Source: Lama guanicoe (lineage: Eukaryota). Taken from it: DNA of 64,000 nucleotides. Shown here in pieces: positions 1-64,000 of this stretch; within the stretch, counting starts at the first letter, position 1, and the number at the start of each line of letters is the position of its first letter. Location of the stretch: positions 772,305 through 836,304 of the forward strand of contig MU054823.1 of the NCBI GenBank assembly GCA_013239625.1, written 5' to 3'. The notes beneath the pieces are model-generated. The model was not told the origin of the DNA. It did not search any database and saw only the letters and a program-made list of their open reading frames with translations. The position numbers were made by a program, and so were the translations under genes.

Positions 1-188
1 ACTTGCGCACTCCCATCAAGGCTGAGTTCTTTGTGGTGCCGGGTATCTCCCTCAGTAGTCCCTCTATTCCTCCTTCCCTCCCAATTAAATGAAAGCTCTG
101 GCATGTAGGTATGTGGACTCTTTTCGAGGTGCCCCAAGGCCTGCGGCCCTCTTCCTGTATTGTGAAGTCCACACCCTCGGCTCCACAG

Positions 189-194
189 AATAAA
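189..194 (+). terminator. AATAAA polyadenylation signal, probably of the upstream + strand gene (HGH1 by synteny)
   Basis: AATAAA at 189-194 (also ATTAAA at 84-89). Assignment to HGH1 rests only on recalled gene order HGH1-TSSK5-MROH1; no HGH1 coding sequence is in the window. Confidence 0.4.
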
Positions 195-372
195 CGCTCC
201 ATCTGGCCTCACCCTGGCCTGCCTGCACACCCTCGTTTAACAGGTGGTGCCCAGGCAGGCTCTGGGCGGCAGACATGGAGCACAGCAACAGCGGATGCTG
301 GAGGGACCTACCCCGCTGCGCCCCACGACTGGCCTCCAAGCCCCAGAGCACCAGCCCGGCAGAGCCCCCACC

Positions 373-1621
373 TCATCTGGGGCGAGCCCCAGGGTGCTCA
401 GGCATGGAGGCACCATTGGGTAGGGTGCCCTGTTGCTGCAGACGCCGCAGTTGCCGGAGGGGCCTTGGGGCATCTGAGTCTGAGCTGGGCTCTGTGTTAT
501 CCAGAGACGCTGAGAGCTGAGACTCCTCCAGCTTCTCTGCAACCAATTGCAGTGGGACCGTCAGATGGTGGTGGGTGGGGCGCGGGAGGTGCTGAGGAGC
601 TGTTCACCTGCCTATCCTCGTGGGCCTGTCATACCTGGTACAAACCGAGCAGGGTGCAGAAGAGTACGTGCGTGGTGCTTAGCCACCTGCTGCAGGCCCA
701 GGTGCGCTTGGGGCTGCAGCTGGAGCAGGCCTCAGATCAGGCCCTGGCACTCAGTACCAAGTAGGAGCACTGGCTGTTCTGGTAGGTCTCTTGCACCTGC
801 CAGACTCCCACCCACCTGCACCTGCTGTTGCCCCAAGGAGGGGCTGTCCAGGCACCGGACTGGGGTCTCAGGATGGGGTTGGGCCCGATCATAACGGTCC
901 CTGGTGGGGAAGGGTGCAAGCCTGGAGCGGGCAGGATGGGGACAGGTTGGCCCCGGGGTCCCTTCCCACCACATTTAGGTGCTTGTAGGCAACACTGAGT
1001 GACAGGGTCTCACGGGCAGGAACTAGCGGGAGAGCCTGTGGGACCTCAGAGGTGGAGATGGCCTTGATAGCTGCTTGCAGGGATTGGGGGTGGCCCCTGT
1101 GGGGAGACCACAGTCCCTTGGGGCAGGATGCGGCGTGAGGGGCCTCTGTTCTTTGTGCTCGCTGTGGAACTTGGCTGGGCCAGGTAGGGTTGGCAGCATC
1201 TTTGGGGGCCAGCACTGACCCCCCTCATCGAAGAACTTATATGTCCGGGGCGTCCAGAAACAGAGAGTGATCAGCCTGCAGGAGGCTTGGCACTCAGGGA
1301 GGTTGTGGGACCAGGAGGGAGCCAGAGGCCCTGAGGGGTGCCTGAGTGGAGTTAGGACAGGGGCCACTGGGGCTGGGCTAGAGGGGGGGCCCATGGGGAG
1401 GAGGCAGGCCGACCTCACCATGGTACAGTGTTTGAGTCGCAGGTTAGAGGCCAGCTTTGAGTTGTGCCACATGTGCTCTCGCATGGCATAGGTCGGGCAG
1501 ACTTTGGGGAAGGCCCCAGAGCCAGTCTTCTTGGAGGAGAGCAGGTAGCCCTTGTCCCTGCATTCACGCATCTGCTCCATGAGGGTTTTCTAGTCCGGTT
1601 TTTGCTGCCACTGCCCTTCAT
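373..1621 (-). pseudogene. TSSK5: Testis-specific serine kinase 5, unitary pseudogene with introns retained
   Basis: Exon remnants: 1621-1419 (MKGSGSK..MEQMRECRDKGYLLSSKKTGSGAFPKV..KHCTM|GTGAGG); 1074-970 (AAIKAIST..RETLSLSVAYKHLNV|GTGGGA); 796-635 (VQETYQNSQCSYLVL fused to ECQGLI*GLLQLQPQAHLGLQQVA|GTATGA); 536-373 (..SLDNTEP..RPR*). These match recalled TSSK5 sequence (GYLLSSKKIGSGAFSKV, VAIK, YETYQNSQRSYLVLE, ECRDLIRGLLQL). Multiple disabling lesions are present and HRD/DFG/APE are absent. Confidence 0.88.
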
Positions 1622-3059
1622 GGAGGGCAGGGCACTGCAGAAGAGGGTGGGGCCGTCCAGTTCACTGCAGGGTCTTGGGGAGGGGGTTGGGAGGCACGGC
1701 TGAGGCCTGACTTGTGTTAGAGGGGCAGGGGTGATGGGGCTGCAGGAGGCCAGTTGCACCCCCTCAAGGCTGCTGCCCAGTTTCTGAATTCTTGCTGGGA
1801 CGGGCTGAGAGCTCAGGGTGGGAGGCTAACCCAGCCACACAAGCATGAACTGGCCTGGGGGAGGGCAGGGTCTGGGAAAGCAGGGGCAGGTTTTCGAGCC
1901 ATACCTGCATTGTGCCCTTGAAGGGGCTGTCCTGTCCCCCAGGACTTGCTTGCTCTGAAAACATCTTGCTGGAACCATTCCTGCCCTGCATGGGTCCCAC
2001 TTGGTATGGTGAGAACCCTAAGGGCTGGAGCCAGGGTGAGGCCTCTTGGGCCATGAAAGGCCTTTAAAGAAGCTGGCATGTGGGGGAGCCACTCAGCCTT
2101 CCTCAGCTGGGGAGTGAAGCTTCTGCTCAGGCTTTCCCCTGGAGCTCTCTGCACACTTGATATTTCCCCAGGCAAGCGAAGATCTGCAAGGGCCTACCTC
2201 AAACCTCCAGCTCCAGGAGGGAGGAGCCAACATGTCCCCTCCTGTCTCCTGGGCCCTGGAGTCCTGTGGGTGCTGTTATGCTGGGGAGTAGCCGCCTACT
2301 GTTTGCTGAGTGCCTGCCATGGGCCAGGTGCTGTTCAAAGCGGTCCTAGGAGCTGCAGCCGCCCCTCCTGCAGTCTGCTTTTGTTCACAGTTATGCCCCA
2401 TGTGCCTGTCCTGTGGTAGACGGTTCACACCCAGGATTTCAAATCTGAGCACCACCAAGTGATACCCCTTTTATAGATGGCACACATGGGGCCCAAATTC
2501 ATGGTATCTCTTCTGTGAGCTGGATGCACAGTGGCTGTGAGCTTGGCTTGTCTCCCCGGGATTCACGGTGGGTGAGGTATTACTCCCAGTGCAGGGAGAG
2601 CCTCAGAGTACTCGCTCGTGAACGAGTAAGACACATCTCATCCCCGCTGGATTGTGAGCTTCTTGAGAGCGGGCTTGTGTTTGATGCTCCCTTGCTCCCC
2701 TATAGCCCCGTTCTGGCAAATTGTCTGGAATATAGACAATATGGACAAACTAATTGGTTTGTTGCTGACCTGAGGTTTAGGAAAATAGAAACTGCTCCAG
2801 GTATTTCAAGCGGAGGGGCTTTAACTTGGGATAGTTACTCAGGTGTTACTTAGGCTGGAGAGTGCCATGTCTAAGCTGGAGCAGCAAAAGGGAAAACCAT
2901 GGGGCTCCGGCCAAGGGTGGCTGTGCTGTGCCCCCCTCACTTTCCTGGCTCCCACCAGTATCAGAACACAACTGGAAGCCAGTGACTGTTGCCTGGGCAG
3001 ATGACAGGCAGGATCCAGAATGATCACCAGCTCTGTCCACCTTCCTCTTCCTCTGCACC

Positions 3060-3220
3060 CTGGCTCATCCAGCTACTTCACGGCGCTTCGCTGAGTGCCT
3101 GCCAAGTACTGGGCTTGGTGCTGCGCCCTTGGGAGCAAATCACAGACGGGCCTTTCTCTCACAGAGCTTGCCGTTGTGGAAGGGAGATTAGCCTTCAGAA
3201 TTTAATCAAAGTTGAAAGAC
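3060..3220 (-). mobile_element. L2 LINE 3' fragment (ancient)
   Basis: 'ctgagtgcctgccaagtactgggcttggtgctg...ctctcacagagcttgcc' resembles the reverse complement of the L2 3' end. Other L2/MIR-like pieces lie near 2290-2350, 2640-2760, 4150-4310, 5530-5600 and 29540-29620. Confidence 0.5.
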
Positions 3221-3642
3221 GGCTGTGACCTGTGCTGGGGCAGCTTGTTTGCTTGGCGGGTGAAGAAACCGAGCTGAGGCTGGGGATGGGCAGGGCCAGC
3301 CAGCTGGGCTTGCTAGGCACTGGCCATGGGAACTAAGGGAGAGTGAGCCGTCCAGGTCCAGGTGTGAGCTTGGAAAAGGCCTCCTGCCTCCTTCCCTGGC
3401 AACTTCCACATGCCTGGGCTCACCCCTCCCCCTCCTGCCTGTGGGGAAATCTGGGGTGGGTGGGGGTGGGGCTCTTCCTGAGGGACCAGACACCATCTGC
3501 TGAGGACCGCACTCCCTTCGCCATCCGAGTTCTCTCTTTTGGTTTGAATCCCTGCAACAGAAACAGGCTGAAGCCTTTCTCTGTGAAAGAATGCCCCCAC
3601 CTCCCAGGCACTACTCAGTTGCCACCCTACCCTGGTGTTTAA

Positions 3643-3810
3643 TATTTACTTATTTACTTTTTATATTGTCTTTTTTGGGGGGGAAGGGGGAGTAATTAGG
3701 TTTACTTTTATTTATTTACTTCTTTTTAAAGGGATGTACTGGGGATTGAGCCCAGGACCTTGGGCATGCTAAGCATGCACTCTGCCACTGAGCTGAAACC
3801 TCCCGCCCCA
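3643..3810 (-). mobile_element. tRNA-derived SINE (camelid Vic-1-like)
   Basis: Reverse complement reads AGCTCAGTGGCAGAGTGCATGCTTAGCATGCCCAAGGTCCTGGGCTCAATCCCCAGTAC (A and B boxes) plus an A-rich tail. Target-site duplication GTGTTTAA at 3635-3642 and 3811-3818. Confidence 0.88.
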
Positions 3811-4399
3811 GTGTTTAAACTTATGCCCCTACTTTGCCTCCTTGCACCCCAGCCCACAGCTCTCCGCAGTCCCAGCAAGTTGCACACATCTGTTAGTGCT
3901 GCCAACCACTTACTTCTCAAATCGCTCTTTTCACTTCCTGAACTTCTGAAACACCACTCACTCCTTGATTTTTTGGTTTGTAAACATGTCCAGGCAATTT
4001 CAGCCTTGGGGCTTTGCACGTGCCAGTGTGTCTCTGCCCGCATCTCGGGCTCCTCTCTCAGCTTCTGCCTTTCTCAGCCTCTAGCTGCGACCCCTCAGAG
4101 CACTTCGTGTGGATTTTAGTCGTTTACTTGTTTATAATATGCCTCCTCCAGATTCCAAGGTCCAGAATGCAGACACCTGCTCATCTTCATTCCCACGGCC
4201 TGTTAGCAGACTGAACGTGTGCCTCCCGGGTGCACGTGTGTACCTGTTTGCAAGGACACGGTGGCCTCGGGGTCCCTGGGATGTTTGTTGGGTGTTCAGG
4301 GCGTGTTCATGAGTGAGAGATAGAGGGCATGACAGAGCCCGTGTGTGTCCAGATTGGGGGCACCTGGCGTGTGTACCTGGACAGGTATGTGTTTGCGAG

Positions 4400-5250
4400 G
4401 GGACCTGCTTTGGGCGCCTTGGCGGGCGGAACCCACGTCCCCAGTGCGTCCCGCGGTGTGTGGCGCGGGGTCTGTGTGCGGGGATCGTGGAGTGTAAGTG
4501 ACGGACCGGGACACAGCGGAATGGGACGGGGGGGGGGCCTGCTCCCGCGCCTGCGCAGTGGCCAGTCCCGCCTTGCGGCCCACACGGCGGCGGTCCTCGC
4601 GCCCAACGGTCAGGTGTGCGGGTCACTGGGCGGCTGGGGGCGGGGCCGGGCACGAGGTGGAGTTTGCGCACTCCGGCTCTCTTGGGTTCGGTGGGCGGGG
4701 CGGAGAGATCGAGAGGGAGGCCCCTCCGACCAATGAGCTCGGAGATCGGGTGGGGGCGGGGCCGGACGGCCGCAAGCCGGGCCGCGGTTGGCGGAGGGCG
4801 GCGGGTCGGGCTCGTCGCGTGGCCCCGCCCGCCCCGGTCCACGGCAGGCGGGAGGGCGGCTCCCCGGCAGCTACTGCGGCGGCCCCTCAGGTAAACGGCG
4901 GTTGGGATCTGGGGGCCGGGGCCAGGGGGCCAGGGGACGGCTGTGCTCTCTCGGGGAGGTGCCCCTCGGGGGAGCCTGGGTCGCAGACCCTTGGGCCGCC
5001 CCCTTGGCTAGGCCGCGTGGGAAGCCGAGTCAGGGGGCGCCTCTCCAAGGTCACCCGGAGAGCAAAGGGAGGGTCCCGGCGTCGCGGGGCCGAGCCCGCC
5101 CCTTCCCTGGGCTCAGGTGCGTCCAGCCCCGCGCGGAGCGGGATCTGCCGCGTCACAACCCGGAAGAGAGGCCTGGGAGCCTAGCCGGTCACATTCTTCC
5201 TGACGCCTGGTCCCCGAGTCCGTCCCCTCCCAGGGTGGGACGCGGGGCGC
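4400..5250 (+). promoter_or_regulatory. CpG-island promoter of MROH1
   Basis: Dense CpG. NRF1-type GCGCCTGCGCA at 4547-4557; GC boxes GGGGCGGGGC at 4637-4646 and 4753-4762; CCAAT at 4730-4734; ETS-type CCGGAAG at 5160-5166. No TATA box seen. Confidence 0.85.
4835..4890 (+). other. MROH1: Probable non-coding first exon of MROH1 (start approximate)
   Basis: Donor CAG|GTAAAC at 4890/4891, just downstream of the GC/CCAAT boxes in the CpG island. The TSS cannot be fixed from sequence. Confidence 0.6.
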
Positions 5251-8200
5251 CTAGTCCCCCTGCCCAACCCTTTCCAGGGTGGGGCTCAGATAACCCATCC
5301 CTACCCCTCCGCCCCGCCTGCCCCTCCCAGGGTGGGGCTCAAGGTACCTGGTCCCCTGTGCCCACCCCCTCCCTGGGGGGCACTGGGTCGCCAGTCCTAG
5401 TGCCTGTCACTTTCCGGAGGCGTGTGGTCCACGTTCCTGCTCCCCCAGCAGGCACTTCAGGGGTCGCCTCCATGGGAAGCTAAGCCTAGTCCCAAAGAGC
5501 AGAGGCCGACCTATTCTTCTCATTTTCTCTTTGACATTAGAGGAGGAGGCAGTCCAGAGCAGGGAGGTAATTTGTCCAAAGTCCTGAGGATTTCTGGTCG
5601 TGTAATGTAGGTGGTAAAGCTGGAAGGGGCTGCAGGAAGTCCAACCCTCAGTCGAGGTGAGACCTAGCTGGTGCTAGGCCAGGGCTGGCCCACAGTCCCT
5701 GGCCTCCTAGGCCCAATTTTGGGTTCTGATTTTCCTGCAGCACCAGCATAGCTGCAGTGCAGTGCTGGGGTCTGAGAAAAGGGCTCTGTGTGCACAGGCA
5801 GTTCCAACCTGCATACTTAAGAGGGTCCCCTTTGCCAGGGTCGGGACTGGGTGACTGATAAGCTCAAGTGCAATGAGGCATAAGGGGGTGTGGGGGCAGA
5901 GGGTGCTGGGGGGCAGAAGCTGGAGTGGCTGTCTGGGGTGGGGGGATAGGTGGGATTAGGGTGGAAGCTGGCTTTGAGGAGACAGTCCTGGGGGCAGTGA
6001 CCACTTTGGAAAGGGATGAAGGTAGAGGTGGAGAAGAAGGGGGTCAGTGAGTGACTGTAGGGTGTGGGGAGGGAGACGGAGGAACAGGAGGGAGTGATGC
6101 TGACTTCGGACCCAGGTAGCTGGGGGCATGATGACATAGGAAAAGAGGCAGGTGAGTCAGGGACCTGAGAGAAGTCAGGGGTGAAGTTGGTGGATTGAGT
6201 GTTAGAGCCTTTGGGTTGAGTGGTGATGATGGCCCAGATGTAGGGGGCTGGCAGGCACGGGGCCCCAGGAGACCCACCTGAGAAGCATCAGTTGTGGGCC
6301 ACTTGGCCGGTGGCGTGATTGTGATGTAGTTGCCCTGCGGTCCAGACAGCCAAGGGGCCTGGGGACGCTGTTGTCAGCAGGATCCTGGTTCCCAGGCCTC
6401 GGCTATTGTGGCTCAAGTGAGCATGCGTTTTTGGTCTCTCTTGGTGACAGCATGGAATGACCTGGAGTTGAGCTGAGTTGGTTACCTTGAAACCAACGTC
6501 TTGGCTGAGGATCACTGGTGGACCTGAGGTGGAACCGTGGGGCACTTGCTTGCTTTCTCAAGTTCACAGCTGGCTCACATGCCTGGAAGCAGGTGTCTGC
6601 GCTTGGTTCAGACCCAGAGTCCACTGAGGCCCAGGGAAGCAGCTGGGTTGTTGCCCATCTGTGATCAGCCCCTTCATGGAGCTGAGCTGCTTGATCTGCT
6701 CGGGTAGGGACTCCAGGAAGGCTCCTGGCCAGTGCTCAGGGAAAGCTGGCTGCTGGACGTCATGAGGAAGGTGCCCTCTTCACTGGAGGCACCTGGTTGG
6801 GGGGACATAGCTTGGTGTGGCTTATGTTGGGAACTTGGATTCTCAAGGGACTGTGAGCTGTGTGGGCTGTCTGCTTGGTCATCTGCCCTGTTTTTGTCAG
6901 TGACTCTGGGAGTTGATTCTTTGGCTCCTGTGCTAGGAAGGAAGGCCCCTGGGCCTCGTGTTTGGGCCTCGTGCCTGGGTGGGACATTCCTATGACCCCC
7001 ATGGTGTCCTGACTTCCCAGTTTCCCTTAACACACTCTCTGGACAGGCTGCCTCTGGGCTGGGGGTGTGGCCCTCATGGTCTCTGACCCCTCCAGCTCAG
7101 TAAGGTTGGCCCCGCACCTTTCTCTGCCTGTGCCCGTCCATGTGGCAGCTGTTGTACGCGTGGCCCTTTCAGGCCAGGGGCTCTGTGGGCTGGGGCGGCA
7201 GCACGTGGGCATTTGTTCAGTGCAGTTGAGTGAATGCTGACTGAGTACAGGTGAGGAGGAGGGGGAGGCTTCCTCACTGGCCTACAGTGTGTACGGTCAC
7301 CCTGCTCTGTGACCTGTGCTCATGGGCATCATGGGTGGGCGTGGAGGGAGTGCTTGGAGCCAGTCCTGCTTGAGTCCTGCTCCACTGCTTCCCAGCTGCT
7401 AACAGCTGCTCTCAGACCTGCCTGGCCCTGCAGGTGAAAGGAGATGGTACCTCTAAGTGCTTCCTGAGGGAGGCAGGGGGCCTTCCAGACCCTTCCCTCT
7501 CTTTGCATCCCCTTCCCCTGTGGAGCACTCACAGATTTGTCTGTCCACTCCACAGGGAGCAGGGTCTGTGCTGCCACCCCGGTGTGTCATCAGCCCACAG
7601 ACCAACTGCCTGGCCCAGGCGGGGGCCGCAGAGGGACTCTTACCGAACCGGTGAAGCCTAGCTCTTCCACCGTGGCTGATACTTCCCTGGCTACTGCCTC
7701 TCCCCATGCTTGTCTTTTAAAAAGTCTAACCAGATCCCTGGTAGATGTAAGTGTTGTTCATACATGGCTGTTGCCCTCACTTGAGGCCTCCTGCAGGAGG
7801 GTGTCGGGAGGTGGGTGATCCTGTCGTGAAGAGTGACCATTTGGGCTCCACTGGCTGTCCCCACCTGCATGGGCCCACAGCACTGGCGGCGTCTGGTGCC
7901 GGCGGAGGGCAGCTGTGCGCCGGGCCTCCGCCCAGGCCTCCCGCTGGGGACGCAGGGAGAGCCCGGTGCCTGCGCGCTGCCCGCGTTGCTGTGCATCTTG
8001 CTGACGTGGACGGGCCCCTTTGCATGTTAATATGAGACAGATGCGCCTCTTGTCCTATCTGTCATGAATGACTTGCCTGTTTTATCTTTTGTTTACTTTA
8101 CGCCACACTGAGGTTGGGGTGAGCATGAGCGTGCAGGCTGGTGGGCAGAGGCTGGATTCCGGGGCAGCAGTGGAGACTGCTGCGCAGTGGTGGGCATGAT

Positions 8201-9150
8201 GTGACCTGTGTGTGACAAAGAGCAGCGCATCAGCGTAGGGGAAGTGGCCAGAGAGTGAGGGTTAGGTGAGGTGGCCACCAGGGGAGACTCTCAGTGAGGG
8301 AGCAGGCCACCTGCTGCCCAGTAGGAAGGGTCGAAGGGGGCAAGGAGGGGGACGACGGAGGGCCTGCCGTTTATCACCGTGTGTCTGTCACTGTTCAGTT
8401 GTCACTCGCATCACCATGTGTCCGTCACTGTCCAGTTGCCACTCGTGTCACTGTGTATTCAAAAAGCAGTTCTCGGAGGAATTTCAGTTTATCAGGTTTC
8501 TCTTTTGTAGATTTTGCTTTTGGTGTCAGTCATGGAGACTTGCTTCTATGTTTCTTTCTGGAAGTTTTATAGTTTTAAGTTCTACATGTAGATCTGTGAA
8601 TCATTTGAGATTTTGTGTATGGTGTGAGCTATAGACTGGAGTTTACTTTTTCGTGTGGACATCCAGTTGTTCACTACTATTTGTTGAAAGACTGTCCCTG
8701 CTGCACTCAGTCGCCTTTGTACTTTTGTTGGAAATCAGTTGGTCTAATAAGTCTTGGAGTCAGGACTTACAAATGTAAGTCCTCCAATTGTGCCTTGTTT
8801 TGCTTCAGAGTTGTCTTGGCTATTCTAGGTCCTTTACATTTCCGTATGAATTTTAGAATCACTCTGTCAATTTCTACAGAAAGCCTGCTAGGATTTTGAT
8901 TGGGAATGCATTCAGTCTGTAAATCCACTTGGGAAAAATTGATATCCTTGTGCAGTATTTTTCTCCATTTATTTAACTTTTCTTTAATATCTCTTAGCGC
9001 TGTTTGATAGTTTTACTGTATTGTCCATCTTTTGTCGAATTTATCCCTAAATATTTCATACTATTTTTGCTCAATGGCAAAGGGTACAGCTTGTTAAATT
9101 TTTGATTGTTGTTAGTATATGGAAATGCAATTGATTTTTGAATATTAACT

Positions 9151-9252
9151 TCATTTATTATTATTATTTTTTAAATGGAGGTGCTGGGGATTGAGCACAG
9201 GACCTTGTGTGTGCTAAGCATGCACCCTACCACTGAGCTATACCGTCAACCT
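9151..9252 (-). mobile_element. tRNA-derived SINE (Vic-1-like, short-tail form) inside L1
   Basis: GGAGGTGCTGGGGATTGAGCACAGGACCTTGTGTGTGCTAAGCATGCACCCTACCACTGAGCTATACC; degenerate TSD AATATTAACT (9141-9150) / AACATTAAGT (9253-9262). Confidence 0.85.
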
Positions 9253-10520
9253 AACATTAAGTTTATATCCTGTGACCTCACTAGCTGACTTACTGATCTG
9301 GTTCCAGTTGTAGATTCCGTCAGATTTTCTGCAGAGATGATCACATCACCTGTGAATAAAGCAGTTTTTCCTCTTTTTCACTTTGAATGCTTTATATTAT
9401 TTTATGCTTACCTGATTGCCTAGGCTAGAGCCTCCAGTAGGAGAGTGAATAGAAGTGGTGAGAGCAGACATCCTTGCCTTGTTCTCCATCTTGCAGGGGT
9501 AGCAGTTAGTCTTTTACCATTAAGGATGATGTCCCTTCAGGTTTTCCTTAGGTGCTCTTGATCGGGTTGTGGGAGTTCCCTTCTATTCCTGTTTGCTGAT
9601 CATTTTTATTATAAGTAGATGTTGGATCGTGACACATGCTTTTTTTGCTTTTATTGAGATGATTATATGGTTTTTCTTCTTTGGTCTGTTAATATGATTT
9701 ACATTGACTGCACTTAAAAATACTCCAGCAACCTTGTGTTCATAGGATAAACCCCATTTGGTCATAGTGTATTATCGTTTCACATATTGTTGCATATGAT
9801 TTGATAAAATATTGTTAAGAAATTTTGCATTTGTGTCTATGAGGAATATTGGTCTGTATTTTTCACTGTTTTTAATATCTTTGTCTGGTTTTGTTATCAG
9901 AGTGGTGCTGGCCTTAAAGAATCCGTTGGTAAGTGCTCCTTGTTTTCAGTTTTCCGGGAAGAATTTTTGTGGCGTTGGTATTATTTCTTCCTTAAGTGTT
10001 TGCTGGAATTCCCCTGGGAAGTCATCTCGCCCTGGGGTTTTCTTGGTGGGGAGGCTTTTAACTATAAGTTCAGTTTCTTTCTTAGATACAGGGCTGTTTA
10101 GATTATCTGTTACTTCTTGAGTGAGCTTTGGTAGTTTGTCATTCGAGGAACTTGCCTATTTCTTTCATTTTTAAATTTTTATAATTTTTGAGGTACAATT
10201 GACTTGTCTATTTTAAGTTATCCAATTTTCTGGCAAAAAGTTTTTCAGAATATATTCTTATTATCCTTTTAAAATCTGTAGAATCTGTAATGATGTCACT
10301 GTTCTCATTCTTAAGATTGGTAATTTGTTTTTTCTTTTTTTCTTAATCAGTCAGGCTGGAGGTTATCAAATTTATGGATCTTCTCAAATAACTAAACTTC
10401 GGTAGTTTGATTTTTTTTCTATTCTCTGTTTTCTATTTCTTTAATTTACATAATGATATTTATTATTTCTTTTCTTTTGCTTCATTTGAATGTCTAGTTT
10501 CTTCAGGTGGAAGTTGATGT

Positions 10521-10958
10521 TGTTGACCTTCAAACAAAAACAGTTATTTTACCAGCAAAATGTGTTTATTTGGGAGTAGCAGAGAATTTCAATCTGTGAC
10601 AACCAGGCTATAGCAAAAACTATAGGCAAGTCCAGCAAACAAAGGAAAGAAAGTCACTTTATAGAGAGCAGGAGGAAGTTGAAAGGGGCTGCTTTGAAGA
10701 AAGTCCTTTGGAGGAAAGTGAGAATTTAGGATGGTGATGGCTTTCCATTGTCTGAGTTGCGAGGGTTCCCGTTGTCTGGGCTTGTTGCTGGGCAGGGAGA
10801 GATCTTCCTCCTCCTGCCAGGCTCCTAAAGTGGAGACACCTGCCTGCTGGGAATGCAGGTCCTGTCTCTTCCTGTGGGTCTGTAATTCGCCTGGAGCGGT
10901 AATGCGTGGGAGCCTCCCCGCTCCCTGTTAAATGAGGTTTCTTTTATTCAGATTCACA
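10521..10958 (-). mobile_element. Solo ERV LTR inserted in L1
   Basis: 438-bp block beginning TGTTG and ending TTCACA. AATAAA on the - strand (TTTATT 10565-10570) lies near its 3' end. Flanks are ATGT/GTGT, and L1 sequence resumes on both sides. Confidence 0.6.
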
Positions 10959-12170
10959 GTGTCACTCTACTTTCCTAATACAGACATTAGTGCTATAAAT
11001 TTCCCACAAATTTTGATATGTCTTCATTTGCTTTCCCTTCAAAATGCTTTCTAATCTCATTTAAAATTTTTTTTCTTTTTTGACTCATGCATTATTTTGA
11101 AACATGTTAAGTAGTTTCTAAATACTTGGAGAGTTCTCAGATAGCTTCCTCTTACTAATTTCAAATTGAATTCCGCTGTAGTCAGAGAACATACTCTGTA
11201 TGACTTGAATTCTTTTAAATTTATTGAGACTTGATCAGTCTTGGTAAATGCTTCATGTGCTTTTGGAAGAATATACATGTTCTACTGATAATGAATGTAG
11301 TGTTCTGTAAATACGACTCACGTAGGCTGGTGGACAGCGCTGTTCAGGTCTTCCCTTACTGGTTTGCTGTACATTTGTTCTAACAATTACAGAGAGAGGG
11401 AGTTGGACTCTCTGCTGCATTTTGAATTAGTCTGTTTCTCCTGGCATCTTTATTACTTTTGGCTTTGTGTATTTTGAAGCTCTGTTATTAGGTGCATAAA
11501 TATTTAGAATTGTTATGCCTCTGAAATCTGCAGTGTCTATTATTAATATAGTCATTCTAGCTTTTTATGACTAGTGTCAGCCTCATTTTTCTTTCCCCAT
11601 CATTTACTTTAACCTCTTTGTATTAACATGTTCAGTCTCTCCTGGGGTTTCTTGAATATATGAAATTCAATTATACTAATTGTCTAAATGTCCTTGTTTA
11701 CTAATTCTTTCCTCTGTGCCATTTCTGAGTCAGTTTGTACCAGGTGACCCTTTGTCACGGTGGAGGCTGTGGACTGTGTCTTCTTCCTGCTTTGCATGCT
11801 TGGTAGTTTCTGACTGGATGCCGGACATCACTGTCTCACTTTGTCAGCGCTGGATGCCTCTGTGTTCCTGTTACTATTCCTGAGCTTTGTTCTGGGTTGT
11901 GACTAAGTTACTGGAGAACCGTTTGATCCTTGTAGGTCTTGCTTTTTAGCTTTGTTGGCTGAGACCAGAATAGTATTTCTTCTAGGGCTAATTTTACTTC
12001 TTTACTGAGTGAGCTTCCCATTGCCCTGTGAGTTGGGATGTCCCTCCTGGCTGCCGGGGCTGGGAGCAGACCCGCTCCTGGCCCCTGGTGAGCTCTGGGG
12101 ATTGTGTTCTGCTAATCCTTTTGGTGGCTCCTTCCTTGGCCTCAGGGAGTTTCTTCTCAAACCCAGTGTT

Positions 12171-12748
12171 TGTACTGGTTTTCTATTGCTGCTGTAACAA
12201 ATTACCACACACTTAGTGGCTTAAACAACAGACATTCATTATCTTTAAGTTCTTGAGGTCAGAAGTCTGACCTGGATCTCACTGGGCTAAAATCAGGGGT
12301 TGGCAGGACTGTGCTCCTTTCTGAGAGCTCTGGGGAGGATCTGTTTTCTACTGTTTCAGTTTGTTGGCAGAATTTGGTTCTTTGTGGCTGTAGGACTGAA
12401 ATCCCTGTTTTCTTGCTGACTGTAAGCTGAGAATTGTTCCCACCTTCTATGAGTGACCCACATTCCTTGGCTCAGAGCTGCCTTCCTCCATCTTCAAAGC
12501 CAGCCACAGTGGCTTGAGTCCTTCCCGAGCTTTGATTTGCTCCCACTTCTTCCATCTCACCTCTGTGACCCAGCTGGGAAAGGCTCTCTTCTCTTCAGAA
12601 CTCATGTGATGAGGCTGGTCTCACCCTCATGATCCGGGGTAACCTCTCCATCTCAGGGTTGGTAAGTCCATTTGCCAAGTAAGATCACATATTCAGGGTC
12701 TGGGAATGAGGGCGTGGGCATCTTTGGGGACATTATTCTGCTGCCCAG
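12171..12748 (-). mobile_element. MaLR LTR (MLT1-type)
   Basis: Typical end 'tgtactggttttctattgctgctgtaacaaattaccac..cttagtggcttaaacaac' and '..catctttggggacattattctg'. Confidence 0.8.
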
Positions 12749-14552
12749 TGCTGGCCAGTAAATCAACTGTGTGTCCAGGGGACCCTCTGCCAATCTCTGG
12801 AGTTTACTATGTTCCTAGAGCCGCCAACTCCAGCAGGACCCAGGTCTCCTGAGATGCTTCTAGACCATGTCCATGACACAGGCGTGTTGCCGGGCCTCCC
12901 AAGCCCTTCTCAGCTGGGTGCGGCCTCCAGGGGGTGAGCTGAAGTGACCTCAGGGTTCCCCTTCCTTTGTTTCCTGATGTCCATCTCCTTGAGAACCACG
13001 GTTTCACGTGTTTTGTCCAGTTTGGGTTGATTTGGTCGGAATGGCAGGTCGGTCCATTTTTCCCCACCAGGCTGGGAGCTGACGTCTCTTACGTTAGTTT
13101 CTTTTTGTTTGCTCCCATTGAGCTGGGTGCACTTGGGTGAAGGGTGTTCCAGACCTGCAGAGTTGGAGCTGGTTTCCTGAGGCCGTGGAGAGAGGCAGCT
13201 GTGGCTTTTCACAGGGCAAAGCCTCTGCCCAGGAGTGGGCTGCTTCCGTGTGGACTCGATGGGCTCTGGGAGCTCGGGACCTGGGTTCCACGTGAGGCTG
13301 TGCCTGCCTCTGAGAGCTGCTCTGCAGTTCCTCCTGAGCCGGCTGCCAGCGCACCTCAGCCCTTCATCTTTTTGGGCTTTGCGATTTCTTGCTGCCGTCT
13401 TGCTCTGCTGCCATTGGAATATGTGTGTTATTCTTGTTTTCCTGGTTGTTTTAGATGCTCCAGGAAGGAAGGGAAACACCTTGCTGGCATCGCTGTCTTC
13501 TAGCCTGTCTTCTCTGTTTGCTTTCTGTCCGACTGGAACACCTGGAAACTTCCAGGCTGCTAATTTTATCTTTCCCTATGTTCTAGTGCTCTTTTGTGTT
13601 TATTCCTTTAAAACATGCATCTTTTCTGTCATTTCATTGAGGTTTTGGCGGGATAGGTGAATGCTTGGGACCAGTCTGCCTTCCTGACCTAGAATTCTCA
13701 CTTCTTTTTAATTCTGCCGCCTCCCAGGAATCACATGACTTCTCACTCTGCCTCCTTCCTGTGTGTCCACAGCCATGTGAACATGTCCTGCATGCTTGGG
13801 AGCAGATCATGGCAGCGCTCCTTTACCATCTCCACCCTCCTGTGGGCGGGCGAAGGGCAGTGCGCTGCAGCAGGCAGGACATAAGTGTGAACACAGTCAG
13901 GTCCTCAGAGAGTGTGGCCACATGGTGAAGAGGGGGGGTGTTTGCACATTTCATGGGCTCTATTCTTTGGGTCTGTCTGTTGCAAGTGGAGCTTCGAGGC
14001 TTGGGGTGTTTGAAAGCTGTAGCTCTTGAATCCCGTGGGCTGTTTGCATGGTTGGTTTCAGATGCCAGCAAGCCCGCTGGGTCCCTGTGCTGCCCGGCCA
14101 GGCTCTCTCCGCCGGCAGGAGGCTCACTGAATCCTGTGCTGGGATTCTTAGGTGTGGGGAGTCCTGGCCCCGCAGCAGTCGAGGCCCTTGTCCTTGTCCT
14201 CAGGGAGAGGTGTTCCTGCTCTGCACAGACTGGCAGCAACACTAGGCCCTGTGTCCACCCTCTGCCCTTCACGGAGGGCAGGAAGGTGCTGTCGGTGGAC
14301 ATAGTGACCACACTTGCCCAGGCTACCGCGGGGCATCTGGGATGGCCCTGTGGGCTGTCCGTGTGCTGGCGGGGCTACTGGGCGCTGGGAAGTAGTCCTT
14401 TGTCCTCCGAGAGTGGTTGAGCCAAAGTGTGGCAGAGACAGTTGCCCTAGAACAGAGTCATTTGAATCTTGTGTTTTACACACACATAGTATAGTACCTG
14501 CCCGTACATGGAAGAGGCTTATGCATTAAAGGCAGCGTTTTGGTTGCTCCAG

Positions 14553-14608
14553 GTTTGAGAAGAGCTGTCCATGTTCACACCGGGCGAGCGGAAGCCGAGA
14601 CCACAGTG
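14553..14608 (+). other. MROH1: 5'UTR part of the first coding exon of MROH1 (contains uORF 14571-14609)
   Basis: Acceptor TTGCTCCAG|G at 14552/14553; exon 14553-14630 ends at the donor A|GTAAGT. Confidence 0.75.
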
Positions 14609-14630
14609 ATGGGCGAGTCACGTGTGAAGA
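14609..14630 (+). CDS. MROH1: MROH1 coding exon 1
   Basis: ATG GGC GAG TCA CGT GTG AAG A|GTAAGT; strong Kozak context (G at -3 and +4). Confidence 0.85.
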
Positions 14631-17600
14631 GTAAGTGCGGGGCTCTCAGGCGGCCTCCATGTCACACCTGCTGGCTCTTGAGTTTGGGATGCAGAGGAGC
14701 CTGTGGCATTGAGTAAATGGGGTTTGAAGGAATGACAGTGCACGAACACTTTCTCAAGTTTTCATTAAAAAAAAAAAAAAGAAAACAGAGCACTGTTTAT
14801 GCAGATGCTGACACAGAGGTGGCAAATTCGGCCACAGGCTCAGTCTGGTGTGGGGGACAGCCTTTGCTTAGCACACAGGGCTTCGTGCTCCACGTGGGAG
14901 AGTCCCTGTGCCTTCGTCCCTTCCTCCAAAAGCCCTACGGCCAGCATCCCCTCTGCCTGGCCAGTCTTCCCCCAGCCAGGGCCAGCTGTTTGCTGAGGGT
15001 GTGGCCCATGGCAGAGCGGAGGCCGGGGAGCTGTGTCCCTGCCCCACAGGACTCCATCCCCAGGGGTGAGGGAGGCTCTGCAGGCCGCTGCCAGGCACCG
15101 AGCCCTGAGCTCTCAGCACACCGAGGATGGTGGGGTCCTTCCATGGGGTGTGAGGCAGAAGAGGCCTGGCTCCGAGTGGGAGAGTCTGGGGTGATGAGGA
15201 GGGGTCTTCAAGAGCTGCTGGTGGGACTGGCATGCCGCCCAGCAAGCATAGAGCAAAGTGTGGGCCAGAGGACCACCTTGGAGGCAGCTTCCCAGGAACC
15301 CTGAGCCTTTACCCTCTGCCTTTCATAGGAGCTCCTGTCCAGCAGGGGCAGCAGACATGGAGCAAACACAGCCTGGGTTGTAAGGTCTGGGTAGAGGTGA
15401 GGGGAGTGACCTCAGAGCAGGCGGCCCTTGGGTCCTAGAGACCCTGGCAAGTGAAGTGGAAGGAGGGAGTGGGTTACGAGACTAGGTCAGGTGTGCGTGG
15501 CTGAGGTGTGCGAAGTGGCCCAGCTGGTGGGGCCCTGAGGCATGCGAAGTGGCCGGGGTCCGAGGACTCAGAGGCTGAGCATGACGGTGGTGGCGTCAGT
15601 GCTGGGCCTGAGCACCCACACCGGGCTTTTTCGTGCAGAGCTGGCCACAGTCCTGCTGGACGCCATCACTGACAAGGACCCTCTGGTGCAGGAGCAGGTG
15701 TGTGGCTCCCTGTGTGCCCTTGGAGAGTCTCAGCCTGAGGAGGCACTCGGCGCCTGTGAGGAGCACCTGCGGCAGCATGACAAGGTATCCCTGCCCTTCC
15801 AGGGCAGGGCTATGGGGGCTGCGGGGGCTGCGGGGGCTGTGGGGAGGAGTCTGTGGGTGGGACATGCAGGGTCTGGTGGGTGTGGAGCCGACCAGCCGGG
15901 CTGCTGTGGGCAGAAAGCAGCACCTGCAAGTCCAGGCTCCCTCGAGGCCAGCATGTCCAGGGTAGACGAGCTGCCCTGTGGCCTGGGGGCCAGTCCCATA
16001 GAGAGAGACCGGGTGGTCAGCACCACAGGGTCCAGCCGCTCGCTCGCAGGCCCGGTGCTGCTGTCCCCTTTCACTCTCCTGCCAGAGACTACATGGCTGT
16101 CCCTGCCAGTGAGAGAAGGCCACTGGCATCAGCAGTTGCTGGAGCCCGTGGACAGGCCTTGGGGAGGGGCTGTGCCCGGCAGCCTGGGCCTGGGCTGCCA
16201 GCGCTCCTGCAGACTGCCAGCGGGTGGGCGCGGCCACTCGCAGGCTTCCTCTTCGGCTCTGCGGAGCCCGGCCCTGCAGAGGTGGCTGAGCGCCCACCCA
16301 TCGCAGAAGAGGCTCCTGCCAGCTGCCTTTCTCCAGGGCCCTGGCTCCAGGCTCCTGTGACACTGACAACTCCCTGTCGTAGGAAATAATCCTGCAGCCT
16401 TTCAGTTTTCCTCAGGGCGTGGTTTAGGCCCATTCCTGGAAGGAAAGGAGACTTGCAGTCTCAAAAGATCACTTTTCTTTTTGTTTTATTTGACACTTTG
16501 ATGACTAAAAGGGGCTCTCTCTGCAGTGTGTTCGCTCCCCTCTGCAGCTGCCACCTCCTGGGGGAGAGAGCCCAGTCCTGCTGTGGCCCTAGGACGTCTC
16601 CCTTCGTGCAGAGGGTACTCCTTCCCCCCCGGCTGCCCTGCTGTTCTTGGCCTTTGCAGGTTGCACTGAAGGCTGGGACTGCTACAGGGCTGTGGGTAGG
16701 GAGGCACGGTTCACAGATTAGCCAGGAAGGGCATGTCCACCGCGGCTCCCCTTTGGACTCGCAGTGCCCCTGCTGGGCGTCGGGGCGGGCCATGCTGAAG
16801 TCCATGTCTGACTGGCGGACGGAGATTAGGGCTGCCCTAGCTGTTTGAGGGAATGGCCAACAAAGAGGAAAGGTGGCTGAAAGAAGGTTTGTTATTTTTA
16901 GCAGTTCACAGCAAAATTGAAGTCTGCTTCATGAAAACTTGTTATTTTCTATGTCATTTATGACTTTACCCTCTTTTTAGCCTTTTTAGTTTCTTTAACC
17001 AGCTTTATAAGCAAAGTTCCTTATGTTTATAGTAAACGTGTGTTGTTGGGAGCTGTCCTTAGAGCATAACCCTTGTTGGGCACCCTCTGCCTCTGCCGCC
17101 TCGTCCACACTCTGTGACCGGGGGCTTCTGCCCCTCACTTGTGCTTCTTCATAACTATACTGTATCGGCTGCATCTTAGCCGATTGAGTCTCTCTCCAAA
17201 AAGATGTGGGCCCACAGAAAAGAGCTAAACACTCCATCTGGTCCTCAAAGGTGGGTCAGCAGCTTGAAAGCCTGCGATACTTTGTGGATATCAGCTTCTG
17301 GCGGCTTCTGCTGCCGCCCGGGGCACTGGGGCACCTTTGCTCTCCAGCAGCTGGACCTGGTCTGTGCTCCTGGGTGGTGGTGGGCCTCACTCCTGTTGGC
17401 TGAGGCTCAGCATGGAAGAGGTGGACACAGGGACAAACAGGCTGCTTCACAGAGACTGTCAGGCCAGTGGGTGGGAAGTGGCCTCGAGAAGAGTGGCAGA
17501 GAGAGCTGCTTAGTCTGCCCAGGCCTTTGTGACAGAACGCCACAGGCTGGATGGCTTACAGACAGCAGGCCTGTTCCTCATGGTTCTGGAGGCTGGGAGT

Positions 17601-20600
17601 CCTAAGATCAGGGTGCTGGAAGATTCAGTGCCTGGTGAGAGCCTGCTTCCCCCGAGTCCTCACCTGACAGAAGGGGTGAGGGAGCTCCCTGGGATTTCCT
17701 TCCTGAGGGCACTAATCCCATTCCCCAGGGCTCCCCGTTACAGCCTGATCCCTCCCAAAGGCCCTGCCTGTGTCGTCCGCAAGCTGCCCCGGTTCAGTTT
17801 CCGCTGTGTGAGGATGGCAAGGGGCCTGGGGGCCTGGTGAGGCCCAACCGACCACTCTATCAGGGGGACCTCCGAGAGTCACTCCTCTGCTCGTTGAGCT
17901 CTTGAGAGCAACATAAAATGGAAATACAGCCTTTTCTTTAAAAATAAGTAGCTGTTGCAGTCTCTAGCAAAATCCCAATGATATTTTCTGCAGAAATAGA
18001 AAAGCCCATCCTGAAATTCATAAGGAATCTCAAAGGACTGTGAATGGCAAAAACATTCCCCAAAAAGAACAAAGTGGGAGGACCCACGCTTCCTGATTTC
18101 AGAACTTAACTACAAAGCTACAGTAATCAAACCAGTGTGGTGCTGGCACAGGGGCAGGCATGTAGCCCAAAGGAATAGAACAGAGAGCCCAGAAACAGAC
18201 TCTCCTGTGTGTGGTCAGATGATTTTCAACAAGGGCACTAAGGCCATTCAGTGGGGGAAGGACAGTCTTTCACACATGGAGCTGGGAACGCTGGACGTCC
18301 ATCTGCAAAAGAACGGAGTTGGGCCCCTACCTCACACCACACACAAAATTAACTCAGAAGGGATCAAAGATCTGAATGTAAAACCTACAACTGTAGAACT
18401 TAGAGGAAAACATAGGACAAAAGCATGAGGACATGGGACTTGGCCGTGACTTCTTTGACACCAAAAAGCAGGCAACAGAAGAAAAAAATTGACAAATGTG
18501 ACTTAATAAAACTTTTCATAATTTGTACATCAAAAGATACTATCCATGGAGTAGAAAGGCAGCCCCCAGAATGGGAGAAAGTATTTGCAGATCATACATC
18601 TGATGAGGGATTAATATCCAGAATATATAGAGAACTCCTAAAACTCAACAATAGAAAAACCAAACAGCCCAATTGAAAAATGGGTGGAAAACTGGACTAG
18701 ACATTTCTCTGAAAAAGATACATGAATGGCCAATAAGAACATGAAAGGATGCCCAACATCACTAATCACTGGAGAAATGCAAATTGAAACTGCAATGAAA
18801 CACCACCTTGCAAACATCATGACCGCTACTGTCACAAAACCAGAAAGTAACAAGTGTTGGTGAAGATGTGGAGAAACTGGAAACCTTGTACAGTGGTGGT
18901 AGGAGTGAAAATTGGTACAGCAGCTGTGGAAAACATTATGGTGATTCCTCAAAAAGTTAAAAATAGAATTATCTTATGACCCAGCAATTCCACTTCCAGG
19001 TAAATACCCCAAAGAATTGAAAGCGGGGTCTCTAAGAGGTATTTCCACACCCGTGTTCATAGCAGCATTGATCACGTTAGTCAAAAGGTTGAAGCAACCC
19101 AAGTGCCCATCAGTGGATGGATGGATAAACAAAATATGGTCCTTCCAGACAATGGAATATTATTCAGCCTTAAAAAGGAAGTGAATTCTGACACCTGCTA
19201 CAGCGTGGATGAACTGTGAGGACGGTATGCTCAGTGGAATAAGCCAGTCACAAAAGGACAAATACTATATGATTCCACTTACAGGAGTTATAGAATAGTC
19301 CAATCAGAGACAGAAAGTGGAAAGGTGGGTGTCAGTCTGGGGGAGGGGAATGGGGGTTGGTGTTCAGTGGGGACAGTGTTTCAGTTTTACAAGATGAAGA
19401 GAGTGACAGGGATGAGGGTGGATGGTGGTGGTGCTGGTCACACAGCAAGCCAAATGTGTCTAGCGCTGCTGAGCTGTGCTCTTGAGACGGTTAAGATGGT
19501 AACTTTGTTACGCGTATTTGAACACAATATTGAAAAGCAAAAAGCAAAACAAGACAAACCAGCAGCTGGGAACGACCCCATCGGGAGGACATTGTATTTT
19601 CCCCAGATACAAGCTTTTGCTTCAAGAGGGTTGTTACTGTGTTCACTTTTCAGCCACGTGAGGCTTTCCTTGGAGAAGGATTGTTCCTGAGTGGGGCCTG
19701 TCCCTTCTATTAATGGAGGTGGGGTTTTAAAACAGTGCTTACAGCCATAAAACAACCCAAAATTCAAGCCAAATCCTAGAACGAAAGTAATGTATGTACA
19801 ACCTTTAAACTACATGTAGCTCCCTGTGACACATTTCTTAGCGAGTACATCTTTTTGTGGGGCACCTAGGTTTCTGGTTCCAGTCCATCACAGCTACGGA
19901 CCCAGCGGAACCACCGTGCCCCGCTTCCCTGAGGGCAGGTTGGCCAAGACCAAGTTGGCCCGCCAAGTTCTGGCGGACTGTGAGCAGAACCTGCAGAGCT
20001 CAGGGCCGGGCACTTCATCTCTTCCTTTTGATTTTCGGGGGAAGAAAAGCAAAGATACCATCCAAACATCCTCATATACAAGAAGAAGAAATAAAAGCAG
20101 CTAAAAATGGGTACTTAATACACTGTGATGTGTATTTCCAAGACCAGGAGCCAAAGAGCAAAGCGACAAGAAAGGAGTGATGAGTCCCAATCACGTAGGG
20201 TCAGTGTTCCGGCTGCTTTGCAGAGCTGTTCTTCCCAACTTAGCAGGGATTTTGATTCAGTGGAATTGTACCGTTTACAGTCACTCCCACCTTCCCCAGA
20301 TTCTCTCACTCCCCAAAGAAAAAGTGCCTCCTGTGTCTGGCTTGCCTCTCAGTGACTTCCAGTGAGGCAGCTTAGCCCTGCCGGGCAGGGCAGACTCCCC
20401 CCAAAAAACTCATATCCCACATGGGAAGAGTGCCAAATTACTACAATCTGAAATAATGATTTATTACCAAATTTAGAACTTAAATGCAGGCAAGCCTGCT
20501 TGCTAAAGCCTGAAAGGAAAGGGAAGAGCTTGCTTACAACTGGAGTGGCCAGTACTGACGCAGTGTGGCCATCACTGCTGCCACCAAGACTTGCCACCCC

Positions 20601-23600
20601 ACAGGACACTGGAGAGTTTGATACTGAGAAGAGAAAACTGAAAACTGGAGCTTCCCCTAGAAAACAATGGCCAGTTACGTGTGAACTGCTGGTCCACCCA
20701 GGGGTGTGGGTGATCCATGCTGGCTTTTCTCAGGAACAAATGTCACGTCCACTGGTGGCCTGGCATGAGTGTCTGTGCAACCCACTCAGCCGATGTGTCT
20801 CGAAACAGACATGCCCGGCCGAGCGAGCCCAGCAGTGTGGTTCGGGGTGTGTCTGGGACTCCCTGCACCCACACGGCAGCTCTGAGCAGCTGGCTGCGTG
20901 CCCAGGCCAAGGGGTCGTCCACTTCGTCTGAGTAGTACCTGGACGTCCTCCGAGGCTTCCCTCACCGAGCGGCACCGAGGCCGTATCTCCTGTGTGGGCC
21001 GGTGCTGGCACACTCTTGCTCTCCCCGCTCTCCCCCCTCTCCCCCGTGGGCTGCTCTGCAGGAGGGATGGGGGCGTGCTGTTGGGGAGGGGCTCCTGCCC
21101 CAGGGTCACTAGCACCCCTTCCTCAGCCTGAGTAGCTGCAGGGAGCAGCTGGCCTGAGTCGCTCTCTCTTGCCTTTCTTCCTCCTGTCGCGCAGACTCTG
21201 TCCTGTCCCGGGCGGCCCAGCCCCTCCCACTGCACTGAGACTGTGCCCGCTTTGTCTGCACCTCTGCCTGGGGGCTCTGGGAGTGGTGGAATCCTCAGGG
21301 AGAGGCCAGTCTCAGTCTTTCGTGGCTCCCTGAGCACTTCCTGCCCTCACCTCCAAGCCCTGTGATGCCCTAGGACTCGGGGTGGACAGAGCCCTTCCCT
21401 TGGCTGGGCTCTGCTCACCTCTGGGTCGTCTGTCATTGCGGTGTCATCAGGGTGAAGTGCCACAGAGGAGGAGCACAGGGCCGGATACAGCAGGAGGGGC
21501 CGAGGAGGGGCTACGTCAGGGCTGGGGCGCACTGGCTGGTGGCAGGTTCACCCAGGAGGTGGGGCCTGCGGGGCCACTCGGAGTGGTGTCATTTCACACT
21601 GAAGTCTCAGAAGACCAGCACTCCTTCCTAAGCTGGAGGACGGGCTGTGAGAGACAAGCAAGGCCCCCTCCTTCCCCGCCGGTTTCTCTCCTCAGCTGGC
21701 GCATCCGTACCGGGCAATGATCCTGAGGGCCATGGAGACGGTGGTGAACAATCACCTCAGTGAGCTGGACAAGGACACGGCCAGGGCTGTCATCCTCCTG
21801 GCTTCCGGCGAGATGACCAGAGTGAAGGTATGAGGGGCACCTGCCCTGGCCTGGCTGGCTCGCCCTGGCTCGGGCAGGAATCTTCTTTCCGAGGCCTTTC
21901 CACCCAAGTGCGTCAGGAGTGTGTTTGTCTGGCAGCTTCAGCACTGGCCCCTCGGTCCTGTGTACTGACTACCCGTCTGGGGTGAGGAGGGTCAACCCAC
22001 AATTTCAGATGGAAACAGAGAGCAAAACTCTTAAACTCCCAGGGCACAGAGGCACCTGTGCCCGGCTCTGCTGTTTGAGGACGAGTTGGCTCTGCGTGGG
22101 GCCAGTGCTGCAGCCTGGAGAAGAGGCAGCGTGTTCTCTGATGTGACCAAGGGCAGAGTGGCTCAGGGTTGCCTCTTGGGCGACTTCAGGGTGAGGTACT
22201 GTCTGCTTGGGTCAGGGTGTCAGTTCAGATTTTTGGGGGGCAGGAATTGGTCTACGACTGGCAGCAGGCGGCCAGCAGTGTCCTCGTGGCGGTGGGGAAG
22301 CGATTCATCGGCAGGGTGATGGAGGAGCTGCTGAGCAAGTTCCAGCCCGGGGTCCTGCCCCACTACTTCGTTGTGCAGACGCTTGCCAGCCTCTCAGTTT
22401 CCAATGGTAGGTGACAGCTCGATACCCCCCCAGCCAGTCGAGGGGCCCTCCAAGAGCCCCGATGGCACCCCATGTCCCCACAGTTCTGTCATGAGCCCCA
22501 GGCTGTGCAGAGAGCGGTCCTGGCACGTGGCAGGGCCCTCTGCCTCTTCCTGACGCACCTGCTCTTGCAGTGTTCGGCATGGTGCCCTTCCTGACGTCCG
22601 TCCTGAGCACCATGCTGCCCATGCTGGGCGCCGCCAAGCACGACACCATGAGGGTGGTGTTCTGCTCCGGTAAGATGGGGTCTCTGCGGGGCAGGGGCTG
22701 CGCACTGCCGGGCCACTCCTGGGCCTTCTGTCTCCAGTGCCCCTCTGGGGCGCGTGGGTCCTTTGGGCTGTAGGAGGAGGGTGGGACATTCAGGGGAAGG
22801 GTGACTGCAGGCGGGGCTGGGTGGGCACTGCTGCAGGTAGAGGCCTGGCCTCTGCCCTCTGACTGCTTTTCTCTGCTGCTGGGTTCCTCCCACTCCACCC
22901 CCCATGCAGACCTCACACTGCAGTCCTCTGAGGCCTGGACACTTGACTGGGGGTGCGGAAGAGGCTTGCCCCACGCTGAAGCTGCTCTCAGTCCTCCCCC
23001 TGCTCCGTCCTGGAAAAGTGACCTTTCCCTGGGCATTTTGGCGCAGAGTGCTCTGTCTCACCCTCTGTATGTGTGGCTCTCTGTGTGCCTGGGCAGGGGG
23101 TGGTGCCTCATGGCACGGCGCTTCATGGGAAGAGGGGCTCTTGTGAGAGGGGAATAGAGGATCCTGAAACTGGGGGCTGAGGGGCCTGGGCCTCCTCCAG
23201 CAGCCACCACACTGCCCTTGTCCTTCAACTTCCTGGTGTCCCCAGTGTCCCCGCCCATCTCAGAAAGACTGCTGGCTGGTACTGCGGGGTGGGAGGGGGA
23301 GGCCCCCACGAGGACAGGAGCCTTGTTGATCCCAAGCCCAGCCTGTTAGGAGGTCCTGGGCTCCCATCCTAGGTGACCAGGCCAGGGGGAATGTGGAGGA
23401 GGCAGGGGCGTGGTCGGGTGTGGTTACAACGAGAGGGTGTGGCCGCGGCGGGCAGGAGGTGGGGTGGGATTGGGGTGGGGCTGGGGGGCTCTGTAGTCAG
23501 GTGGAGGGTTGGAGGGTTGGTGTGTTTGAGGAGGGGTCCCAGGGAAGGTGTCCATCCTTTGCACACCTGGGGACTTTCCTAGCAGGGGCCTAGCGCTTTG

Positions 23601-26600
23601 GGCTCCAGCCCACCCTGTTCCTGGTGGCTCTCAGGGGCCCGGGGAAGGGCTCCAGCTCCTGCCAGCCCTCTGCATAGTCCCCATGTCCTCCATTCTCTGT
23701 GGCCTCTTTGGTGCCTTCCTCTTGCTGGCTCCTCCCACCTGTGGGTGATGGCAGGCGCTTGGATTGAATGATGGAAACCCTCTTTGACCGAGTTTTGGCT
23801 AAAAAGGGAATTTGCGACAGGATCTCCAAGCAGCTGAGGCAGGAATTACCGCTGAGCTGGGAACGCAGGAGCAGGACGCGGAAGGGACCCAGGCAGAGCT
23901 GTGGGTCTGGGCAGGGTGTGTACCTTAGGTGCGCTGAAAACAGGGTAAAGGAGCAGGGGCGGGTGGGGGCGGAGACCAGCCTCGGACAGCGAGCATCCAG
24001 GCTGGTGGTGGTGGAAGAGCCTGCGTGGAGCCGTGGAGCTGTGTGCCCTGGACAGCTCCCCCGGGAAGCATTGGCAGCACTCCTGGGAAGCGCTGAGCAC
24101 TGTGTGGAAAGCAGATATGCAGTTCTGAACTCCTCGTGCCCTTCCCTTCACAGGCCTAAAATTCCTGCAGTTTTTACCCTGTTGGTGTTTGTGTAGCTGG
24201 GAGGGGCCAGCAGGCCAGTAGGGGTCTGCCGCCCTCCTACTGAGGTGCACTCCTCGCCACAGATGGGAATTCAGTGTCTGCAGTTGGAGGAAAGACCATG
24301 GAGTGGCCTCAGGCCGGCCAGGAGAGTCCACATCAGCCCGGCGGCGGCCTGCATGGGCCGGGAGAGGGCCGAGGCCTCTGGTCCTCGCAGGCAGCCTCTG
24401 GTTCTGGGCAGATCTGTGCCCACTGCAGGAAGGAGGCACAGGTGGGCAGTGGCGCGGGCACACTCGAAAGACCTTGTCCAGTTTGCGGGACGCTGTGGCC
24501 AGGCAGGAGAAGAGCTGCAGGGAGGCCTCAGCGACGGTGTCGACACGTCCCAGTTAGCAGGGTCACGCATGGCCTGGCCACACTCTCTAGCACTGACCGG
24601 CAACCAAAAGGCACTGCCCACAAGGAAAGTCTCTGACGGGAAAGGCGGTAGCAAAGTAAACAGAAACTGAGACTTGGGGGAAGCAGACGGTTTAGAGAGA
24701 AGAAAACAGGCAGGAAAGAAATTGTTCTAACACCCGAGGGAGGTAAGAGAGGGTGCCGTCATGGAGCAGCGTGGTGCTGTGAAGAAGCTGCGCTCAGAGA
24801 ACCAAACCAAGCTTTTGGGAATTAAAAACATGATAGCAAAAATGGAAGACAGAAATGGAGAGGGAAATTGAGGAAATCCTCCAGAAAACAGCAAATATGT
24901 GGAAACAGAGAGAGAGAGAAGAGTTAGCAGGCGAGACCGTGAAGCCAGCATTCAAACAGAACAGCCTGGAAAAGACGAACGGAGAAAGCGGAGACGGGAG
25001 GGTCATAAATAATCCCCACACCTGCCCTCAACAGCGGCTGCTCCGGGTAGAGAGGTGCTCCAAGGAGCCACGCCAGGAGGCTTTGGTGGGGGAGCTGGTC
25101 CAAGAGGAGGCTGAGGGAATAGGATGGCCTTGGCGTCTTCCCAACTCAGGGGAGGGTGCCAGAAGGCCCTGGTGGAAGCCGGCTGAGGGTCTGAGTCCAG
25201 TCCAGATGGTGCTTGAGCTGAAGGATGGAAGATACTTTTTTCTGAGAAGCAAGGATCAGGAAGGGTGTGGCCCCACGTGGCGTGGCCAAGGGAGCCCCAG
25301 GATGTGTGGCAAGAGCTGAGGAGGCTGCATTAGTGACTTGTGCCTGGAGAATACGGGAGACTCGCACCCCAGACCATTATTAAGTCTGGAAACAAAGCGG
25401 CGCTGGAGTGAGTGGGTGGGCTCCGAGCGGCAGGGGCCCAGAAGGCTGGCCGGAAGGAGCTGGCCCCGGCTTTGTGGGGAGTGAGAAGCAGTGCACATGC
25501 GTTAGTTGTCCAGGGAAAGCCAAACTGAGCATTCGCTCCTGGGAGGGACCTGGGCGTGGAACCGACTAAGAACTCAAGCCTGGTAACAGATTCAGGGGTG
25601 GGTTTCTGCTTCTGGACATGAAGTGGCCCATTATCCTGAAAGAGCTTCCTGTGCAAAATACCTAGAAGCCCTGGTCAGTTTGACCAACAGGCTGACCGAA
25701 CAGCTCAAGGAGGCAAAATAGTGGGGCAGACCAGGGTTGTGGGCTGGGGGCACCTGCAGCCGAGATTTTAGCAGCTGAGTGGCAGGGGGACCAGAGCCCC
25801 CCAGACCAGACCCTCTAAGGCCCCATCCTCAGTGAGAGGACGACCGATGACACAAACCCTCGGCCATGGGCTCCAGGAGTAGTTTTTTTCCAAACTTTCT
25901 TTTAAGTTCTCTCTTGAGCACTTGTGACATGGTTGCCCTTCTGTAGATGGAGGCTTAGGGTTTATTCTTCCTGTTAGACTGTGAAACCCATGCTGAGAAA
26001 TTCGCCTGACGAGTGGGCTGGGTTAGAGGTGCGTGGGCTGGTGAGTGGGCCCATCCCGCAGATCTGTAGTCCCTGGGGTCGCCCTGAGGCGGCCTCATGG
26101 CTTGGCCCTGCCTGGTGCTGGGCTCTGGCCTCCGGAGGCCCGGCTCTGAAGCTTGCTGTCTCGGGGACCCCCCCATTTCACCTCAGCACCCCTCCCCTTC
26201 CCTGGCACCCAGTCTTCCTTCCACGCAGGTACTGGGGGCCCACGCCTGCCTGCTCAGCAGCCCTTGGGGAGCATGTGGCCTGCGTGTCTGTCAGGGGGAG
26301 GTGGGCCCAGCCCCTTCTGCCTTACGGCAGACTGGCAGGCTGGGTGAGTGCCTGAGGGCATTTTGGGGAGGTTGGTACCTGTACTGGTTTCCTAGGGCTG
26401 TCGTAACAAAGTACCACAAATTGGGGGGCTTAAAACAATAGTAACGTATTCTCTACAGCTCAGGAGGCCAGGATTCCATGAGTAGGGGGTGACAGGGCTG
26501 TGCGCCCTCTGCAGCTCTGGGGAGAGCCCTTCCAGGCTCCCTGGCGTCTGGAGGTGGCGGTGAACCTCAGTTTCTGGGCTCAAGGCTGCATCGCCGCGGT

Positions 26601-29600
26601 GTCTGCTCCTCTGCACCGTGTGTCTGTCTCTCTAAGGATACGGTCGTGTCGGGTTTAGGTCTCACCCTACCCAGCGGCAACCTCATCTTAACTAACGGCA
26701 TCTGCAAAGACTGTATTTCCAAAAGCCGCGTTCTGAGGTTCTGGGGAAGGCATGAGTCTGGGGGACTCTTCACCCCAGCACAGTTCTGTACTCCCAAGCT
26801 TGGCATCCCATGGGCCGTCGGGGGCTTTAGAAGGTGCAGTGATGCAGAAGTAGGTGCCGCCTGCCAGCCTGTGCAGCAGACACCACTGGGGTCCCTGCAG
26901 CTCTGCAGCACTTCAGCGAGAGCACCCTGGAGTATCTGGCCAACCTGGACCAAGCCCCGGACCCCACGGTCAGGAAGGATGCCTTCGCTGCCGATATCTT
27001 CAGTGCCTATGACATCCTCTTTCACCACTGGCTGCCAAGCCGAGAAGCCAAGGTATGGCCTGCTCGGGAGTCTACCTGCAGGTCCCCACAGAGCAGGGCT
27101 TGTTTTCTGAAGCCTCCCCTGCCCCAGGGCCCCAGTGCTCCCTGGGGGAGGGCCGGGCGTGATGACTTCACACGGGTCACACGTGCCACCCTGGTTTGGA
27201 CGTGAACACCTGTCACTGTCCCCTCTCAGCTGCGGCTGGCTGTGGTGGAGGCCCTGGGGCCCATGAGCCACCTGCTGCCCAGTGCGAAGCTAGAGGAGCA
27301 GCTCCCCAAGCTCCTGCCTGGAGTCCTCGCCCTCTACAAGAAGCATGCTGAGACCGTGCACGTGTCCAAGGTGCGGGGAGCCTGGCGCCCCAGGTGGGGG
27401 CAGCCCTGAGGGGGTCACATTCCTCCCTACCGCCCTGCACTGGACGGGAGCCTGTGAGCCGGGACCACTTGGCCTCCTGGGGCCCCTTTCCTGATCCCTC
27501 CCCTCTCCTCCGAATTCTAGATGCAGAGGTAGGGCTTTCTTATTTAAGCCCCAAGGTGGGGTGTACTCTGGGAGGGTCCCACAGTCAGCCCGGGTGGGGC
27601 TGGGGCCTGAGGGGGACTGACAGCCCCTCTCCTCCCTGCCACGAGCAGAGCCTGGGCCAGATCCTCGAGGCAGCCGTGAACGTGGGCAGCCGCACACTGG
27701 AGGTCCAGCTCGACATTCTCCTGGCCGCTCTGCACACTCAGGTGGGCTGGGGGCGGGCCGGTGTGGACCCCAGGGTGGTGCTGAGGGCTGGTCCAGCCAG
27801 ATGGGGCTGAGGTGGGTGCAGCTCTCCACGATGCCGCCACCTTGTCTGCTCCATGCTGGCTTGTGCAGTGTGACACAGGACACCCCTCCCTAGGCCTAAT
27901 GGGGGCAGGAGCAGGCCGCCAGCAGGGCAGGGGCAGCGTCTGCACTGGGTGTGGGTCCCGAGAGCCCGAGCACAGGCAGAGCAGAGGAGAGGCCCAGGTG
28001 GTCATGAGCAGGACCTGGCGAGGGGAGGGTCCTGAAGTCTCTACCAGAGAAAGGGCTTGGAGGAGGCCCCTCAGCCCTGCAAACCAACGCCCTTCAGGTC
28101 AGATGAGAGGCATGGAGGTCAGGTGGAGGGAACTGTGCGGGGAAGCGGGGGTTACTCTGCAGTTGGTGGGCTGTGGGCTGAGGGTGGGGACGTGCATTCA
28201 GTCCAGGGAACTTTCTGAGGGAGAAGAAGAGCAGAAAACCTACGGGAGCGAGAGCAGGCGGCCCTGCAGGGGCCGGGCTGACTCCTGGGCGCCCCTCACT
28301 CCCCCATCTCTGGGCCTGTGGCTCCTCCTGCACCAGCTGGGATGCCAGCCTGGCCCCACAGACCCCTGGCCCAGCCCTCACCTGCTGCACACACAGACTG
28401 CGCCCCTACTCTTGGTCCCAGCGAGGGGCCGAGGGAGGCCTACAGTAGAGAGATTAAACAGTAATTTAAGTGCGGTGAGCAGTGGCAATGAACTCGAAAA
28501 ATTGTACGAAATGGATAGACTCCTAGAAAAAAATTTTAAATGTCAACATTGGCAGTGAAGAAATAGAAAACTTGACTAAACCAATAAAGAAATGGAAACA
28601 ACATTCCAAGACCTACCTTCCTTAGAACAAACCCAGGACCCATGTGGCTTTAAGGTTGAGTTCTACCAGACTTTCGAGGAACAGCTAATTTCTGTCCCAT
28701 ACAGGTGGGCTTGGAAGTTAGAAAAAGACCCAGAGCCACCTGACTGATTATGTGAGGCTAGTCTTGATTCCAAACCCAAGTCAGGACCCATCCAAGAAGG
28801 TGTGAGAACAATTACGAGGACAGACGTTGGGCCCTGGGACATGGTGAAGCTGACTGACCCCACAGCGTACCCCCACCACTGGGGCACTGGTCCTGCCAGG
28901 GATGGGGGCTGGTTAGCTGCCTTCATCACAGAAACAGATTAGGGAGAATATTCTCTGATCTCAATCGATGCAGAAAAAGCTCTTAATGAAGTCTGACACC
29001 TGTTTATCCTTAAAACTCTTAGCAACTAGCCTTGGAAAGGAACTTCTTTAACTTGAAGTTCGGATACCCAAACCCTCAACATTCATCAGAATGACTGGGA
29101 TGCAGCACGTCCCCTCAGTGTCAAGAGCAGGGGAGCTGCCCTCGGTGTTGATGGCAGCGGGGCAGCTCCTATGAGGAAAGCGGCAGCAGTGGGCCGAGAA
29201 GCGGTGGGGTGGGGGGACCTAAGATGTACGGACCGTCAGGTGTAAAATCAGCTGCAAAGAGGGATTGCACAATGCGGGGATGCAGCCAATTTTGTAAGAA
29301 CTGTAAATGGAATATAACCTTTAAAAATTATACTGTAAATCTGTAACTTACATAATATTGTACATCAAGTATACTTCAATTAACACCCCCCCACAACCCC
29401 CAAACAGAAAGGAAGTGGGAGGAGAGAGGGCAGACCTGTCATTTACCTTTGCCAGCACCTAGCCTCCATCCCCGACTCTGCTTCCCCTTCTCCCAGACTG
29501 GCCGGCCCTGCCCTCCCCTGCGGGCACATGCGCAGCAGGACCTGGGGGCCTTGTCTGTGCACTGCTGAGTCCCAGTGCCTAGAATAGTGTCTCCTGTAAG

Positions 29601-32600
29601 CACTCGAAAGACTTACTTCAAGGACGACTGAGTTACTCATCTGGAAATTCACTCATGTGAACTGAGCCCACTCACAAGCACTCACACTGAGTTTGGCCAG
29701 GTTGCCAGTGACCAACCAGCCTGTGGAAATCCACAGCCCTTTCCTCCACCAGTAGTGACCATGAGAAGGTACAAAAAATGACATCAACAATAGGACATAA
29801 ACTTATTGTGAAGTGTCTGGGAATCAGTCTAACAAAGGATGCCCACGATCTCCACAGAGAAAAAGTGTACAACTGAAGAAAGTGAGAAAAATGAGATAGG
29901 AAGCACAGTGACATCTACTCACTGTAGGAATGACGGCATGACGCCAAAAGCAAGCCGCTGCTGTCTGGGGGCAGAGCGGGGCTGGAGAGCGGGCTTGGAA
30001 GGGACATGCAAACTCGTAAGGGCTGAGAAGGCAGAAAAATGCGATACTTTCTTTTCTTAGAGCTGTCCACATCTCTTCTTTTTCTATCGGATCTTAGGGT
30101 TTTTTTCATATTGGTCTATAGCAGGTTTTTACAGTCTTGTGTCATGTATGTATGAATGTCTAGCCCTACTTTGTCCTTTACTTTGTAGCTCTGTCTATGA
30201 TCTTTGGCCCCCCAGATTATTCCTACATCAACATTTATCCATCTTTTATGCTCTAGTTCAGTCTGTGTTATTTACTTAGAAAAGGCTTTCAAGTTCCACA
30301 GTTTTCAGATTCTCCCATTTTACCCTATACTCTTACTGTTTAATCCATCTGGAATTTATTTTAGGGAAAGAGTAAATGAGGATCCAGTTTTATCTTTTTT
30401 CCAGATGACTCCCCATTTGCATTAGTTATCTGTTGCCATTTAACCAATTACTGCACAACTTAGCACCTTAGGACAGTGGACAGTTGATTATCTTGAAGTC
30501 ACTGTGGAGTCCAGGACCAGCTCAGTCTCCCTCTCAGGGTCAGGCTCATGTGGGCTCCCCTGGCGGGAGGGTCTGCTTTCAAGGCGGCTCCCTCACTGCC
30601 GCTGGTGGGAGGGAGGCCTCCGTTCCTCCCCGGCCCTGCTTGAGTCCTCACAACACGCACTGGCTTCCCCAGGACAGGTGACCCAAGGGAGCAGGCAGGA
30701 AGCAGTGGTGCCTTCTGGGACCAGGTTAGGTCTTTGCCATGGAAATAGCAAGGAGCTGGCTGGGAACCTGGAGCAGAGCCCGGGCCCCCATTCCCCTCAG
30801 CTCCTTCTCTGCTGATCAGGACGGGCAGAGCCCGGGCTAGGGTGAGCCTGTGGTTCCAGGGGCTGCTGGGCACTTTGGGGGTCATGAGATGGGCTGTCCA
30901 AAGAGTCACCTTAGAGCCCTTTGTACGGAGACCCCATGAGTGTCCTTACCTGTGCCCTTGAGGGTTGTGTGTGGCCTGGGATGTTCCCCAGAGCTCAGCA
31001 CCCTGAGTGTCACCTGCTGAGGTGCAGTGGGGCCCAGAGACACATTTGCCAACAGCCTCTGTTCTTGCTTTTTCAGTGCAAGTTTTTCTGTTACAGTTTG
31101 GAACAAATGGATGTAGGCGTTTGGTTTCCAGTCCTGTCTGTATTCGAGAGATGAGTGGGTTCCTGCGTGTGCCCAAGAGTGTAGTGCCCAGGGGGTGGGA
31201 CTCTGTCTCCTTCCTCATGAAGAAGTATCCTGGGAGTCTCTTCTCCTGGCTGCTGGTGGGGCGGAGGTGGGGGTGGGGAGTGGAGAAGGAGCCCGGGCTC
31301 TTTGCCCTTAAGCTGACTTGGAGGCCAGCTGTGTGTGTGCTGCCCCCTCCCCTGACACAATGTGGGGGCGGAGGTCCCTGAAGGGGAGAGCGCTGGAGGC
31401 CGAGGCCGTGCACCCGCCGTGGGGGTGGGGGTGGAAGCCTGGGCTCCCGCCAGTCTGTCTGGGCCCAGCATCTTCCAGAGGGCTGGCCCTCCCCTCCAGC
31501 CCGCTGGGTCCCAGGCAGCCGGCTGGCCTGTGACCACCGCCCTCTGTGCCTGGGCAGGTGTGTGTGCCTGTGGAGTCGTCCAGCCCGCTGGTGATGAACA
31601 ACCAGAAGGAGGTGCTGCGCTGCTTCACGGTGCTGGGTGAGTGGCCAGGGTTGGGGGGAGGCCCTTTGTGTTGTCTGGGGTTCTGCCCGCTGAGGCCTGG
31701 CTGGGCTGCAGCCCCCAGCGTCCGTCCTCCTGGCCGCCGGGGTGTGGAGGCACAGGCGGCCCACGGAGAGGACAGCTTGTCACCAGTAGCTCTGATGAGC
31801 ACTTGCCCTGCAGCTTGCTGCTCACCTGACCGCCTGCTGGCCTTTCTGCTGCCCAAGCTGGACTCCAGCCATGAGAGGACCCGCGTGGGCACCCTGCAGG
31901 TGCTGAGGCACGTCATCTACTCGGCCGGTGAGTGCCTGCGGGGAGCTGAGACGAGAACGCAGATGTGGGCCATCTCTTAGGTGAAAAGGAGCATTGTGCC
32001 CTGAACTCTTGAAGTACTGTTCCCAAATTTCTATTTTGCAAAATTCCAAAGTTTATGAAAAATTGCAATAGTAGGGCTCCTCTGCCTGCCAGCAGGTCCA
32101 TCACAGACGCTGGCTGCGGACACCAGGACGTGGTGCCTTTGCTCCTGGGCCTGGTCATCCCCACTGGGTCGGCGGCTCGGAGCCTTGCAGGCCTGTCCCG
32201 TGGTCTACTCGCCGCCACTCAGCAGGGGGTCTGGTCAGAGGCACACACAGCTTAGTTGTCTCTTGGACACGGACCTTTGGGGTGAGCTGAGGCCGTTCTG
32301 TAGAATGGCCCTCAGTTTCCACATATCTGACGATTTCCTCACAATGAAACGGAAGGATTCAGGTTTTTGCTTTACAGCTCATGTGGTCAGCAGTCAGCGC
32401 GCGCACGCCGCACGCCTGTGCTGGTTCTCCTTGGTGCGTCTGGGGCACTGAGCCGTGGCCAGGGGTGCGCCCAGCCTGAGAGCTGAGGCTGTCTGTGCAG
32501 TTGTAGAAGCAGAGAGGACAGGACAGACCATGCGTGGCCCCAGAAGCCTGAATCTTCTCTGTCCGGCACTTTATGGAACAGCTGGGCAGCTCATGGCTTT

Positions 32601-35600
32601 TGAGGGGTGACAAGGCCGCAGCTTGTCGGGGTCGGGGGAAGACCATACTGGGGGCTGGGCTGTGCGGGGCGCTTGACGTGGATGGGGAGGACAGAAAGTC
32701 AGGCCCAGCAGCCTCTCCCCATACCCGTCGTGTCCACCCCCACCCCCCGCCATCACCAGTGAGGAGGTGAAGGGACAGGCCTGGGGGGCCTGCAGGCGGC
32801 ATGGAGCCCTTGGCAGGCTCAGGACGGGGCAGCCCAGCTGGCGGCGTCTCACTGCCCTGCTGTTTCTGTTGTTAGAGGCGCTAAGCGCGCGCGCACATGT
32901 GTGTTTTCCTCCGTGAGTGCTCCCACTGCAGTGACGTCCCCAAGTCCCCTCTCTTTGCCCACGTTTATGTTTTCCTCTAAGTTGTTTCTCTGGACACTGA
33001 CGTGCATGTCAGTGTCAACGTGCAGAGAACAGGTTGTTTCCTTAACCGGGTGACGTAGTTGAAAGTGCACTTTTTCACTCTCCAGTGCGTCGGGGACTTA
33101 CAGTGTCAGGACATGGAGATCATCGTGTTTTGTCATTTTTGAGCCTATCACACGTACAGAAAACGTACGCCATTTAAAGTTCAGCTCCACATGTGGTCCT
33201 GAGAAGAGCCCTCCATCCACCCACGGCCAGTGCCAACTGGGACCCTACCTTGCCCAGGAGCCACCCTAGGCTCCCCCACGGGGAGGGGCAGTGTCACCAT
33301 TGTGCAGGCTGTGCGCTTGGGACCGCAGGTGTGAAACACTGGACGATTTCCTGCAGTGACCTGTGGGGGTTACCGCACAGTGGGGTTCCCATGCCCTCCT
33401 CCCCATGACATGTCCAGTTGATCAGCCCACTGCAGCCTCTCCTCTCCTGGGGGAGGCTCGCAGCTTTTCCAGTTTGCCGCTACCACGAACATCTTCCCGA
33501 GCGCAGTCTGTTGCATGTGACCAGGGGTGGAGTCTCAGGTCACACGGAGGCACACGTTCCGCTTTGGTAGATGAACCCTTGCGTCCCCGAGAGTAGCCGT
33601 CTACACCCGTCATGCGCGCACCCGAGGCGCTCCTCGACCATTCACTTCAGCGGTGTCGGGGGCTGTGCTGCGGTTGGGCACGCTTGCAAGCATATTTCTC
33701 TTAGAATGAGAACTTCATTGAGAGCTTGTTGATGTATCAGAAGTCCTTAAACATTTTTATTTCCTTGATGACAACCAGAGTTTTTTTGTTTTTTCAAATT
33801 TATTGAGATATAATTGACATACAATGTTGCGTGAGTTTATTTTTTATTTTAAAAAATTTTTTATTGAAGTATAATCATTTATAATCAATGTTGCGTTAGT
33901 TTCTGGCATACAGTATAGTGATTCAGTTGTACATACGTATTTATTTTTTCATATTCCTTTCCATTATAGGCCATTACAAGGTATTGGATATAGTTCCCTG
34001 TGCTGTAGGACTTTGTTGCTTATCTATTTTTTTATTTTTAACTTTTATTTTACTTTTTATTTTTACGTTTTTTGGCGGCGGGGGGTGAGGTAATTAGGTC
34101 TATTTATTTATTTTAGAGGAGGTACTGGGGATTGAACTCAGGACCTTCTGCCTGCTAAGCATGCGCTCTGCCACTTGAGCTATACCCTCCCCCCATCTAT
34201 TTTATGCAGAGTGGTTAGTATCTGCAAATCCCAAGCTCCCAATTTAATGTGGTGGAACTTCAGGGCATACTACTGGATGGACGGCACAGCCTCTTCCCTG
34301 GCTGGGGTGGCCGAGATCAGGACCTCCTCTCCCCACTGCAGGCCTTCCTCACCACAGGAGCACCTGCGTCCCAAATGCCAGCCGTGTGGGAGGCACTGCC
34401 ATGTGTCTGAGCTCCTGCCGGCTCTGGGCACCTGTTGGAAGGCCCTGCCACTGTCTGTCCCAGAGGCGAGGACAGGAGGCCAGCTGAGGTTCAGGAGTAC
34501 CCCTGCCTCGACCAGCATGAGGGGCGGATCTGGGATGCAAACCCAGGTCGGAGTGAACCAGAGCCCCACTGCTTTGAAAAGTCCTCAAACTTTGAGTGAA
34601 AATGTCATAACATGATGAAAATGTAGGGCCCTGGTTGGGTTCCCACAGGTCCCAGAGGAGAGCGTGTCCCTCTGCACTGGAGTCCAGGGAGCATGTCTTG
34701 TGCCAGGTGGACAGCACACCTTCCCAGTCAAGTCAGTTGTGTACAAAGTGCCTGCCTCTTGTTTTCTCCCCGTGGATGTCTTTCTGTGTTGCTTTCTTGT
34801 CTTCTGGTGTCAGCCATTGTTACTGAAGAATCTGACGACAACCTGAACTTCCTTGTACAGGTTTGGTCTTTTTCGCTTGGATGCCCAAAGGAATTTTAAT
34901 TTTTTATTCTAAATCCAGGAATTTTAATGACTCTGTTGGCTGCTCTGAGGTGATAACTTTTCCTCAAGAATGTGGAGGGACCTTTCATGTGTAATTTCCA
35001 AACTTAGTTTATCTCAGGAATTTTTTTTTAAATTACAGTATTTCAATTTTCCACTGTTTCAGAATTCTTCTTTGGAACTCTCTGTTATATGTGTGTTGCT
35101 TCATCTTTGCCTGTCTGCTCTACTTTTAAAATCAAATCTTTTAAAGCTTTTTGGCCTCCAGTCATCTTTTCCCCCCAGAGTTTCATTTTCTAGGGCTGAG
35201 GATAAATTACATTCGGTAGAATGCACAAATCTTGAATGTCCAACCTGGTGACATACACATTGTTCACCCATGTGACCATTACTGAAATCAAAATGTGAAG
35301 GAAAAAAAATCCCCAAAGTTTCCCTGTACTTATTCTCAGTCACTCCATCCTAAGAAGTAACTATTTTTCTGACTCCTGTCACAATAAATTAATCCTGCCT
35401 GTTCTTGAATCTCACGTGAGTGAGTTCGCTGTGGTAGGTAGTCTCTCTGTCTGCCTTCTCTTCCTTCCATAAAGTCTTTGACGTTCATATGTGTTATGTG
35501 CATTAGTTCATCCTTTGTTGTTGCTGAGCTGTATTCCACTATGTTTTGTGAAAAAATGTTCACTTTCCTGTTAACGGACATGGGATTGCTCCCAGGTCTG

Positions 35601-38600
35601 GGCAGTGATGAAGAAAGCCGCCGTGACCTGACCTTCCTGGTACAAGTCAGTTTGTTGGCACGAACGTGTTTCTCTAGGTGCGGAATTACGGACGAGGACA
35701 GGTGCTTATTTATCATTATCACAGACTGCCAGGTGGCTTTGTGAGTGGCCGCCCTGCTTCCTGGCTCACTTGCAGCGCTCGGCAAGTCCCGTCGCTCCGC
35801 GTCCTGCTGGTTCTGGCGCTGTCAGTCTTTGTAAGTTTACCATTTTGGTGGGTGTGTAGTACTGTCTCACCATGGATTTAGTTTGAATTTTCCTAATGAA
35901 TACGTTGGCCAATCATCTTTTCACGTTTATTGACCTTCACATATCTTTTTGTGTGAGGGAGGTTCCTGTTCAGGTCTGTTGCCCATTTTTAAATTGGATT
36001 GTTTGTCATTGTGGTTACGTTTAAGAGTTCTTTTTTGGATACATAGAGGTATGTTCTTTTATGGTTTGTGCCTTTATGTCTAATAAAAACTTTGCCTTTC
36101 CAGATGTCACGAAGGTGTTTTCTTCTAGAAGCTTTACTGTCGGCATGTCCATATTTAGTTCTGTGATTCACCTTTTAGTTAGTTCTGGAGTGTGATGTGA
36201 GATGTAGGGAGCCGGGTGTGCTTTATTTTCATGTGGACATTCAGTGGCTCCGGCACCGCTTGCTGGAAAGACTTCTCTTTCCCCGCTGAATTGCTTTAGT
36301 GCTTTGCAGAAAACCCAGTGGCTGTATGTATTAGTCAGCTGAGGTTGGGTACAGAGCACCCCAACCGTCAGGGGCTTAGACAACAGAACGTGTCCTCACA
36401 GTTCGGGGATCAAAGTGCTGGCAGGTTTGGTTCCTTCTGAGTCTGTCCTGTGCCCTCGCCCAGCTCAGGTGGCCCCTGGCATCTGTGGTGTCCTTGGCTT
36501 GTGGACACATCACCCTGATCTCTGCCTCCATCGTCATCTCAGCCAGTACCTCCCTGTGTCCCAGCTCCCCCTTTTTATGAGGACACCAGTAGTCCTGGGC
36601 GAAAGTCCCACCCTGTTCCAGTGTGACTTCATTCTGCCTTTGCTTGTTACCCCTGTGGGGACCCTTTTTCCAAGTACAACCCCATTCCGGGTGCTGGGGG
36701 TTTGGAGTTAAACATACAGGTCTGGTGGGAGCAGGAGACACAGCCCAGCTCGTAACAGTCTCTATTAGCAAGTGTATTTCAGGGCTCTCTTCTTTCCCAC
36801 CAGTGTCACATCTGCATCACACTCGTAATTTTTTTTTTTTTGAGTAAAAGTAGGTTTATTCAGAGAGAGGCACACTCTATGGACAGAGTGTGGCATCTCA
36901 GAAGGACAGCGAGACCCACACTCTTAATTCGTACAGCTTTGTAGCGAGTCTTTAAGTCTGGTAGTGTGTCCTCAGCTTTGTTCTTCAGGATCGATCGTCC
37001 TCATCAACAAGAAAGCCCTGGTCGCTGTGAGGCAGGTCGCAGGCAGAAGCCACACACAACCATGTGTGGCTCAGTGGTTCACTCAGGACAAACACCTGTG
37101 TGTCCACAACTGCACCCTGGTTCACCCAGCCAAGAAGTGACAGGCACCCTGACTTCCCAGTAGTCCCTTCCTTGTAGTTTATGGTTGTGTCACAAAGCAT
37201 ACTTCCCTGAGGTGCGTTGTTCAGTCGTGTCTGTTTACAGACATTTCGTGTGTGTGTGTGTGTGTGTGCTTACGTCTCTCCTGTTTTGGAGGCTTGGCCT
37301 TTGGTGGTTTTGAGGTCAAATACACGTAATACACAGCTGACCACGCGAAGCATCTGAGTGTGCAGTCAGGGGTGTGGTCTGCATTCATCTCCAGAACCCT
37401 TCTGTCTTGCAGAGCTGAAGCCTGGTCGCTGTCACGCACCACTGCCCGTGTTCAAGTCTCCTGAACCAGGTTCTCCTCAGGCTGTCCTCCCACTTGTGTT
37501 TATCTGGGGCGAGCCTGGGCGGTCCGACGCGAAGCCCCCGCGGCCGGTGCTGCGGGCTGTGTCCTCAGCGTGCAGGTTGCTGTTTTCTCTTCCAAGTTTC
37601 TTGCAGACTGGCAAGAACTTGGATGCAGAGTCAGGATCAGACTCAAGTCCAGTCCCTTTGGCAAGACGGTGGGAGGCACCTTCTCTCTCCTGCGACCTCA
37701 GCGCTAACGCTCAGTGCCGGGGGCAAGTCTGGTGCGGGCCAGTTCTGTTTCTTTTTCAAGGATTAAGTGAAGTACCTTGGTAGAGACTCCCTCATCTACC
37801 ATCCGGCCGGTCGGAAGTGCGGCCCCTGTCAGAAACGCAGGCTCAGTCACTGCCTCTTGTCTTACTTGTCGGTTTCCAGGACGGCAGGCCGGTTCCCCAG
37901 CACCGCCTAAAGGTGACCAGGCGCATGAACGCAAACGTGCTTGACGGTTGTCAGTTCAGCGCAGTTATTGGCGTCACTGAAGCTCACACTGTGTCCTTCT
38001 GGGGGGTGGGGGTATTTGAGTTCTGAGCCCTGCAGCACGACCTCCGAGCTCTGCGGCTGCTGGAGTTCCGGGCTCGACTTGTGTGTGTCTTGCCCCAGAC
38101 CTGGAACCAGCCTTTTCTCCAGAGGCCCTAGTTTCCTTTAGTGAGAAGCTGTCTTTCAAGGCAACAACCTGGCACTTGGGGTGCTTGTTCCTTCCAGGGG
38201 GTCACCGCTTCGGGGCTTTCTCGGCAGCCTGAGCTGGGAAACGTGTCAGCAGGTAGATGAAGCACCCTGGGCGTTCATGTGGACACTTCCAGCTCGACAC
38301 ACAGACCACCGACCTCTCCCTGCTGCTCTTCTCTCTTGTCGTGTCTCTCTCTTCCCCTGCAGGACCCTGGTTCTCCAGGTTCACAGAGTCACCCCAAACC
38401 CGCTGTCTCCTATTACACCAAGACCCACACGAGGGCAATGTTAGTGCCACCACCCCCGGTAGAGTGACTGAGGACACGAGACTGTTTGACACGTGCTTTC
38501 CCCATCCTGCCACTGTCCTCACGGCTGAGGCCCTGCCCGTGTGGTCCGAGGCGGCAGCCAGCATGTGTGTCCCTGCCCCTTCTTGGCCCTCGTTTGGTCT

Positions 38601-41600
38601 CAGGTCTCCAGGTGACCCCTCCCTCCGAGGACCGTGTCTCTGTGCGTCCTGCCGTCTGGCGCTCACTCTCTAGTGGAGCCCCCGGGAGGGCTCCTGGGGG
38701 CACGCGTGTCGGCTTCTTCCTTGTTGAGAGTCGTTTATTTGTGGTTTTTATACCTGTCATTCAGTTTTGCTGGTGATAAAATTCTTGGTTCCCATTTCCT
38801 TGAGTCTCCAGCGTCGCTCTATTTTCTTCTAGCTGCGGCTGCCAGATTTAACAAAGACAGGCAGGCTGCCCCAAATACTGCACGGAACATTCTCGTACTA
38901 GAACATTACTTGCTGCTTCTCCGAAATTTGGATGTAACTGTGCACCACGGATCGACCTGGCAGCCTCTCCTGGGCTAAAGAACTGCTGTCCGGGTCTGAT
39001 GATGATCTGGTTTTCTACCCCCTAACGTGCCACCTGTGAGGTTTTCCCTTTGTTTTCATGTGTTTGCTTTGTTTTTGTTTTCAGATGTCCAGAGGGCTTT
39101 TCCGTTTTCTCTGTGAAGTCCAGTATATTTCCAGAAACATCTGGGTGTTGGTCATTCTGGGCCATCCCCATCGGGGCAAGCAGAGCGCCTGCATTTCTCC
39201 TGACCACATCGCTGCCCCTGGCCTTGCTCTGGTCACCTCAGGCTGCTCCCCTCAGATCACTCTCCGCCGCGCCCTGTGTGGCCAGCTCCTTCTCATCCTT
39301 TGGGTCTCAGCGTCAGTGTCCCTAGTTCAGAAGCACCCAGACCATGACCCCCTTTCATACTGAGCACCCGACATCGGTCTGTGTCCTGTCGTTCTTTTCA
39401 TGACGTCGTTGTGCTTTGTGACAGTCTGAGTTACTTCTGAGGTGTTTTCTGTCTCTTGGGGCAGGGCTGCTCTGTGCCCAGCTAGACCTGAGGGTGAGTG
39501 GGAGGCACCTCGTGTGGGACGGAGCCGCCTGCGGAGGGTGGCCGTGGCCTCTGCTCCTCACTCTGCTCCTTCCACATCTGTTTGTGGTTTGGAACCTTGG
39601 GGATGTGGAACTGGATGGATGCCACCTTCGGCTGGCTGCCCACCCACATCCTGCACCCCCGCGCCCGAGCTCCCCTGACCTGGTCTGACATCACCCGTCC
39701 CCTTTCCTGAGCTGGGCCTCTTTGGCCAGTTTTCTGTAGGGTTGGTTGTAGTCTGTAGTCTTTTCATCTTTTATGGGGCAACATGAGTGCATGCAAAAAA
39801 GCTTGGAGCACACGGTGCGTACTGAGAGGAGCCATGTGGGAGGCCCCCAGCCCACCCCCTTGCTCCAGCAGGCCCCCCCAAGGCGCCACGGTCGGTGTGT
39901 CTCTGCAGGTGGCACAGACAGACCAGCCTGTGCCTTCCTCTGCCTTTTGCTCCCTGGCCCAGCACGGGGTTCTTGGCGCCACTTGAGGTGGCGGCCACAG
40001 TGGCTCCCAGTCCAGGCGCAGGTGGGCGGCGGGCACTTGTTCAGATGGGTCTTGCTTGTTCTCCGATGTCTTTCTTCTCCTACTGACTCATCAGGGTTCT
40101 CTGAGTATTGAGGACGGTGTCTCCGGTCGTGCGCTGCACTTCTGGCGTGCGCGGAGTGGCCGCTGCTTCCCAGCTCTCGGGCTGTCCTGCTGACAAGCTC
40201 GCCAGCCTTCCGGCTGACCTGTCCCCCAGCTCTGCTGCCTGGGGGTCATGGGTCAGTGCCTTGTGAAAGCTGCGGTTTACCGCAGCTGCGTCTGGCACCT
40301 GTGTTTGCTCGGCTGCGCTGTGAGCGTCTCCCGCTCTTGTTTTCTGGCCTTGTTACTGGGAGCCTGACCCTCCTTCCCCAGCGGCTGGCACCCTGCTAGC
40401 TGAGGGACAGCTGCAGGTGCGGGGACCGTGGGGGCCTCGGGGGGCCGGCTCCAGGCCTGAACTCTGCCGGCGGCTCCGAGACTTCAGCAGACTGTGCAGC
40501 TCTGGGCCCTCAGGCCCCTCTGCGAGAGGCGGTCAGGACAACCCCTCCCTGGGGCTGTGGTTGGAATGACAGTGGGCCGCGAGGGCCGCCTGCACTGCCC
40601 GCTCCCCGTCTTCATTATTTTTATTAGTCTCCTAACCACTTCTTGATAGTCACTTTTATCCCCGCTTTAAGTATCAGGAAAGGAAGGGTGACATTGCTGA
40701 TTCTCAAAGTGGGGTCCTTAGACCAGCAGCGCTAGCTCAGCTGGGAACGTGTGGAAAGCGGACACCTGAGCCCACCCAGCCCGGCAGGTTGGGGCCGGGG
40801 GAGCTTGACAAGCCTTCTGTGGTTCTGCTGCCCTGGGAGGCACCCTCTGCACCCCCTCGCTGTGACCTGGGTCTTCCTGACTCAGCCCACTCTTCCTGCT
40901 GCCCTGAACTGTCAGCCTTCTAGTTTTTTAATTGGTTAAAATAATGTTATTTCCTAAAAAGTCATTTTTCCCCTGGAGAGGAAGGAGTAGGCTATGCTGG
41001 TGCCCTCTCGTCCTTTCCCCGTGGCCCTCCCCCCTGTAGTCCTCCCCTGTGGCCCCCGTGATCCTCCCCGGGCCCCCCAGCCCATCTCTGTGGTCCTCCC
41101 CCCATGGCCCTCCCCCCGTGGTCCTTGTCCCCTGTGGAAGGCCACATTGAGGCGAGACCCCTGGCAACGTCCTTGGACCTCATGGTGGTGACGGGCTGGC
41201 CGGCTTCTGTCTCTGGTGGGGACTGAGCCATCTGTTCGTCTCTTGCAGCTGCTCAGATGGAAGTTAAGAAACCGTTCATTCTATCCTCCATGAGGCTGCC
41301 TCTTCTGGACACCAACAACCAGGTAAATCAGTGGGGCCAGCCCCAGCACCACGTGAGCAGCTGTGGGCAGTGTGGCCAGGCTGGGACCTGAACCCACCGC
41401 TGGCCAGGCAGCCGCCCCTCAGCCAGACCCAGACCTCAGCAGGTGAGTGCGGGCTTGGGCATCTGCTGAGCCGTGTGTCTGGGACCCCAGCTTCCCCTGA
41501 GACAGGCACCCAGGCATGAAGTTAGGAGCCGTCCCCGAGACCGCCTTGGGGCCAGACTGTTCTCTAGAGGAACCCCGGAACTCAAGAGAGCTGTCACACT

Positions 41601-44600
41601 CAGGGTCAGAGTTTATTACACCAGAAAGATAGGCTGATATCAGCGAAGGAAGAGGCAGATGGGGCAGGGCCCAGGAGGGCCTAAGCTCAGACCCCCGTTG
41701 TCCCCTGCCCATGGAGCCGTGGGCAGCATGGGCTCCCTGGCGGGGATGTGACAGCATGCACAGGAGCTGCCAACCAGGAAGCCCCTCGTGTCCGGGGTCC
41801 TAATCGGGCCTCCACCCCATAGACCTGGCTGGCCGCCCACCTGGCTGACCTCAGTGTCCAACCCCTCAGGAGGCCAAGCTGATACCACCTGGCCGGCAGC
41901 CCACACCCAAGTCACACAGTTAGATGATTTGATGTGGCTGAAGCCCAGGGAAACAAGGACACTGGACTCAGGCGGGCCGTCCAAGGGCTTGTTGTGACGC
42001 CGACAGCTGAGGACAGGGCTGGTCCTGCCTGCGCTGGGTTAGCCGGGCCCCGCAGTTAGCCGTTCTGCTTGCCTGAAGGCCGCTGGGTCCCCGTCCCATC
42101 CCTGGGGGTTGCCCTGCTCTACACTCGTCCTGGGGAGCCTGTTCTTTGGGACCTTTTGTGAGAGTCTAGAAGCTATTGAAGTGGCCCCAAACCGCCAAGG
42201 TCATATCAGTTCCAGGGCCCCTGTACATCTGGATCACCCCTGAAAGGGCCCTCGCCGGGAGCCACCCCAGTGTCAGGGCCACATGCCCTGGCCTGAGCGC
42301 CCTCATGCTTCCAGACTGCTCACTCCCTCCAGACCCACCAGGGGCACTTGGGACACACATGTACTTGGGGGACGGCACAGGGCAGGGGTGTTTGGCCTGA
42401 GATCCAGAAGAAGAGAGGCGTCAGCAGGACACAGGGAAGGACCCCCCCAGGGAGAGGCCTCTGGCTGGCGCCTGCCCGACAGAGTGTGAGAAGAAGGAGG
42501 TCCTGAAGAGGCGTCAGCTCTGCGGAAGAGATGTCCAGCCATGCTGGCTGGCTGCACCTTTGAGCCACCAGCAGGAGCTACTGAATGGGGCCAGATAACA
42601 GGCTCAGGCCTCCCAGGAGTGTCTGGGCAACAAGTGCAGATTCAGGGACCTCACCCTGAGGGTGAGATGGAGCCCAGGGTGCTGGCACCCTAAGGGACAC
42701 TGGCCTGCAGCCCAAGGAGATGGCAAGCACTGGGCAGGAGTGATGCGTTTGGAGCCAGAGAAGCACCAAGTCTGGTGCCTGGGAGGGAAGGGAGGTCCAG
42801 GGGGAAAGTGAGGAAAAGAGGCCCCCCTTGAGGATGTGAGCATGTCCCAGGCTGTGTGGCAAGGGTCTGTGAAGAAGGGGAGGGGTTGCAGGCACAGGCA
42901 TGGACGTAGATGGTGGTGTGAGCGCAGGTGCAGGCGCAGGTGCGGTTCCAGGCACAAATGCAGGCCAAGGGAAGGGTGAGATTCCCATCTCCGAGGTGGA
43001 GCACTGTGGCACTGAGGCCCCTCCTGCTCTCCCTTGGTTCTGGGCAGGTGAAGCGGGCCGTGGTGCAGGTGATCAGCGCCATGGCGCACCATGGCTACCT
43101 GGAGCAGCCCGGAGGTGAGGCAATGATCGAGTACATCGTGCAGCAGTGCGCGCTGCCCCCCGAGGTGGAGGTAAGGGGCGCTGCCTCGTCCCCCTGTCCC
43201 TGGGCCCACGTCTCCCACCTCCATCAGGCCCTGTGTGCCAGGCAGCCTTCCCTAGCCTCTGAGTTGGGGCCTCTGTACCTGTTCGCTTCCTCAGCTCCCC
43301 GGACTTAGGAAGGAAAGGCAGACTGGACACTTGGCTCCCTTTGGAGCTTGTCTGTCTGAGAAGTTACTCAGTAAATCCCAGTTTTTCTTGAGGAGAAAGA
43401 ACCAGTCTGCCCTGGGGGTCTCGGCATCGCCGCTTTGAGCCTGCGGTAGAGCCCAGCAGGTCATGGGCACCCTTCTGCCCCGGGCCTTTGAGCCCAGAGA
43501 ACTGACCTGTCTGCCAAGGTCAGTGGACAACTGAAGTGGCCCTGCCCAGGGGACCAGGTGCCCTGAGTGGGACTCTGCATTGATGTTGCCCCGGAGTGGG
43601 TGGCCGCCCTGGATGAGGGGGTACAGGTGGTGCTTTTCCCACAGGCCTCAGGGGGCCTGGCCTTATCTTTTTATTTTCTTAATAGTGTCTTTCAGAAAGC
43701 AGAAGTTTTAATATCCTAGAAATCCAGTTTATAAGGTTTTTACTTACGGACCTGGCTTTTGGTGTCCTAGCCAGTAAATCCACCCTTAGGCCACCAAGAC
43801 TCGCTCCTGTGTTTTCTTCCGGCCGTGCTGCCATGGATAGAGCATCCAGGACACTGCTGAGGACAAGTGATGAGCACAGACGTCCTTGCCTTGTTCCCAT
43901 TGCAGGGGGAGCACGCCCCATCTTTAACTGCTAAAGAGTCTTTTGAATCCGAAACTGACATAAACGGTTGCTTTGTGGACCTTGACTGAACCTTGCAGCG
44001 CCAGATAAAGCAGACTTGGGCGTGATGTACAGGCCTTTCGCTGTGTTGCTGGTTTCGTTTGCTGGCATTTTGTTGGGCAGTCTTGCATCTCTTCAGGAGG
44101 GTTATCGGTCTTTACTTTCCCTGTGATGTCTCTCACTGGTAATGCCTAATTGAGTTTGGACATGTTCCCTCTTCTTCCAATTTCTGGAAGAGTTTGTGAA
44201 GGATTTGTATCATTTTTTCCCTTAAATTTTTGGTAGAATTCCTCAGTGGAACCACGTGAGCCTGGAGGTTTCTTTGTTAGAAAGTTTTTAACCATGAATT
44301 CCACATTTTTCATAGACAAAGAATTACTACAATTCTCTGAGTAAGCTTTGGCATATCTCTGGGTCCAGGCCCCTCAGACCTCCTACCTGCTTGGTGACTG
44401 ACTAGCAAGACGTGCAGGACTCAGGTGACTGTGCTCTCCTGGAACGGGCCACACAGAACACGCCCCCACCCACAGCGGGGAAGCCCAGCAGCACAAGGGG
44501 GAGGTGCCTGCCCTGGGAAGCCCGTTTGATGTCCTGAGTGCAGTTTTTTTGGGAGGCAGGCCACGTGGGCACTCTGCTAGGCTCAACCACCAAAACTCCC

Positions 44601-47600
44601 GTCTCCCAACAGGAAGCAGGTGTTCGGTGCCTCAGGTGGCCAAAACAGTCTTATCACTTAGCAGTGTTTCAGAAGCCAAATTCCCTGATGTAAAATGTTT
44701 CAGGTGCTATGGAAAACAGTACTGTGGGTCTTCAAAAAACTAGACCTAGAGTTATCGTGTGACCCAGCAATACCACTTCTGAGTACACATCCCAAAGGGT
44801 TGAGGGCAGGGTCTCCAAGAGGTATTTGCACGTCCATGTTCGTAGCAGCGTTATTCACAATAGCAAAAGGTGGAAGCAGAGTGTCCATCAGCCAAGGAAT
44901 GGATAAACAAGACGTGGTCTGTCCATACAATGGAATGTTACTCAGCCTTAGAAAGGAAGGAAACTCTGACGTGTGCTGCAGCATGTGTCAACTTGGACAG
45001 GTCACTGATTAAAGGTTTACCTACTCGTTGTAGCATCAGTCGATGACTTCCGAGCTCCAATATGTTTCCGTACTCACTTTTCTTGCCTTCTGTGGTTGCG
45101 AAGCGCTTTCCCCTATTTTTCTGTCCATGTGTGATGTCTCTGTGGACTCATCCGTTGCCATTTCGTGCTTTTCTGTCGCTGGCTTGGTGGCCAGGTTGTC
45201 TGAGTTGGCCCCTGTGTCCTTGAGGCGTGTGTCTGCCATTTTTTGAGCCTTTCCTCATTTTCTTGCACAAGAAGTTGTTCTGGATGCACCTTGACCTGTC
45301 CCTGCCTCCAGCTCTGTGGGCCCCTTTCAGATGAGCTCTTTTTATCTTCTGTTTCTGAGACATTTGTCTCCTTTATTTATTTAAATTTTCTTGCTTTCCT
45401 TTTTTGTTTCTCTCTCACTCCTGTTTTCTGGATGTTAGCACTTCTGTTTTCATCTTTCCTTTTCCTTTCTTTGTTCTCCTTTGAAGTCCTCAATCTGATC
45501 TTCCAAGTCAGTAATTCTTTCTTAGCAATAACCATTTCATCATTAATTTCTTGAATCAAATTCTGTATTTCAACTGTTACAAGTTTTCACATTTTTTTTC
45601 TTGTTCTTGGTTCATGTTGATATTTTCCCACCTATGGTATGTTTTTCAGGTCAAGGTTATGTTTTTGGTCTGTGAAACAGAAACAGAAACAAAGTCCATT
45701 TCTGTTTCTAATGGACTTTGTATGTGGCCTCAGTGTTCACTATCAGACAGTTTGTAGTTTCCACTACTAACCCAAAGTTTTTTTTTAGGATTTTAAAATT
45801 TTCTAGGTGATTAGCTTTTCATGACTACTGTGGATTTATAATTTCATTGCATTCTCTACACTGAATCTGGCCAGGTTTAGTTCTCCTTTTGAGAGTTTGT
45901 TGAGATATTCTTTTTGGCCTAATAAATGGTCAGGCTTTCAAAGTTGTTTGTGTATATTTGGTAAAAAGTTTTGTCTATATTTTTAGAGCAAGCTTTAAAA
46001 ATTGTTATTCAAGGGCAGGCGGTATAGGCATGCATGAGGTCCTGGCCTCAATCCCTAGTATCTCCATTAAAAAAAATGTATGTATACAGGTAGGGGTGTA
46101 TGTGGGTGTGTGTGTGTGTGTGTGTGTGTAATTGTAATTGTTATTCAAGGCCTGAATACCCTTATTTTCTCTACTTGATCTTTGATTTCTAAGTGAGAGG
46201 CATTAAAAGTCTCCTGTAATCATTGCAGTTTTCCCAGTTTCTCTCTGTTGTCCAATGTTTGCTTTCTGGGATTTCAAAGCATGAACTGAAGTCTCAGACA
46301 AAGCACTTAGAAAAGAGAAGCCCTTTTCTGCATGGAAGGTTCCCAGTGAGCCGGGCTTTGGGGTGCTGACTCCCCAGGTTTGGAGGAAACCATAGGCCCA
46401 CCAGGCTGTGGAGGTTTTCCTGTGTCCTTGTCTGTTTTCTTGGTGCACAAGGGTCCCTTCATTTTGGAGAGTAGGACTAAGCCTGCGAGCTGGCTTCCTT
46501 GGGCGATTTTAGGGCGTAGTGAGTTTCCTGCCCATGACAGGTGGCCCTGGTGTCCCTTCGGTGGGGGCTGGGTGGGGTCTGTCGCGCTGTGTCTTCATGG
46601 CCAGAGCCCCTGGGAACAGAGAGCGGCTGGGGCCACGGTGCCCACACACTCCTCATGGCCCTCCCCACAGCCTCAAAAGCCTGGCCCCGACGGCGAGGAC
46701 CTCCCGGCCAACAGCGTGCGGACCATCAGCATCAGCACCCTCTACCTGGTCAGCACCACCGTGGACAGGATGAGCCACGTGAGTTGTGCCGCCCCGCCTG
46801 ACCACGCCCCTCCCCACTCCACGGGGGGCCTGGACCTGTCACCCGCAGACACCCCGGCGCTCTGCCCCCAGGTCCTCTGGCCATACCTGCTCGAGTTCCT
46901 GGTCCCTGTGCGCTTCACCGGGGCGCTGACCCCGCTCTGCAGGAGCCTCGTGCACCTGGCCCAGAAGAGGCAGGAGGCAGGGACTGACACCTTCCTCATC
47001 CAGCACAGTGACAACGGTGTGCCCTGACCCCACCTCGCTCTGGCTCCCACCCCTCCCACTCTGCCCTGACCCCAGGCCACAGCCAGGGCCCCTGAGTGTT
47101 TGCCCATCTCCTTTGCAGTGACCCTTCCGTCTCCCTATGCCCTGACCACGAGGCTTCTGGTAAGCAGCGCCCTTGGGTGTTTGGCTTTCATAGCACATGG
47201 GTGGCATCACCTCCCCTGATCAGGTGGCCACCTGGCGGGCGCCACACCCTGAGGGGGTGTCAGGGGAGGAGCAGGCCCTCCCTCTGTCCCCGTGTCCTTG
47301 TACTTGTGCTGTCACTACCGTGCAAAGGACACTGTCTTGCAGTAGGGGGCTGTCAGGCGCTCCCACTGGGGTTTTGGGGAGCTGCATCTCAGGAGGCTCC
47401 TTACCCCTTCTTGGGTGGCTGTGCTCGACCTCCTGTTGGCCGTCGTGGCTCTGGGCACGGGTGGAGAACCCACTTCTGCCTCCTCCAGGCTGTGTCTTCC
47501 AACCCCTACCTGGGAGATGGTCGCGGGGCAGCCTCGCTGCGCCTCCTGAGCGTCCTGCATCGGAATATCCACCCTCTGCTGGGTCCACGGTGGGCGACAA

Positions 47601-50600
47601 CCATCCCCCTGCTGCTGGCACACCTGGATGGTGAGGCCCAGGAGGTGGGCGGCGCTGCTCCTCCTCCAACCCTATTTTTGGCAGTCAGCATCAAGGCTGT
47701 CCCGTGAGGACCAGGGTTTTGAAATGGCCTCTGCTGTGGTTCAGGAAAAGGCCAGAGTGGTGGGGCTGGAAGGATACTGGCTGCTGGGTGTCACCTGGGA
47801 GCACATTGGATGTGGGCACAGCCCTGTGCTTCCTTGTGTTCTGGTGGATGGGGCGATGCCTAGGCCCGGTGGGGGTGCTGGGTGGGGCCTGGTGGGAGGT
47901 ACTGGCTGGGGCCTGAGCCTACTGGGAATGGGGGATGCTCCGAGCATCCATTCCTGCCTGTTGGGATGGGTCTGCCTGCCAGGCTGAGTGGATGCCTGGT
48001 CGTTTCAGGACATACTGAGAAAACACTGTCACAGAAAGAATGGGAAGAGAAGCTGCTGATGGTGAGAGAAGGCAGTGCAGGCTGTGCCAGGCACGGGGGC
48101 CTTGTCTGGCCTGGGTGGGGGGCGCTTGGGGCAGCAGTGGGGCTGTTCCTTTCCAGGGTCGTGATGCCTGCCTTGACCTAGAGATGTGGCCGGGGGAGGT
48201 GCAGAGGGACAGGTGGGTGTCTTTGGGGTGGGACTGGCTGCTGCCCTCACAGATTGTCCACTCTGCTGTGACAGGGTCAAATTTCAGGGGTTTGAGCTGC
48301 CCTGGCCGAGAGCGCCTTCTCTCCTGTCCCCTGCCCGGCTCTGAGCTGTCTGTGCTCCTGGTGTCTGACTACCCAGAATTTGTTTTGTCTGGGCTTGAAA
48401 GTTACCCATAAACTATTCAGAGTCATGGCACAGGACTGGGAGGTCACTGCATGTGACACTCTGGGCCTTGGGTCCCTCCCCAGCCAGTCCAGTGAAAGGC
48501 AGAGCTCCTGGCCCCTCACTGGTATGGCTCCTGCCCCCAGTTCCTTCAGGACACTCTGGCCGTTGTGTCTGACAACACGTGGATTTGCCAGCTGAGCCTG
48601 GAGATGTGCAAGCAGCTACCCAGCTACAATGGGATGCCCCAGGAGAAGGTGTGGGGGAGAGGCCACCCAGGAAGGTGTAGGGGAGGGGGCTGCCCAGGAA
48701 GGTGTGGGGGGATAACCTGCCAGGGGGTTTGGGCATAGTCCTCAGGCTCCGAGTTCCTGCTCCTTGACTGTGTCACTTCTGTCACCCTGCACCTGGCTCT
48801 GGTGGCCCTCGTGGTCTTGGCAGAGCAGGAGGAGAAGGCCCGTGAGCCTCCTCATAGTGACTGATGGCTGGAGATGCCGGAGCTTGCACTCCTCAGCCCC
48901 TGCCCAGAATTCACGTTGTCCTTGCAGTGGTCAGTGTCACGGGTTCCCAGTGGTCCCTCTCCCACGTCCAGCTGGCAGCGCAGACACCGCTGGGTGGTGT
49001 CTTGGTACGGCTGGGCGTCCCACTGCTGGGGAGCCAGGCACAGCACGTTCTCTGGCCTTGTTGCAGAACTTCCTGTATAAATGCATCGGAGCCACCCTGG
49101 GTGCTGCTTCCAGTAAAGAGGTGGTGAGGAAACGTCTGCAGGAGCTGCTGGAGACGGCCCGGTACCAGGAGGAGGGCGAGCGTGAGGTGGCTGTCATCGT
49201 CCCCACAGGAGCCCCGATGCCCGCAGGCTGGCAGACAGTGGCCACCCTCTGTCCTCTCTCAGGCTTTTAGCCAGCGTGTGCACGTGTGTGTGTGTGTGTG
49301 TGTGTGCGTGCGTGCGTGATGCACCTGCATGGTGTGCGCCTGCCTGTGTGCTCGTCCCCGTCCTTGCCCAGCTGTGAGCCCACCTGTGTGCCTCCCCAGG
49401 GCCTTGCCTGTTGCTTTGGGATCTGTGCTGTCTCCCACCTGGACGACACCCTGGCCCAGCTAGAGGACTTTGTGAAGTCGGATATGTTCAGAAAATCTGT
49501 TGGCATTTTCAACATTTTTAAGGTACAGAGGGTCAGGCTGATGGCTGAAGCGGGAGGTCTGGGGTGTGATTTCGTCTTAGCCGTGGCCCCCACATTTTGA
49601 GGTCCTTGGTGGGTTGGGGGTCATCCTGGGCCTTCCTGGGCTTGGTGCCTGGTAGCCTGGGGGTGGGGCAGGGAGCTGGCATCCGGCCTCTGTTAACTCG
49701 TTGGTGAGGCTGGGATGCATGGGATCCCTCCCAGCTGGCGACAGGGGTTTGCAGCCCTCTGCCAGCTGTGAGGGGCTCTGGGTGGCAAGGATGGGCGTGG
49801 TCCCCTTCCTGTCCCCACCCCCCACTCCACCCAGGTCTGGGCGTCCTCTGCCCCCTGGTGGCCAGGGGAGGCTGCATTCTTGCTGAAGCCTGATTTGGGA
49901 GGGTGGGCCCCCACAGCCCACCTCCACCCCAGCCCACGTCCCTCGGTAGAACTGTGTCTCCCCATGCTGGTCCCAGTTACACAGTCTTGGGGCTGCGTGG
50001 TGTGAAGAGGCCCCAAGGTTGGATGGGTTCCTGGGCAGCCACCTGAGCAAGGCTGGGACCCTGCCTCCCGACCCCCCAGCTCCTTCTCCTGTTTGTCCCC
50101 CACCCTGGTCCCCAGTGGGCTTGAGCCTGGCCGGCAGGACGGACCTGACCCACTGTTCCCGACAGAAGGACTCTGGTCGGGTGGCGCCTTTCAGGCTACT
50201 GGCTCTGCCCTTCTTCCGGAGGACATGGGGTTCGAGAGCCGGGCTCCCGCTGGGGGAGTGTGTGTAATGGAAGTTGTGCCGATTCCCCTGGCCTCTCAGG
50301 ATCGGAGTGAGAATGAGGCAGAGAAGGTGAAGAGTGCGTTGATCCTGTGTTACGGGCATGTGGCGGCACGGGCCCCCCGTGAGCTGGTGCTAGCCAAGGC
50401 GGAATCGGACATCTTCCGGAACATGTCCCAGTGCTTCAGCACCAAGGTGGGCGCCTCGGCCGGGTCCACAGACAGGGACGGAAGGAGGGGTGCTGCCACC
50501 AGAGCCCCACGTCTTAACTCATCTCACTTTTGTTGTTCAGGTTCTGGGAATAAAGGTAGAGACCAAGGTACAGTGTGTAGGAGTTAAGTGTGAGCTCTGC

Positions 50601-53600
50601 CTTTCCTCTGTCCTCTGGGCTGGGCTGTGAGCTTCTGGGGCAGCAGCCGGGGGTGCTCACTGGGGTTTCCTGGGCCCAGTCCGTGGGCAGAGCATTCGGG
50701 AACATCACTCCTGTAGTCTGTGCCTACTACCTAGGAGCAGCCCCTCCTCTTGGGGCCAGAGTGGGGGCCCTGGAGCTCCTGCTCTGACCCAGGCCCTGGA
50801 CGGAGGGCGGGAAGGGACGGGGAGGTGACAGGCTTGCAGGCTAGGGGTGGGGAGCCTCGGCCTCGGCCCCTCCTCTGGCTCCACTCTGATGCTCACGGGC
50901 TGCCCCACAGCAAGCACCTGGGAGAGGGGCGAGTTCGAAAGCTTGTGACAGTAGCCTCTGGTCTCACTAATGTATTTCCCTCTGGACTCTCTGGCACTAA
51001 CCTGGAGGCCTTCTCTGGGAGTGGCCGGGTTTTCCCCTTAAAGAGCAGACCCTCCTGGGTCTCCTGGGTTGGCTGGGCGGTGGGGATGTCTCATCTGTCT
51101 TCTGCACTGAGCCCATGAGAGGGAGCCCAGCCCTCCATGTCCCCAGACAGGCCAGCAGCAGCCCCACTCTGCTGGGGCTCTTCTTGGGCATGCCTCCTTC
51201 TCCTCCACCTGGGGGGACACCTCCAGCCACACCACAGGCTGCAGGGGATGCAGGTGGATAGAGCGTGGTGTCGGCCTGCAGTCAGTCATCTGGCCGGGCC
51301 CGTGACCTGGGGACCCCTGGGCCCAGGCCAGGCAGACAGCTAATGGCCACAGGGGTTCCCTCCCAGATGCCCCTTGGCCCATGTGGCTTTGACAAGAGCT
51401 TGAGGAGGACCAGCTGAGGCCCTGTGAGAATGGAGGGGAGTACGTTTCTGGCTTTGGAGGGGAAGGCAGGGCCTGTGGCCAGGCCTTGCTGCCATAGGCA
51501 GCGACCCTTTCTGGGCTCAGCCCCGTGGGCCGAGAGGGAGTGACTGCTACCTCAGGGCAGAACCACGTTGGGCAGAGGGCCTTGGAGGCCTCCTGCAGCC
51601 CAGTGTCCCTCCAGGACCCGGCCCTGAAGCTGTGCCTCGTGCAGAGTGTGTGCATGGCCAGCCAGGCCATCTGCAGCAGCACCCAGGGCAGCTCCTTCCA
51701 CTTCTCCAGGAAGGCGGAGCTGGTGGCGCAGATGATGGTGAGCGCCAGGCAGGGCCTGGCTGGGTCCCAGGAGGGCTGGACCACCCATGTGGGTTGAGGG
51801 ACAGAGGCGGCCCAAGCCAGCGCCTGAGTGGCAGGCAGGCTGTGCTCTGGCCAAGGGCTGTCACGTGGCTGCTTCCCTAGGAGTTCATCAAGGCGGAGCC
51901 CCCAGACTCCCTGAGAACACCCATTAGGAAGAAGGCCATGCTCGCCTGCACTCACCTGGTGTATCCTTTCCTCCGGGCACGCGGGGCCACCTGTGGGGCC
52001 ATCCATGTGCGCCTGGTGTGGGCTGAGCCCTTAACTCAGGCTCAGCTCCCTGAAGCCGGCGCTGGAAGAGCAGATGCAGGCGGACCTGGTCCACAGCTGT
52101 CTACACAGCGTCCTGGCTGTGCTGCCCGAGCCCGAGGGGGAGGATGGCCACCAGGAGGTATCAAGCATGTCCCTGCCCGTGGGGGCAGCAGGGAGGCCGT
52201 GGGGGTGGCGGGGTCACAGCAGGACTGGAGGCCTCTCTCGTTGCAGTCCCTGTACCTGGACACCATGCAGGCCCTTGAGGACTTGCTGACAAGCCTCCTT
52301 CAGCAGAACATGACCCCCCAGGGCCTACAGGTCATGGTAGAGGTGTGCAGCGGGTGTGCCCTGCCCTGGGGGACACTGTGGGGACAGTTTGGTGCTCTCT
52401 GCAAGTGGTGGGTGGTCTGTGAGCAGGCAGGCGTCACCCCCTCTTGTCTGGGCAGGTATGCGACAGGGGCAGACCTTGACCAGACGGGGCCCGGAGCCTG
52501 TCCTCATGTCCCTACCATTGGTCAGTGCTGGGACGGAAGGTGCCCCAGATGTGAGCTCCAGCCCTTCTGGGGCCACTGAGGTGGCAGAATGGGTGGGCAG
52601 TGGCCTGGGGTAGGACTTTTCCCCTTCTTGGAACACCTTGTTCCTCTGTAGGCCCAGCTCGCTCTGGGTGCACATGGGGTGGCCGTGGCCATGGCCGTGA
52701 GCCAGGCCAGCAGGATAGAGATGGGGCAGGGGTGCACTATGCAGGTGGCTTGCTCTCACCTGGCCCGCTGGCCCCCACACCCAAAAGGGTGGCCCGGCAG
52801 GGATGCTGACCTGCCCACAGTATGTAGGCTCCAGTGTCCCGTGCTGAGTCCGAGCTGGCGCCTGTGTGAAGCCCCCTCTTCCCCAGCACCTAAGCCCATG
52901 GATCAAGTCCCCGCGGGGCCACGAGCGGGGACGGGCCCTTGGCCTGAGCGCCTGCCTGCTGCGCTACTTCCTGGAGCACTTGCACGTCAGTGTAAGTACC
53001 CAGGAGGCAACCCACACAGCTGCTCCCCTGCCCTGGCCCATTCCTGTCCCTTGGCTTGGGGACCACTGCGTGCAGCCCTCACATCTCCGAGTGCCCCAGG
53101 CTTTCTGGCCTTCCTCCAGCTGCTGCCCTGGGCCCATCCTGCAGCCCCACCAGTCCCACGGTCCTCTATCTCAGGCCGTGGGTAGAGGACCTGTCAGGGC
53201 CAGAATTGTCCTCAGGAGCCCACTCCTTAGCTAGGGCTAACATGTGATGTGGTTCCCAAATGAGCAAAAGAATGATGGGTACCCCGGTGTGAAGGGAGAA
53301 AATGAGGGCATTCGAGGCAGAAGCAGCATTTCAAGCAAAGGCAGGGGGACCTGAACCCATGGGATGTTGTGGAAAAGGCAAACACTGTTTGGCTGTCAGA
53401 GTGGATGGGAAGGGGCTTGGTCCAAGAATCACACGGTTATTGTGTGTTTTGGTGTTTGCTAAGGTCAAGTAGCTCCTGATCCCTCTTTTCCAGAACTGCG
53501 CAGTTGTTCTTGTAAGGCCGTCAGTCAGGCGGATTTAGGGTGGACTGCACGCAGTGCTCACACGGTCGTGGCGCGGCTTGGATGGGGCGCGGGCCTGATG

Positions 53601-56600
53601 GGTTCTGCTGCTGAGCAGTAGCATGTTTGAATGTTCGGTCTCTCCATCCAGACCCCTCTGGCCCCTCAGGAGCACGTCCTGCTTGAAGTTTTGTTGCTGT
53701 TGTCAGTGTGATTTTTTTCTCCGATTGCATTTAAAATTGCTTATTACTGCTAGGCAGAAAACTGGATTTTTGGATACTTAGAAACTGGGTAGTTTGTAAG
53801 ATTTCCTTGTTATTTCTAATAAATTTTTAATCAGGCCTCTGTAATCTTCAGATTACAGCCACTGCAGTTTACAAATCCTGAGAATTTTGCCTTCCTCCCC
53901 AGTGCTCGCATGTGTCAGTCCGCGCAGTCTTCCGGGCCGCTGCGGCCTCCCTCCTAAGTGCAGTGCTGGGTTTGGCTGGCAGCACTTACTTTCCTATCCA
54001 TTCCAGAAGCACCGGTCTGTTTATTTTAATGAGGGCTTTTATCACAGACAGACAGAGAGCTGCTGTGGTCAGACACCTTCCTCTTGTCTGTTAGGACGCT
54101 CTAGATTTCTTCTCCTGTTGGTTTTCATACGTCCACACTTCTGCCTTGTGTGGCCGGATCTGCGGGCCTCGTGATGTCCTCAGCCTCCATGCACGTGTAG
54201 ACGGGCTTTTCCCACCCAGGTTCTCTCGTGGCCTGGTTTTCATGTAACCCTAGTCCAACTCGAGTTCATTTTTGTTCATGATAAGCGAGGCAGCCAACCT
54301 CACTAAGAGGAGCAGCAGCTGGTGATCTTCACCCGGCGCTCCAACGTCCCTCCTCCTGGAAACCCCTGTGGTGACCTGGGGAGAGCAGCAGCCTGGGAGC
54401 CCTGCACTTTCTTCAGGAGCCTGTGCTGGGCAGTGGGGGCTGCAGGCGCCTCCCAAGGAAGCCTCCTGGTGGCAGTGCGGTGGGGGCAGGAAGGCCGAGG
54501 GGCGTGTGTTGTGGGGGTAACGGATGTCCCCAGGCCTGGAGTGTAGGAAGCAAGGCCAGTTGCCGAGAGCAGGGTGGGGAAGGTTCTGGGGAGAGCAGAA
54601 ACGGCTCTAAAGACAGGGCCAGGACCCAGGCAGGACAGAAGGGATTCGGTGCAGCACCCCCCGACCTGGCAGGGGATTTGCTTTTAGGGAAGGGACCCCC
54701 TCCATGTGCGTCAGCTGAACCAGCAGAGCCCGACCGTCCCCGGGCCTGCACATACCAACTTGCCCAGCCCTCTTCTCCTCTTAGGGACCCACACTTGTGG
54801 GGTGAGGGTTGACCTCCAGGGGAGGAGCTGGACGCGGGCCATGCTGGCCAAAGGGATGGACAGGGGCTGCCCTCCTGGTCACACCCCTGCCCACATCTGG
54901 GTTCAAGAGGTACAGGTGGTACCTGCCCACCCAAGTGTCCCCAGCACCCCTCCCTGGCAATCCCTCCAGTGTCCCTGCAGCACCTCCCAAATCTGCCTCT
55001 CCAGGCTCTGGTGCCCTTCCACAACCTGGGCCTCCTCGTTGGCCTCTTCTCCCCACGGTGTGCGGACCTGTGGCCTGCCACCCGCCAGGAGGCCATCAAC
55101 TGCGTCTACTCCCTCCTCTACCTCCAGCTGGGCTACGAGGGTGAGCCCCTGGCGGGGCAGAGGGGCCTGGGGGTTGAGGGAGCAGAGTCTGGGCCCCTCT
55201 CCACGCTCCCTCCTGACTCTGCAGGCTTCTCCCGGGACTACCGGGACGACGTGGCTGAGCGGCTCCTCACCCTCCAAAGTGGCCTCGTGCACCCTGACCC
55301 TGCCATCCTCTTCCACACCTGCCACAGCGTGGCCCAGGTACCTGCCGGGCCTCCACTGAGGGGAGGGACCCCGGGCCACCTCCTCGCACCTCAAGTGCTC
55401 CGTGGGCACGAGCATGGGCAGGTCTTATTCGGAGAGCTAGCTGTCTAGCACCGCCTCCATCACCCTGCTGGACTCCCGGGGGTTCACCCTAAAGGCACAC
55501 CAAGAGGGTGCAGTCAGGACCCAGGACTGGGCTCCTGGTGCCAGCGGGCGGAGAAGGCTGCCCCTAGCCCACCCTGTTAGCCCCGAGCCAGGGCAGTGCT
55601 CTTATTCCATTCGGGGTTTGAAAACAGCCCCCAGGGGTCCACAGGCTTTCTTTCCTGCAGAGGAAAGAAGGGAAGGGGGTCCACAAGGCCTCTGGGAGGG
55701 TGGACTCAGCCATTGGGAAGCAGAGACCCAGCCCTGTCCAGGCAGAGCGAGAACTTCATGTCTGGGATCAGACTTCCTGGATAGTCAACCACTTTAATGC
55801 TTTTATTTCTTCTGTGTGTGTAGGGTAGCACTTTCCCTTTATCTGCTTTGGCTCCTGGTTGCTCTCTGTTATGTGAAGGGAGCGGCAGGGGCTCTTGTCT
55901 CTGCTGGGCTGGGGGGTCCCTGCGGGTCCGGGGCGGGACATGCTCCTAGATGCCTTCGACTCTATGCTAGAGTTTTAGAGTGGCAGCATCACCCCAGCCC
56001 ACCCCACTGGTCAGCGGGAGCCTTAGGGAGGGCACTCTGTCCTGGGCCCCCAAGCTGCCCAGGGACCACTTCCAAGCAGCCTGGGCCTGGAAGCCCTGAG
56101 GCTGCATCCTGGACCTGACCAGGCTTCATCCTGGGATGGGGGGGCTCCTATGCAGGAGCTCCTGAAGGCTTGCAGAGCCTGCAAGGGGATAGGAAGCTTG
56201 GGCCCCCCAGGATGTTGTGCCTGGAAGGGACACGGACCCCTGTCCGGCCAGTCTTTCTGACACAACTGTCCTCCTAGATTATTGCCAAGCGCCTCCCGCC
56301 AGATCAACTCATCAGCCTCTTGCTAACCTTGTTTGAGGGCCTGGGAGACTCCGACAAGAACTGCTCCCGGGCCTCCACGGTCATGATCAACTGCCTGCTG
56401 AAGGAGCGGGGCAACATGCTCCTGGAGAAGGTGTGGCCAGGCTGCGCGACGGCACGCTGTGGGCGGGGCCTGACAGGAGCGTGGAGGGAGGGGCTGGGGC
56501 GTGGCGTGGGCGTGGTTATATCAGACTGGCCCAGAGTGGGTGGGCGGGGCTGGATACATGGGGGCTTAACATCCAACTCGACTCCCACCGCTCCCAGGCA

Positions 56601-59600
56601 CAAGACCCCCGCCTGGTTGGGGTTTGGCCCTCGATGCCCTGTCCCTTGTCCCTGCGGGCCTGATTTGGACAGCTCTTCCTCTCCTGTTTGAAGACAGAAT
56701 TTGGCGAAAGTAACTGCTAAGAAAGTGAAGGAGGAAAAGGCAACTGAAAAAAACGCCGGTGCTGAGGTCTGTCAGTCGCTGGTGAGGACGCAGGTCCAGA
56801 GGGTCACCACGGAGGGCCCCACAGTGGGCCTAGTCCCGAGTGGCCGTGTCCAGGATGTTCGGGTGCTGCCCGCCCTCACCCCGTCACCTGAGTCCCTCTG
56901 GCTGTGAGCTCATGTGGCTGCCCACATGTTCCCAAAGTGGCCCGGGCAGCCACTGTGTCAGATGTGCTCAGGTCCTCGTAGGTCTGGACGTGAATCCTGG
57001 CGACCCAGTTAGCCCAGGGTCCCTGTGTGCCTGGAGGGAGATATACGCTCCCTGTTAAAGTGAGGCATACCTGCAGAAAAGGGGGTTTGTCCTAAGTACA
57101 CGGCCTTGGGGGTTCCCACAGACGTGGGTTCCCACAGACGTGCAGGAGCTGAATCACCAACTCCAGAGCCCCTCGTACCCCCAGCTGACCCCCCCCCACA
57201 GGGTGCCAGCACCCCTGAAGTACAGAGTGTGGCCTGGGATGTACCTTACGGGGAAGATGCCCTCATGTCTGGCCCCGCACGGCAGTAGCCTGTGAGACCA
57301 CGTGCATTTCCTGGGCCTGGCCCAAACGTCCCTCTGTCTCCGTACGCATCACTCCTTCGTGTGTCACGCTCACTCGCTCGCCTGCTTCAGTGACCTTGGG
57401 CAGTTCCTGATCTGCACTGTCTTGAAGATGATGCCAGAGTCCAGCTCCTCTGGACCTGACAGGCATTTTGGTTGGAGACACAGCCAGGAGAGAGCCTGGG
57501 GCCTGTGGGAGAAGCCACTGTGCAGCTGTCCCAGGGCTGCCAGATGGCGTTCCAGACGGGACAGTTCTCCCACTGGCCCCACGTGAGGCTCTGGCAAGCC
57601 ACGTCCTTGCCAACACCGTTTCTGTCCTTTCTAATGGGTGTGGGGCAGCTTCACGTTAGAGCTCTGTTTGCCTTTCTCTGGTGGCTTAGGAAGTGGAACA
57701 CTTTTGCACCTTTCCTAGCTACTCAGACATCCTCTTCTGTGCAGACACCAGCCTTGCCCATTTTTCTTCTGTGCTGGCTTGTCTGTGCTTTTTTATTGGT
57801 TTGTGGAAGCACTTTTTTGTGAATATTGTGAATACAGTTCTGTAGTGGGTGTATATAGTGCAAATATTTTCTCGGCGAGGGGTGAGCAGGAGTTGCCGAT
57901 GGAGAGGAGGGGAGAGCTTGGGAGGGAGAGCCATGTGCTGATGCAGCCATGTGTGGTGTGGCACCTGGAGAGGAGGGTGTGCCTCTCGGGGCCCTCAGCC
58001 CGGGGCTGAGGGTGTGGGGGTGTCAGGCCAGTCGGACCTGGGAGTGGAAGGGGGTTGGGAAAGGAGGACGGGGAAGAGGGCACAGCTGTGATGGATAGTC
58101 AGGGTTTGATGGGTGAAGGTTTGGATTTTATTTTGCACTCAGTGGGGCTCCCAGTTCGGATCAGAATGGTGGGAAGGTGCCCTGGTGGCTCTGTGCGGGT
58201 GGAAGGGGACGGGCCAAGCTGCAAGCGGTGGCCACCGGTGGTCCCGGTGTATGTGTGTATACACTGCGTCTTCTTTACTCTCTCATCTGTCCCTGGACAC
58301 TTGTGCTGCTTCCGCCTCTTAGCTACTGTGGATGATGCTGCCGGGAACATGGCTGGATGCATATCTCCTTTAGATCCTGGCTTCTTCTGGGTAAATACCC
58401 GAAAGTGGAATTGCAGGATCACATGGCGGTTCTAGGTTGAGGTTTATGAGGACCCGCTACACGGCTTTCCATAGTGGCTGCCCAAACTGCATCTCCATGA
58501 ACGGGGCTCAAGGGCTCCGTTTCTGCGCGTCCTCGCCAGCTCTTGCTGCTGCCTGCTTTTCTGATAGTAGCGGTCCTGAGGGCTGTGAGGCGGTCTCTCA
58601 TGTTGGTTTCGACTTGTGTTTCCCCTGGAATTAGTGACGCCGAGCATCTTCCATATACTTGTCAGCCATTTGTACGTCTTCTTTGGAGGAATGTCTGTTA
58701 ATGTCCTTTGCCTGTTGTAAAATCAGGTTATTTCATTTTTTTGCTGTTGTTGAATTGTAGAAGTTCTTATATATTCTGGGTGTGACCACGTTATCAGATT
58801 TATGATTAGCAAATATTTTTTCCCATTCTGTAGGCTGCCTTTTCTGTCTTGATTGTGTCCTCTAATGCATAAAAGGTTTTAAAGTTTGATATAGTCCCAT
58901 ATGTCTGGGTTTTTTGAGGGGGAGGTAATTAGGTTTATTTACTTTCTTATTTATTTAATTGAGGTACTGGGGACTGAACCCAGGACCTTGTGCATGCTAA
59001 GCACGTGCTGTACCTCTGAGCGCCACCCTCCCCCCATGTCTGTTTCTGCTGCTTGTTTCTTGTGCTTTGGGTGTCACATCCGAGAAATCACTGCCAAGTC
59101 TAATGTCCTGAGGATTTTCCCCTGTTTTCTTCTAGGAGTTTCCTAATACTTTTGAGTCCCACCCACCCATTCTTGGTAAATCCAGGTGCTTCTCCCTGGG
59201 CCCAGCATCCTGAGGTGGATGCTGGCCTCTTGGAGCTGTGGGTCTTCTCCAGATCCACTCACAGACACTCTCAGCACCCCACTTAGGGGTGCTGTCCCTG
59301 AGCCTCACCTGGCGCCTGCCTGCAGCTCTCAAGTGACCTGGACGCTGGCATCCGGCCCCATGGGGGTCATGGCGGGCCACCGTTTTCTCTCCTGTCCTGA
59401 GAGGCTCTGGCAGCCAGCCTGTTGAGACACCTGGCCACTGTTGGACTTTGAATTCCTCTGAGATCAAATCAGAGAGGGGGTCCTAGCAGGTGAGCTGTTA
59501 CTGGACTGAGCCCCCTCCCCAGCACGCCGTGGTTGTAGAGGACAACGGTCTGGCAAGACCGTCCCTCCCAGGTTGGGAGGCAGGAGGAGCGTGCAGGGGA

Positions 59601-62600
59601 CGTGCAGGGGAACAGGAAAGGATAGACCGAAACAGACAGGTGGGAGGAAAATGGAGCCACCGCCGTAGAGCCATCCTGACAGAGGCTAAAAGTCGCCACA
59701 CGACCCGCAGTTCTGCTCCTGGTAGCCAAGGGGGTCGGCACCATGCCTCCAAACCCTGAACGTGCACGCGCCTGGCAGCCCCGCAGTAGAAACAACCCCA
59801 AGCCCATCAGTGAATGGGTCAGTAAACAGTGAACACGGTCTGTCTGTCCAGTGAGACCCGCCTCCATTTGGCGGCAAAAGGGAGTGACGTACTTGCACCG
59901 GCCACAACCAGGAGGGGCCCTGAAATCATTCGGCAAATTGAAAAAGACTAGCTCTGTCTCGGTTCAGAAGGAACACAGAGTCAGGCTGCTTCCGGGCACT
60001 TTGAAAGGGACGCACGGAGGCCAACACGACACAGCAGAAAGGGGAGAAGCCATTGAAGCAATTAGGAAGAGCCTCGGAAAGATGTGTCTTAGGAAAAGAA
60101 CCAATGCCAGAAAAAGCAAAAATGCAAAGTGAAGAAGAGGGGAAGTACACACACAAGAGGTTTGAAATACTGTGAGGCACGTCTATGAGCAGCTGTGCCC
60201 CAAGCACTGGACGCCCTCTGGTAAAAGGATGGGTCCCTGAGGATGTTGCTCCCACCCACATCAGTGCAGTGGGAAGTCACAAAGGTGACCAAGCCCCCTG
60301 GCCCTCAGCCAGGAGAGTGGAGGGGAGCCAGGCGCCCCCCTCCCAGGAGACGGTCTGTCCAATTTCAGTGGTGACCGTGGGTGGAATGTCCTGGCCCATC
60401 TGTCTGTGGACATCCCTGCTCTTGAGTGTGACGAGCAAGACCCACTCAGCCACTGCCAAGCGTGCTGGTTCAGCACCACCTCCTGCCAGCGCCCCCTGAG
60501 TGGGAACAGGCCTGCGCAGCTGCCTGGAGACTCCGACTGAGGCTGGGGTCCTCCCTCCCAGCCCAGCTCCGCCTCAGCCTGGGCACAGTGCCCCTCCCTG
60601 TCCCCTCCCAGCACACTGCTCCCCTCCATGCTCACCAGGCAGAGGTGGGGCGGGCGCTGTGGGCCTCTAGTGGCCAGAGGCTGGGTCACCCTGGAAGCCT
60701 CAGTGCTCATGCCAGTGGCCTTCCCTCCTGGCTCTGCTCTGCACAAGCCCCTCCTCCCAGCAGGTCCCTCCTGGGCTCCTGTCACTTGCCACGTGGGTCT
60801 GGGCCTGTGTCCCAGCACCAAGATCCCAGGGCTCTGGCTCCAGCTCTGCTCTCAGGGACCACCCTCCCCCCCAGGCCCCCTGCACCCTGGCCATGTGAGG
60901 TTGGCTCCTGGCATGGGTGAGTGCACTGCAGGCCTGACCACCCAGCCCGTCACCTGCAGGTGCCCGAGATCATGAGCGTGCTGCGCTCCAAGCTGCAGGA
61001 GACCCGGGAGGAGCACGTCCTGCAGGCCGCGCAGCACAGTGTGTACCTTCTGGCGAGCCAGCACCGCGCCGCTGTTGTGTCCAGCCTCCTGGGCAGCCCC
61101 CTGCCCTTTGACAGGTACCCAGTGCCCACCAGCCTGCTGGGGTGGACGGGGGTCCCTCCTGCCCAGCGTGGTGCTCTTGTGCCCCCAGCCCCCACCCGTC
61201 CCTGCGTCCCAGCTCCTCTGCATAGAGCCTACGGGCCCCAGTTGGGGTGGTTGTGCCTGCCTTGTCTGTGGGCCCGAGGCTGCTCCCATGGCCCTGGGTT
61301 TCAGTGGGCACCCTTGGCTCGCTCCTGGCTCTGCTGACCAGTGCTCCAGCTGGTTTTCTTCAGGGCGTCCACCACCACCTGTGAGCAGAACCCTGGGGCC
61401 AGGCCCCCCTTCCAATCAGAAAGGGTCCCCATCCTGCACTCCCAGCTCTGAGCTTGCCGACCTCAGTTCCAAATGGCAGGACTTCGTCCCCTGGGGCTTC
61501 TGCACCAAAGCCTCCAGGTGGCCACTGCCTGCTGTTCCTGCCTTTCTCTGCTGTCCATGTCGTGGGTGGAGGCTGGCATGCTGGGGAGGCGAGGTGGCAC
61601 GTCACTTCACTGCAGCTCTGGCCCCGGTGGCCCCGACGTGCCTGCTCTTGCTGTCAAGACATGGGCTCGTGCTGCAGGCTTTCCTCTCGCTTAGATGCTG
61701 GGCGCCACTCAGGGCCCCGGGTTCACTGTCCACACCCTCCTCTCCAGGGACCCTCTGTGCCAAGTGCACGGAGAGCGTTTGCCTGGGGTCTTCCCCGCCG
61801 CCCGTCGCTGTCAGTCTTTCCTTGCCCTGGCACCGCGGACGCGCTCCTCGGTGGTGACTTCTGCGTCCTACAGCGTTGCTGGTCGGCTTAAACCCGCTGT
61901 GGTGCTTTGTGTCTGCTCTTGGTCTCACGTGTCTTTCTTTCTTTACCTTCTTTCTTGTCTCTTCTTTAGATTTACAGGATCTTTTTCACAACTTCACATT
62001 TCCCCTCAGTTTATCGGGTAGCTATGCACTCTGTTCTCCTGGTGGTCGCCTGGAGAAGGGCTGCGTGCAGGCGCCCCTGGGCAGCAGGGTCTCCTGACTG
62101 GGGAGCCGGGGCTCTTCTGCCCCGGCCCATCATGACCGCGGCCGCCTGTGCGGTGGGATCTACCCACCACCCCCGCTGGGCCCTGCGTGCCTCCCCGCGC
62201 GTCCCTCTCCCAGAGGAGCACACAGGCCACCAGTGGGCCCTGGGGGGACCTATGACAGGAAGATGGGTGAACTTTGTCAGGGACACAATGGGGGCTGGTC
62301 CCTGAGCCAGTGACATGCGGGTTGGTAAAAGACTTTACCAGAGATAAAATAGGAGAACAGAGGAGGAGTGTATTAGGTCACACTGCCATGGGCAACAGCG
62401 GCTGCAGGCTATTGGGTCCGAGGCCACCTTTATCCTGTAACTGCAGAGACCTGGGCGGGCAGTCTGGGCACGGCGGGGTCCTGGGCGGGGTCCTGCCAGG
62501 CGTGGGCACCAGTCTCCTCGATCTCCAACTCACACTTCCGGCGGGAGCACAGCCCTGGAGCCCACGCAGGGCCCGCGGGCCGCAGCCTCCCCGCCCTGTG

Positions 62601-63754
62601 CGTCTGGACACGCGCTTAGTCGGCTGTCCTTCGCCAAGGTTGTCTGGCTGAGTTTGGACTCAAGGTTGGCACGTGTTTTCTATAAGTCCGAGTAAGAGAC
62701 GTGTCACTTTCTGGCTCCCACGGGCCCAGAACACCTTTCACGTGTGGCTGGTGGGGTCCGTTCCTTCATCCTGCTCGGCGGCTGCCAGGCTCCTCCAGCC
62801 TGTGACTTGGTGTCTGTCATCAGCTGTGAGCGTCCCCGAGCTCTGCCCTTCAGACACGGTCTCTCTGCTCAGATGCCACGTCTGTCAGACCTTCGCCGCC
62901 CACCTGCCCTTCTCGCTCTGTCCTCTGGACAGCACTGTGCTCTCTGCTGGCTTCTGGGTAACTCCTTCTGCTTGTCTTCCAGGTCACTGTTTCTTTCTCT
63001 TGCTGCATCCAGGCTGGTGCCAAATAAGCCCACCGAGTGCTGAGTCTCCCTTCTCAAGGGCTGTGGGTTCTCTTCCGAATTTGCTGTTTTTAGAATGCCC
63101 GGTCCCTGCTTGATATTGGGAGCGTGTCTCTATAATCACGTGAAGCAGAGCCACCTCCCGAGGCTGGGCGCCTATGGTCTGCAGGCTGCCCTGCGCCGCT
63201 GCCCCTGCCTGATCTCACTCCCTGCTTCTCTTTGGCCACGCCCTGCTCTTCACTGGGGGGATGCTACTTCTAGGTGGCACCAATGCCTGGGGTGACGCTG
63301 CCTCCTCCAGGCCAGCCTAGCATCTGCTTCTGGCAGCTCCTAGGGGACACCACTGTCCCCCGTTCCCCCTCCGCCCCATTCCACTGAGCTCTCCTGCCCT
63401 CTATTGCCAACTCTGCTCACCATGGTGCAGCCTGGTCATGGGCCCCTGGGCCTCACAGAGAGTGAGCTCAGCTCTGAGATCAGGGTGCCCCTGGCTGCAT
63501 GGCTGGAGCTGAGTCTGGCAGGCACAGCCAGGGCTGTGGAGCCGGGGCCGGCAGTGGCGCAGCAGTAACTACCCTCCCCCCGCTCCAGCCACACCTGCAC
63601 CCTGTGGCGGGCGCTGGCCGTGGAGCCTGGGCTCACCGCGCAGGTCCTGGGGCTGCTCCTGGAGAAGATAAGCAGGGACGTCCCATTCAAGGAGAGCCGG
63701 GCCTTCCTGCTGAGCTCCTGCCCCACCCGTGTGGCCACCCTGCTGCCCCTCGCG
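14609..63754 (+). CDS. MROH1: Maestro heat-like repeat family member 1 (HEAT-repeat protein); 32 coding exons, 3' end beyond the window
   Basis: All 32 exons have GT-AG boundaries and consistent phases, summing to 3591 nt (1197 codons) with no stop. Translation MGESRVKKLATVLLDAITDKDPLVQEQVC...RVATLLPLA matches recalled human MROH1 (MTESSMKKLASTLLDAITDKDPLVQEQVC...). Confidence 0.96.
15639..15784 (+). CDS. MROH1: MROH1 coding exon 2
   Basis: LATVLLDAITDKDPLVQEQVCGSLCALGESQPEEALGACEEHLRQHDK; 146 nt. Confidence 0.95.
17507..17766 (-). mobile_element. MaLR LTR fragment (MLT1A-like)
   Basis: 'ccacaggctggatggctta...ttctggaggctgggagtcctaagatcagggtgctg...gggcactaatcccatt' is a typical MLT1 motif string. 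Confidence 0.75.
17957..19550 (+). mobile_element. L1 3' portion (ORF2 C-terminus plus 3'UTR, L1MA/MB-type)
   Basis: ORFs 18135-18428 (WCWHR..GQMIFNKGTKAIQWGKDSL) and 18425-18676 (..[27 protein letters not shown]) resemble L1 ORF2; 'gacccagcaattccactt' motif and an A-rich end. Confidence 0.92.
21696..21827 (+). CDS. MROH1: MROH1 coding exon 3
   Basis: LAHPYRAMILRAMETVVNNHLSELDKDTARAVILLASGEMTRVK; 132 nt. Confidence 0.95.
22244..22406 (+). CDS. MROH1: MROH1 coding exon 4
   Basis: ELVYDWQQAASSVLVAVGKRF...TLASLSVSN; 163 nt. Confidence 0.93.
22571..22669 (+). CDS. MROH1: MROH1 coding exon 5
   Basis: FGMVPFLTSVLSTMLPMLGAAKHDTMRVVFCS; 99 nt. Confidence 0.95.
24640..25300 (+). mobile_element. Old L1/HAL1 ORF1-like fragment
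   Basis: A-rich coiled-coil-type sequence (..LLGIKNMIAKMEDR / MEREIEEILQK..). A similar - strand piece lies at about 45050-45600. Confidence 0.5.
26380..26782 (-). mobile_element. MaLR LTR (MLT1B/C-like)
   Basis: 'tgtactggtttcctagggctgtcgtaacaaagtaccacaaattggggggcttaaaacaa...ggggactcttcaccccagcaca'. Confidence 0.8.
26901..27052 (+). CDS. MROH1: MROH1 coding exon 6
   Basis: LQHFSESTLEYLANLDQAPDPTVRKDAF...WLPSREAK; 152 nt. Confidence 0.95.
27230..27370 (+). CDS. MROH1: MROH1 coding exon 7
   Basis: LRLAVVEALGPMSHLLPSAKLEEQLPKLL...HVSK; 141 nt. Confidence 0.95.
27649..27741 (+). CDS. MROH1: MROH1 coding exon 8
   Basis: SLGQILEAAVNVGSRTLEVQLDILLAALHTQ; 93 nt. Confidence 0.94.
28440..29950 (+). 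mobile_element. Fragmented L1 ORF2, with an L1 3'-end piece at about 29220-29410
   Basis: 'gagttctaccagactttcgaggaa' (EFYQTFEE) and 'tcaatcgatgcagaaaaagct' (SIDAEKA) are L1 RT motifs. Confidence 0.7.
30420..30780 (-). mobile_element. Decayed MaLR LTR fragment
   Basis: 'tagttatctgttgcc..aattactgcacaacttagcacctta' resembles an MLT1 end. Confidence 0.45.
31558..31636 (+). CDS. MROH1: MROH1 coding exon 9
   Basis: VCVPVESSSPLVMNNQKEVLRCFTVL; 79 nt. Confidence 0.95.
31814..31927 (+). CDS. MROH1: MROH1 coding exon 10
   Basis: CCSPDRLLAFLLPKLDSSHERTRVGTLQVLRHVIYSA; 114 nt. Confidence 0.95.
33790..34245 (-). mobile_element. L1 3' end(s), interrupted by a SINE
   Basis: 'tttttattgaagtata...tacagtatagtgattcagtt...atagttccctgtgctgtagg...atctgcaaatcccaagctcccaattta'. 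Confidence 0.75.
34031..34194 (-). mobile_element. tRNA-derived SINE (Vic-1-like)
   Basis: Same family as 3643-3810; TSD ATCTATTTT at 34022-34030 and 34195-34203. Confidence 0.9.
36326..36756 (-). mobile_element. MaLR LTR (MLT1C-like)
   Basis: 'tgtattagtc...ggcttagacaacagaa...ggcaggtttggttccttctgag...ggagacacagcccagctcgtaaca'. Confidence 0.78.
36831..36916 (-). mobile_element. Short polyadenylated retrocopy (LTR R-region-like) with 13-bp TSD
   Basis: Poly(T) on + strand; AATAAA about 15 nt before the tail on the - strand; TSD CACACTCGTAATT (36818-36830) / CACACTCTTAATT (36917-36929). Confidence 0.75.
37248..37268. repeat. (GT)10 microsatellite
   Basis: Read directly. Confidence 0.9.
40698..40825. 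mobile_element. MER5A-like hAT DNA transposon remnant
   Basis: 'ttctcaaagtggggtccttagaccagcagc...ctgggaacgtgtggaaa' resembles the MER5A start. Confidence 0.55.
41010..41137. repeat. Degenerate C-rich minisatellite (unit about CCCCGTGGYCCTC)
   Basis: About 8 imperfect copies of CCC(C)YGTGG.CC. Confidence 0.65.
41249..41322 (+). CDS. MROH1: MROH1 coding exon 11
   Basis: AQMEVKKPFILSSMRLPLLDTNNQ; 74 nt. Confidence 0.95.
43048..43170 (+). CDS. MROH1: MROH1 coding exon 12
   Basis: VKRAVVQVISAMAHHGYLEQPGGEAMIEYIVQQCALPPEVE; 123 nt. Confidence 0.95.
43670..44350 (-). mobile_element. L1 ORF2 fragments
   Basis: 'tgttccctcttcttccaatttctggaagagtttgtgaaggatt...tggtagaattcctcagtggaaccacgtgagcctgg'. 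Confidence 0.65.
44355..44690. mobile_element. MER21-like LTR fragment
   Basis: 'tgactagcaagacgtgcaggactcag' and 'tcccgtctcccaacaggaagcaggtgttc' resemble recalled MER21 motifs. Confidence 0.45.
44695..44990 (+). mobile_element. L1 ORF2 3' fragment
   Basis: ORF 44695-45012 LWKTVLWVFKKLDLELSCDPAIPLL..CTSMFVAALFTIAK matches the L1 ORF2 C-terminus. Confidence 0.88.
46015..46135 (+). mobile_element. Internally deleted Vic-1-like SINE with (GT)12 in its tail
   Basis: GGTATAG/GCATGCATGAGGTCCTGGCCTCAATCCCTAGTATCTCCATT-A8; perfect 15-bp TSD AATTGTTATTCAAGG at 46000-46014 and 46136-46150; (GT)12 at 46106-46129. Confidence 0.82.
46671..46778 (+). CDS. MROH1: MROH1 coding exon 13
   Basis: PQKPGPDGEDLPANSVRTISISTLYLVSTTVDRMSH; 108 nt. 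Confidence 0.95.
46872..47016 (+). CDS. MROH1: MROH1 coding exon 14
   Basis: VLWPYLLEFLVPVRFTGALTPLCRSLVHLAQKRQEAG..HSDN; 145 nt. Confidence 0.95.
47119..47159 (+). CDS. MROH1: MROH1 coding exon 15
   Basis: TLPSPYALTTRLL; 41 nt. Confidence 0.93.
47489..47630 (+). CDS. MROH1: MROH1 coding exon 16
   Basis: AVSSNPYLGDGRGAASLRLLSVLHRNIHPLLG...LAHLD; 142 nt. Confidence 0.95.
48009..48061 (+). CDS. MROH1: MROH1 coding exon 17
   Basis: HTEKTLSQKEWEEKLLM; 53 nt. Confidence 0.94.
48541..48648 (+). CDS. MROH1: MROH1 coding exon 18
   Basis: FLQDTLAVVSDNTWICQLSLEMCKQLPSYNGMPQEK; 108 nt. Confidence 0.94.
49067..49186 (+). CDS. MROH1: MROH1 coding exon 19
   Basis: NFLYKCIGATLGAASSKEVVRKRLQELLETARYQEEGERE; 120 nt. 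Confidence 0.95.
49284..49318. repeat. Compound (GT)11(GCGT)3 microsatellite
   Basis: Read directly. Confidence 0.9.
49400..49522 (+). CDS. MROH1: MROH1 coding exon 20
   Basis: GLACCFGICAVSHLDDTLAQLEDFVKSDMFRKSVGIFNIFK; 123 nt. Confidence 0.95.
50300..50446 (+). CDS. MROH1: MROH1 coding exon 21
   Basis: DRSENEAEKVKSALILCYGHVAARAPRELVLAK...FSTK; 147 nt. Confidence 0.95.
50541..50567 (+). CDS. MROH1: MROH1 coding exon 22 (27-nt microexon)
   Basis: VLGIKVETK; strong acceptor TTTTGTTGTTCAG| and donor AAG|GTACAG. Confidence 0.9.
51615..51737 (+). CDS. MROH1: MROH1 coding exon 23
   Basis: DPALKLCLVQSVCMASQAICSSTQGSSFHFSRKAELVAQMM; 123 nt. Confidence 0.95.
51881..51960 (+). CDS. MROH1: MROH1 coding exon 24 (followed by U12 intron)
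   Basis: EFIKAEPPDSLRTPIRKKAMLACTHL(V); 80 nt; donor |GTATCCTTT. Confidence 0.93.
51961..52045 (+). other. U12-type (minor spliceosome) GT-AG intron, 85 nt
   Basis: 5' site GTATCCTTT; branch site CCTTAAC at 52029-52035, with branch A 11 nt from the 3' end; no polypyrimidine tract. These boundaries restore the MROH1 frame. Confidence 0.92.
52046..52157 (+). CDS. MROH1: MROH1 coding exon 25
   Basis: SLKPALEEQMQADLVHSCLHSVLAVLPEPEGEDGHQE; 112 nt. Confidence 0.93.
52247..52342 (+). CDS. MROH1: MROH1 coding exon 26
   Basis: SLYLDTMQALEDLLTSLLQQNMTPQGLQVMVE; 96 nt. Confidence 0.95.
52887..52991 (+). CDS. MROH1: MROH1 coding exon 27
   Basis: HLSPWIKSPRGHERGRALGLSACLLRYFLEHLHVS; 105 nt. Confidence 0.95.
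55005..55140 (+). CDS. MROH1: MROH1 coding exon 28
   Basis: ALVPFHNLGLLVGLFSPRCADLWPATRQEAINCVYSLLYLQLGYE; 136 nt. Confidence 0.95.
55225..55337 (+). CDS. MROH1: MROH1 coding exon 29
   Basis: FSRDYRDDVAERLLTLQSGLVHPDPAILFHTCHSVAQ; 113 nt. Confidence 0.95.
56278..56430 (+). CDS. MROH1: MROH1 coding exon 30
   Basis: IIAKRLPPDQLISLLLTLFEGLGDSDKNCSRASTVMINCLLKERGNMLLEK; 153 nt. Confidence 0.95.
57240..57875 (-). mobile_element. Old L1 (L1ME-like) fragment
   Basis: 'ttgcccatttttcttctg..ttgtctgtgcttttttattggtttgtggaag..tgcaaatattttctc'. Confidence 0.55.
58230..59145 (-). mobile_element. L1 ORF2 3' region
   Basis: 'gggtaaatacccgaaagtggaattgcaggatcacatgg', 'gcaaatattttttcccattctgtaggctgccttt' and 'ttttcttctaggagttt'. 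Confidence 0.85.
58908..59035 (-). mobile_element. tRNA-derived SINE (Vic-1-like) inside L1
   Basis: GAGGTACTGGGGACTGAACCCAGGACCTTGTGCATGCTAAGCAC; TSD ATGTCTG at 58901-58907 and 59036-59042. Confidence 0.88.
60960..61114 (+). CDS. MROH1: MROH1 coding exon 31
   Basis: VPEIMSVLRSKLQETREEHVLQAAQHSVYLLASQH...PLPFD; 155 nt. Confidence 0.95.
63589..63754 (+). CDS. MROH1: MROH1 coding exon 32 (gene continues beyond the window)
   Basis: HTCTLWRALAVEPGLTAQVLGLLLEKISRDVPFKESRAF...ATLLPLA|GTGAGT; 166 nt. Confidence 0.95.
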
Positions 63755-64000
63755 GTGAGTAGGGCCGGTGGCCGCACAGGCCCATTCCCCTCCTCCCTGT
63801 TTGGTGAGGCCGGGCGAAGGGCTGCATTGTCGCAGGTGGGAGGACCCCACAGAGGGCCTGGGTGCCACCCCCCAGGCACCTGGTGGCTGACTGGGGCCAC
63901 GGAGCCGGGGAGCTCAGAGCCCAGGCTCGTAAAGGCCCTGCAGGTGTTGGTCCTCAAGGGAGACCACTCTGTTTCATCCCGAGGAAAAAAAATTAACCCA

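Follow-up and report, generated by a model that had tools for sequence, protein, structure and literature searches.

The closest described counterpart of the locus analysed here is the human pseudogene TSSK5P (TSSK5P1, 8q24.3), which is listed as a unitary pseudogene (PMC2864566) and was reportedly lost in catarrhines 42.9-30.5 million years ago (PMC2864566, PMC7401350). Like the camelid gene described below, TSSK5P is intron-bearing, dead at its own locus and, as these sources present it, without a working copy; unlike the camelid gene, which carries a codon-6 frameshift and a core deletion and belongs to another lineage, it stays open for 101 codons and is then stopped (PMC2864566, PMC7401350). 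A review proposes that TSSK1B replaced TSSK5 in primates (PMC7401350), whereas no extra TSSK1-like copy was found among the scored candidates from the camelid genome. The same review names Tssk1, 2, 3, 4 and 6 as post-meiotic and describes mouse TSSK5 as possibly inactive (PMC7401350), and mouse TSSK5 is called putatively non-functional in two further sources (PMC12024862; PMC12419092). Another source gives knockouts for Tssk1/2, 3, 4 and 6 only (PMC10164148), and TSSK5 has also served as an old name of TSSK4 (PMC9982321).

Intact TSSK5 is a testis kinase of the CAMK group (Pfam PF00069). The genes of mouse (P0046), cattle (P0006), deer (P0001) and horse (P0173) have an exon order, exon boundaries and TSSK5-specific sequence like those of the camelid remnant, and intact orthologs keep the glycine loop, VAIK, the alphaC Glu, HRDLKCEN, DFG, APE and DLW; of these motifs, only the codons of the VAIK (beta3) lysine and the alphaC Glu, both in exon 2, survive in the camelid. 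Cetacean and felid sequences, known from gene models alone, resemble the camelid gene in that core catalytic motifs are changed or absent, but they do not have the camelid deletion, and two of the whales are less decayed (20-23 private residues versus 32). The window analysed here is a stretch of 64,000 nucleotides from the guanaco, Lama guanicoe (assembly GCA_013239625.1, contig MU054823.1, positions 772,305 to 836,304, forward strand). A preliminary description of positions 373 to 1,621 had proposed TSSK5 as an old unitary pseudogene, possibly lost independently of the human gene. The analysis makes it very probable that TSSK5 is present here as a single broken copy, the only one found, in its normal place and with its core deleted, and that it died on the camelid stem before the split between Old World and New World lineages, independently of the loss in humans.

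The TSSK5 remnant

The remains of TSSK5 occupy window positions 235-1621 on the minus strand, as determined by direct reading of that strand and by protein alignment (Table 1). With X placed at the breaks, the exon 1-3 remnant aligns with horse, cattle and mouse TSSK5 at 59-64% over 121 aa (134-141 bits; 64% and 141 bits for horse) versus just 22-26 bits for TSSK1, TSSK2 and TSSK6 of the same genome. The remnant is closer to TSSK5 than to other TSSKs, and the match is far beyond chance. Its boundaries after residues 68, 104 and 318 coincide with those of ortholog genomic ORFs, the exon numbers being provisional, and introns 1, 2 and 7 are retained, so the remnant is not a processed copy.

Table 1. 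Coordinates of the TSSK5 remnant and its neighbours (window positions)
Feature	Position	Strand	Basis
HGH1-type gene (DUF383)	just before window (L014)		domain match
Last exon remnant, C-terminal tail	235-536	-	alignment; TGA 375-373 inside
Exon 7 remnant, ECQ..LIRGLL	635-751	-	direct reading, alignment
Large-deletion junction	751-752	-	alignment, ortholog ORFs; bridged without gap in four DNA contigs and two contigs of the relative
Exon 3 5' stub, VQ..ETYQNSQCSYLVL, codons 105-121	752-796	-	direct reading, alignment, ortholog ORFs
Exon 2 remnant, codons 69-104	970-1074	-	direct reading, protein alignment
Exon-2 acceptor, dead (CAA for CAG)	1075-1077	-	direct reading
Exon 1 remnant, codons 1-68	1419-1621	-	direct reading; boundary after residue 68 from ortholog genomic ORFs
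Three Maestro-HEAT (MROH-family) exons, likely MROH1 by position	54990-61118	+	HEAT_Maestro domain

All of the lesions in the preliminary description were recovered at the places given when the minus strand was read. Exon 1 (TGSGAFPKVCPT) has lost 1 nt in codon 6 (about 1605-1606), and ATG 1621 lies 41 nt from, and frameshifted against, the second ATG at 1580 that begins MEQ; the TAG that had been placed near 1590-1592 is present at 1592-1590, and the glycine loop has drifted as described, with invariant residues changed, while the donor GT is still intact at 1418-1417. The acceptor of exon 2 does read CTGCAA, and other AGs lie close by at 1098-1097 and 1072-1071. The paired indels reported for exon 2 are a loss of 2 nt at 1038-1035 and a loss of 1 nt at 1013-1012. 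Between both lies the reported TAG 1025-1023, which is present but ends translation only if read in the ancestral frame or via a cryptic acceptor at 1070, and is read through when exon 2 is entered at the old acceptor. Exon 7 carries TGA 734-732 and a donor GT at 634-633. Additional lesions in exons 3 and 7, called by eye against the orthologs and all absent from the preliminary description, comprise an in-frame 6-nt loss at 790/791 in the exon 3 stub and a 15-nt loss at 671/672 together with losses of 2 and 1 nt near the end of exon 7. Homology to the tail of deer TSSK5 extends beyond 373 to about 235.

Upstream, at about 3700-3815 (minus strand), there is a short SINE, tRNA-like and A-rich in its tail, between TSSK5 and a CpG island at about 4400-5200.

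Loss of the catalytic core

The preliminary description had not listed a large deletion, by which exon 3 (SYLVL) is fused directly to exon 7 (ECQ). Residues about 122-273 of bovine and deer TSSK5 (about 152 codons) have no counterpart in the window; the deletion takes about 457 coding bases, namely codons 122-273 and one base of codon 274, and shifts the frame, its breakpoints and length being derived from protein comparison with the orthologs. The HRD, DFG, APE and DLWSLG motifs are deleted along with three or four introns (ortholog introns follow residues 172, 190, about 235, which is the least sure, and 273, besides 68, 104 and 318), and the locus is left without the HRD-x-K-x-x-N, DFG and APE motifs of an active protein kinase (PF00069). 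Of the 177 kinase positions that are invariant in 14 intact orthologs, 95 fall inside the deletion. None of eight combinations of start and splice sites gave a product with HRD, DFG or APE, the longest product being 129 aa, and a six-frame motif scan for displaced catalytic exons across window positions 1-4500 and the adjoining L014 met isolated chance triplets only. The TSSK5 locus cannot encode a kinase. Metagenome contigs were also tried as a source of intact-ortholog DNA and were rejected (50 pattern matches, one locus, L015, with an unrelated kinase at 27%).

Genomic context and copy number

The remnant is syntenic, with the HGH1-type gene on one side and the MROH-type gene on the other; the human gene order is HGH1-TSSK5P-MROH1. 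A DNA search of the genome assembly returned the TSSK5 locus as its one match. Protein searches of this fragmented assembly, in which the best 100 of 335 and the best 150 of 373 candidates were scored, gave TSSK1, 2, 3 and 6 and other kinases as the first matches to whole deer TSSK5, and 55 matches to the deleted stretch of the bovine protein, all to other kinases at no more than 60% identity and none on this contig. Exons of TSSK4 are present in the genome and are open across the matched parts. Among the best 120 of 135 and the best 120 of 1,312 protein matches and the listed members of 20 clusters, no camelid TSSK5 protein was found, nor any from pig or hippo. With a single copy found, in the syntenic place and with no route to a kinase, the proposal of a unitary pseudogene is upheld.

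TSSK1 of this genome is identical to a Vicugna pacos record, unlike Camelus records, which agrees with the camelid source that had been deduced from the SINEs. The TSSK1 gene (L002:1399-2664, plus strand) encodes 421 aa here and in the Camelus records, while TSSK1 of whales and bats in the same cluster has 365-371 aa, the camelids sharing a C-terminal extension of about 55 aa. Elsewhere, L009:892-2331 (plus strand) holds an intronless open frame of 479 codons that resembles an AKT kinase and is likely a retrocopy with an intact frame.

Age of the loss

Four RNA-type runs, in the form of contigs, contain the locus from a relative that differs from the window at 95 of 2,353 letters in X15 (4.0%). 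Old World camels are the only living group known at that distance, and judged from the divergence alone the relative is likely an Old World camel, Camelus. The deletion junction is bridged without a gap in X15 record 1 (1-796) and X20 record 19 (518-803), the short sides of these contigs measuring 45 and 52 letters. The relative also has the exon-1 frameshift (bridged by X15 record 5 and X17 record 10), the exon-2 indels (X15 record 3 and X20 record 21) and the 15-nt loss in exon 7 (two contigs), as well as TAG 1592, the last being read only from row order among the differences listed. Because the relative has the deletion, the frameshift of exon 1 and the indels of exon 2 as well, the loss likely predates the camel-llama split, and the shared lesions set its minimum age at the Camelini-Lamini split, which one source gives as 11-25 million years (PMC4884201).

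Not all of the decay is old. At both 734-732 and 375-373 the relative has CGA where the window has TGA, and it retains D277 and R116; since the relative has the older state, the two stops and the changes at D277 and R116 are young. The TGA within LIRGLL is thus present as had been described, but it is late decay and not a cause of the loss. Likewise, the great age that had been argued from the number of lesions holds on other grounds, namely the lesions shared with the 4%-divergent relative, and not on the count, as some of the stops listed are young. Indels have also changed the presumed promoter region: upstream of the start codon, the relative is longer by 25, 13 and 3 bases at window positions 1801, 2048 and 2157.

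In exons 3, 7 and 8, non-synonymous differences between the window and the relative affect 14 codons (about 267 sites) and synonymous ones 4 codons (about 96 sites), with 7/7/6 at the three codon positions; the numbers are small and include exon 8, which is weakly conserved even in intact TSSK5 genes. The differences between the lineages look neutral, as expected without selection. Over the 67 codons for which differences of the relative are listed, seven derived residues are shared, two of them by row order among these differences only, while five occur only in the window and three only in the relative. Of 144 aligned codons, 32 encode a residue in the window that is absent from all 14 intact orthologs, which have 2-17 such private residues each; the window also departs from the orthologs at 21 of 76 positions that are otherwise invariant. 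From the 15 counted changes and the 32 private residues, decay may roughly be taken to have lasted some 2.7-3.7 times as long as the two lineages have been separate (95% interval, about 1.4-8.6 times). With the camel-llama split put at 16 million years, decay would have started roughly 45-60 million years ago, on the early camelid or tylopod stem.

TSSK5 in other mammals

Database models of TSSK5 from mammals (57, picked by hand from the matches) were scored for the core kinase motifs, all of which are kept in 35 models, including those of ruminants, horse, dog, several bats, colugo, rodents, afrotherians, marsupials and platypus. The intact motifs in ruminant, horse, dog, bat, colugo and rodent models bear out the suggestion that the camelid loss is independent of the human one. 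The mouse model keeps every core motif; the statement that mouse TSSK5 may be inactive reportedly goes back to Li et al. 2011. The 22 models that fail the core motifs include all five cetacean, all five felid and both New World monkey models, besides those of Pteropus, Rhinolophus, grey seal, meerkat, striped hyena, blind mole-rat and Chinese hamster, and those of Galeopterus, Myodes and Condylura, which look like model gaps.

In the cetacean models (P0084, P0097, P0111, P0122, P0245), HRD and APE are absent or altered, and four substitutions at sites that are otherwise invariant (L28P, P80S, P217L and F267L) are common to gray whale and vaquita, which suggests, as far as database models can, a separate loss of TSSK5 on the whale stem. 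The felid models (P0081, P0382, P0052, P0096, P0108) are likely inactive kinases, DFG being YFG in the cat and Panthera showing HRDLE and APD. The models of titi and tamarin (P0236, P0297) look frameshifted or partial, although the review states that TSSK5 is present in New World monkeys (PMC7401350).

Alternative explanations

Several readings would leave TSSK5 alive, in this locus or beyond it. Errors of assembly or base calling in an intact gene might be feared in an assembly broken into 55,231 contigs, but 14 runs with four organism labels carry at least 0.93 of the locus's words, and in all four DNA runs compared (one per label and study) positions 1-2200 lie in a single contig that differs from the window by 1-3 letters and by no indel. 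The runs carry a flag of near-identity, and the window itself may stem from one of them; nonetheless, every indel is kept in four studies, and the deletion and frameshifts recur in the 4%-divergent relative, so that reads lacking the lesions, named beforehand as grounds for doubt, did not appear, the main lesions are fixed and not private, and error is barely conceivable. The locus could also be a decayed duplicate of a working TSSK5 elsewhere in the genome, the other ground for doubt, given that the genome searches score only the best part of their candidates. However, this is extremely unlikely in view of the one DNA match, the best protein matches being to TSSK1, 2, 3, 4 and 6 and other kinases with no second copy among the candidates scored, the absence of camelid TSSK5 from the protein matches and cluster members listed, and the position of an intron-bearing locus between HGH1-type and MROH-type genes. 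Finally, the remnant might have been retained in a new role, either as a short peptide of the N-lobe or within a transcript that is non-coding or an extension of HGH1. In favour of this, an open frame of 54 codons begins at ATG 1580, the indel pairs in exon 2 and exon 7 each total -3, splicing to a cryptic acceptor at 1096 would bring ATG 1621 back into frame (129 aa), and much of the locus is covered by RNA-type contigs from the relative. Long contigs of this type (3,151 and 2,040 nt) cross window positions 1-796 from before the window and are possibly HGH1 read-through, or DNA. None of the four RNA-type runs of the relative, whose contigs are not known to be from testis and may hold DNA, contained a spliced joint, and the 54-aa frame of exon 1 had no match in Pfam. 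The even spread of between-lineage changes over the three codon positions and the changed invariant residues of the glycine loop and beta strand speak against such a use, which is very unlikely.

Two further alternatives concern how and when the gene was broken. The 3' end of the deletion lies within about 1 nt of the start of exon 7, as would be expected if the locus had recombined with a reverse-transcribed, mis-spliced mRNA instead of being rejoined as DNA. Intact orthologs, however, continue the 5' side with a Glu codon (GAR) and no GT or GC donor, and introns 1, 2 and 7 are still present, which makes this route highly improbable; as no splice donor stands on the 5' side, the placement near the exon start is probably chance, and the deletion would have arisen by ordinary end-joining, with a microhomology of no more than 1-3 nt. 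The broken appearance of all five cetacean models might likewise be taken for one older loss common to camelids and whales. Ruminants are closer to whales than camelids are, and they keep intact models; moreover, the whale models retain part of residues 122-273 and share only 1 of the 32 window-private residues. The chance of a common loss is accordingly next to nil, and a loss confined to the camelid stem remains the preferred reading.

Conclusions

TSSK5 of the guanaco is a real and old unitary pseudogene, and represents a second loss of TSSK5 that is unreported as far as the literature was searched. That search lay outside subscription journals and supplements and found no camelid or cetacean TSSK5 loss; human-referenced gene-loss screens presumably cannot see TSSK5, whereas the camelid loss may already stand in NCBI pseudogene annotation or in gene-loss tables that take mouse as their reference. 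For the course of events, we infer that TSSK5 came under relaxed selection along the camelid stem, that the deletion and the small indels then accumulated, in whichever order, and that CpG-type changes added the late stops. Redundancy would be the likeliest reason that the loss was tolerated, because the other five TSSKs (1, 2, 3, 4, 6) remain.

Taken alone, another loss of a testis gene in camelids is an ordinary event. TSSK5 is, however, the one TSSK without a knockout phenotype in the literature searched, where it is described as lost only in primates, and its loss in camelids, with no extra TSSK copy found, means that a mammal can stay fertile lacking TSSK5 and weakens the idea that TSSK5 was replaced by TSSK1B. 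The balance tips slightly towards a broader view, in which a gene conserved from fish to most mammals has been discarded repeatedly, in catarrhines, in stem camelids and separately in cetaceans, felids, some bats, New World monkeys and perhaps pigs, each time without a replacement paralog. If this is true, the published idea of replacement by TSSK1B would be undone, and five or more natural knockouts would be available for the role of TSSK5 in sperm. Together with the broken-looking whale and cat models, the camelid loss would allow a comparative test of which sperm trait, substrate or partner gene goes with TSSK5.
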